Source: Gracilinanus agilis
Taxonomy: Eukaryota
Direction: 5' to 3'
Assembly: GCF_016433145.1 (NCBI RefSeq)
Contig: NC_058132.1
Coordinates: 85,070,210 to 85,134,209 of the forward strand
DNA: 64,000 nt
Position 1 is the stretch's first letter. Every line of letters starts with the position of its first letter. The notes under the pieces were generated by a model. The model was not told where the DNA came from and ran no database searches. It was given only the letters and a program-made list of their open reading frames with translations. Position numbers and translations under genes: made by a program. Positions 1 to 64,000 of this stretch are shown here, one piece after another.

Positions 1-43
1 CTCTCTCTCTCTCTCTCTCTTCCTCCCTCCCTCCCCCCCTCCT
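1..43. repeat. (CT)n / pyrimidine-rich simple repeat
   Basis: ctctctct...ccctccct read directly. Confidence 0.85.
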
Positions 44-264
44 TTAGGTATTCCTGAAGGTTTAAGAGGTTGTTTTTTTTTTACTAATGCTGTTAGATCA
101 AGCTTCCATTCTTATGTATTATTCCACTGTTAGCCATCAGTGACTAATGTCCCAATACCATTTAGCCAATTAACATCTAGAAGCTTTTCTCTCTACACTG
201 TAGAAACAAACTTTCTTTTGTATCACCTGAGTCTCTTGGAAGAATGGACTCATGAACTTTTCAG

Positions 265-505
265 TTTATGATAGTTAGCATTTATATAGCACTTTGAGGT
301 TTGCAAAATTTTTTACATATTTTCTCATTTGGTCTTTACAACAACTTTGTGAAACAAGTGTTAGTATTATCCCTATTTTACTGATGTGGAAACTAAGGCT
401 GAGAGGTTAAGTGACTTGCCCAAGGTCACACATTTGGGAAATGCTTAGGAAGGATTTAAACTCTAGTCTTTCTGACTCTAGGTCCAACATTCTGTCGACT
501 GGGAT
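265..505 (-). mobile_element. MIR/CORE-family SINE remnant
   Basis: CORE motifs gcatttatatagcactt, gaaactaaggctgagaggttaagtgacttgcccaaggtcacaca, ggatttaaactc. Similar remnants lie near 38760-39000, 51290-51900 and 60670-60930. Confidence 0.75.
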
Positions 506-871
506 GTCTAGCTTTTCTATATAGCATTGGTCTCACCAAGTTAACTTCAAAAAATGGCATAACTACTAATCCTTCTCTCAGTTCCTGCAAGGCTGAGTTC
601 CAAAGGCATCCCTTCGAACTTCAAACAACCCTCTTCACTCAAAATATACCAGGGACAATCTTGGGAAATTGTTTACTTAAACCATGTTTATGTACCCTCA
701 GTTCTGGATCCTCAATCAATTAGAAGATTCTTTATTACCAAAGTACCATCCCCTCAGTGACTCATGGCTGGAAGTATGTTCATCAAGCCTTCACATGTTG
801 GATTAAAGCCAGGCAGGGAATATTGTATATATTCTCTATAATCCACCAGGAAGAACAAATCTGCTTATGCT

Positions 872-1062
872 CTAAGGCAGCAGATCGAAACCACTTTGGT
901 GTCATGAACCCTCTTGGCACCCTGGTGAAGCCTATGGACTTTTTAGTAAAGTTTTTAAATGCAAAAAATAAACTATATAGGTTTTCAAAGGAAACCAATT
1001 ATAATGAAATATAGTTATCAGAAAAAATTTAAAGTTCATAAACCACAGGTTAAGAACCCTAA
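872..1062 (-). mobile_element. Ancient non-autonomous hAT (MER5-like) remnant; related copies at about 52733-52930 and 56312-56500 (+)
   Basis: Shared core (gataact..tttcaatat..tggtttcctttgtaat..ttttatt..catttaaaaac) and ggttaagaaccc terminus, compared by eye. Family name from memory. Confidence 0.55.
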
Positions 1063-1798
1063 TTCTTAGAATTAGACCTCTTCACCAACCAGTCTCCTCT
1101 CTACACATCGATATATAGAGAACCCAAAGCTCAGAGACATTAAGAGACTTTCACAATCTCACACAGGAAACTGTAGAACGAGGATAAGGACCCAGGTTTT
1201 ATATAGCTTCATATGCAGCATACTTTCTACTGTATCTGCAAATAACTAAATGTGAAAAGGATCTTCCTGACACACTGTAAGTAGGTTAGGAGGGTGGAGC
1301 TGTGTTTCCAGTTTTAACTCCACTTGAAAGACAGCTGTTTGGGATTAGGAATATCAGTTGTGGCCATAGATAAGAGCAGAATTAACTGGTCTACATGCTC
1401 TTTGAAAACATGACCTTAACTGCAGAATCATCATGTGCTTAAAGCCACGTATATCCATCACCATGTTCCAGTGATTTAGAGTCCATTCCTCAGATTCAGC
1501 GATTGCAATTTGGAAGATTCTAATTAAAAAACAAAAGTGCTGCCTTAGTCAATATACTGAAGTTTCAAAAGCCAGAAGAAATATTTTCTGAAAAATTTCC
1601 TGTATATGATGCTTTAGTTACAATGACTATCATTTGTTGCTCCTCATATCCCAATCAGGTGTTCAGATTTTTTCAACGTTATGATATCCCTACAACTTAA
1701 TGTTACAAAACAAAATTCTAAGAAAACAGTAAACTGTTAGGCTGAAAGTATCTTTTTAAAATGTCTAAAATTCTTCTGAAAGTAATTTTATATACTGA

Positions 1799-1915
<117 letters not shown>

Positions 1916-2204
1916 TGAACTGTGTTTTAGCCAGAGCCAGGGAAGGTTTGCTCAGTCATTAGTTCTGGGAGCATTCAGAATAAGAGGCATCTGGGGAGGG
2001 GATCTCTGGCAAAATGCACTCAACTAGAAACTCCTAGAGAGGAGAATCACTTTCTGACCCAAGTAGCACCTGAATTTTCTGAAGAAAACTTGGCCAGCCT
2101 GCTTATTTAGGAGTTCTAAACTCTTTAAGTGTATTCAAAAGGCTTATGTATTGCATCATCACGTTGGGTATTCCTGCTGAGAATGCTTATGATTTGGGCA
2201 TTTT

Positions 2205-5200
2205 TGTTCAACAAGTTAATTTATTCAGCAAACATTTATGAAGTCCCTCCTATGTATAAAGCTCTTTAAGATAAACATTAAATCAGTTCCTACAAAGATT
2301 AAATGAGACACAGTCCCAACCCTCAAGTTACAGAGTGAACTCAGGGGAGATAAGTCCTATAGATGGATAATTTTATACAAATCAAAATACATCAATTGCA
2401 TAAAAAGGAATTCAAAGCCTAGATGATGGCAGGATCACTTCAGCTGGGGAGGTAAGGGGAGGCAATTAGGCAACAAGTATTTATTATGTACCTACTATTC
2501 CTGGTAATGTTATATATTAGAGAAAAAAAGACTACAAGACAAAAGGGAAATTCAATCAGTCAATAAACATTTATTAAGCACCCACTACTAGGCACCAGAT
2601 ACTGTTACAATTGCTAAGGATGCAGAAAAAAAAAAAGGCAAGAGAGTCCCTGCTTTCAAGAAGGAGCTCAGACTCTAATGGAGGAGACAGCATACAAAAA
2701 ACTCTGTGTATATGAGCTATGTGCAGGGAAAATGGAAAATAATAGAGGAAAAGCATTAGATTTAAGGGAGTTTGGAAAGTATTCTTCGATAAGGTGGAAT
2801 TTTAGCTGAGACTTGAAGGAAGCCATGGAAAATAAGAGACATAAATGCAGAAAATGTCTCAGAAATGGGAGACAGCAAGAGAAAATGCCTAGAGTTTAAA
2901 GGAAGAGTGTCATGGTTCAGGAATATTAAGGAGGCTGTTATCAATGATTGGAAGAATACATTGCAGGATGTAAGTTGTAATAAGACTAGAAAGGTATGTG
3001 GGTGGCATAGGCGGAGGGGAACAGAGATAATGAAAAACTTTGAATAAAAAAATAAGTTTTATAACTGATATTGGAAAAGAGAAAGAGCCAGTGGAGTTTT
3101 TTGAGTAGGGAGGTGATATGATCAGACCTATGCTTTAGAAAGATTCCTTTTAACATTGAGTGGAGGAGAGTCTTGTGACAGGGAAACTAAGCAAAAGACT
3201 ATTGCAGCAGTCCAGGCTTGAAGTGATGAAGGCCTGCATTAGGATGGTTGCAATGTCAGAAGAAAGAAGAGAGTGCTTCAAGGGGTGCTACAAAGATAGA
3301 AATGGCAGCAGATTTAGACGCTGGAAGTGAGAGTGACTAGGTTACGAACCTCGGTGACTGGGAAGATGATGATACTCTCAATAGAATTAGAGAAGTTAGA
3401 AAATAATGAGTTGATATTTGGACATATTGATATTTGTTTAAAATATCTGTGAGACATCCAATCTGAGATGCCTGATAAGTAGTTGGAGATGGGGCCTGGA
3501 AGTCAACAGAGTGGTTAAGACTTGATTAGTAATTTGAGATTCATCATCATAGAAATGATAATTGAATCCATGGAAACCAATGAGATCACCAAGTGAAATA
3601 GAAGCTAGCAGGATACTTATAGGTCACTGGGCATGACAGGAACAAAGATCCAACTAAGGAGACTGAAAAGAAACAGATAATTAGGAGAAGCAGAAGAGAG
3701 TTTTGTCCCAAAAACGTAGAGAGAAGATAGTATCTAGGAGAATAGGTGATTAATAATGGCAAAGGCTATATAGGTCATAAAGGTTTTAAAAGTATTAATT
3801 TGAAATTATTGGTAACTCTGGAGAGAGCAATTTCAGTTGAATAGTGAAATCAGAAGCCAGACAGTAGAGAACTGAAACAAAGAAAGAGGAAAAGGAGCAG
3901 AGAAATCTATTACAGATGGCTTTTTCAGGGAGATTAGCCACAAAAAAGAGGAGAGATATGGCACAATAGCTAGTTGTGTGGATAGATCAAAGGAGGCTTT
4001 TTTGATGATTGAGGAGACATGATAGTGTTTATAACTAGTAGAGAAGCAGGCAGAAGTCAGGAAGAGATTGAAGATAAGAGGGAGTATGGATATAGAGGAA
4101 GAAATCTTAGACAAAACAGCCAGGCATAAGATCATTTGTATATGAGAGGGGTCTGCCTTGGCAAGGAGAAAGTCTTCTTCATTATATGAGACAAGGGCAA
4201 AGGAGAACCTAGTGGTAGAAGTTATCTGGATAAAATGAGATGAGGCAGGGAAAACAAGGAACTCTAGGCAAATGGCCTCAATTTTTTTCAGTAAATTATG
4301 AGGCTAAGGTTCTTAGCTGTGAGAGTTGGGGCAAGAAGAGCCATGGGAAATTTAAATGAAGATGAAGAGTTTTAAGAGAGCTATTGTGGGGAGTGGGATA
4401 GTAATATAACAATAATAGCTAAAAGTTTTATAGTGTTTACTATGTGCCAGACATTGTTTTAAGCGCTTTACAAATATTATTTTATTCGATCCTCACAACA
4501 ATCCTAGAAGGTCGGTGCTATTATTATATACCTCACATAACAGATTAGGAAACTGAGGTTGAATGTATACTCTTATGCCAATAGGGGACTGCCCCAAATT
4601 GGCTTTTTGTCAATGGGGCTAGCTTTTATCTTCTTTTCTTTTGGTTTAAGATCCACCGAAAAAGACCAGTCTTTTTCACTGGATCTCAGGGGGGTAATTG
4701 TTAGTTAAAATCACTTGGGGGTCTATTTGGAAATATTGAACCTCAAGATATGTAGTGTTTGACAAACTTCCTGTGGACATGTGGGGGACTTTGAGACTAC
4801 ATTTTCCATGATCCAATGGGTTTCTGGTTTTCTGACGAGATGACGTCAGAGAACGGGAACCAACGTATAGGGCAGCTTAAATTCGGAGGTCAGCTTGAGA
4901 TGATCTCTTTTTTGGCTACATAGACAAGACGGGCACTGGTGGTATTTTTTGAATAGCTTTTACCAGGCGTGTGGTCTTACATATGTTTTTTTTTTATCAA
5001 CATGGCCATGGCTTTAATTAAACTATTAATTTCTCTTATAATATCAGCCTTTATCATTTTTAATCGTTACACAGATTAAGGGATTTGCCCAGGGTGACTG
5101 AGCTACTATCTGATCGGGATTTGAACTCAGATCTTCCTGACTAGGCCCAGCACTCTATTTCTTATGCTTATGCTGCTTCTCTGTCTAGCTGCCTCCAATA

Positions 5201-6350
5201 TGGGTTGACAAGGGATCTGTAGAAGGATTGCCTAGTATAGGTGAGGGCCAGTTGAAGTTAGGTAGCATAATTTGTAGTCAGCATAGTTTTATGATTCATT
5301 CACATGTGTTCATTCACCATCACATATATCAGAGGGAAGGCAATAGATCCAAGGCTAAAGGTTTGATGGGGCAAGATCACACATAAGAGAAAAGGAAAAT
5401 GTAGAATTGAACTGCAGGTTGAGTTAAAGAGAAGAGGGTGTAGCTAGTGTAGGAGTAGTGACCTGGGAGAGAACTGAAAGGAAGGGATTGGAGGTCATTA
5501 TGTGAACAAAAGACAGAGTTTGGGGTTGCAAGATAGAGAGAGAAATAGAACCACTATACTTTGTGATCAGATAAAGAAACTTCAGAGTTCCTGAACATGG
5601 AAGTGGTTGGATTATTTGTGGGTAACCATAAGATCAAAGGCATGACTATCTTTTACTTAGCTTAGATTGGGTGGAAGAGTAGGTTGTGGGAAGTGAGTAA
5701 GTTGAGGAACTGTGAAGTTAGAGTGTTTGAAGGAGTGTTAGTATATATGTTCAAGTCTCCTAGAATGAGGACAGGAGCTACAAAGGAAAACCTGTAAACA
5801 AGTCACTGATCTCATTGAAGAAAAAAATGGGAGTATCCCGGGGCTTGTTAAACCACAGCTACTGGGATTTCAATTAGGTGGTATATATGGATTGAATAAT
5901 CCTCAAAGGATGACTAAATGGTGATGGTAAAAAAAGAACTTAAAATGTCAAAAAGGAATATTGTCACTCCCCTCCTTGACCAGTTAGTAGGGGGAATGAG
6001 TGAAATATTTTCTATAAATTAATTTTTTAAAAGGCAAACAGAGGTTAAATGACTAATCAGTGCTAGAAAGGGAGGCCAGGGAAGTTATGTCATCAGTAGG
6101 GAGCCAGGTCACAGTGAGAGCCAGAAGACGGAAGAAATGGGAAAAGATTTAAGATGAAAGCAAGTGTGTTGCCTATGGAACAGGCATTCCAGAGAACACA
6201 GTGGAAGGTGGGTAGCTTTAGAGTGGAACATGGGGGTAGGGGGGATGGATTGAGGGGAATGGGAATAAAGAATGGGAATTTATAGTCTAGCCCCAGTAGA
6301 AAACATGGATGTATATACAAATTTCAGGAAAGGTAGTAATAACTAGAGGA
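2205..6350 (-). mobile_element. Long, highly degraded L2 LINE (ORF2 region), interrupted by SINE and LTR insertions
   Basis: L2 3' end signature (aataaacatttattaagcacccactac) at about 2560. Purine-rich body on +. The minus-strand translation at 6093-6320 (CVLWNACSIGNTLAFILNLF) resembles the start of the L2 endonuclease. Confidence 0.7.
4560..5071 (+). mobile_element. ERV-derived insertion: shared upstream module (4560-4685), PPT-like tract (4686-4698) and LTR core (4699-5071, TG...TTACA), nested in a MIR-type SINE
   Basis: SINE text gaaactgaggt| resumes as |cagattaagggatttgcccagggt. The core carries actacattttccatgatcc and the U5 end ttaattaaac...ttttaatcgttaca. Confidence 0.75.
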
Positions 6351-8480
6351 ATTAGGAAAAAAACTTCATGTAGAAAAAGTAGTTCCTTAAACTAAGCCTT
6401 CAAGAAAACTGGAGAATAAGATAACAGTGTTAACATTCTAGGCTTGGGAGACAATTAGTGGAAATCCAGAGATAGGAGACAAATTCCATGTGTGAAGAAT
6501 AGTAGAGAGGCCAAAGAAAAATGTGTAATAAGACTGGAAGGTATGTTTGTGTTGTTATTAAAGATTTTAAATACTAGCAGATGAATTTATGTTTGATACA
6601 AGAGGGAATAAAGAGGCACTGGAGGTTTTTGAGTAATGAAATGATATGAAATGGCATTGGCAGGCCTGCATTTTAGGAAAATCACTTATATAAAGTGGGG
6701 AGAGACTCATAGAGCACCAATTGGGAAGCTGCTTTGCTATTCCAGACAGCAAGTCATACTGGACTAATTTCATGTTCTTTTTACCTTGTCAGGGAAATGC
6801 TATATATCAGAAGATGAAAAACTATAGTAGAGGGCCAAATCCACCCCACCAACTGTTTTTGAATGGGCCAGCAGAACTAAGTATGGTTTTTACATTTCAA
6901 TACAATAAAACTGTTTAAATAAAATAAAACTTTATGTAAAAACCATTCTTAGCTTACAGACTACAAAAATAGGATTGACACAGGCTGTAACTTGCCAATC
7001 CCTGCTTTATATAGTATATTCCCAAGGCATCTGGCAAATCTCTTATACTATCCTTTAGGACAGGATGGAAAGTAGATTTGGGATTGCTGAATAGCTGAAC
7101 CCAAAGAGTAGTTGCTAATAGATCACCATTAGCTCAGAAGTAAATCTCTAGTGGAGAGTTACACAAATCTGGCTTTTGCCCTATGTTCTTCTAACATTTT
7201 TATCAATTATTTGCATGAAGGAATACATAAGGTATTTCAGGCTTTTAGATAAGTCAATAAGCCTTTATTAAGTGTTGATTATGTGATAGGTGCTAATGAT
7301 TCAAAGATGAGCAAAAAAAAAGGCCTTTTAAGCAACTTACTGCCTAGCCAGGGAAGACAACTTAAACACCTATAGGTATATACAAAATAGGTAAAAGTGA
7401 TTTTTCTTTTGAGATAGAGGTAGGTACAAGTTTGGTGGATCAGAAAAGAGTTCATGTGAAAACGTAGTGCTTCAAATGAAAGAGCCTTGAAAGAAACTGA
7501 GGATTCTGAGAAAGGACATGAGGCCCACTTCCCATCCCACTTGCATCCACACATAGGAGACAACCAGTGCCAAAACACAGAGATAGAAAATGGAGGACCA
7601 GCAAAGCCAGTTCTGTTGAACTATAATGTTCTTTTAACGGAATAATGTACAAGAAGTCTGGAAAAGTAAGTTAGAACCAGATAGGGAAGGTTTTAAATGC
7701 CAAACAAAATAATTTATACTTGATCTAAGTGACATAAAGCTAGAAGGAATAAATAACACATTGGATAACATCATCAGAATAGAAAATTACCCTGACAGGA
7801 GAGAATGATGAACCAAGTTGAATGAATTAATTTGCTAGGGATAAAGGTCAGGTCATTATACTTGAAAACAGTATCAACTGTATAAGTTTGGGAAGTTGTA
7901 ACAAAACAATATTTATTCTAAAAATCTTGGAGTTTTATTGAATTACAGGGTCTATATGCATCATAGCAGAATTACATGAAGTCATAAAGTTCATATCATC
8001 TGATGGTATTAATAAGGGGAGAGGTTCAAAACAAGGGAGGAAAACCCTTCTCTGTTCTACTTTTTGTCATACCCTGGGTTCATCTTTGGGTGTTTTTTTT
8101 TTTTTAAGAAAGGCATTAGTAAGCTGGAGTGTGTCCAGATGATGATGATTAGGAAGATTAAAGGATTAGATAACAGGTTATATGAGGATTAGTTAAAAAT
8201 GATAATATTTTTAACCTGGAGAAGAAAAGACTTGAGGAACTTGAGTTTTATATATATATATACATATATATATATAATATATATATATATAATATATATA
8301 TAATAAAGTATTTAAAGTACTTGAAAGTAAAAGAAGCGATGCCCATTCTGATGGATTCTGAAGGCAGAACTAGAGGCAATGGGACAAAGGTACACAGAAC
8401 CAGATTTTAATTTGCTATTAGGAAAGAGTTCTTAAGAATTCCAACTATCCTAAAGTGAAATAGGTTAATATGAGGTAGTG
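6181..8480 (+). repeat. Copy 1 of a 2300-bp direct duplication flanking an assembly gap
   Basis: Matches 9169-11468 at constant offset 2988. ORF track entries recur identically (6567/9555, 6721/9709, 7279/10267, 7452/10440). Confidence 0.95.
6820..7005 (+). mobile_element. MER58-like hAT-Charlie MITE remnant (duplicated at 9808-9993)
   Basis: gggccaaatcc...ctgtttttg..gggcc..gaactaagtatggtttttacattt...aacttgccaatccctg resembles MER58A as recalled. Confidence 0.55.
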
Positions 8481-9168
8481 NNNNNNNNNNNNNNNNNNNN
8501 NNNNNNNNNNNNNNNNNNNNNNNNNNNNNNNNNNNNNNNNNNNNNNNNNNNNNNNNNNNNNNNNNNNNNNNNNNNNNNNNNNNNNNNNNNNNNNNNNNNN
8601 NNNNNNNNNNNNNNNNNNNNNNNNNNNNNNNNNNNNNNNNNNNNNNNNNNNNNNNNNNNNNNNNNNNNNNNNNNNNNNNNNNNNNNNNNNNNNNNNNNNN
8701 NNNNNNNNNNNNNNNNNNNNNNNNNNNNNNNNNNNNNNNNNNNNNNNNNNNNNNNNNNNNNNNNNNNNNNNNNNNNNNNNNNNNNNNNNNNNNNNNNNNN
8801 NNNNNNNNNNNNNNNNNNNNNNNNNNNNNNNNNNNNNNNNNNNNNNNNNNNNNNNNNNNNNNNNNNNNNNNNNNNNNNNNNNNNNNNNNNNNNNNNNNNN
8901 NNNNNNNNNNNNNNNNNNNNNNNNNNNNNNNNNNNNNNNNNNNNNNNNNNNNNNNNNNNNNNNNNNNNNNNNNNNNNNNNNNNNNNNNNNNNNNNNNNNN
9001 NNNNNNNNNNNNNNNNNNNNNNNNNNNNNNNNNNNNNNNNNNNNNNNNNNNNNNNNNNNNNNNNNNNNNNNNNNNNNNNNNNNNNNNNNNNNNNNNNNNN
9101 NNNNNNNNNNNNNNNNNNNNNNNNNNNNNNNNNNNNNNNNNNNNNNNNNNNNNNNNNNNNNNNNNNNN
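8481..9168. other. Assembly gap (688 N)
   Basis: Run of n. Confidence 1.
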
Positions 9169-11468
9169 CAGGCATTCCAGAGAACACAGTGGAAGGTGGG
9201 TAGCTTTAGAGTGGAACATGGGGGTAGGGGGGATGGATTGAGGGGAATGGGAATAAAGAATGGGAATTTATAGTCTAGCCCCAGTAGAAAACATGGATGT
9301 ATATACAAATTTCAGGAAAGGTAGTAATAACTAGAGGAATTAGGAAAAAAACTTCATGTAGAAAAAGTAGTTCCTTAAACTAAGCCTTCAAGAAAACTGG
9401 AGAATAAGATAACAGTGTTAACATTCTAGGCTTGGGAGACAATTAGTGGAAATCCAGAGATAGGAGACAAATTCCATGTGTGAAGAATAGTAGAGAGGCC
9501 AAAGAAAAATGTGTAATAAGACTGGAAGGTATGTTTGTGTTGTTATTAAAGATTTTAAATACTAGCAGATGAATTTATGTTTGATACAAGAGGGAATAAA
9601 GAGGCACTGGAGGTTTTTGAGTAATGAAATGATATGAAATGGCATTGGCAGGCCTGCATTTTAGGAAAATCACTTATATAAAGTGGGGAGAGACTCATAG
9701 AGCACCAATTGGGAAGCTGCTTTGCTATTCCAGACAGCAAGTCATACTGGACTAATTTCATGTTCTTTTTACCTTGTCAGGGAAATGCTATATATCAGAA
9801 GATGAAAAACTATAGTAGAGGGCCAAATCCACCCCACCAACTGTTTTTGAATGGGCCAGCAGAACTAAGTATGGTTTTTACATTTCAATACAATAAAACT
9901 GTTTAAATAAAATAAAACTTTATGTAAAAACCATTCTTAGCTTACAGACTACAAAAATAGGATTGACACAGGCTGTAACTTGCCAATCCCTGCTTTATAT
10001 AGTATATTCCCAAGGCATCTGGCAAATCTCTTATACTATCCTTTAGGACAGGATGGAAAGTAGATTTGGGATTGCTGAATAGCTGAACCCAAAGAGTAGT
10101 TGCTAATAGATCACCATTAGCTCAGAAGTAAATCTCTAGTGGAGAGTTACACAAATCTGGCTTTTGCCCTATGTTCTTCTAACATTTTTATCAATTATTT
10201 GCATGAAGGAATACATAAGGTATTTCAGGCTTTTAGATAAGTCAATAAGCCTTTATTAAGTGTTGATTATGTGATAGGTGCTAATGATTCAAAGATGAGC
10301 AAAAAAAAAGGCCTTTTAAGCAACTTACTGCCTAGCCAGGGAAGACAACTTAAACACCTATAGGTATATACAAAATAGGTAAAAGTGATTTTTCTTTTGA
10401 GATAGAGGTAGGTACAAGTTTGGTGGATCAGAAAAGAGTTCATGTGAAAACGTAGTGCTTCAAATGAAAGAGCCTTGAAAGAAACTGAGGATTCTGAGAA
10501 AGGACATGAGGCCCACTTCCCATCCCACTTGCATCCACACATAGGAGACAACCAGTGCCAAAACACAGAGATAGAAAATGGAGGACCAGCAAAGCCAGTT
10601 CTGTTGAACTATAATGTTCTTTTAACGGAATAATGTACAAGAAGTCTGGAAAAGTAAGTTAGAACCAGATAGGGAAGGTTTTAAATGCCAAACAAAATAA
10701 TTTATACTTGATCTAAGTGACATAAAGCTAGAAGGAATAAATAACACATTGGATAACATCATCAGAATAGAAAATTACCCTGACAGGAGAGAATGATGAA
10801 CCAAGTTGAATGAATTAATTTGCTAGGGATAAAGGTCAGGTCATTATACTTGAAAACAGTATCAACTGTATAAGTTTGGGAAGTTGTAACAAAACAATAT
10901 TTATTCTAAAAATCTTGGAGTTTTATTGAATTACAGGGTCTATATGCATCATAGCAGAATTACATGAAGTCATAAAGTTCATATCATCTGATGGTATTAA
11001 TAAGGGGAGAGGTTCAAAACAAGGGAGGAAAACCCTTCTCTGTTCTACTTTTTGTCATACCCTGGGTTCATCTTTGGGTGTTTTTTTTTTTTTAAGAAAG
11101 GCATTAGTAAGCTGGAGTGTGTCCAGATGATGATGATTAGGAAGATTAAAGGATTAGATAACAGGTTATATGAGGATTAGTTAAAAATGATAATATTTTT
11201 AACCTGGAGAAGAAAAGACTTGAGGAACTTGAGTTTTATATATATATATACATATATATATATAATATATATATATATAATATATATATAATAAAGTATT
11301 TAAAGTACTTGAAAGTAAAAGAAGCGATGCCCATTCTGATGGATTCTGAAGGCAGAACTAGAGGCAATGGGACAAAGGTACACAGAACCAGATTTTAATT
11401 TGCTATTAGGAAAGAGTTCTTAAGAATTCCAACTATCCTAAAGTGAAATAGGTTAATATGAGGTAGTG
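9169..11468 (+). repeat. Copy 2 of the 2300-bp direct duplication
   Basis: Begins caggcattccagagaac like 6181 and ends aatatgaggtagtg like 8480. Confidence 0.95.
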
Positions 11469-11605
11469 GATACCCCCTCCTTTGGAGGTCTTGAAGCAGA
11501 GACCAGATGACCACTTGGCAGGAATATTGTAATGGGATATCCTATTCAGGTATAATTTGGACTAGTTAAATTTAGGTCACTTTCGGTTCTGAGATTCTAT
11601 GTTAC
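9998..11605 (+). mobile_element. L3/CR1 LINE 3' fragment with internal L2 and (TA)n insertions (partly duplicated at 7010-8480)
   Basis: CR1-type text (ggagtgtgtccagatgatgatgattagg, ttggaggtcttgaagcagagaccagatgaccac) and a CR1 3' end ggttctgagattctatg. Confidence 0.65.
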
Positions 11606-11644
11606 ATTAATTGTAATGAGGAGATTCACTAGCTTTGTCTCTAG

Positions 11645-11866
<222 letters not shown>

Positions 11867-13633
11867 TGAGATATCCTTGAGAGTTTAACTTGAATGAAGA
11901 GTTTTTATGTAGAGTTTTCCAATAGACCTTAGAATCCAAACCCTGCCTATTCAGTATAAACCTTTAAACATTAGCTATTCCATAATCACCACTCTCCCTA
12001 CATAATTACTTGTTTGCAAGAGTTAGATGCATTTCATCAAGTGAATCTCTCTGATGCAAGTACCAATGAAGTAAAAACCTATGGAGACAAACTGATTATT
12101 TTGCCTTTTCTTTAGATTCCATAGGGCCAACGATTGGGGTGGGGCAGAAAACCCTAACTGATGAATTGCTTTGTTTAAATTCCCATTCCACATGGGTGAG
12201 TGGGCAGATAGGATCATAGCTTGACCTAAATTTAAAGGAGTGTAGTCCAAGGAAGCCCAACCTTCCCCTCCCAAGAATCACCAAACATGCTGCCAGTTGA
12301 TCGTTAGTTCCCAACTTCTGAATGCTGACTAATTTTGGCCATAACTTAAATGTAATTTTCTTCTGAAACTAAGCTTGGCAGAAGAAAACTGATTATGTTA
12401 CCTGTCAGCAGGAACAATGAGTGCCAGAAAAATGACTGTGTTGGCATATATACTTTGTATTCCCTTTTATCTGGGTTCACTTCTTCTTTTCCCAGTTCTC
12501 AGATCCATTAGATTCTATCTGATTTTCCCATGTATTCTAGATGATTTATACAAAGATAGATCTAATGAGTCAAGGATTATATCTCTTGAAAATGGCACCT
12601 GATACAGGGACAGTTGTCTCCAAACTGACCTAACTACTCATAATTCATTGTGAATCAACCTTATATGACTTAACTAAGGTTTCCTTTACTCTGTATTTGC
12701 TATTTGTCCCTCCTCTTGAAGAAGAGGATTAATTATACTCCTAGAGATAGTGCCCATAGTAGATCAAAGTGCAAGACATACAGTCATGACATCCTGAGTG
12801 AGGGCTCAAAGAGAGCAGACTCTGTGTTCTATGGATGCTCTATATGGGGAAGGTAGGAGAAGGCCAGTGGCCTTAATTACCTGTTCTTATTTATCTGCTT
12901 ATGCCACTAATGGATTATGGGAGATCGATTTTTAATGCTCATCTGGCTTTCCTATGCTAACTTGCATCTTCTAGGATCCTTCCCATAAGCCTTCTCCCAG
13001 GATGTCATTAGGAAAGAAAATCTGCTAACAGCAATTATGCAGTGCATTCCAAAGGCACAGAAAAGGTACTTCTAAATTAGCAACTATTATATAATCTATA
13101 GTACAATCCAGGACTATCAATGAAAATATATAATGCAAGAACTATTTCATAAACATAACCCCGAGCCAGGTAGTAATACTTACCATTAGTACTTCCTACT
13201 TCTTTAATATGGCCTCCCAGAGAAAGTGCATTCCCCTTTACTTAAGGATTTTAAGTAAAGGTTAGTTGACCATTTGTCAGATATAATTTAGAGGGAATTC
13301 TTTTTTCATGTATATCTTTGACTAGATACCCTCTTGAAAGCCTTTCCAATTCTAAAATTCTGTCTATAAATGATTTTATTGGTGTGGGAATTTCCTTCAC
13401 TTCTGTAGATAACAAATATCACAGGTCAGGCAGTAAGATTCACCATGTCCTTGGCCAAATGACTGCAAAGGCCTAACCATGTGATCCACTTGTGGAAAAA
13501 GAATATTAAAGCAAATACTTGGTGAAGATCTTTGATAACAAGGATCAGAGAAAATAGTATGATATGTAATGAGTTTGGGGAAATGGATTACACATGTTAA
13601 AGTGAATACTGTGGTCTTGTTTGAAGGCAATAA

Positions 13634-13954
<321 letters not shown>

Positions 13955-14404
13955 TGACTATAAAATATTTAAGAGCTAGAGGCAAAGGGGGATGATATAC
14001 GTTCAGAACTTGGAGGGAGAGTCCAGGTTCCAAGCATTATCTTGTTCCAATTCAGTATGAATAGCAGAGATTATCATTTCATTCTCTCAAGATGTTCCCA
14101 TATGCTAGACAAGTGAGAAGTGTTCAGAACATATCCAGGGACAGGGTGGGGGCTGAGGAATCATCCTTTGAGGTGGCTCTGTCTCTCTGATTGCCTTATG
14201 AAGGTAAGTTTTTCCTTGAGGTGTTTGTTATACTAAAGGCATGTATCTGATCCAAGTGAATCAGTGTCCCATTTGATATACCTTCTCATCTGACCTGTAT
14301 GTGTCCATTTTGTCCCTTACATCTTCTTGAAAGCTTCTATTCAGTGTTATAGATGTCTTCCTTTTAATATTTTGTAGGGACCAGTACATTGCAAGGCTTG
14401 GACT

Positions 14405-14720
14405 TTCCTACTATTCCTAGTTCTCACTCTGTGACTATCTTGTCTCCTTTTCCATCTTATTTTACCTTGAATGATATCTCTTATGCCAGTTAATACACAT
14501 ATACCATGGTTAGAATATATTGAAACTGATATGAACCCATTATATGTCTCTATTGATCTTTTACAGTCTCAATGATAGACTGATCTCTAACCTGAGACCC
14601 AATTGGCAAAGTATGGAAAAGTTCATCACCAGTAGGATGGCAGTCTTTATAATTATGACAATCTATGAAACAATCCATTGTTACCATCAAAAATGCAGTA
14701 GCTCATAATTCTACAATATA
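14405..14720 (-). mobile_element. Probable RTE LINE 3' fragment; another on + at about 43700-44260
   Basis: Degenerate RTE-like ORF2 C-terminal text. Family assigned by recollection only. Confidence 0.45.
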
Positions 14721-15213
14721 TTAAGTATCTTCCCCGGAAATATAAACCTTTTTTTTCATGCTCAGAGAGCTGACAGGCTGAGGAAAAGACACATAAATGA
14801 CACAAAGATGACTGGCAACACTGAACAATGATATGGGCTAGAAAATATATATATGGTGACAATGATTATACAACACAATTTATATAAACCATGTTAAGTT
14901 TTGTACTTTTCCAAATACATTCCCATTGTCGATTTTAACTGATCCTTTCAATGGACTGAAAGGTAAGAAGAGCAAGTTTTTGCATTAAGATAAAGACTCT
15001 GAAGCCCAAAGTAGAACAGCGACTGATTCAAAGCCATCAGCAAGTTGATGTGAAGCAAAAAACAAGGCCCCCTAACTCAAAGGGATCTTTTCACTAGCTT
15101 CTGAGAAGCTTAAAAACAATGGAACATTCTGGAGGCCTAGAGTATCTAGCAAAGTTCATTGAACCAGGCTAAAAAGTAGTCAGCTCTTTTCTGACATTTT
15201 ACCCCTTAGCTAA

Positions 15214-15564
<351 letters not shown>

Positions 15565-16650
15565 TGAAATGTGACTTTAGCACTGATACCAAATACTAAA
15601 ATACTACTTCCTGATATTCCACATCTCCTGACCACAGGCATCTCCTTTCCTATCCTTTTTTTGTTTATAATGATCCATTGATAATTTTTAGAAATCAACC
15701 TAGTTAACCTAATTAATAAAAAGCAACATAATTGGTTAATTTGGCTATTACCATATAATTAACTTCTCAAGTCTCCTGTTCCTAAATTTTGCTATTTTTA
15801 TTTACGAACGAGGAAGGAAAGCTATCATCAGGCAGGATCTGAAAATTAGGGTGAACAGTGGATGTTGCCAACAGAAATCATTCAATCTCAGAGATGGAAG
15901 AGATCTTGGAGACTATTTAATGTATCCCTTCCCTGAATCATGAATCCTCTATGCAGCTAAGATGTCCAAACTCTGCCCTAAACCTCCTGAGATTTAGAGA
16001 ACTCAGTACCTACAAAGGCTGCCCATTCCATTTTTGGACAGCTCTAATTTTTTTTCCTTCATTAGCAATAGTTCTGCCTTCTGTAAGTTCCCTCTGGCAC
16101 TAGGCAAAACAAGCATCATTCCTCTTCCACATGACAAGCCCATCAAATATGATCCTTACATCTCTCCTAGGCTTTATCAAAATAATAAGGTCCAAGACAG
16201 CAAGGAAGAAGAAGCCCAAGGAGAGAATGAGATACTTTGCCCTTTGGTTATATCCCTAACCAGGGATTTATATGTTTACTTCATCAGTAAACCTGGGAAA
16301 ATTTTTTATGTGAAGGAAACAAAATTTATTGATTCAAGTGAGATTATTAATTTTGTATGGATTTCACACATTCCAGTTCTCCTTACCTTCTTCTTTAAAC
16401 CCATTACAAATAAGAATCAATAATTCACCAAAAATCAACTTTGTAACTAACTTATTTAAATTTTTGTTTGCCCTGTGCTATTTGGGAACCAAATTAATTT
16501 ATTACTGAGTTTAACTATGGCTTTGTCAACATGACTAGCTTCCTTGGATTGAACTGACCCATAAGTTTATTGAACTAAAATGACCTATTATTTGATTGTA
16601 CCTAATCATAGAAAGCATTATTTTCTGCTGTAATGCCAAGAGGCTTCTGA

Positions 16651-16905
<255 letters not shown>

Positions 16906-17239
16906 TGACTTAGGGTAACAGTATCCTATTTCATGTTTATTTTTATAACTTTTCCTCAATACTTCCAAATATCAGGATATTCTTAAATATGTTCTAGGCA
17001 CTGTGAGAAATAGAGAAAAATGGAAAACATAGTTGATACCTGAAGTAACTTTCAATCTAGTTGGGAAGACAAAATTAATACACATACCAGAGAGAAGACA
17101 TATCAGTGCTAAATGTTATATAACTCCAAAAAAGAATACTCATACTTCACCTTGACAAAAATGAACTAGAATTCATTTATTGGACACTGACTAGAAGTGT
17201 TGACACAATCTTTGTCAGGGCTCTGTGTTTCTCTTTTTT

Positions 17240-18590
17240 CCCAATATTCTTGTACTTTTTCAGTCACATGTAAAAACAATTTTTGACAATTGTTTTTTGA
17301 CATTTTAGAATGCCAATTTTCTCCCTTCCTTTCCTCCCCTCCCCTCCCTTCCCCAAGGTGCTGAATAGTGTAATATAAGTTATACCCAGACTTTCATGTA
17401 ATGCATATTTCCATATTGCTCATGGCATAATAGACATATCACACATACAATAGAAATCTTGTGAAGGAAATATAGTGGAAGCATGCTTTGACCTGCTCTC
17501 AGACTCCAACAGTTCCTTCTTTGGTTGAGAATAGCATTTTCATCATAGATCCCTTGTTAGTTATCTTGGAGACTTGCTTTGCTGATTATGGCTTACTTTG
17601 CTGATAAAGGATTACTTCACTGTTGATCACCATATACTATTTCTGCTACTGTATATACATTGTTCTTCTGGTTCTGCTCTCTTCACTTTGTATCAGTTCA
17701 TATAAGTCTTTCCAAGTTTTTCCAAACTCATCTTGTTCATCGTTTCTTCTCAAGCAGTAGTATTCCATAACAACCACATACCACAACTTGTTCATTGATT
17801 CCCCAAATGATGGATAACCCATTAGTTTCCAACTCTTTACCACTGCAAAAATAGCTGCTAAAATATTTTGGTACATATGGGTCCTTTTCCCTTATCTCTG
17901 ATTTCTTTAGGATACAGAGCCAGTAGTAGTATTACTGGGTCAGGGGGTATACATAATTTTGTGACCTTTGTTCCACTGTAGAATTGTTGTATAAGTTCAC
18001 AGTTCCACCAGCAATATATATTAGTGTCCCAATTTTCCCACATCCCCTCTAACATTTATCATTTTTTTTGGTCATGTTAGCCAATCTGGTGTGAGGTGGT
18101 ATCTCAGAATTGTTTTAATTCACATTTCTCTAATCAGTAGTGATTTGTAGCATTTTTTTATATGACTATAGATAGTTTTAATTTCTTCCTCCAAAATTGC
18201 CTATTCATATTCTTTGACTATTTTTCAATTGGGGAATGCTTTGTATCCTTATAAATTTTACTCTATTCTCAACATATTTGAAAAATGAGGCTTTTGGCGA
18301 AGATATTTGTTATAAAATACTTTTCTATTTTGTTATTTCCCTTCTAATCTTGGTTACATTGGTTTTATCCTTTTTAATTTAATGTAATCAAAATTATTGG
18401 TTTCATTTTTCATAATGTTCTTTATGTTTTGTTTGGTCATAAGTCTGACAGAAAATTTACTATGTTCCCCTACTTTTTTATGATGTCATTCTTTATTTCT
18501 AAATCGAGTATCCATTTTCACTTTAACCTGGTGTATGATGTGAGATATTGGTCTGCCATACTAATTTCCGGTTTTCTAGTAGTTTTTGTG
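17240..18590 (-). mobile_element. L1 3' fragment (end of ORF2 plus 3' UTR)
   Basis: Minus ORFs 17646-17876 and 17858-18055 give L1 ORF2 C-terminal text (IYCWWNCELIQ; AIFAVVKSWKLMGYPSFGESMNKLWY). Confidence 0.85.
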
Positions 18591-19280
18591 AAGTAGTGAG
18601 CCCTTTCCCCAAGAATACACCCTACTCCCCAATGACCAGGGTGCCGAAATTTTCTGTAGCACCTACTTTAGCTATGATTTTATGAAATAGTGTGAAAAAT
18701 TGTCAACATGTGGTCTTTTACACAATATTTTCTTTCTTTTCCTCAAATCCATTATATTCTTATCTTTTCACAATCATGAATTTTTCCATTAAAAATCTTT
18801 TCTATAACTTTTTGCTACAGTCTGGTTTCTTCATATTAAATGAATTAGAGATTTCACAGGATTTGATTGTGAACCAATTGGAGAATGGGGAGCTTGTGAT
18901 TCCTTAGAGTAATGAGGGAAGGAGATAAAGCATTAACTTAGCGAGTTCATTTGATGTCTGGATCTGTATCCAGATCCAATCAGTCCATCTCAAATTTAGG
19001 TATTATGACAAAGAAATCCTTTTTGGATCACAATATCTATCAGTTATCAAGCATTTTATTTATTAAGTACCCACTGTGTATCAGGCATCGTGCTTGGCAC
19101 GAGTTCAAAGACTAAAAATAATCCTTAGATGACAAGGATACAAGAAATATACATGACATTATATAATATAAATGACAAGTTAAACCTATATATAAGCCTA
19201 AAATTATAGTATGACTTTATGTATTATATAATTATATTATATATTGTATCATATAATTATATGTTATATAATTATAGTAT

Positions 19281-19418
19281 GCCTGTTCGAGGTCTTCTGG
19301 CTGGAGTATGGAGGTGAGCTTCAATAGAGTACTTTTCCTTCTCTTTACCATTACTACTTTGATGTAATAAAGTTATTAAAGCTACTAGCAGCCTCATAAT
19401 TTAATTTTAACTGTTACA
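19281..19418 (+). mobile_element. LTR 3' fragment (R/U5) with AATAAA at 19366 and ...AACTGTTACA end
   Basis: Poly(A) signal followed by an AT-rich U5 ending in TTACA, like the other LTR ends in the window. Confidence 0.55.
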
Positions 19419-21530
19419 GGAGTATAAAAGTGACAGAGGACAATTTGGCTTGATCACAAGGTATAGGAGGGGGAATAGTTTCTGATGAGACTGAGACTGG
19501 AAACATAGGTTGTGATTAACAGTCATGTAGAACTTTAAAAGCTACAGGTATCTATATTTTATTCTAGAAACAATAGTAAGGCATAGGAGTAAAGGAGCCA
19601 CATGATTAGATCTATACTAAATGAGGATTACTTTCACTATAAACTGGATTGGTAAGAGATGTAAGGCCAGAAAACCAGTTAGGAAGCTATTAAAATAAGC
19701 TAGGTATTAGGTGAAGATGACCTTAGTGGTGTGAGTGGAAGGTGGGGTCAGATGTAGAAGAGTAAGTAGCAAGATTTGGGAATATATTGAATATATAGAG
19801 TGAGGGAGAGCAAAGTGTCAAAAATTATACAAAAATTACAGTACAACAGCTAATGAACATTCTAAGAAGTACCAAAATCTCCAAAACCATAAGAGCTCAT
19901 TTATTCTCCTCAAAGGTTATTGATACAGATTGTAACCAATTTAATGGAGTACATTCATCATTATCTATGTGACAATTAACAAAGGCAAAAAGGAACAAAA
20001 GGTTGTTTAGGCAATATGTGACCTCAGTGGATTTGGTGACAACCCCAAAATCTATAAGGACCTATGGCTTGGCCATGAAAAGGGTTTGCCCAATTTGACT
20101 ATAGGCTTTTACAAAGGTATTATCTCTAGTCCAAGAATAGGACAGTACAAATAAAGATAATAAGATGGTACAACTAAAAACAGTGTAACAGAGCATATAG
20201 CTAATAGCCAAAATACAGTAACTTAATGTGACATACTGTTAACAGAATATATCAGATTAGATCAATATGTGAACTTAAAAACAAAATAAAATCTTTAAAC
20301 AAACAACCACCAAAATAAATAAGCATGACAGGATATGGTCACTCAGTGTCTACAGAAGGTACTCTTTACATGTGAGCAGTGAATCCAAGATTCATTTTCT
20401 CCAATTTTGATAGCTGTTGGAGTGGTTAATAAGACTTTAAATGGACCTTCCCAGGCAGGCTGAGTTTCCCTAGTACACTGGAAGTTCTTTATATACACCT
20501 TGTCTCCAAGGTGTAGGTCATGGAGCAAGAAGTGTATAGGTCCTGCTTGTACAGCAGCCCTGGATTCATGGAGTTCTCATAATTTGATCTGTAAATCCTG
20601 GATATATGTAGCAATAGAAGTGTCTCCCCAAAGTAATGATGTGTCTGCAGGAGAAAAAGGCTTAGCCTTCATAGGGTGATGTCCAAAACGCATCTCAAAT
20701 GGTGAGATATATAGATTTCCCTTGAGCCTGCTTCAAAGATAAAAATAGAGCTAGAGGGAGAATTTCAGACCATTTTAAATGAGTCTCAGTGCACAATTTG
20801 ACAATCATGATCTTAAGATCTCTATTCATTCTCTCAACTTGGCCTGAGCTCTGAGGATGATACAGTACATGGAATTTAGGAACGATCCCCAAATAAGAAT
20901 ATATCTGAGACAGAACCAAATCAGTAAAGTGAATTCCCTTGTCTGAATCAATACATCCAGGCAGACCAAAGCAAGGAATAATCTCTTTTAAGTGTACCTT
21001 GGCAACAAAAGCTCTTTGGCCCAGGCAGTAGGAAATGCTTCTGGCCATATGGTCATTTGAACCACTACAATTAGACAAAATTTATACTGTCCAGCCTTTG
21101 GCATAGTGATAAAGTCAATTTTTAGGTGTGTAAGCAAGAGGATGCCCACTAAAAGCTTTGCCAAAAGGTGTGCTGATTATATGGTTGGCTGGTGTGGCAG
21201 GCTGCATACACTTTAAAGGATAAAGTAGTTATACCAGGGGCTATCCATACTCTTTTAACAGAGTCTACAATATCCTGGGTACCAAAGTGACCATTTTTAT
21301 GAATGAATAGGCATATTTGGTTATAAAAACTTCTATGAAGTAGGGGTTTTCCTTCAGATGACACCCATACTCCATATATCTGTTTTGCCTTAAATTTTTA
21401 CTTCCATTTTTCCACTTCCTGTTCATTATAAGAAAGGGATAAATTTAAGTCATTACTAGTTGTCAATGTTAAAATTAATTTAGGTACTTCTAAGGCATCT
21501 CATTTCATTGCAGTGTCTGCCTGGTGGTTA

Positions 21531-21722
21531 CAGTGGTTCCCAAACTTTTTTGGCCTACTGCCCCTTTTCAAAAAAAAAATATTATTTAGTGCTCCCTGGA
21601 AATCATGAAACTATTTATTGATCTCAGAATATAATATAATATAATAAAGTATGGCCATCACCACTCCCTGGATAGCTGCAGCACCCACCAGGGGGCGGTA
21701 GTGCCCACTTTGGGACTCACTG
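21531..21722 (-). mobile_element. Non-autonomous hAT (Charlie-like) MITE, about 192 bp, inside the ERV RNase H
   Basis: TIRs CAGTGGTTCCCAAA / TTTGGGACTCACTG. Reverse-complement homologue of 32147-32338. Confidence 0.85.
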
Positions 21723-21999
21723 CTCTAGGAACAGGGTTAGTTCCACCTGTATGGGCAGAGCAATGCTATACCTAGGGCTTCAGGGAACTGGAGAGCAGAA
21801 TAACTTCTTTAATGATTTCTGCATTTGTGATACATTTTCCAGCTAAGGTTAAAAATCTCCTTTGAAGCCATAGCATACCCACTGCATGACGTATTCCAAA
21901 TACATATCTAGAGTCTGTGTAAATAGTTGCCTTCTTGTCTTTGGAAATTATACAGGCATGCTTCAGAGTTATCAGTTCTGAACCTTGAGCACTTATATT

Positions 22000-23299
22000 T
22001 ATAAGGGTTAAAAATTAAGGTTGGACTAAATATAAGAGAAATGTGGTTGCTGAAATGACTTTATAGTAGTTTTCTTTACAAAATGGAGGGAAATAGTAAG
22101 GTAGAGAAATGAGAAAGAGGGTAGAGTGAGAAATCTAGCTTAATGAGCTAAATATCTATTCGTGTGTCTGGTGTTGCTCCAGCAGGGCTCCATAAGCCCA
22201 GCTGGAGGGCCCAGAGGTAATTAGGTATTACCCACTCAGCCTCCAAAAGGGAGGCCTATCTGATATTAATCTCTCCTGCAGTCAGGAAAAGAAGGTCAGC
22301 TTTTTCCACTCACCAATCCAAAATCAAGAGCATATTCACTAAATGATCCTCCACCAACTTTGACAACCTCAAAAGATCTCTAACACCTCCAAAAATTTTC
22401 TCACAAAAACTCCCTCTCACAGACAGTTGCAACTACTTTTAAAGACCCTTCTTTGCATCACTTCCTGTGCCTTCCTCCACTTTATGTGGCCCAATTGTAG
22501 TTTATAAATTTTCTTAAGACTGCCCAGGGGGGCAGCTGGGTAGCTCAGTGGATTGAGTCAGGTCTAGAGACGGGAGGTCCTAGGTTCAAATCCAGCCTCA
22601 GACACTTCCCAGCTTTGTGACCTTGGGCAAGTCACTTGACCCCCATTACCCACCCTTACCACTCTTCCACCTAGGAGCCAATACACAGAAGTTAAGGGTT
22701 TAAAAAAAAAGGCTGCATAGGGGCGGTCAGTCATTTCTGAGTTGTCACTCACTTTAGCACATGGTTTGTGGACCTCCACCCACTTAAGCATAAAGTGGGG
22801 GTATATATACTTCTGGTGATTAAATCTAAAAGTGAACAGGGGAGAGTTACTCCCATCTTCACAATCCCCCCTTTGTTCCTTTGGGAGACTAGTCTCCCTA
22901 GTGGATCATTTGACATAATCATCTTGTACCCCTTAAAATCTTCTAACTATAGGTGCATATAATATTTTACCTTCTAAGAGAAAACTACAATAGTTAGAGA
23001 TTTGAAAGAAATAGAAGAGTGAGAAAACAAAACCAGTATTTGCTAGGTGCATTGACAAAAAGCCAATTGGGGGCAGCCGCCTATGGCATAAGAGTATACA
23101 TTCAAAATAAATGTGTTCAACCCCCTTTCTTTCAATGAATTGTACCCCAAAGCTCATTCTGGATCTTCTGATGCCATGTAGGTTTCTGCAGTCATCTTTC
23201 TCCAAACAGTTAATTTTCTTGATTCAAGGAATTAGTGAGCTTCTTTCCCTGAAATTTTTCTTCAAAAAAATTTAAATCATGGATTTTATGAGAAATACA
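22000..23299 (-). mobile_element. LTR-type insertion inside the ERV RNase H, 4-bp TSD (tatt at 21996-21999 and 23300-23303); module 22864-23299 plus LTR core 22000-22863
   Basis: Removing it and one TSD restores PSNISAQGSEL in frame. Minus-strand ends are TGTATTTC and CCCTTATA (degenerate ...TTACA). Confidence 0.85.
22527..22710 (+). mobile_element. Opossum-type tRNA-derived SINE1 nested in the LTR
   Basis: gggggcagctgggtagctcagtggattgag (A box), ggttcaaatcc (B box), CORE segment, A tail and a degenerate TSD aagactgcccag/aaggctgcatag. Confidence 0.9.
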
Positions 23300-25399
23300 T
23301 ATTTGAGGGCAGTGAAGCTGAGTACACGGTGGCAAATTCTGTGACTACAGCAGCTCCAGTGTAGTATATGCCATCCCTTGTGAAAGAAGAACCATCAGTG
23401 AATAAGACTAAGTCTGGGTTATTTAAAGGAGTGTCCAGGAGATCATCTTGAGGCTTTTCAGCCATGGACACTAAAGATTCACAACTGTGAAAAGGTTCTC
23501 CTGAAACCTGTAAATTAGGACGTAAGGTTGGAAGGTTAAGAACTGTATAGCATTTCAAGGTGAAATTCTCGTTACCTAACAAGGTTACCTCATATCTAGT
23601 GAGCCTTTGATCAGAAAATGCCTGTGTTCTATGTCTTAGCAACAATGCTTTGGGCACATTATGGTTAATGGGCATCCCAAGACTAAATCAGCAGACTTAG
23701 TTACCAACAAATCTGTGGCAGCCTCTAAGACATGGTGATGTTCCTGAAGCTACTGGGTCTAGCAACTGGATGCTGTTCGGGTCCCAAAGGTTGAGTTAAA
23801 ACACCTGAAGCTACCCCTCTATGTTCATGTACATACAAAGTAAATGGCTTTTTGTAATCTGGAATGCCTAGAGCAGGGGCAAACAGGATAGCCTGTTATA
23901 ATTTTGAAAGAGCTGACAGGTTTTTGCCTCTAATTTAAGCGGTTCAGGGACTGAATTTTTTGTCAGAGCTATAAGAGGCTTGGTGATTTCCCCAAAGCAA
24001 GAGGTTCATTGCCTACAAAATCCTGTTACTCATAAAATTGCCCTCAACTGTTTCTTAGTGGAGGGGGCACTGCTCAATTTCTGAATATCTTCAATGTGCT
24101 TAGGGGAAATGGAGTGGGCACCAACAGTTAAAATGAACCCTAAATATTTCACTTTGGGGGAGATACAACTGAACTTTTGCCTATGAGATCTTGTGGCCTC
24201 ATTTATGTAGCTCTAAAAGGAAATGTTTGCTATCTTCCAGGCATTCTGTGGCATTTGGTGAGGCTAAGAGCAAATCATCTACAAACTATATCAAAGAGCT
24301 CTCCTTAAACCTAAAATTTTATAAATCCTGTCTTAATACCTGTGAGAATAATGTGGAACTTTCCATGAACCCTTGTGGTAACCAACACCATGTTCACTGA
24401 GAACCTTTCCAAGGAAAGGCAAATGTATTCCTTGAATTTCCATGAATATGGATTGAGAAGAATGCTGAGCACAGGTCTACCACAGTAAAATATGTGACTA
24501 TGCTGGGAATAGAGGAGATAATTGTGACTGGGATAGGAACCACATGATGCCTCTTAATGACATGATTATTTACAGTCCTTAAATCCTATACAAATTGATA
24601 GTTTTTCCATCTGGGCCTAACTTGGGCTTTTTTACAGGTTGGATAGGTGTATTATATTCAGATTTGCATGGAATTATTATTCCTCACTCAAATAATGAAT
24701 CTATCACTAGAGTAATTCCCTCAATTGCCTCTTTTCATAGAGAATACTGAGGAATAGGAGGTGGGCCACCTTTTGTCTTAATTTGAACAGGATCTGCTGA
24801 ATTAAGTAGGCCTACATCAGAAGAAGATGTGGCCCAGAGAGACTTAGGTATATCAACTGGCATTTTAAAGGTGGGAGGCTCTTTCACCTCCTGACTGTCT
24901 GAAAAAAGAACAGGGAGCAAATTTAAGGATTCCTCAGGCAATTCTAGTGACATAGAGCCATCTGTAGAGCATGTTATTGTGATTATAAGCTTACATAAAA
25001 GATATCTCCCTAACAAATTTGTAGGGGAGCTAGGCAGGCATTAGAAGGAAAGAATATTCTTTTGATAGGGGTTTCACAGATACCATTTGAGGGCAAAGCT
25101 TTGGGACCTTTATGGGTGACCCTGATACCCCTAATACATTTAGCAAGCCAATAGAATCACATTCAGAATCAGGTTTACTCATCAATACCAATCTGGATGC
25201 TCCATTTTCTAAGAGGCAATCATAATACATGTTTCCAACTTTTAGGGTTACATGAAGTTCATTGTCATGGGGCAGGGCAGAGAATAAACTGGGATAACTG
25301 GCATTAAAACATCAGGGTCCAAGAAATCAAAGGTTTCACACTCTGATTCCAGAACCCTTTCTCCCCCTCTCCCCCACTTCATAAAGATCCTTAGCTATT

Positions 25400-27200
25400 T
25401 CTCTTGCACCCTCCACACTGAGGGGAATTTTCACCCTGAGTATAGAGTGAAAAAGCCCCATTATGGGTATTTTGGTGTGAGTTATCAGTTGCCTCATTTG
25501 GGTTATTATTTCTGTAATTGTTATTATTTCTGAAATTGTTATTATTTCTATTTGCCTGATTCTACTTTTTTATAGATCATCATTATGATCCCTTTTTCCA
25601 CAGAAGTAGCACATTAATGATTTATTTGTGGATTCCTGCAAAGGAACTATGGCCTCTTAGTTTGGAGCTATGGCCACTCCTTGGTTTTCTTTTTCTTTTC
25701 TAATTTCCTCCTTTTAAAATGTTTATTTCTTTCCTTGATTCCTCCACTAAGTCATTGTTCTCCTCATCTTTCTTTTCATGACCATTAAAGACATAAACTA
25801 CTACTCTCCTCAATTTATCAAGGTTCATATTAGCCGAATTCAGCAGTTAGTCTTAAAATAGTCTCTCACCAATTTACAACAGTTGTTTACAAACTGCCTC
25901 CTTATTTACCTGACATCTCTTTTTCTGGAAAGATCTAAGTCTACATATCTACCTCCCAGCTCAATAAGTCTATCCATAAACTGGGAAGGATTTTCCTCAG
26001 ATTTTTGCTTTAGACTCTTAAACTTCATCCATGTAGCAGGCCTATCAGAAAAAAGCTCTCATTGCTGTTAGTAATGCTTCTCTAGCCTGGCATAGTTTTA
26101 AGTAATCTTTTTCATTATTCACATTCCATTTAGGGTCAGTCTGGGGCCAATGAATTGCTCTCCTTCCTTGAGCCTAATTAACAAGAGAAACAATTTTATT
26201 TTTCTCTCTTTCTGTCAAAAAGGCTTGGAACAAAATTTCTATGTCTATCCATACAGGATCACAAGTCCAACAAATGCTTTCAAGCTTTTTAATAACTGCA
26301 ATAGGCTCATCTTCAAAAGAAGGAGTATTTTGCTTGAATCTCTTAATATCTTGAGGGGGACAAGGGTATTTGGTGCCTGAAGGTGATTCAATCTCCCCCT
26401 TTATTATAATTGGGTACTTCTCTTAAGGGGAATAGGCCTTTAACTAAATTATTTGTGCTTTCTGTCTCTTGGCTGGATGTTTGGGTTGCTATGGAGCAGG
26501 AAAGGGAAAGGGAAGGAGTAGGTAAGCTAAGAGGAGGAAGGGGTTGGTTTGGGGATGGGGAGGCAGGGTGGGAGGAATGGAGGTAGACATGGGTGAAAGG
26601 GAAGGGAGGAGGTGGTTGGGTAGAGGAGGGAGGGGCTGGGACAGGGATGGGGACAGAGGAGGGAGTGGGTCAAGTAGAGGAGAGAGGACTGGGATAGAGG
26701 AAGAAGAGGAAGAGGCAGGGTGAAGGGAGATCTGGCAGGGGTGGAAGTGGGGAGAGGAAGGGGGGGTAGGTGGAAAGTAGAGGAGGGAGCAGGGGAGACA
26801 GATGGAGAAGTGCAGCAAAGGTAGAAGATGGTGGAGTCAGGCCATGAGCTTCCAAAAACTGAGCAAGATGAGTTAGGAGGTAATCAGCTTGAGGTATGGG
26901 CTGGATAGGTTTAGAGGGAGAGGAATCTTCCATCTGAATCTTGAGATTACTCAAGTATTTCTCAATGTTGTCTATTTGAGTCTGTAGGCTAATCAAGGTA
27001 ACCTGTTGATTTTTCTTGAGGAGAAATAGATAAAGTGTAAAATATCCTATGAATAATAGCCCATCCAGGAACAGTGCTAAACAAAGCCATTCTGAAATTG
27101 TGATTTGTTCGAACACAGTAAAGTTCTCTGGGAACAAAAATTGTTTCAAATGGAAAGGAAACTGTTCCTGCATTTTCTGCACCATGATTGTAAACAGCAT
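25400..27200 (-). pseudogene. ERV gag remnant (TM segment, coiled coil, Pro-rich, CA, NC, Asn-rich tail)
   Basis: ATG at 27200. LFPLREVP (CA start) at about 26412-26435 is in the same frame. MHR at about 25960-26010, CCHC remnant at about 25590-25615. Several stops and frameshifts. Confidence 0.85.
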
Positions 27201-27703
27201 ACTTAGACATGCCCCTCTTAACTAGTTTAAAAATGGAGGGTGGCCAAAAGGCTTTCACTAAAGGTTAAGTTGGTGAGGGAAAACAAAAGCTTTCTATTTT
27301 AGACACAATGCAACACATTTCCTTGAAGGTAAAAACTCCTCAGAGCTGCTTAACTAAACTTGTCTAGGAGAGCAAAAGGATTTTGTGGGTGTAGAATGCA
27401 GGCTTAAGAGGCTATAAAAGCTTCCCAGGGTTAGTTTAAAATCAGCTTGGAAGCAAATTGGGATTGGGGTTGGGCAGTGTGGAGGGGGCTGCCCTTGTCA
27501 TGGTGGTTTCCCACACTGTGTTATTCTGTGTGCAGGGGGAACACAGGGTGTGCTCAGTGGTCTAAGAGCCACCTCAGCTCCAAACTGGAAGTACAAGTGG
27601 CTAGTGCACACTTGAGACCCAAATGGGGGAGAAGGGATATAGCTGCACCAGGAGGTAGGGATCAGCTACTCAGCTATATACAGTCACCCCAAGGGGATTA
27701 GCT

Positions 27704-27712
27704 TCTTACCTT
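27704..27712 (-). promoter_or_regulatory. Candidate ERV major splice donor AAG|GTAAGA in the leader
   Basis: Consensus-like donor located between PBS and gag. Confidence 0.55.
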
Positions 27713-27954
27713 CTGTGCAGGAAACTCGGGGAACCAGTAGTGCTGGGGGGCTGAGGTAGGGAAGCTGGTGCCAGTGCTTGGGGCATGGACTCCTGTAGCT
27801 CTGAGGAATGCAGCAGGAAGTGGCTTATCCATTTCAGCCCACAGAGGGGCAGAGTGTCAGAAGAGGCAGGAGAAAAATGTGGCTTTTTAAAAAAAATTAT
27901 CTACTCCCTACATTTACTCAAATGCTTTCTTTAAAAAAATGAGAACTCTTTTTC

Positions 27955-27972
27955 CAACTTCACTGGTTGCCA
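27955..27972 (-). promoter_or_regulatory. Primer-binding-site-like sequence TGGCAACCAGTGAAGTTG
   Basis: Begins TGG a few nt after the LTR CA end. The cognate tRNA is not assignable by eye. Confidence 0.6.
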
Positions 27973-27976
27973 AAAA

Positions 27977-28393
27977 TGTAAGATTTAAATTAATATTAAT
28001 AACTCCAAGTATTAATTTTATAAAGTTTATTAATACTTATTTGAAGTAGAAGAAAATTTTAAAAGTAACAACTAGAAGTTCAAAACTAATTTTCTAACTA
28101 AAGTAAGACCACGTGTGTAAATTCCCCTCCTTGGCTGAAAGCCTGGTTCAGCAGCTACCTTAAGGGAAAGAAAGAGAGAGACATGGGGTTACTCCAAAAC
28201 TTTATCATTTGTATGCACCCAGCATTTGCATTCAGTGTGAACACGCAAATGGGATGCTGGGTAAGAGAGTCCTGGGGAACAAATTCTATCCACACACCTG
28301 TTTCCTTCTACCATTTTCAATCAGAGGCTTTAAATGGAAGTAGTAGGTGGTAGAATGTAGGAGATGTAGGAGACTGACTGGCATATCTCTACA
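27977..28393 (-). mobile_element. 5' LTR of the ERV (about 417 bp, TGTAGAGA...ATCTTACA)
   Basis: TG...CA ends on the minus strand, AATAAA in the distal part, directly followed by a PBS-like TGGCAACCA. The distal (28393) boundary is approximate. Confidence 0.7.
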
Positions 28394-30135
28394 TGTATAT
28401 ATTTGCAGGCATATATGTTTCTCTGAGTGTGGACATGTACATATCTGAATAAAATTTACTTGAGTTCCATAAAATGTATATAGCTTCCTATTTGAAGAAC
28501 AGAGAGCTTCCTTATCTTTTCACTTTCTCACCATGGCAAGTTTATAAGTAGATCAAAGACCAAACACACATTATCATGTTGCACTCCCCCACAGACACTA
28601 GATAATAATGCTACCAATTCCTAATTTCTATCTAATTTCCAGAGGAGGCTCATGATTTGTAGTATCTTCATTTGGAGATTGGTGTCAGCCCAAGCTATAG
28701 TCTCCTTGGCACTGTGATCTTCAGCCTTTCATTCCTCCTGTACCCTTAGATGCCACCTAGTTCCAGGAAGATTGGCCAAGGGGTATCAAGGACCACAGTC
28801 TTAGCCAAAAGTGTCTTTTTATTCTCTCAGAACTATTAGCAAGGACATTCCTCAGATACAGCAAAATCACTCTTAAAAACCTAGGGATAATTTTGAAAAT
28901 TGACAAGAACAAATCTTAGGATAATATTATAATAGGATTTAGTATTGAATATACAGCTTAGGGATTATATAGGCATGAAAGTCTTTCATTCAAACCCTCT
29001 TGTTTTACAAATGAAGAAACAGACAACCTGAAAAGTCAATTAATTTGCCCAAGAACCTACAGCCAAATAGATACTGGGAATTTAAAGACACATCCAAAAC
29101 AGTTTGTATCCTCAAGGAGCTTCTTATCTACTGCAGGAGTTGGGGACAACATGGGCAGTAAACACAAAGTAACTTTTGTAGAGACCTAGAACTAGCAACT
29201 GGAGAAATCAGGAAAAGGATACATACAAGAGGTGAAACCTAAATTGATCCATGAAGGAAACTAGAATGTGAGGTAAAGATGAGGAAAAAGAACATTCTAA
29301 ACATGACAGACAGCCTATGTGAAAATGTGCTAAAGAAGGAACTCTTAATTTTGAGGAGAAATTAGTGGTCCAAATTAGATAGAATATAGCATAATTGAAG
29401 ATAAAGGATAGAAGCAACAAGATGAGTTTTTTCTCCCCCATGACACCTCGATCCTCTCTTGAACCTGCATAAAAACAGGAATTATGGACCAAAGATAAAG
29501 CAATTTAAGCTTTTTCCATGGTCTGAGACACCAAGAATCCAAAAGAATGTTTAAAAAGTAACAAACTAGAATTGGATTCTTACTGACTCACTTAGTACCC
29601 CTCTCCCACCTTCCACACTACTGATGGTAAGGCCACACTTGAAATCCAAGAACATGACCTGGACTTCCACCAAAATCCACCCCTACATCCTATTCCTACC
29701 TCTCCTTTTCTAATACCATAGAGATCCTAGCCCTAAGCTCTGAAAGTTTGTTTAGCCTTTGACAGCTACCTTGACCACAGCCCTTCAGGAGTAAAAGCAT
29801 TCTGATGGCTAAAACCATTAGTGCTTCAAACGTCTAAACTGCCAGGTGCCAGAAACTAAGAAAAAGAGGGAGTGGGAAAGATAACCAGGAATAGATAATG
29901 TGCATGTAGGAAGATGTATATCACTCCACCAAACCAAACAAAAAGATCACAATATTCAACTGGGGCCAGTTCTGAACACCCCATAATCAGTTGGGGCAGA
30001 TGCCAAGGCTGGTGAACTATGAATTGCCCAGCGTGAAACTGTAGTAATAAAGAGAGCTAGTACCTGAATGTTTGACAGATTGGGAGATTGAGAAAGTCTA
30101 TGAAGTGATTCTCTCTTCTAGCTCTTCCCTGGGGC

Positions 30136-31093
30136 TGAATATACACTGGGAGACTTTAAGGGTGTGTCACCCCAAAACTGGGTGACCTAGATGGTTGTGC
30201 CGCCCCACAGTAGTTGAGGGTGAGGCTTCCCTATAAGACGAGGTATGTGGTACCCCAATCCGATTCTGGATAAGGATGGGGTTTACACATATCTCCCCAT
30301 ATCAGTTAATTTCACAGCAGGGGGTCTGGCTTCCTCCATCTTGAACCCCTCTCCCTTGTTGTCTATCAGGCAGTCTGGAACGCTATCTGACTGATGAATG
30401 GCTTTTATTATTTGCAATTCAGGGATTGGGGAAAGAGGTGAAGGGCAGAGGGATTTTGGGGTGCCCTCTTCTCTATTACTATGGAGTCTGTCACTTAGGT
30501 GGGAACCTTAATGGCTCCCACTCCTAAGCTTCTCTCCCCTTGTCCCTTCTTCTTCTGTTTCAATTTCTATTTTTCTGTTTCTATCCTTTTCTATAGTTGT
30601 AAGTTTTTGACTGAAAGGGTCTCTCAGCAGAGTTGCATAATGGGTGAAGGAGACTAAGAAATTGCTCCCAAAATGGAGTCCAAAAACTTAGCTGACTTGA
30701 TGGTTGAAATCTTGATGGATTAGATGTGATGGAATGGCTTTGATCAGAGAATCAGGGTTTCATTTTCCAAAAGAAGATCCTCAGGAAGCCCTCAGGACTA
30801 GATCTGAGCTGGGATATCCTCATCCTCTCTCCTCACAGTCCTCTGCCGGAAGACCTCTCCTCTCCCTCCTTCCTCCAGAGCATTTTCCAGAATTCTCCCT
30901 CTCTGGTCTCAACTGTCAGCAGCTCCTTCTCTGCCTCTTTTTGTCCCATCCCCTTTTCACAAATCCCATCCTTATAGAAGGAAGCTAAAATGCTTTGAGA
31001 TTTAGCTCCTAAAGAAACTGCAGTCAGAGGGGAGTCAGGAAGTGAGTGGTAAGGAAAATAGGGGGAAAAAAACTGAAAATACTAAAGATATCA
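30136..31093 (-). mobile_element. Probable solo LTR, boundaries approximate
   Basis: Minus strand reads TGATATC... to ...GTGTATATTCA with an AATAATAAAA signal at about 30405-30415. No clean TSD seen. Confidence 0.55.
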
Positions 31094-32146
31094 GGAAGAA
31101 GAAAGTTCACAGATTTGAACTTAAATAGATAAATCAAAAGGGAAAACAGTAACAACAGAAGGAAATGTGACCTCTAGATATGATAAACGAATTCATACAT
31201 CTATGGATAAATACTGAGTAAAGGTAAATAAGACAAAGTTGAGCCAGAAAGATAAATTGTAGCTAGACTTTGAAAGGCTTTAATATCATACATAGTGTAG
31301 GGGAACATGAATGATGATCCAGAGAATCCTGGGTCAGAGCAGTCACAGTTAGGATGACCAGAAGACATTATGTTATAAAATCAGAGAGAAAAAAATATCC
31401 AGAAAAAGGTGATAGTCAATTATGTTGAATGTAGCAGAAAGGGAAAGAAGTATGAGAAATAAGAAAAGGTCATTAGACTTTGAAATTGAGTTCGTAGGTG
31501 AAGACTGCTGTTTGAACCAGAGGCAGACCACCCAGCTCTCTCATTCTATCCTAGCAAAATCCTGAGGGTTACATCAAAACAAATAAGGTTTTAAAAATCC
31601 AGTAAGAAACAACAATGACTTCTGCTCCAAAACTGCACAAAAAGTCAGCCAGAAGTCCAGAGGTAATAGTAATATTGTGTCTCAAAGCCCCAACATCTTC
31701 ATTGAGACCATTAAAAAAATTAAAACACATATACCTTGCAAAGTCCTCTGTTCAAGGGTGACGTCTTCACACTTAGATCAACAGTCAAGGCCAGAGTTCT
31801 AAAGTCCCTAAAACTCTGTCTTGAGACTCCCTGAAAATTTAGGCTCTGAATACCAAAGAGAGCCATGGGAGCCAAATACCAAAAAGAGAATGACAGCAAA
31901 AAGCACAGGAGACAAAGAGTAAGAACAAACTAGGCCAACTGGATCACCCAAAAGTGTGACAAAGGGTAGAACCTTACCCTGACACAAAGCCCCAATTACT
32001 AAAGTTGGAGAGGTGAGGAAGTATATAAAAAAAAGACCAACATCTTTCAGTATAAAAATTATTATAAATCTAATGCTATAGCAACTATATGAAGAGATTG
32101 AAAGAAAAAAGTCAGTTTTCCACAAGAACTACATGAACACCTGGAC

Positions 32147-32338
32147 CAGTGATTCCCAAAGTGGGTGCCACTGTCCCCTGGTGGGTGCTACAGCGATCCA
32201 GGGGGTGTGGTGATGGCCACAGGTGCATTTATCTTTCCTATTAATTGCTATTAAAATTAAAAAAAATAATTTCCATGGGAACTAAGTAATATTTTTTCTG
32301 GAAAGGGGGTGGTAGGCCAAAAAATTTGGGAACCACTG
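32147..32338 (+). mobile_element. Non-autonomous hAT (Charlie-like) MITE, 192 bp, 8-bp TSD acctggac/acctagac, inside an L1
   Basis: TIRs CAGTGATTCCCAAA / TTTGGGAACCACTG. An 8-bp TSD is diagnostic of hAT. Confidence 0.9.
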
Positions 32339-33405
32339 ACCTAGACAAAACAAATCAAGAGACAAAATATGAATTAAAAGCACAGGAGGAAAGAATTTGA
32401 AGGAGAATTAAGTAGCTCAAAAGAGAAAATGGCAAACCATAGCCAAGAAACTGAATTTATGAAAACTTGAATAGACCAAACAGAAATCAATGATTTCATG
32501 AAAAAGCAAGAAAAGTTAGAACAAAACCAAAAGATTGAAAAAAATAGAGGAAATAAGCTATCAAATGTTAAAAACAACCGACACAAAAAAGTCAAAGATA
32601 ATTTAAGTCACTGAACCCCCTGAAAATTGTGAGTTTTAAAAAAAGCCTGATCCTGTAGAAATTATTCTAATCAAATAATCAGAAATGAAAATTGTTAGAA
32701 CCATATAGCAAAGATAGAATCTACATATCACTGCTTGAGAGAAACTCTAAAAGGAAAAGACTGGCATAGCTAAGCAGTTATAGTCCCAAAGAACTATAGT
32801 TTGGTTCACACAAGACCTGACAACTTCTACCAAAGACAAAAAAACAAAAACAAAAACGAAAACTTTCCAAGAATGTCATAGCCAAAATCTAGAGTTCTCA
32901 TATTAAAGAAAAAAATGTGGCAGTGATACAGAAAGAATCATTTCATGTACCAAGAGGCTGCAAATAGGATCGTATGTAAACTGTGGTAACATTTACTAAA
33001 AAATGGAAGATCTTGGAATACAAGAATTTCTAGTTTTTAGCTAAACTTTTTTTTTTGTGGAATTGAAAGGAAATTATAATATAATATAATACTAACATTC
33101 CAATAGAGGGAAAAGAAAGAAGTGTACTTTCAGAATATCAATGTTTACAGGGGTTATTAAGTGAGTTAAATAAGAAAATTAGGTCCTAGAGATGAAATAG
33201 TTCTGTTCTGAGGGTTTAAAAACAAGAAAGAAAAGAGGAAAGTATAGAGCAAATACATTAATGAGGAAAAGAGAAAGAATTGTGTGGAACTTGCTACATT
33301 ATCATGATTGAGAATATGTGAAAAATAAACAAATATGAAGGAGGGAGGGGAGTGAGTATTAAATGAAACTAGCTTTTGTCTGAAAGGACAAAGGTTTGAG
33401 TACAT

Positions 33406-33406
<1 letters not shown>

Positions 33407-33456
<50 letters not shown>
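33407..33456. repeat. (CA)25 microsatellite
   Basis: Read directly. Confidence 0.97.
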
Positions 33457-33459
<3 letters not shown>

Positions 33460-35502
33460 AGTTGGTTGTAAATCAGATGCAACAGGGAAAAGAGGGGGCC
33501 TGGAAATGGGAGTTAAGAGGGAGGTTAATTCTGAAAAAATGAATAGTCACAAGGAAAAGAAACAATTGTGACCCTGAAAGGAGCATTAATATAAAAGGAA
33601 AAATTAAAGAATTAGAACCTAAAGATGCCTTAAAAATCTCTTATACAACTAGAGAATGGCTGAACATATATGAATGTAAAATGTAATGGAATATTGTTGA
33701 AATGACTCAAGTGATAATGTAAGAGAATTCTGGTTAATTTGAAATTAAATTTCAAAGTGAAATAAGCAGAACCAAGAAGGCAGTTTACATAAAACAATCT
33801 TATAAAATCTTATAAAGAAAAACAATTTGAAAGACTTGAGAACTTTCATCAAGGCAATGACTAGTCAATACTAAGTATTATATAGATTCTAAGGCAGAAG
33901 AGTGGTAAGAGCCAAGCAATCAGGATTAAGTGACTTGCCCAGGATCATACAGGAAGAGGCTACGGCCAAATGTGAACCCAAGTTCTCTGTACTCAAGGCC
34001 TGGTGTTCTTCCATTGTACTACATAAGTGCCCCTAACTTCAGAAATTTTAAAAAAGAGAGATCTTTGGAAAACTTGGAGAGCAATTATAATCGAGCAATT
34101 GGGTTAAAAACAGATTGTAAGGGATTGAAGAGTAGAAGATGAAAGAAAGGAGACAATCAGCATAGAAATTTTTTTCTAGAATGAAAGGGAGGAGAGAAAG
34201 AATGATAGCCTGAAGGAATGATAGAATCAAGTAAGGGTGTGTGTATGTATATCTGTGTGTGTGTGTCTGTGTTTAAGATAGGAGAGATCAAGGAGATGCC
34301 TACATGGAGCTAATGGATAAGAAGCTCAAAGATTAGACACAAATAAGATCATCAAATGGGAAAGCAAAGGAGAGGGACCCCTCCTCTTCAATTTTCTTTT
34401 ACATCTTTAATTTATTCAGAGCTGCAAGTATAGTTGTTCATTGACAGACTAAAGGAATAGAAACAATATATAAGCATTGGTAAATCACTTTCTCACAACC
34501 TTTAGTGCACTTGTCTATTCTTAACTAGTTGTCTCACCAAGACTGCCCTGGAGAAAAAGATTTGGTAAGACTTTGCATTCTTTAGAGAAAATACAAGTAG
34601 TTTACATTTACAAAAACCTAAATTGAGAATCTCATCTACTACTTGCCCCTCACTTGCTTTGTTCCCTTTCCAACACAAATAAACAGGATTAATTTTAGCA
34701 CATCATAAATATTTATCTTACAGTGACTACATTCTTGTAACCATATCTAGAAATGAAGGGACAGAGCTCTCAGTCAATTGACACTTTGTTGACCTGCTTT
34801 CAGAGCATTTAAAATATAATGGGGAAAAATTACTTTAAAAAAGTGTCCAAGCCATTAGTAGGAACCTTAAAAAGGATTTTCCAAATGGCTTTGACTGGAA
34901 AACTGCCTTTTATCTATTCTGAAATCACCTCATAAAGAGAAACATGGAGATTACATAGCATATGATGATGAGTGGAGTAGAAAATAGAGAGCAACAAAAA
35001 AGCAGAGACTTTCTGAACAACAAAGCTGTTAGGGCTATGTGCCACATTTCTGATACAGATAATTCCTGGTTTCAGAGGAAGGAGAGGCTGAAGGTACTAG
35101 GAAGGACCAAAAGAGGAGGTGGGACCTTAAGATAGATATTCTAATCTTTCCTCTCTCCCTATCTTGTTCATTTTGTTCTTTATGCCTAGACTACTTCCCT
35201 TCATTTCCTTCTGATGAAATTTTACCTATATATCAAGATCAGCTGTATTACCACTTTTTTCCATGAAGCCCAATCTCCTTCACTTCTCTAGTTAGACATG
35301 ATATTTTCTTTCTCAGATATCATATAATAAATTTTACTGTTATTGTGGCTTGTTTTATGTGTGTTATATGCCTGTACTAGCTTTTTAGGGACAGAAATTG
35401 TGTGATATTTTTATGTCTTCCTCATTATCTGGAACAATGCTTGTCCTGCCTAACATAGGCACTAAATAATAACTGAATGTTGAAGTGAATTAATGGATTT
35501 TT

Positions 35503-35702
35503 TAATTTAAACCCTTACCTTCCATCTTATAGTCAATACTGTGTATTGGCTCCAAGGCAGAAGAATGGTAAGGGCTAGGCAATGGGGGTTAAGTGACATG
35601 CCCAGAGTTATACAACTAGGAAGTGTCTGAGGCCAGATTTGAACCTAGGACCTCCAGTCTCTAGGCCTGGCTCTCAATCCACTGAGCCACCCAGCTGCCC
35701 CC
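35503..35702 (-). mobile_element. Opossum-type SINE1, full length, with 15-bp TSD aattaatggattttt (35488-35502 / 35704-35718)
   Basis: The reverse complement begins ggggcagctgggtggctcagtggattgagagccaggcctagag, and the TSD is exact. Confidence 0.93.
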
Positions 35703-35859
35703 AAATTAATGGATTTTTAGCAGGTCTTTGCTTATTTATCCTAATATTATTTTTGAACTCCAGAGGCTGCATTACTCCTAAATTCCAGTAAGACCTCTGA
35801 GTAACATATACTACCTATCTCTCTATCCCTGGAGCAGCAGGGCAACCCTGCCTCCCCTT

Positions 35860-36052
35860 TTAGAGTGGTGAGTGATGTGAGAAATGACCTCAGGCACTTG
35901 TGGATATGGGGAGGGCAGCAGCCTGGCCCCGCATCCCTCTGGCTTTCTAGGAATGAATTCTGGTGAACTCTGCTGGGGCAACGGCATGTATGCCCACAGA
36001 AAAGGTTCTGAGAGTCCCTTCTGGCATATGTGCCATAGGATCACTATCACAG
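35860..36052 (+). mobile_element. hAT1-like MITE fragment (terminus ...ggcatatgtgccataggatcactatcac)
   Basis: Shares gtgatgtgagaaatg.cctcaggc...ggagcagcc...tctggca..tgtgccatagg with the reverse complement of 40743-40976. Confidence 0.6.
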
Positions 36053-36394
36053 ATCTAGGGCAATGGTGTCATACTCATAGAAATGAAGCCCACTCACTGG
36101 TAGATAAGAATTCCTATGGGCAGCATTTGGACTTAGAAAACCACATATTTTAACATTATCTATGTCCTATTGTATTTTTTATTTTGTTACTATTTCCCAG
36201 TTACATCTCCATATGGATCTGATCACATTGAGGAGTGTTATGGGCTACATAAAGCATGTGGACTGCATGTTTGACTCCTCTGATCTAGAGGATACATACC
36301 TGACTTACCAGTATGACCAGGGAGAGAAAAGTAGGGATGCCCTCAGGGACCAAACTTGGTAGCATCATTAGCAGATTCTCTTTTCTTCTCCTAA

Positions 36395-36595
<201 letters not shown>

Positions 36596-36924
36596 TGAGT
36601 AAGTCTCTTAAATGTCTAAGAACTCAAGGGTGATATACAGGAAGAAAGTGATGGGGGAAGTAGGGAACACATGGAGATAATGTGGAGAGGTCCCTTGGAA
36701 GCAGTGAGTTTTAGGCCACATTGTTAATGAAGAAAGTGGCATGGATAGAGTGGTAGAGAGAAGTAGAGTGAGCCTTCCAGATGAAATAACAGCCTAAAAA
36801 GGGTCTGGGGATGGATAAATGTATATAAAGATTATTAACCTGGAGTTCCTAATTTTAAAAAATATGTGTGGTGAAAGGAAATGATTCTCTAGAATGATTC
36901 TAATATCTGTATTGGATATAGATT

Positions 36925-37001
36925 TCTATAAATGATATAGAAACAAAAGGGACAAAATATCTACGTATATCTATAAATGATATAGAAACAAAAGGGACAA
37001 A
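36925..37001 (+). repeat. Perfect 32-bp direct repeat (tctataaatgatatagaaacaaaagggacaaa) x2 with a 13-bp filler
   Basis: Copies at 36925-36956 and 36970-37001. Confidence 0.92.
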
Positions 37002-37077
37002 GAGAAATTACTTCTCTGGGTTTGTGCAGTGAGTTTGTGGTAGAAAATAGAAAGAAACTTAATCTCCTACCTCCTAG

Positions 37078-37368
<291 letters not shown>

Positions 37369-38478
37369 TAATCAATAAACATTCACTAAGCACCTACTAT
37401 GTATCAGGTACTGTGTTAAGCACTGAGGATACAAAAAGACATAAAAGACAGTCCTTGCCCTTCAATACTTCAAAATCTAAAGGGAGAGATAATAAGCAAA
37501 CATTATGTCCAAACAAATTATATATAGGATAAATAGGAAATACACACTGTACTCTCACTACAACTAAGAATCTGCCTTGGTAGAGATCAGTGAAACTACT
37601 AGTGACCATGGCTGTTATGTTTCCTGGCCTCAGGATTGGGAAAAGGACTAGTGGCTCCTAATTAAATCTTATTTATTGAATGAGATATCTCCTGGTTTTC
37701 ATTAATGCTGTTTTTTTAGTATATAGTTTCATCCATTTTCATTTACCACTAGGATAAAGGAGAGAAGGTAGTGTTTGAGGAGAGCAGCAGGTGAGTACAC
37801 AGATAACAGAATTGTTTTATGATAGAGAAGTATGAGACATGAATGTGTGAAATATGAAACCCCACAATGATGGGATGGTTTTTCTTCTTTATAAGTTAAC
37901 AATCATGGCACTGATAGGGTATCTGGAGCCCTAAATCTCAACAAAGAAGAAAAAAATCAAAGTAGACAATTAAAGGGTTAACATAAGGATGAAAGTGAAC
38001 ACAAACTAGAGGTTGAAGAAAATTAAGATCTATATGGGTGGTCAAGAAAACAGTGAGAAAATGGATGGGTGTACCCTAGGACCTCCTGGGAAATGATAAA
38101 GAAGATTTAGATCCCCAAGCATTAGGGCCCGCCCTGTCCAAGTCTCCATTCTAAGAAGGCAATGAGGCAGGAAAGACCAGCATAGATGTTTCCTGACTTG
38201 TTATCTCCCTGTCTCTTTCTCTTTTGCTGGAAGGAAATTAATTGAAAAGGGGATAGTAATTTAAATAATACAAAATTGAATCATTTGGACTTTTGAGAGA
38301 GATGATATGATGTCTTCCTGATTACTGTAGGACAAATGAATCTAGTCTTTATGGATGTCAAGCAATATAAGCTTTAGATTTTTTTGTTTTGTTTTGCTTT
38401 CATTTCCCTCCCTAGTGGTCACAACCTTGCAGCTTATTGATTTGCCTGAAAGTTTCTATGCCCTCTTTCAACAATTGA

Positions 38479-38688
<210 letters not shown>

Positions 38689-39768
38689 TGATCTCAGTCT
38701 TACAAGGTAAAGGGACTGCCAGCCTTCCCCTTTACTTTCTTTCTGAGGGCAGCAAAGCAGAATTGATTCAGTGCCCCAGTTGGAGTCAGGAAAATTTGGG
38801 TCCAGCTTCCATCTCTCCTGCAAGTCTGTGTGTAACTGGGCAAGTCATTTAATGCTTTGAACTTCGATGTTATTTGTAGAGTGGAGATACTAATGCTTGT
38901 AGCCCATATCTCACATGTTATTTTTAAAATCAAGTGAAATAATGTATTGAAAATACTCTGCAAATCTCTAAACGCTATATAAATATCAAGATTGTAGAGC
39001 AGAGTTGTCACACTAGTGACCAGCAATCCATAAGCAGCCCACAAAATTACTCAGTGCTCCATGAATTGAGACTAAAATGTAATTGGGAAATGTTTAACAA
39101 AGTAAAATACAATGCAGCATAGATGATGTTAAGTTGTGGTTTTCTAAGTTTGCAGGGATCTATTTCTATTTTAATTTGATACTACTAGTATAGAGGAGCT
39201 TTTTGCAAAACAATTTGTACTCCAGACTAGAGGAACTCTTAATGTATAATGCTTCTGTAATGAAAAGATTCTCTTTATCATTGATGGGAATTATATGTTT
39301 GTTATGTCCTTTTAATATGCCCATTTTGAAGAGCTCTTTTGAGGAGCTTTTTGAAAACATTTCCCTGGGATTGGGGAGGGGTAGAAAGAAAGATATGAAT
39401 GTGAGATCAGCAGCAGCAGGATCAGAACACATATGATATGGTTAATTGGTTTTGACTGGTGTCCACCTTACCTAGTTTTGCTGGTATTTACTGAAGTCTT
39501 CTGGAAGCTTGGACTGCTTCTGATATGGTATCCTACATATAACAAATATTCAATAGATATGGTTATAATAAGGAAGAGTATCTCTGTGGGACAGGGAGGA
39601 AGCACAAGCTTGCTCAGGGTAACACAGCAAATTGGAACAACATCTTGGAATTCCTTATTAGGAATCTCAGGATCTCTCAACATTGCCTGCTAAGTTAGCT
39701 ATTGACTGGAATTGATTGGATAGCATGTAGTTACATCTAGCTAGCTAATCTCTCAGTGTTAGTGATAA

Positions 39769-40134
<366 letters not shown>

Positions 40135-40742
40135 TAGCAGTGATGAAAGATAAGGACAAGCAGCGTTCACCTTCACAAAGACGATGAGTTTGAAAGTGGT
40201 TTGAAGTATGGACAAGAGTAAGACATCTCTATAACGTGTCTTATTCTTGGGAACATTCAAGAATGGAGTCTCTGGTTCAAATCCAGCATTACTCATTAGA
40301 CTCAGTATTTTGATTCAGAGTAGAAAAGTTTAAGGATATCTAGAGCAGAGATTGCGGGCAGCTTGCTAATTAATGATATGTAAGAGGACAAGACAAGACA
40401 TTAAAACCACTATCTATCTATCTTTCCTTTACCTGTTATCTCATTATAGTATCCACCATTATAGCTTCATTCTTGTGGCTTCTAAAGGCTACAATATCCA
40501 AGAATCTACTTTCAAAGTACAAATCTGCCTATAAAGTCATGCCTTAAGTAATTGATTAGCACTTAGCTAGTCACTAATAAAATACTATACATTAGCCAAG
40601 ATGGAACATATGTTGGGTAGGAAGGAAAGAAGAATCTGAAAAGAAAAATGGGACTATTTAAAACACAGTCTTTGCCCAATGATCAATTTTGTTTGTAGCC
40701 ACAAGGACCGACAAATATCCCTTCCAACTTAAGACCATAGGA

Positions 40743-40976
40743 CCATGTTGGTGAACCTATGGCACACATGCCAGAGTGTGCTGGAGGGGGCTGCTCCCTT
40801 CCCCCTCTCCACATGAGCCTAGGACATTTCTTACATGACCCGCCCCTCTGCCCAGCAGCCCAATGGGAGCACTTCCTCTCTTCCCTGTCTGGGGCAAGGT
40901 AGGAGGCTCACAAGTGGTATGAGGGTTGCAGTTTGGGCAATTGGTCTCTAAGGTCTCAAAAGGTTTGCTATAACAA
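40743..40976 (-). mobile_element. hAT1-like MITE with degenerate CAGTGATGGCGAACCT-type TIRs
   Basis: Left end ccatgttggtgaacctatggcacacatgcc and right end aaaaggtttgctataac. Confidence 0.65.
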
Positions 40977-41282
40977 AATATAGAATGTAGAATATGGTTG
41001 ATTTTCCCCTATCTGGGATATGGACTCTAGTGTTTATACTTTTTCCACAGAATATAAAAAAGTATTGCCATTAGCCCATTCTGGGCACCCTTTTGGGTAC
41101 AGAGTAGGATGAAATCTTTAGTTCTATGCCATCTAATTCTCCCTCATAGAAATGTATACACAGATCCCTATTTTACTTTTATTTGCCAATATTCTACTCT
41201 ATCCAGGACTCAGTCTGCAAAAATCAGGCTTTCAGTATTAAACTGGGCTGCTGTGGTCATTCTTCTCCTATTTTGATTACAG

Positions 41283-41456
41283 CTATCACCTGTGGACACC
41301 CAGGCAATCCAGCCAATGGCATCACACAGGGTAGTCAATTTAACCTCAATGATATGGTGAAGTTTATCTGCAATGAAGGGTATTTAGCAGAGGGACCTTC
41401 AGGAGCCCAGTGCCTGGCCAATGGTCAATGGAGCAACGCACTGCCTGTTTGCAGAA
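41283..41456 (+). CDS. CSMD2: CSMD2 exon (174 nt): Sushi, PITCGHPGNPANGITQGSQFNLNDMVKFICNEGYLAEGPSGAQCLANGQWSNALPVCR
   Basis: ttttgattacag| acceptor and |gtaagt donor. ORF track 41183. Confidence 0.96.
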
Positions 41457-44324
41457 GTAAGTTCTCCTGACTGGTATACATGCCCTTCATCTCTAACTCA
41501 TGTATTTCTGGGGCCCAAGAACAAAGGTCTTCTATGATGGTACAATCTAAATTCACATTTTCAGACTCTGTCCTCTCCAAGCCATCTTTCATATCTTTGG
41601 TAGCCCTAAAATCTTGATATACATGTTTGATTTTATAACTACATCCCTCAAAAACCTTCAAAAATTGTTTCAGATTATTTATAAAATTTATATTTTTAAA
41701 TTGCAAAGTGATGCATAAGTAAATGTCATTATTATTTAAAAGTCATTTTTATGAATTTGTGATTTCCTCAATATAGGAACTTCCCAATGAGGAACATCTG
41801 CTACCAATGTAGTTCAGTACCTTCTCCATAATTCATTGTCTTCATCTTTTTCCTTGGGTTAATGAAAGGCTGATTAATTCGTCTGGTAATATACCTGTTG
41901 TAGTATGGTCTCAATCCAAAAGCATAATTTGAACCTACATCTTCTTGATACTAGATCCAGTTCTTTAATCACTGCCAGTTTCCTCTGATTTTGAAGAGCA
42001 GGCTTGGCTTGGGCACCTCTTTGAATATTTACAATATTTCTTAATTTCCAGAAAGTTTTGGTCTCACATTAAATCAGTGGTAAAATACTCTCTTTTGGGA
42101 AGCTGGTGGGACATTTCTTAGCCTGATGATGTTGTTTCTGTAGTATTTATTTCTCAACCATTCCCTCACCATTTCTACTGTTAACACCCTAGTTCAGACT
42201 CTTTCTGCTATTAATAACCTCCTAACCTATCTCCCACATATACTTGCTGCTAAGTTGATTTCCCTAATGCACTCTTCTACTGTGTCAATTCCTTGTTCAA
42301 ATTAAGACTAGATTCTTCAGTAGGATATTAAAAGTAGTATAAAATCTAGCTCTTTCTTGACTTAATTCACATAACTATATCTTTATTTGCTGTACAATGC
42401 TGTCAAAATAAATAAGTGAACAAAATATTTATTTACTATGTACAAAGTACTGTGCTAAATGATAAGATTGCAAATAGAAAAGTAAAATATCCCTTTTTCC
42501 TTCAAGGAGTTCAAGTTCTGGTAGGAACAACACATTGCTTAACCTCCTATGTGGCACATTGGGGATTGAGAATATTGCTGAGTTTGCAGCAGCCAAAGGG
42601 TTACAAACACATTAAGAAGGGAGCAGCATCTCTCCTCACTATAATTAAATCTTCCCAGAAATAAAAAAAAATTGTCTCCTCTTTGTCATTTTCACTAAAA
42701 AAAATATCATTTCCTAATTTTGAACCATTGGACAGTACCAAGGACTTTGTTGACAGGAATTTTCTTTTCTTTTCTAGGTTTTCAATAGATAAGGCTATTA
42801 TAGCACCTTAAGGAGAATTTGCATCTCCATAGGTGTTACCTCTCAGAATTATGGCTAAGGATACTGTTCTGGAAATACTGCTATTCTCTAGGCTTCTGGG
42901 CTTGGGGTATTTGTCTTTCTCCATCAGGTTCTGAGGAGAGATAGTGGTTAAGGTGTCAGTAGTGACTTGACTTACCTAGCATTGCCCTCAGAGTGCTTTA
43001 ATGTTTTGGCCATTGACTGTCAGTTGGTAGGAAAGGCTGATCTCTTCTGTGTAGGTGCTACCTCCTTGAATTATAGCTGTGAGGGCTTGGCTGGAAGCAA
43101 GATGGAATATTCTAGGGGGTGATACTGCTCCCCAGTACCAGGTGCTATTGATGGTAATGAGAAAAGAAAGCCTCTTTTCTACAATGATTTCTCTCTATAA
43201 TGATGCCTATAAATGTGAACTAGAATGAATTTTCTGACCACAAAATACATTCCATGTTTTCTTGTCCCTATATTTTTGTTTACTTTTTTTTATTATACTT
43301 GGTTTGCTAACCCCAAACATCATCTCCTCATTTTGATTTCTTACTCATGTTTCAAGACTCTGGAAATATCATAATTTCTCTGAGATCTCTTCTCATCTCC
43401 CTACTACAATTGACATTTCCAGAATGATCTTCTAGCATATTATATTCTAATTTATGTGGCAATTATCTCTATGCTTATTTTATATCCCTACTAGATTGTA
43501 AATTCCATGAGAATTGGTATCAAGGTTAATTTAGTCAAGTTCAATTCTCTGTGTTACCATCAATAAATAGGAGGATCTCAGGATATCTAATTGTATACAC
43601 CCTTCCATCTGAACTCCACCCTGGACAGCCTCCATAGCAGTGGTAACTCTTTTTCACAAGCATGCATCTCCCTGTTTTATATCTTTCTTGATTTTCTTAA
43701 TTGGATGATCATTGAACAAAGTCATTTCAGTTGACAACATAGTGATTACATTCAAGCCCCAGAATACCCCCAGAATATCCCAAAAGAAACATATTTATTC
43801 AAGAGAATTTGGAGTAATAATCCACTCAAAGGAAAAAATGTAGATGAAGAATGCCTATTGTACAGATTGTAATATGGATATATAGCTCATAGAAGAAATC
43901 GTTTAAGATATATTTTTTGGATAGACTGTGCAGATGAGCAGTGAACTTAACCCAGAGAAAGGAAATAGAAGGAAGAATGGAAGAGTGATTGCCTTTAGAA
44001 AGTCATGCCTTATTTTCAGTAATTCTAAATGTTCCATAAAACAAAAACCCATTTAAAAAAAATATCCATGTTTTCCTGGTGATGCTATAATGACTGCAAA
44101 CCATTTAATACTACAATCACCAAAGAAACCAAATTATGCACTACCCAAATGACAATGAAGAAATATATGCTGATTGTAAATAGAGCTTAGCATGTTACTG
44201 GTGATTGAAAGCCTAAAATGTCTGACTAGAAAAGGAGGGGAGGGTTAATCAGTAAGCACAAATGATAACAGATGACAACTCAGGCTGCACTAGTAATCTT
44301 AAAGGAAAACTGAAAAGGTATTTT

Positions 44325-47300
44325 GGGAAGATGGCAGAGTAGAGCATGAGACTCCCTCACTCTCAGAATCCCCTCACAAACAGTCAAAAATAATTCCATG
44401 GAATCAGTTGCTAAAAGTGTCCAAAACAGATGAGTCAGGAATGAAGCTAAGAAACCAAGGGCAACTGGTAGGAGAAGGTCTCTGACTTTCCTAGTCTTAA
44501 TCTCACTAGAGAGAGCAAATACCCTGGAGCAAACACTCTAGAATCCACAAATGGAAAGCCCTGGGGGCAGGATAGGCAGCCACACTTTTTCTGCTATACC
44601 TAGAAGCTTATATCCAGTGATGAATGCCAGTGGAGTTAACAGGTAGGAAGTCCTGAGAGCAGCTGTGTGAGCTGTAGCCTTGTCTCTAGTTATATCCACT
44701 AACCCTCATCTGGGAGTCCACCACTCACCCCAAGCCATAAACCTGGAGGGCAGGACCTGCAACCTCAACTTGTTGGCTGGACCTGGAAGTTTATAGCTCA
44801 ATGACAGATACTGATGGAGTCAGTAGGCAATAAACCCTGTGGTTATGTGGGCTGCAACCTAGGCCCTAGAGATTCTCAATTTCCCATATCTGGGTGTTAA
44901 CCACTGACCAGAAGAGGACTTCACAGGCTGTGTACACTGGTCAGATGCTTTTTCCCAGGCTGCAGCTTTAGGAAATGAAGAATGAGGAAGGAGCACACAC
45001 TGGCAAGTGTAGCTGCTAAGGGGGTGGGGCCCTATCAGAAGTGGTTACTCCTAGAGAGTGGAGTCCCTAGCTGCCATCACAGTGGTGAGATGAGCTGTCT
45101 GCTTGCAGAACTTCCAGAAGGCACTGGTTGGAGCATCTGAGATCAATCAGAGACTTGGTTTTGAGCTGCAGGAACCAGGGACTACACTTGACCCTAGATT
45201 GTGGAAAGTGGAACAACCAAATAGGGCCCAAGAAATAACAGAATAAAAAAAACCTGAAACTTGAGACATCATCCCCCATACCCTTGGGAATAGAACCTGA
45301 CTCCAATAATTAAGCCTTTTGTCCTGGCCACTATTTTTTTTTAATGAGTAAACAAAGGAGAAACAATCATAACTATTGGTAGCTGTTATAAGGGACAGAG
45401 AATACCTGAGTTCAAAGTCAGAGGACAGTAAAGTAAATACACCTGCTTCTAAAACAATACAGAGAATGTGAAAATGGTCACAAGCTCAAAAAGAGCCTTT
45501 GAAAGAATTTTTAAAATGAGAGAGATTGAGGGAAAATTAAAAAAAAATAAGAGCAATGCAAAAAAATCAAGAAAATTACAAAAGAAAGATCACCCAAATG
45601 GACAAAGAGATCCAGAAACTCACAGAAGAAAATAACTTATTAAAATTAGAATTGAACAGAGCAAAGCTAATGAGTTTTGAAAGCAACAAGAAATGACAGC
45701 AAAATTAAAAGAATGAAATAACAAAAGAATATTATAAAATCTTAGAAGAAAATGTATGTTTTGTAATCTATAATGTAAAGTTTAAATTCTTTTGAGAATA
45801 ATTTCAGGATAAGGACCTTGCCATCTCCCCAGAATCCAGACGACGAACTTGTTTGGTGAGGACACATGAAGACGTCTGAAAAGCCTTCACTGTACCATGA
45901 AGACCAAAAATTGAACTTTGGGGTGCAGTTGATTGAACTATGGGGAGTTGAAATTGAGTTGTATGTATTGTTTTAAATTGTACACTGTTGTGCCAGTGGG
46001 GGACAGCCCCCCAAATTGTTTTTTTTTTGTCAATGCGTCTAATTTTAACCATTTATTCATCTATTTCTTTATCCCCAAATTCCTGAAAAATTTAGAAGTT
46101 GTCTATTTTTACAGGTCCAGCGAAGAAAAAAGGACTAACCTTTTTTTTTGCCGGACCTCACGGGGAATTGGTCGCCAAATTGTAAATATTAAAAATGATA
46201 GATGCTTTTATAAATATATAAATTAGTATTTTAATTAAAGCCATGTTGATAGATAAAATCATTAGACCACGCGCTTGTAAGCATTCAAAACTGCCGCCGC
46301 CTCCATTCTGTCTCCTGTTTCCTGGAAGCGCCTACTCGCAAAAGAGACCACTCCCTCCTAACCCACGAGATTTAAGCTCTCCCCTGCGGAGACGGAAATC
46401 AGTTGGACCATGTTGGATCACGGGAAATGTAGTTTTATACATTTCCCAAATCTCACTTTTTACAATATGAAATATTATAAAAACAACTGACCCGGAAAAT
46501 AGATCAAGAAATGACAATATAAGAATTGTCAGACTTCCAAAAAGTTATTTAAAAAAAGAATTTAGACACCATATTCTAAGAAAACATTTAAGAAAATTAC
46601 CCAGGATTTCTACAATTAGAGAACAAAATAGAAATTGTAAGAATTCACCAATCACCTCTGCAAAAAATACCCATGATTAAAATGTACAGGAATACCATTA
46701 CTAAGTTATATGTCTTCCAGAGTAAGGAGAAAATACTAAAAACAAGCAAGGAAAAAAAAAACCAATGTAAATACTGTGGCGCTACAGTCAGAATAACGCA
46801 AGACTTAGCAGCTTCAACATTAAAAGAATGAAGAGTATAGAACACAATATTTCAAAGAACAAAGAAACTGAGTTATATACCTGGAACAACATACCTAGCA
46901 AAGCATAACATAATTATAAAAGAAAAAATTGGGGTATTTAATAAACTATAGTACTTTCAATTATTATTGGAAAAAAGCCCAGAACTCAAGAGAAAATTTG
47001 ATCTATAAAAATCATAAGGTAAACATTAAAGTCCAATTATAAAGGACCCAACAAAGTCAAATTGTTTATTTATATGAAAAAAATGTTATCTATAACCCTT
47101 AAGAATGACATCATTATTTGGGTAGTTCAAAAGATCAGATATAGATAGAAGATCAAGTTGAGTATAGTGGAATGAATTAAAAGTAATTTTTAAAGGGTAA
47201 GAAGAGGTAAAATAGAGCAATTAACTCATATAAAATAGGCATGAGTGGGAAAATTGTCAAAAGAAAAGGGGAGGAATACATGGGAGGTTGGTAGTATTAG

Positions 47301-48600
47301 AAATCTATTCTCATTGGATCTGGGTTAAAGAGAAAACAGCATATACAAATAGAAGGGCAAAAATCTTCTTAACATACAGAGAAATAGGAGAGGGAGTGGT
47401 TAGGATAAGGGAGGAGTAAGAAGGTCTTAAGTGAATCCTGTAAAAAAGATTAAGAGAAAAGAGGGTAAGGAAAATAGAAAAGGAAGGAATACCCAGAAAG
47501 GAATACATATCAAGAAATGGGAAGGTAAGGTGAATGGATAAGGGAACTCAGGAGAAGATAAGGGAGAATTTTTTAGAATTAGATTCATAGCAAAAAATAG
47601 AAAGGTAGGATTGGGGGAAATAAGGAAGGGACTTTTGGAAAAGGAGATAGAATAAGAACTAGAAACTAAGGTGGGAAGGGACAAGGGAGGGACTTTTTGA
47701 AGTGTGGGTTAATTTGAAAGTAGAATGGCAAAGGGAGAGCATAAAGCAAGGGTTCTAAGAAGAGGTATAAATTAAACAGGTAATGGAGAAAAGAAATTGG
47801 ATGTCTGAGGAAGGATAGGACAAAAAGAGAGGAAGAGAAGGACAATGAGAAAAAAATAGAATGGAGGAAAATATACAACTAGTAATTATAATGTTCAATG
47901 TGAATGGGATAAAAATCACCCATAAAATGAAAACAGATAGCAGGAAGCATAACAAAGACCGCACTTAAAAATGAGAGACAGAATAATATTAAAGGGCTGG
48001 AGCAGAATTTACGAGGCTTTAGGTGAAACAAGGAAAGCAGGAATAGTATTCTTAATCTCTGACAAAGTTAAAGCTAAACTATTTATAATCAAAGAGATAA
48101 ATAGGGAAATTATATTCTGTTAAAGGATATAGATAATGAAGCATTATCAATAATAAAGCATTATCAATATTAAATCTATATGCACCAAATGTTACAGTAT
48201 CCAAATTTTTAAGGGAAAACTAAATGAGTTACAGATGGAACTAGATAACAAAACAATAATAGTGGGGGAATTCAGTTTTCTTCTCTCAGAACTAGATAAA
48301 TCTAACTAAAAAGTAAGTAGACTAAGAAAGAAGTCTAAAATAATAGAATCTTAGTTGAGTTAAATATGATAGATATCTGGAGAGAATTTATTGGGAACAG
48401 AAAGGAATATCTTTTCTCAGTGTTATATGGTACCTTTACAAAAACTGGTCATATATATTAGGGCAGAAAACATTATACTTAAATGTAGAAAAGCAGAAAT
48501 ATTAAATGGCTCATTTTCATATCATAATGCAATAAAAAATTTAAATAATGAGGGATCATGGAAACAAAGTAAAAATTAATTGGAGACTAATTAATTTAAT
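44325..48600 (+). mobile_element. Old L1 5' portion: 5' UTR, ORF1 and ORF2 endonuclease; interrupted at 45753-46464
   Basis: gggaagatggcagagtag start. ORF1 text (aaaacaactgacccggaaaatagatcaag, KTTD.ENRSR) and endonuclease text from about 47880 (aatgtgaatggg...; aatctatatgcaccaaat; gtgggggaattcag). Confidence 0.8.
45753..46464. mobile_element. Composite ERV piece in L1 ORF1: module, hairpin and PPT on + (45753-46170) fused to a PBS stub and an LTR core on - (46169-46464)
   Basis: The left part is homologous to 22864-23299 and 4560-4698. The right part is a TG...TTACA LTR on the minus strand followed by att TGGCGACCA. Confidence 0.75.
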
Positions 48601-48639
48601 GTCATGTGTAGGAAAGTTCCCAATATGTTTTATGGACTC

Positions 48640-49020
48640 TTATAGAAAGACCAGGTTAAGTGTAACTGACAGGACAGGACTCAAGCCTGTTGATGAGTTA
48701 GGGATGTGTCTAACTGAAGCATGTAAAGACTTCCCTTTGGTGGAATAGGTGGATGAGAATAGTTTGTTCCAATGGCCATGGAAGCAACTGAAGGAGGCAC
48801 TGTGGGGTTTACTGTTTGATTAGATATTGAAGATGCCAACGTCAGGACTTCCACTACATCCCAGGCCATCAGCAGTTGTCCTGATTTTTTCTTGATTTTG
48901 GAAGAAAGAGAGAAACTGAAGACCGTGTAAATTTGCCTCACTTAAATCAAATTCATTCACAAGTCAAGACATCACCCCATAATGTTATTGCTTCTCTTCA
49001 AAAAATTAAGGATAAACAAC
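48640..49020 (+). mobile_element. Marsupial RTE-mobilised SINE-like remnant
   Basis: 3' end caagtcaagacatcacccc...tctcttcaaaaaattaaggataaacaac. Family assigned by recollection. Confidence 0.5.
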
Positions 49021-49339
49021 AGTAGAAGGATTTGGAGAAAAGTTATTTGATATGAGAAGTGTTGTGATGTGTACCCTGTGAAAGAGAATTCTTTACTCTA
49101 TTGTCTATCTTGAGTTAGCACTAACTTAAGTACCCCTACTTAGTACCTCACTAGACTGAAGACAGGATTAACTCTCCTTTGTCTACTTTTAAATTGAATC
49201 AACAAAAAATTGAACACCCTACTTAGTACTAGGTGAGATTTAGAAAATTCATACCCTTGGCTGTGAATCCCTTTGATGAGAACTTAACCTTCAGAAGGTG
49301 AAATTTAGAAAATTAAGCACTGATAACTCTTTGTAGAGT

Positions 49340-49535
49340 TAATTACCTTATTTTTATACCTTTATCTTCTGTCTTAGAATCAATATCAAGTATTGATATT
49401 GATTCTAAGGCAGAAGAGTAGTAGTAAGGGCTAGGCCAGTGAAGTCAGAGTCACACAGTGTCTGAGACCAGATTTGAACCCAAGATCTCCCATCTCCAGG
49501 TCTGATTCTCTATCCACTAAGCCACATAGCTTCCC
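49340..49535 (-). mobile_element. Older SINE1-type copy
   Basis: ctaaggcagaagagtagtagtaagggctaggc...tctgagaccagatttgaaccc. Confidence 0.75.
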
Positions 49536-51012
49536 CTGTTAGCTTTTAGAAACAAATTAGTACCATAGGGCTATATTTAACATAAAATATCTCTAACATC
49601 ACACTTTCCCACACTTCATATAGAGTCTAGGAGAAAGTGGGCTTAGTGTATACATGTGGTGAAGGGTTTAATTCATAGCTACTGGAATACTTTTTCTTGG
49701 TTTATCTTCAAATGGTCCTCTTAGATAAGATATAATTTTTCTTCTAGACTTCCTATAGAGCCTTAATTATATCTTTTCTCATTGTGTTCAGTCTATCCTT
49801 GGCTCTCAGTTCAGTTACTGCTGCTTACCACAGCTATTTGGGATACTTTAGGGTGCTGATGAAAAACCCAAATCTTCCTAAGCCCTCTGGTCCTGTGCAG
49901 TTTACATTGTCTTCCTCTGGCCAGAAGATGGTCAAGCAAGGTGAAGTTCTTATTGAGAACTGACTTGAAAGGTTTTTCTAGACATACACCTGGTTTTGCA
50001 CATGTCCTACAGAGTGTGATAAGCCACCCAACCAATCAAGACTAGGCAATATCTGCTTTCTTTTATTGAATCCAAGTTAATGGAACCTCTATACTTTAGT
50101 AGTTTTCTATTAAAAAAAAAAACAAAATTAGTTTTTCTCTACTTTGGATCCATAGCCCTCAGTACAAAATGAAAAGCTCTCTTATTCCTAGTATTTGTTC
50201 ATTCAGCCAATCAAAAGACATTTATTAAGAAGCCACTACATACAGGACCCATTATATCCAGTGGCTTTCAAAGATATCTAAATTGATGACTTTTCATACT
50301 TAGAAGTCTATGATTGATTGATTCAATGAACTGTTGAGATGTGTTCTCATCCTCATTAAGGTATCTTGTCATCTACTTTAAATGAGGGATGGTAATTGTC
50401 TGGGCTGACCTCTCCCACTCCCTCTCCTTATATATGCTTTCTGAATACACAGACTTGATAACTGTCTTCAAGTATCCAAAGATCTGTCATATGGGAAGGA
50501 AATGACACTTTTTCTGTTTGACCCTAGAGGGACCAGTGGAAAATATAAATGCAATATTCGAAGTTAAGGGGAGGAGTATAGATTTTGGCTTAATATAGAA
50601 AAAAAATTCCCAACAATTCCAGCTGTCCCAAAGTTGGATGATTATTATCCCTCAGGAGTAATAAGCTCCCTCTTACTAAAGGTTTTCTGCAAGATGTTGA
50701 ATAGCCCTTTGTCAGCAATGTTGTAGATAAGATTACTATTTTGAGTAGAGGTTAGACAGAATGAATCTTGAAATCACTTCCAAGTATTCAACCTGTAGTT
50801 TAGAGCACAGTTTACGGTAGTTTTGTTTGTTGACCTGCTAACTGACTCAATTTAAAAAACTAGAAATAGGAAAGAGTTGACTGTTTTATACTGAGGAACA
50901 TGGATCACAATGCCCATTGTGAAAAGGGATAAAAGAAAAGGGAGTGGGCAGTGTCAGAGAGATAAAGACTTAAATAAAAGATACTCACCCCAATGGGGGA
51001 TAGGGGAGAGAA

Positions 51013-51165
51013 NNNNNNNNNNNNNNNNNNNNNNNNNNNNNNNNNNNNNNNNNNNNNNNNNNNNNNNNNNNNNNNNNNNNNNNNNNNNNNNNNNNNNNNN
51101 NNNNNNNNNNNNNNNNNNNNNNNNNNNNNNNNNNNNNNNNNNNNNNNNNNNNNNNNNNNNNNNNN
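51013..51165. other. Assembly gap (153 N)
   Basis: Run of n. Confidence 1.
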
Positions 51166-53719
51166 AGAAGCATTGCCATCTTGTGGCCTTTTAGGAAGTT
51201 ACTATTATATAATTCATGAGTGAAGACCAAGGACACTTTCGGTTATAAAATTTTTTGATTTTTTTTTTGGGGGGGGCAACCCAGCGAGGAGTAGCAGCAT
51301 GGTATGATGGCTACAGTACTGAAGTTGGGGTTAGGGAACCCAGCTTCAGATTGCACTCGTTAGTGGTGTCACCCTTGGTAAATCTCTTAACTTCTCAGAC
51401 CTTTAGTTTGTACAATAATGTCAGTTAGCATTTATATAGCACCTGCTATGTGCCATACCCTGTGGTAAGCTCTTCACAAATATTATTTCATTTGGTCCTC
51501 GCATCAACCTGGAAGGCAGGTTCTGATATTGTCCTCATTTTGCAGATGTTACATTTTACAACCTGAAGCAGACAGATTAAGTGACTTGCACAGGGTCACA
51601 CAGCAGCGTCTGAGGACAGATTTAAACTCCATGACCAGCATTCTTTCCACTGAATTACTAGTTGCTACCTAACCCATATGGATAATACTTTCACTACCTA
51701 TTTCATATGGTAGTTTTGAGGAAAGCACTTTGTTGTTTTAGTTATTATCGTTCAGTTGTGCCCCACTCTTCTTTGCCTCATATGGGTTTTCCAGTGGATT
51801 AAGGCAAACAGAGAGGTTAAATGACTTGGCCAGGGTTGCACAGCAAGTGAGTGTCCGAGGTGGAACTCATCTTCCTGACTCTAGGTCCAGCATTCTGTCT
51901 ACCACACCATCTAGCTGCTCCCAAGAAGGTGTTATGACCATTATATAGGATTGTCATTTGAAGGGGCACTACAAGAGACAGGCGGAAATTTATCTTATTT
52001 GGAAAGTTGCTTATATCCCAAATAATGCTTGAGGACATTCTCTGTGACTTGATTCTCCTTAGAAATTGGTATCTGCACACACCATTAGCTTCTTTAGTAA
52101 AGTCTGCAGTTAAGTGAAAATGCAGTTTGGGTACTGTTTGAGTTGCTTTTTATCCAACCAACAAATTAGGAATGTTTGAAATGGAAAGGGACAAGGAGAA
52201 AGGGTTTCCCTCGTCATTGTCACTTCAGGTACTCCAACTCCCTTAGCATTGACAGGCCATATTGTGCACTTCTTAGTTTCTAATTCCCTTCTTTCTTAGA
52301 ATAAATATTCTCCAACGTCTTCTAAACTATGACCACTACCAACTAGAAGACTCTATTCCTGTCTTGAGAAATTGTTTATTGATCTCATGGTGCAGTAGGA
52401 AGGGAGACAAAAGACCTGAGTTCTAATGTGAGTTGTGCAACTAATTTACTATGTGACACTGAATAAGTCACTTCTCTAATCTGAGCAGCCAATAAGAGTT
52501 GCTTCTGAGTTGTTTTTCTTCCTTTTCTTTGTTATATTCCTTTCTTTTCTAACCTTTTTTACATTATTTTATCCTCTCCTCTGCTTCATCAAAGTGTGAC
52601 TTTGGGGGGGGATTTATTTGTTTTATTTTTTGTTTTATTTTTTTTTCTTGATCATTTCTTTAATCCTGCTGAAGAATGCTTTACCTTCTTTGGTAGAGAA
52701 GATTAAAAAGGAAATTCTTTCCCTAGACGAGGAATTCCTAACCTAGAATCTGTGAATTCGGTTTTTATCTCCTCTCGCCCCTTAATAATGTGATTATTGT
52801 ATTTCAGGATAACTGATTTCCTTTGTAATCATAAATCCATAAAATTTTATTTTATTCATTTAAAAACACTGCAAGAAGGGAGCCATAAGTTTCATTAGAC
52901 TGCCAAAGGGGCTACAACATAAGAATCCTTTCCTGGAACTTTCACATTTTCCCAAAGAAGAGAGACCAGTTGTCTCTGAAAGAAAAATAAACATAAAACA
53001 GACCCAGCAAATCATTGAAATAATTCTCTCATTTGTTATAGTACTTGTAAAATTTTGGTGCTTTGTGACTTACCCACCATTTCCAAGTGCAAATGAACTG
53101 CTCTGATTAACTCATGATATTGTTGCAAACGTGAACTTTTATATCTGTGTCAGGGAGTAGGATTTTGTCACCTCAAAATGGTGTTATAGTGATTGCCTTG
53201 ACCTTCTTCAAGTCATTACAAAACTACCTATAAGTTGATCTTTCTAAATCTTCCAAACTCCCTGGCCACTTCTTGCCTTTTTTTCTTTTGCCACTATTCA
53301 AAAATTGGCTTCTTACCTCATCACTGGACCAGCCTGCATCAAAAGCACTTTGGAAACAATAAAGGACTTTGAATACTATAATGTACTATTATTGTTCATT
53401 ATGTATACTAATGTTCAATGAAATTCTTAAAGAATTCATAAACCCCTGAATAAATGCATGAGAGTGTTCTCATTTTGTTGTTGCTGCTTCTCATCTCTAA
53501 TTCTTTTAAGTCCCTAAAGTACATTTATTTCTCTGAATATTTAATTGTTCCTTCATCAGTAAAGAATCCCTCCGTCATGTATTCCAGTTCCTAGGTGATT
53601 GAAAACCAGTATATACTTGGTAGAAGTTACGTACCTCCTACTCTCCACAATTCAAGGACATGCCAAAGCAAGAGAAACAGGAATATCTAGGAGGGGAGAG
53701 AAGTAGTAGGAAACATGGG

Positions 53720-55015
53720 TTTATTTTTTATCTATTTTATTTTTATCCAATTACATGTAAAAACCATTTTTACATTCATTTGGAAAAAATTTGCATTCAA
53801 AATTCTCTTTCTCCTTCCCACCCTCCTTCCCTTCTCCATTCCTGAGACAGTAAGAATATAGATTTTATATGTACAATCTTATAAAATATTTTTCCATATT
53901 AGTCATTTTGAGGAATAGATCCCAAACAAGAAAAAAAAAAGAAAAAGAAGAAAGAAAAATAGAATATGTTTCAGTCTGCATTCAGATTCTATTAATTCTT
54001 TCTCAGAGGGCAGATGACATTTTTCATCATGAGTCTCTGAGATTGTCTTGGATCACTGCATTGTTGACAATAGGTCTTTCACAATTCTCCAAAAATATTG
54101 CTATCACTGTGCAGAGTGTTCTCCTGGTTCTGCTCACTTCACTTTACCTCAGTTCACATAAGTCTTTCCAGATTTTTCTGAAATCATTCTTCTTGTCATT
54201 TCTTATAGCATAATTGTATTCCTTCATACTCTATATACCATAACTTGTTTAGCCTTTCTCCAATTAATGGATGACCCTCAATTTCTAATTCTTTGCTACC
54301 ACCTAAAGAGCTACAATAAATATTTTTTATAACTATAAATAAGTCCTTTTCCTTTTTTTGAATATCTTTGGGATACAGACCTAGTAACAGTATTTCAGGA
54401 TCAAAAAGTATGGACAGTTTGGGAGTCCTTTGGACATTATTTCAAATTCCTCTCCAGAAAGGTTGGATAAGAATAAAACTCCAGTGATGTATTATTGTCC
54501 CAATTTTCCTGCATCCCCTCCAAACATTTATCATTTCCCCTTTTTGTCATATTGGCCAATCTGATTGGTGTGAGGTAGTACCTTACCATTGTTTTAATTA
54601 GAATTTTTCCAGTCAAGAGTGATTTAGATTATTTTTCCATATAATTATAGATGATTTTAATTTCTTCATCAGAAAACTGCCTATTCATATCCTTTGGCCA
54701 CTTAATAATTGGTGAATGGCTTCTATTTTTATAAATTTAACTTAGTTCTCTATATATTTGAGAAATTAGACCTTTATAAAGATACTAGCTGTAAAAAGTT
54801 TCACCAGCTTTCTGCTTTACTACTAATCTTGGTTTTGTTTACACAAAAAAAATTTAATTTAATATAATCAAAATTATCCATTTTTATATTTTATATTGCC
54901 TTCTATTTCTTGTTTGGTCCTAAATTCTTCCTTACCCATAGATTTGACAGATAAACTATTCCATGCTCCCCTAATTTGTTTACATTATCACCTTTTGTGT
55001 TCAGATTGTGTACCC
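53720..55015 (-). mobile_element. L1 3' fragment
   Basis: Reverse complement of the L1 ORF2 end and 3' UTR. Parallels 17240-18590 and 63400-64000. Confidence 0.85.
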
Positions 55016-55436
55016 AAAACATAGGTTAAAAAGATTGTCATGAATTCCAAATTCCTTATTCTGTAGTAAATATATATCTATAGTAGATACAAATCAACTA
55101 TAAAGTATTGATAATATGGTCTAGAAAATCTAGAAAGAAAACACATACACACATATCTATAATAAAATATAAAGCAAACAAAATACAGTAAAATAGAGTT
55201 AATGTTAAGATGTGATTTTCTAAGTCAAATATTTGACTTCAAGGATATTTATATATAGTTTATGGCCTCTATTTCTGTTTGAGATTAATACCACTGTCCT
55301 TAATTATTTTCAGCTGAGGAGCTCTTCCTATAATGGGAATGTATGCCAGTGTGGACTTTACATTTTTATTTTTAATTCTGGGAAGAAATTCTCATTTTCA
55401 TGGTAATACTTTAACTTCCCTGTTATTTGTTTGCAG

Positions 55437-55625
55437 TCATCAACTGTACAGACCCTGGACATCAAGAAAATAGCATCCGGCATATCCAGTCGAGTGGTCC
55501 ACACCGTTTTAGCTTTGGAGCCACTGTGTCTTATCAGTGCACCCATGGTTACTATTTACTTGGGACACATGTGCTGACTTGCCAGGGGGATGGTACATGG
55601 GATCGCTCTCTCCCCCAGTGTCTCT
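55437..55625 (+). CDS. CSMD2: CSMD2 exon (189 nt): Sushi, IINCTDPGHQENSIRHIQSSGPHRFSFGATVSYQCTHGYYLLGTHVLTCQGDGTWDRSLPQCL
   Basis: ttatttgtttgcag| acceptor and |gtaagt donor. ORF track 55427. Confidence 0.96.
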
Positions 55626-57345
55626 GTAAGTTGATGAAATTGCTCAGCTTTAGCTTTAATGTAAGGAAAATCCTCCTAATAATTAGAACTACCTTCAAGT
55701 GGAATGTGCTGTCTTGGGAGGTACTGGGTTCCTCTACTAGAGATCTTCAAACAGAGCCTAGATGTCAGAGACATTATAAAAAACAACCCTGGTCAGATCT
55801 GGTTGGACTAGATGGTTTCTGGAGTACCTTTTAACTCTGAGATGGTTCTCTTCCCTCTATTATGAACATAATCTCCCCTGTTCCTGTTGAAAATAAAAGC
55901 CATTATTGTTATAACATATATACATGTTATGTTAGTGGAGATTTCAGATACGTTGTAAATCATCTAGGAGAAAGTTACATAGCCAGTAGATGAAAATCTT
56001 CACATTATTTAACCAGGGTAAGCAGTATGAGGCTAGAGAGGATTGAGTTATTCCTTGGAACAAAAAGACAGAAATTTCAGAGGAAGAAGAAAGATGAGAT
56101 GAAGGCTTTGTTGTGGGAACCAGGTTGAAACAAGAGCTGTTTAAGTTTAGAGAATCACAAAATCTCAATATTGAAAGTGACCTAAGAAACTGTCAAATCT
56201 TCCTTAAACCTGAACAAGAATCCCCTCAAAAGTACTTTCAGTAACCAAACCTCCAGCCTTTGCTTGACAATTTCTATTAGACTTCCTCCTCACCTTTGAG
56301 TAGCATGAACTTATAGGCTCTTTACCTGATGTCTGTGAAGTGTTTAAAAATGTTTTGATAACTTTTTCAATATTAATGATTTCCTTTGTAATGCTGTATA
56401 TTTTATTTTATATATTTAAAAATATGATTCTGAGAAAGAATTTATAGGCCCCTTCATATTTTCATGAATCTATGGCACAACAATGTTTAAGAACCCTTGG
56501 TCTAATTGCTAATAAGTTTTCCTTCTATCGGTACCAAAATTGTCTCTGCAGAGACCATTATGATGAGCACAGGGACATAGGGGACTTTATACTAGGGTGC
56601 TGCTTCTCTGTAGCTTCTTCACCATGTAACATCATCTTTCTCTAGGAAGAAATGTCCCCTTCCCTATCCCGAGTGTTGGCACCCTGAGCAAAGAAAACAT
56701 GTCTACTTATACTCCTTGTCCATCACAGGCCACTGACTCCTAGGCACCTCGTTTGCTATTAAGCATCTCTACCTAGATCCATTTTGCTTTATTGCCACAC
56801 TTGTAAGACTTCACCAAACCAAAGAGAACTAACCATTCTCACTCCTACCCCTAATCAACTGACATTCCAGATTCTATTGGTCAACTAGATTTGCATATAT
56901 GGGTGATAAAATATGAGGTCCATTTTTTGCTATTTCCTCTTAAGGAATAAATAGGTAAGGGTGTCAGCCTACAAACCACAAGCATTGTTCCTTTATTTAT
57001 TCATTTTAATTTCTTCTCCAGCATATTTAAAATTCCTAAGCCCGCTTGGCTTCTGAGGAAACTTGGTCCTTCTGACTGGTTTTCAAAAAAAAAAAATTCC
57101 CAATATTTGTTTTAGTCTAAGTGCAGTTTGGGGAGTTCTCCAATCCTCTTTAAGTATTTTAAGGGCCATCATATGAACGAAGAATTAAAATTATTCTCTT
57201 TGGGTCCCATAAGGCAATACTTGAAACTGGGAAGGAGTTACAGACAGAGCCATTTCTGGAATCTGGAATAATGTCAGTTGATTAGTGGTAAAGGTGAAAA
57301 TGGGCAGGTCTCTTTTCTATAAGAAATCTAGATTTGGTCCTATAA

Positions 57346-57618
<273 letters not shown>

Positions 57619-57822
57619 TGAAAAATAGATAGTTTTTTATTGACCTCATGCAATGTCTGAGTAAAGTAAAAGGAAAGAGAAGCCCAAAGCCCTTTAAGAC
57701 CCTTGAAAGATCTCTTTCCCCTCCCCTCCAGATTATACTGCTTCTTGTATCATTTTCTGGTCTTCTATAGAACTTAAAAGTTCAGAGTTGCACTTCGTTC
57801 TATCAAATGTCTCTCTCCAAAC

Positions 57823-58667
57823 TGTAATAAGGGGGTAAGGTGGCTGACAACAGGGGAGCTGGTGGTACAAGTGAGTCACCTGGGCCAGGGAGCCTGTAAC
57901 TACTGTAGCTGGTGATGTGAGACAGTCAGGGATGTGTAGCCTGAGCTGTGATGCCCAGTCAGTCTCCCTGCTATCTACAGGCTCCTTTAAGGTGGAGAGT
58001 GAGGAGCCCCTCCCTGCTGGAGTGAAAGCAGAACTCAACAGGAGGTGAAGCACACACACTTCCTAGACAAAATGGATGTTTGCCCTGTACTTCCTTTGGA
58101 GTCAAGTGGTTGCTATTCTCCCCTCTCCTCAGCCCCCTAGCCCAGAATGATGTTATAAATAACTACAGGAGCTCAGTTTCAGGCTAAGGGTTTATTTAAA
58201 CACAGGAGGGAAAACTGAGGAAAGAGGGTTTAGGGTCTGGAGAAGCTGTTCCTAAGGGTGACTGGCCAGTGTTGGCAATGGACCTAGAAGGTAAGATCAG
58301 TCTGAGGGAACCAGCCCCTCAGCCAGAGATAATTTCCACTGCCCTGATGTTAGGTGATTCACCAGCTAGCCAGATGAAGTTGATGAATTGGTTAGGGGTG
58401 TCCCTGTTGCTAGGCTGACCTAATCTTATTTTCTGCCCACATTCCACAACCCAAACCTCCATTTAACCTTCCTTCCCCCTCCCCGGGCCCCCAAGGGGAA
58501 GTCAGGGATAGCTGGGTGTCTGGGTGAGGTCAAGGAAATCAGAACCCCCAGGTTGGTTCAGCAGGGGTATTTATAGTCCCAGCTCAAACTGCCAGATCTT
58601 GGGACTAGCACCTGCTGGGCCAAAGTTCCATTCTCCTAACTCCCAGGATTGCCTAGGGTAATTTGCA
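57823..58667 (-). mobile_element. Probable solo LTR just downstream of the 57413 exon
   Basis: GC-richer block bounded by TGTAATAAGGG and TTTGCA on +, with tttatt and tatttatag signals. TSD unclear. Confidence 0.55.
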
Positions 58668-59369
58668 AATGCAAGAGATCTTGCATAAATCCTGCATTAC
58701 AAATCCAGGTATAAGTTTTCTGTATTTACTCTTTTTCCCCTTATCATTTTTATGCCTTCCTTTCTGTCTGGTTTTCTTTTTTGCCTTCCTCAAACTAGGC
58801 TGGCTTCTATTGGCTCTTCGTTACAAGGGGTTTGGAGGAAAATGGAGGTGGTTGGCTGTTTAACAGGAATATCAGGCTTGGTGTTTATAGAACAGAAATT
58901 TTGGAGAACTGAGTGTAAGAAATTAGCATCCTTTATTTGTTCATTCATATTCCATAATCATTGAGGTGAGAAATGAAGTTTCTGTCAAGGATTTTTGTCA
59001 CCCATTTCCCTCATCCCTTCTCCTTTCAAATCCTAATTCTAGGAAAATATTTGATAAACTCATTCACACTAAGATAGAAGTAGACTTAAAATATTATCCC
59101 ACCCAAAGAGATTTTTACTGGGCCAGGCACCAAAACATTCCATATATTATTGCTAAAACCTGTCTCCCATAATTTCCTCCCATTGGTCCATTAAGTTCCT
59201 TCAAACCCTTTCTGTTCTCTTGATGTAAATAGAATAAGTCTAATCTCTCTTCTCTGTGACTCTAGATATTTGTAGGATAATATATTTAAAATTAGAAGGT
59301 AACTTAAGGTCAACTTGTCCAACTCCATTATTTTATAAGATGATAAATGATTTGACCATAACAATTCTC

Positions 59370-60660
59370 AAAAACCATCTATCAGGACATATGAAGTTGT
59401 GATCACTGTCAGTGGAGGAAATACTCATACTAATTGAAGCAGAGGTTCTTGAAATATTGTAATGACTTTCATTGCTATTCAGCAATTTACTCTTATTAAC
59501 CCCCTGTTGCCTTACCCACAGTAACTGTTCAGACCTCATCAACTATTCTTAAGAATTCAATATCAACACTTCTTCCTGGCATTCTCATCAGATGACCCTA
59601 TCTTTTTCCTTACTAAGAAGATACTGACTATCCAAAGTGAGCTCCCTTAACTCCTTTCCTCCATACCTTAAAATTTTTCTCTTTACCAACATTACCTTTA
59701 TTTTCAAAGGACGAGGTGACCAAACTTCCTGCCAGAGTTGATCTTTTCCCCTACCCCTGGCCTTTCTCCATTCTTTTCTTCCTTCTTGAAAACCTTGCTC
59801 CATTATATTATCTTTCTCTTTTGTACTTTTGACCTCTCCCCTTTTCACGGGTTCTTTCCCTTATATTTATGAACATGCTCAGTTCTCTCATTCTTTAAAA
59901 AATAAACTACTAAGCAAAAAAAAAGCCTTTCTTTGATCTTTATCTCTTAGAGCTACTTATGCATAGCTAAGTTTTTAGAAAGCATAATTATATTCTTTAC
60001 TTACTACCAAATTACCAACTTCTTTTACTTTGACTTCTGTCCCAAATTTCCTATTGAGTTTGATGCCACAGATATTAATAACAAGCCCTTATTTCCAGGT
60101 CTAGCCTTTTTTTTCAGCCCTCATACTCCATTTGACAATGTTGCTTATCATACTCTTTGTAATCTCTTCTCTCTCTTTGGTTCTCCTCCTAGTTCTATCT
60201 TTTATACATCTTTATTTCTTTTGAGTTTTCTTCCTCCTAACCTCTAAATTTGTATGTTACCCAACGATGGGTTTTGGGTACTTTTCCCTTGTCTCTCTAT
60301 TTGGAAATTTTTATCTCCTTTAATATCTTCATTTATTCCTTATGTTACTCGTTCTCAAACCTGTATATACAGATCTGACCTCCAATTTCCCATTTGAGCT
60401 ACTTTACTAAACATTTCCAACTGGATTTAAATTCACTGTGCTCAAAACAGAATTAATCTTTTGAATGACTCTTATTATTTCCTATATCCCTATTTTTGTT
60501 AGTGGCACCACCATATTTCTAATTGCTCATGCTTGAAACCTTAGAGAAACTCTTATTGCTTTCTCAATATCCATATTGAGTCAGTCAATAACTCTCATTA
60601 ATTCTGTCTCCAAAATATCTTATAGCTGTCCCCTTCCATTTTTATTTTCAGCCTCAGCAT
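59370..60660 (+). mobile_element. Degraded L2 fragment
   Basis: Pyrimidine-rich L2-type ORF2 text. Confidence 0.55.
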
Positions 60661-61269
60661 TTAGGCCTTCATTCTTACTTGTTTTGACTCTTAGGAAGGC
60701 AGGGTGGCTGAGAAAATCAAATGCTCAATTTTGAGTTCAGATCTGCCTATGATGCTAAGTAACAGCAAGATGAACCTAGTCAAGCCACTCAGTAACATAA
60801 ATTTTCACTTTACTCATCTACAAAATAGAAATAGGAATACTTATAATATTCCTATTATTCATAGGGTTATTGTAAGACTCAAGGAAGACAGAGATTTAAA
60901 CATTTTGCAAACTTTAAAATGCTTTATAAATATCAGTTATTTATTCCATCAGAGGTCCCTTCCAATTACAAAATTCTATAATATCTTTTTTATCATCTTC
61001 TGTCCCTCAGTCTTAAATTTAGACCTTTGGATTACTCTTATCCTTGATAGTATTTCCACTGTATAGTAAGTATTCAGAAAATATCTGTTGATTAAATGAA
61101 TGCTGCTAAATTTATTTAATGTTAGAAGTAAGAAAAAGAAGGGTTAATACCCACTGACATTTTCTAAGAATTGGCGAAAGATCCTGAAAAGAGATGCTCT
61201 GTAGGCTTAGATTTTAAACATTTTTCAATCAGAATGAATCCCAGAAGAAAATATTAAACTTTTTCCTAC

Positions 61270-64000
61270 TAATAAAAAAAGAAGACAATCAAATTAACAG
61301 TATCAAAGATGAAAAGAGTCATCTCACCTCTAATGAAGAGCAAATTAAAGTAATTATTAAGAACTATTTTGTCCAACTATGTAGCAATAAATATGACATA
61401 TGACAATCTGGGTAAAACAAATAAATATTTATAAAAATATAAATTGCCTAGGTTAACAAAAGAGGAAATAGAATGCTTAAGTAATCCCATCTCAGATAAA
61501 GAATTTGAACAAACCATCAAGGAACTTTCTAAGAAAAAATCCCCAGGGCCAGATGGACCCACAAGTGAATTCTATCAAACATTTAAAGAACAACTAATAC
61601 CAATACTACACAAATTATTTGACAAAATAAGCAACGAAGGAGTGTTACCGAATTCTTTTTATGACAAAAATATGGTGCTGATTCCAAAGCCAGGCCAACC
61701 AAAAACAGGAAGAAAACTACAGACCAATCTCCTTAATGAATATAGGTGCAAAAATTTTAAATAAAATACTAGCAAAAAAAAAACTAGCAAATTATCACAA
61801 GGATTATTCACTATGACCAGGTGGGATTTATATCAGGAATGCAAGGTCTGTTTAATATTGGGAAAACCATCCACACAATTGACCAACAGAAATCACATGA
61901 TTATCTCAATAGATGCAAAAAAAGCCTTTGACAAATTACAACACCCATTCCTACTGAAAACATTAGAAAGTACAGGAATAAAGGGATCTTCCTCAAAATA
62001 ATGAACAATATATATTTAAAATTATTAGCAAGTATAATCTGCAATGGGGACAAGTTAGAAGTCTTCCCATTAAAATCAGGAGTAAAGCAAGGATGCCCAT
62101 TATCACTTCTATTATTTAATATTATAGTAGAAATGCCAGTGGTGGCAATTAGAGAAGAAAAAGAAATTGAAGGGATTAAAGTAGGCAATGAGGAAACTAA
62201 ACTATCACTCTTTGCAGATGATATGATGGTATAATTAAAGAATTCTAGCAAATTAAACTAAAAAGGGAATAGAAATAATTAACAGCTTTGCTAGTTGCAT
62301 GGTACAAAATAAACTCATATAAATAATCAACATTTCTATATATTTCCAACACAACTCAGCAGCAAGAGTTAAAAAGAGAAACATTTAAAATCACTCTACA
62401 CAATATAAAATAGTTAGGAATCTATCTGCCAAGACAAACACAGGAATTATATGAAGACAACTACAAAACATTTTTCACACAATTAAAACTAGATCTAAAT
62501 AATTGGAAAAGCATTAAAGCATTAATTGTTCATTGGTAGGACGAGCTAACATTATAAAATGGCAATCCTACTCAAATTAATCTACTTATTCAGTGCCATA
62601 CCTATCAAGCTACCAAAAAACTTTTTTATAGAATTAGAAAAAATTATAGCAAAGTTCATTTGGAAGAACAAAAGGTCAAGAAATATTAAGGGAACTAATG
62701 AAAAAAAATGTGAATGATGGGTGGCGTAGCAGTACCAGATCTTAAACTGTACTGTAAAGCAGTGGTCATCAAAACATTATGGTACTGGTTAAGAGACTAG
62801 AAGGAGGGATCAATGAAATAGCCTTGGGGTAAATGACGTCAGCAAGTTAATGTTCAATAAACCCAAAGATCACAGCTATTGGGACAAGAATTTGACAAAA
62901 ACTGCTGGGAAAATTGGGAAACAGTATGGGAAAAATCAGGTTTAGATCAACACCTCATACCCTATACCAAAATAAATTCAAAATGGGTAAATGTCTTAAA
63001 TATAAAAAGTGAAATCATGGATAAATTAGATGAATATAGAATAGTATAACTGTCAGATCTGTGGGGAAGGAAGGCATTTAAGACCAAGCAAGAGATAGAG
63101 GACATTACAAAATGTAAAATGAATGACTTTGATTATATCAAATTAAAAAGCTTTTGTACAAACAAAAACAATGCAACTGAAATTAGAAGGAAAGCAACAA
63201 ACTGGGGAAAAATTTATAATAAAACTCTCTGACAAAGGTTTAATTTCCCAAACATATAAGGAACTAAGTCAAATTTACAAAAATTCAAGCCATTTCCCCA
63301 GTTGACAAATGGTCAAGGGATATGAGTAGGCAGTTTTCAGATGAAGAAATCAAAATTATCAATAATCACATGAAAATTTGTTCTAAATCCCTCCTGATTA
63401 GAGAAATGTAAATTAAAACAACACTGAGGTACCACCTCACATCTAGTAGACTGGAAAATATGGCAGCAAAGGAAAGTGATAAATGTTGGAGGGGATGTGG
63501 CAAAATTAGGACACTAATAAGTTGCTGGTAGAGTTGTGAATTAATCCAACCATTCTGGAGGGCAATTTGGAATTATGCACAAAGGGCTTTAAAAGACTGT
63601 CTGCCCTTTGATCCAACCTTATCACTGCTAGGTTTGTACCCCAAAGAGATAATAAGGAAAAAGACTTATACAAAAATAATTATAGCCATGCTCTTTGCAG
63701 TGGCAAAAAAATTGGAAAATGAGGGGATGTCCCTCGATTGGGGAATGAACAAATTGGGTATCTGATGTTGGTGGAATACTACTGTGCTGAAAGGAAACAT
63801 GAACTGGAGGAATTCCATGTGAACTGGAACGACCTCCAGGAAGTGATGCAGAGTGAAAGGAGCAGAGCCAGAAAAGAACATTGTACACAAAGACTGATAC
63901 ACTGTGGCACAATTGAATGTATAAGATTTTTCTACTAGCAGCAATGCAATGATCCAGGACAATTTTGAGGGACTTATGAGAAAGAACGCTATCCACATCC
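61270..64000 (+). mobile_element. 5'-truncated L1 (ORF2 RT through C-terminus, into the 3' UTR), frameshifted and non-coding
   Basis: [29 protein letters not shown]; [24 protein letters not shown]; SGVKQGCPLSLLLFNI; LSLFADDMMV. Confidence 0.95.

Follow-up and report, generated by a model that had tools for sequence, protein, structure and literature searches.

An endogenous retroviral Gag that appears to begin with the membrane anchor of host CISD2 in Gracilinanus agilis

In the 64,000-nucleotide stretch of Gracilinanus agilis DNA analysed here (the window), a minus-strand Gag frame begins with a membrane anchor, and this N-terminus is almost certainly made of codons 1-81 of host CISD2, captured from spliced mRNA. 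The captured piece of CISD2 (Miner1, NAF-1) comes without the CDGSH cluster domain and without the C-terminal tail, and retroviral Gag then follows. As an earlier sequence-only reading of the window had suggested, the anchor takes over the position of the matrix and is in frame with Gag; we find that it does so family-wide, and the CISD2 piece quite probably was a working matrix replacement.

Results

The provirus in the window

The anchor frame is part of a decayed minus-strand class I endogenous retrovirus, and the window copy is now a fossil, with gag, pro and pol past the capsid start cut by many stops and frameshifts. Its features are the following.

27977..28296, minus strand: 5' LTR of 320 nt, TG...CA; loose contig ends pile up at 27977 and 28296, and it matches the LTR pairs of the complete copies L052, L062, L063 and L091
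27954..27976, minus strand: primer-binding-site-like TGG motif 3' of the LTR, seen in the sequence and at the same position in other copies
27098..27200, minus strand: Gag start, CISD2 exon 1-derived codons 1-34, likely a lumenal stub; supported by alignments, at DNA and protein level, with host exon 1 and CISD2 proteins
27125-27117, minus strand: gained N-F-T sequon inside the Gag start, seen in the sequence
27018..27089, minus strand: predicted transmembrane anchor from CISD2 exon 2; mean hydropathy 2.06 versus 1.46 in the host
26922..27097, minus strand: CISD2 exon 2-derived codons 35-81, including a 42-nt tandem duplication (the heptad-like segment); two offset matches to host exon 2
26436..26921, minus strand: Pro/Ser-rich gag segment, common to matrix-type copies; a single TGA at 26670-26672
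25400..26435, minus strand: decayed capsid and nucleocapsid region; Pfam Gag_p30, E 2.2e-7
near 25612-25572, minus strand: degenerate single zinc knuckle; the knuckle motif is present in other copies
20346..25311, minus strand: decayed pro-pol (PR, RT, RNase H, IN), broken by later insertions; Pfam RVT_1, rve and MLVIN_C (E 1.6e-16), and domain map
19840..20025, minus strand: env remnant in which a short 5' piece runs straight into the 3' end, with about 900 nt of the matrix-type copy L077 missing between the two

No second LTR copy was found within the window, and no 3' LTR follows the env remnant. The Gag start gave a Pfam MitoNEET_N match of E 1.1e-4, just under the cut-off. The description of the frame in the sequence-only reading was borne out: the ATG at 27200 (minus strand) lies after in-frame stops and is followed by Leu, so that there is no Met-Gly start, the sequon occupies residues 26-28, the 24-residue hydrophobic stretch (27089-27018) is followed by KK, a heptad-like segment and a Pro/Ser tract, and the anchor is collinear with Gag, sharing the frame of the capsid start LFPLREVP with only the one TGA between them.

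The anchor region is also present in contigs of two other organisms, one of which bridges the outer edge of the window copy's LTR; in contigs of organism D the anchor was not covered at 80% likeness, which does not show absence. The primer-site motif varies among subfamilies (L041, L042, L049, L092, L145-L158), which hints at primer switches. By eye, the insertions into the window pol at about 23290-21990 and 21720-21520 resemble an LTR of another family, a SINE and a small DNA element. Elsewhere in the window, 6181-6480 and 9169-9468 form an identical direct repeat, the second unit starting directly after an N run (8481-9168), and this is likely an assembly duplication at the gap.

Retroviral class is set by pol, according to the available part of a dasyurid survey (PMC11334065). 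For the RT frame of the anchor-type copy L061 the ranked matches were MLV-type RT (1e-21), foamy-type PR-RT (7e-5) and HIV-2 RT (1e-3). The window itself holds the Gag_p30 capsid and the MLV-type integrase C-terminus at the E values given above, and a gamma-type env is represented by TLV_coat (E 2e-8) in the matrix-type sister L077 and by the remnant in the window. Read-through of a gag-pol stop falls in a region too decayed to read in the 18 copies examined. By these sequence markers the family is a class I (gamma/epsilon-like) ERV.

CISD2 as the donor of the anchor

A profile of 11 copies was compared with 1.84 billion proteins and gave 70 matches; those to CISD2 cover residues 1-87, with E values of 3e-17 to 6e-11. 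The best match was a Monodelphis protein (P0001, UniRef100_A0A5F8HFY9), and the other nine looked up were CISD2, iron-sulphur domain proteins or unnamed proteins with CISD2-like sequence. The piece in the window is 41% identical to CISD2 residues 1-79 (E 9e-18), and early copies reach up to 93% DNA identity over CISD2 exon 2. The host CISD2 gene was located in the species' own genome (G000:C6), where its first intron spans 27.5 kb. Because the end of the exon 1 match abuts the start of the exon 2 match in 81 of 91 copies, the source must have been spliced mRNA. Three early copies also weakly match about 50 nt of the CISD2 5' UTR.

Two other origins were considered and rejected. A CISD2 processed pseudogene does not account for the copies, as no intron-less match among the 150 scored reaches the C-terminus; capsid follows at 16 of the 19 CISD2-like loci that were fetched. 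Nor did env, or any other part of the matrix-type elements, show a DNA match to the anchor.

The CISD2 match stops sharply at codon 81, at CCA. The same CCA opens the gag motif PSLYPPLPSKPT in the matrix-type copies L068, L084, L087 and L090, whose DNA then continues like that of early anchor copies, and about 190 codons of matrix and linker have been replaced by the CISD2 piece. The capture may have come about when reverse transcription switched template to the spliced CISD2 mRNA at the CCA microhomology, an event that would have replaced the Met-Gly matrix by CISD2 codons 1-81 in frame with Gag.

Two sources, in their available parts, describe CISD2 as an integral protein of the ER whose predicted helix spans residues 37-57 and whose C-terminal domain is cytosolic (PMC3779451, PMC8067432). 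The N-lumen/C-cytosol topology proposed earlier for the Gag is backed by this donor: since the C-terminal domain of CISD2 faces the cytosol (PMC3779451, as far as available), the fusion would sit the same way, with capsid and nucleocapsid held where RNA is packaged. The captured anchor would target Gag to the ER without the C-terminal lysine motif of CISD2, which was not captured. In another reading the capture is real and the matrix functionally replaced, but Gag, lacking that motif, was carried on to the plasma membrane or to mitochondria-associated membranes and env loss was separate, ordinary drift. This would agree with a match that gives out near codon 81 and reaches neither the cluster domain nor the tail, and with a report, in its available part, of CISD2 between the ER and the outer mitochondrial membrane (PMC5411739); against it, the N-terminal anchor is said to be what keeps CISD2 at the ER (PMC8067432, in part). 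On the present evidence we regard onward transport as unlikely, and its bearing on env is taken up below.

Family size and N-terminus types

A search of the species' own genome with the 88-residue N-terminal piece returned 1126 candidates, and all 150 that were scored match it at E 6e-9 or better, so that the anchor frame is not a chance occurrence and there are at least 150 anchor copies in this genome. The capsid piece returned 6720 candidates. Of the 84 copies whose alignment reaches the start, 76 retain the ATG and only one has Gly as its second residue, unlike the Met-Gly matrix of a gammaretrovirus-type Gag. Among 40 loci picked by capsid, with a query from an anchor-type copy and with the second 20 chosen for long frames or lower identity, 20 have the anchor upstream, 7 a Met-Gly N-terminus, 13 neither and none both.

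The matrix of the sister copies was identified by Met-Gly, position and Pfam: Gag_MA was found in 3 of 8 copies (best E 0.003), and in L051 the Met-Gly region is open into capsid. Its structure model was poor (pLDDT 53, four helices), and fold searches with it gave nothing above background. Word-index protein searches found no full-length anchor-Gag, which is weak evidence. A prefoldin likeness of the N-terminal piece was dismissed, as a PDB sequence search gave chance matches only.

MLV glyco-Gag carries a membrane anchor and a glycan ahead of an intact, matrix-bearing Gag whose body is lumenal. The elements described here are alike in having an anchor and a candidate glycan site ahead of Gag sequence, and it might be supposed that the anchor is such an accessory form, a membrane extension upstream of an ordinary matrix-bearing Gag. 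This is highly improbable and already contradicted by the evidence: no in-frame Met-Gly was found between the primer site and the capsid start of the window copy, anchor and matrix occur together at none of the 40 capsid-picked loci, and the junction removes the whole matrix. Glyco-Gag, which the sequence-only reading had cited for comparison, is thus the wrong model, because no matrix follows the anchor; furthermore, the topology of the donor would put the Gag body in the cytosol.

Many anchor-type copies retain PR, RT, RNase H and IN on the domain map, and others are without pol, which bears on helper dependence. The subfamilies of L101, L103, L108, L154 and L159 are anchor-type without most of pol, and are likely non-autonomous derivatives. 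The Monodelphis protein that was the best profile match is annotated as an 'iron sulphur domain-containing protein'; its sequence is a copy of the N-terminus of this ERV, and by that likeness it is probably a false gene model. ERV-CISD2 copies can explain such false 'iron-sulphur protein' gene models in opossum annotation.

Reading frame and selection

One open frame from anchor to capsid in the family had been proposed as a check on the sequence-only reading. The junction is in the Gag frame in 21 of 23 copies, and in 8 of 12 readable early copies, the other four being 1 nt short in the junction C-run (three of these are basal); but the whole anchor-to-capsid span is in frame in only 26 of 62 copies and open in 5 of 62. 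Counted between neighbouring anchor points in these 62 copies, the in-frame fractions were 40/42, 51/56, 47/54, 21/23 (the junction), 9/9, 8/15 (the Pro-rich middle), 25/30 and 43/50. The length of the whole span modulo 3 was uninformative as a frame test (19/18/12 of 49). In L195 one natural frame carries both MitoNEET_N (E 1.5e-5) and Gag_p30 (E 0.007), and in a short subfamily with pol deletions five of six copies are out of frame.

Indels common to at least 3 of 102 copies are multiples of three in 8 of 14 classes, including all the large ones (-42, -24, -21, -15, +12), and the six non-triplet classes we read as A-run slippage and alignment noise. Private indels are multiples of three in 27 of 89 cases. 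The selection ratio was 0.71 for the captured piece (90% range 0.50-1.06) and 0.67 for the capsid control (0.45-1.09), and a shifted frame gave an equally low simple dN/dS (0.53 vs 0.56); the substitution tests lean weakly to purifying selection without showing it.

The length of the anchor also varies in frame: a 15-nt deletion shortens it in 12 copies (L028, L029, L172, L184, L190-L193, L198, L200-L202) and a 12-nt insertion lengthens it in L037, L154, L159 and L162. Stops recur at codons 20 and 38 of the captured piece (17 and 16 of 102 copies) in unrelated clades, and these are likely mutational hot spots.

It could be argued that the CISD2 piece was a passenger: matrix-type helpers would have copied the defective anchor-type elements in trans, and the fusion protein would have been idle. 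The weak selection signal, the near-random frame of the whole span with one subfamily out of frame, the several anchor-type subfamilies without pol, and the statement, in the available part of the source, that host captures usually disable the provirus (PMC4299795) would all agree with this. The retention of the ATG and the in-frame state of every large shared indel do not, nor does the history of the lineage that follows, and an idle passenger seems quite unlikely compared with a working matrix replacement.

History of the lineage

A quick-method tree of the captured piece, with the host exons as root, comprised 100 rows and had 10 of its 97 branches starred. It takes the form of a ladder, in which unduplicated copies are basal and the window copy lies in a late clade. 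The 42-nt duplication falls on one starred branch, inside which 4 rows were scored unduplicated; the spacing of the duplication markers is 78 nt in 37 copies versus 36 nt in 7, and P0001 already carries the duplication. The order thus runs from host-like to duplicated forms. The coiled coil that the sequence-only reading saw in this Gag therefore stands only in part: the heptad-like segment exists, but it arose by the later duplication and is absent from the earliest copies. The same can be said of the N-terminal sequon, which is present in the window copy and in 40 of 60 copies; it is not ancestral, as host CISD2 and most early copies are without it.

All 50 anchors scored are more hydrophobic than the 24 residues of the host. 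This steady rise in hydrophobicity and the gain of the sequon speak against an idle passenger, as does a long ladder of subfamilies with its own capsid lineage, far from matrix clades, and with late clades carrying their own pol on the domain map. The longer, more hydrophobic anchor with its sequon might also suit a Gag carried onward from the ER.

In an unrooted capsid tree (92 rows, one locus twice) the N-terminus label needs two changes, and a matrix clade with the same junction sequence sits among early anchor copies, a placement that by its sequence would fit either the donor lineage or recombination. The LTR pairs of four anchor-type copies are 72-85% identical, which corresponds to roughly 25-60 million years at an assumed neutral rate.

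Envelope loss

Among loci reaching the 3' end of the element, and with the env of the matrix-type copy L077 as reference, env cover reached at least 30% in 9 of 12 matrix copies and in 4 of 9 early (unduplicated) CISD2 copies, and in none of the 17 late (duplicated) ones; these counts exclude four env-picked loci, include five loci re-sorted by hand (automatic sorting gave 3/8 unduplicated and 1/18 duplicated), and are not independent, since copies share deletions by descent. Twenty loci picked by env comprised 3 matrix, 0 anchor and 17 untypable ones. The absence of such cover from all late copies fits a cycle without cell exit and does not favour onward transport. That alternative can draw on env decay in matrix-type copies too, where 3 of 12 have no env and a CKS-17-like piece is retained in only one of 12, and on early anchor copies such as L148, which keep that piece. 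Identity to the host and env cover showed no significant correlation (rho 0.28, P 0.17, n 26). A common 172-nt env deletion, which removes the CKS-17-like and CX6CC part, was seen in L051, L053, L064, L071, L073, L075, L079 and L088; as it is common to matrix-type copies, a matrix-type branch, too, multiplied with a defective env. The anchor is thus not the only setting in which env was lost.

Discussion

Our preferred reading, towards which we lean with some reserve, is that an ER-tethered Gag arose by CISD2 capture and that the family became an intracellular retrotransposon whose env decayed. The viral protease would free the Gag body at a Tyr-Pro site just behind the junction, which is retained in early copies and which presumably resembles the MLV matrix/p12 site. 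Duplicated heptads may drive oligomerisation and the gained sequon may be used. With particle assembly at inner membranes the family would have multiplied as a retrotransposon within cells, and env, made dispensable by the anchor, would have decayed. The more ambitious form of this reading holds that a core structural domain of a retrovirus was rebuilt out of host housekeeping sequence: the captured ER anchor would have come to serve as matrix in an integral-membrane Gag, would have been tuned over the subfamily ladder in hydrophobicity, heptads and glycan site, and would have converted an infectious class I retrovirus, separately from IAP, into a retrotransposon that assembles at the ER; for this, we consider the case to be evenly balanced.

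IAP is a class II element, and the markers found here are those of class I. According to the available parts of the IAP literature, IAP acquired an ER-addressing Gag N-terminus before its env decayed (PMC2791754, PMC4643047, PMC12776083). Mouse IAP and MusD are thus alike in that a changed Gag N-terminus redirected assembly to the ER and env then decayed (PMC2791754, PMC4643047, in part), a course proposed here for the present family. The late copies match IAP in their decayed env, and the N-terminal piece, a putative ER-addressing one, derives from an ER membrane protein. In contrast to the class I elements described here, with their traceable captured host anchor, no host donor is named for IAP in the sections available (PMC2791754, PMC4643047).

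Gag-onc fusions place host sequence behind Gag. Host sequences have also been captured intron-less from mRNA, as for src in RSV, cyclin in WEHV, KIT-ligand in CrocERV29 and nectin3 in CrocERV31, and the ERV captures described so far either lie between pol and env or stand in for env (PMC4299795, available part). The present capture likewise came from spliced mRNA, as the abutting exons of 81 of 91 copies attest. It differs from those of transducing retroviruses, where the host sequence is an added frame or an env replacement; here it is the Gag N-terminus itself, pol is retained, and the capture is confined to a targeting piece that leaves out the 2Fe-2S domain. The ERV family itself probably has a Repbase or Dfam entry. 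No report of a CISD2 capture at an ERV Gag N-terminus was found in the full-text literature, a coverage outside which most subscription papers lie, and none relevant linking CISD2 with an endogenous retrovirus; the word 'capture' does not occur in the available text of the dasyurid ERV survey (PMC11334065).

The finding adds a type of capture, a host piece at the Gag N-terminus, which is absent from the ERV capture literature examined, and the named donor piece makes a simple reporter test possible. To our knowledge, the passage from infectious retrovirus to intracellular 'superspreader' has been worked out in detail chiefly for mouse IAP and MusD. The class I lineage described here preserves the steps in fossil form, from matrix-type sisters through capture and duplication to env loss, and its host donor can be named; it suggests that a host targeting signal can substitute for matrix in nature.
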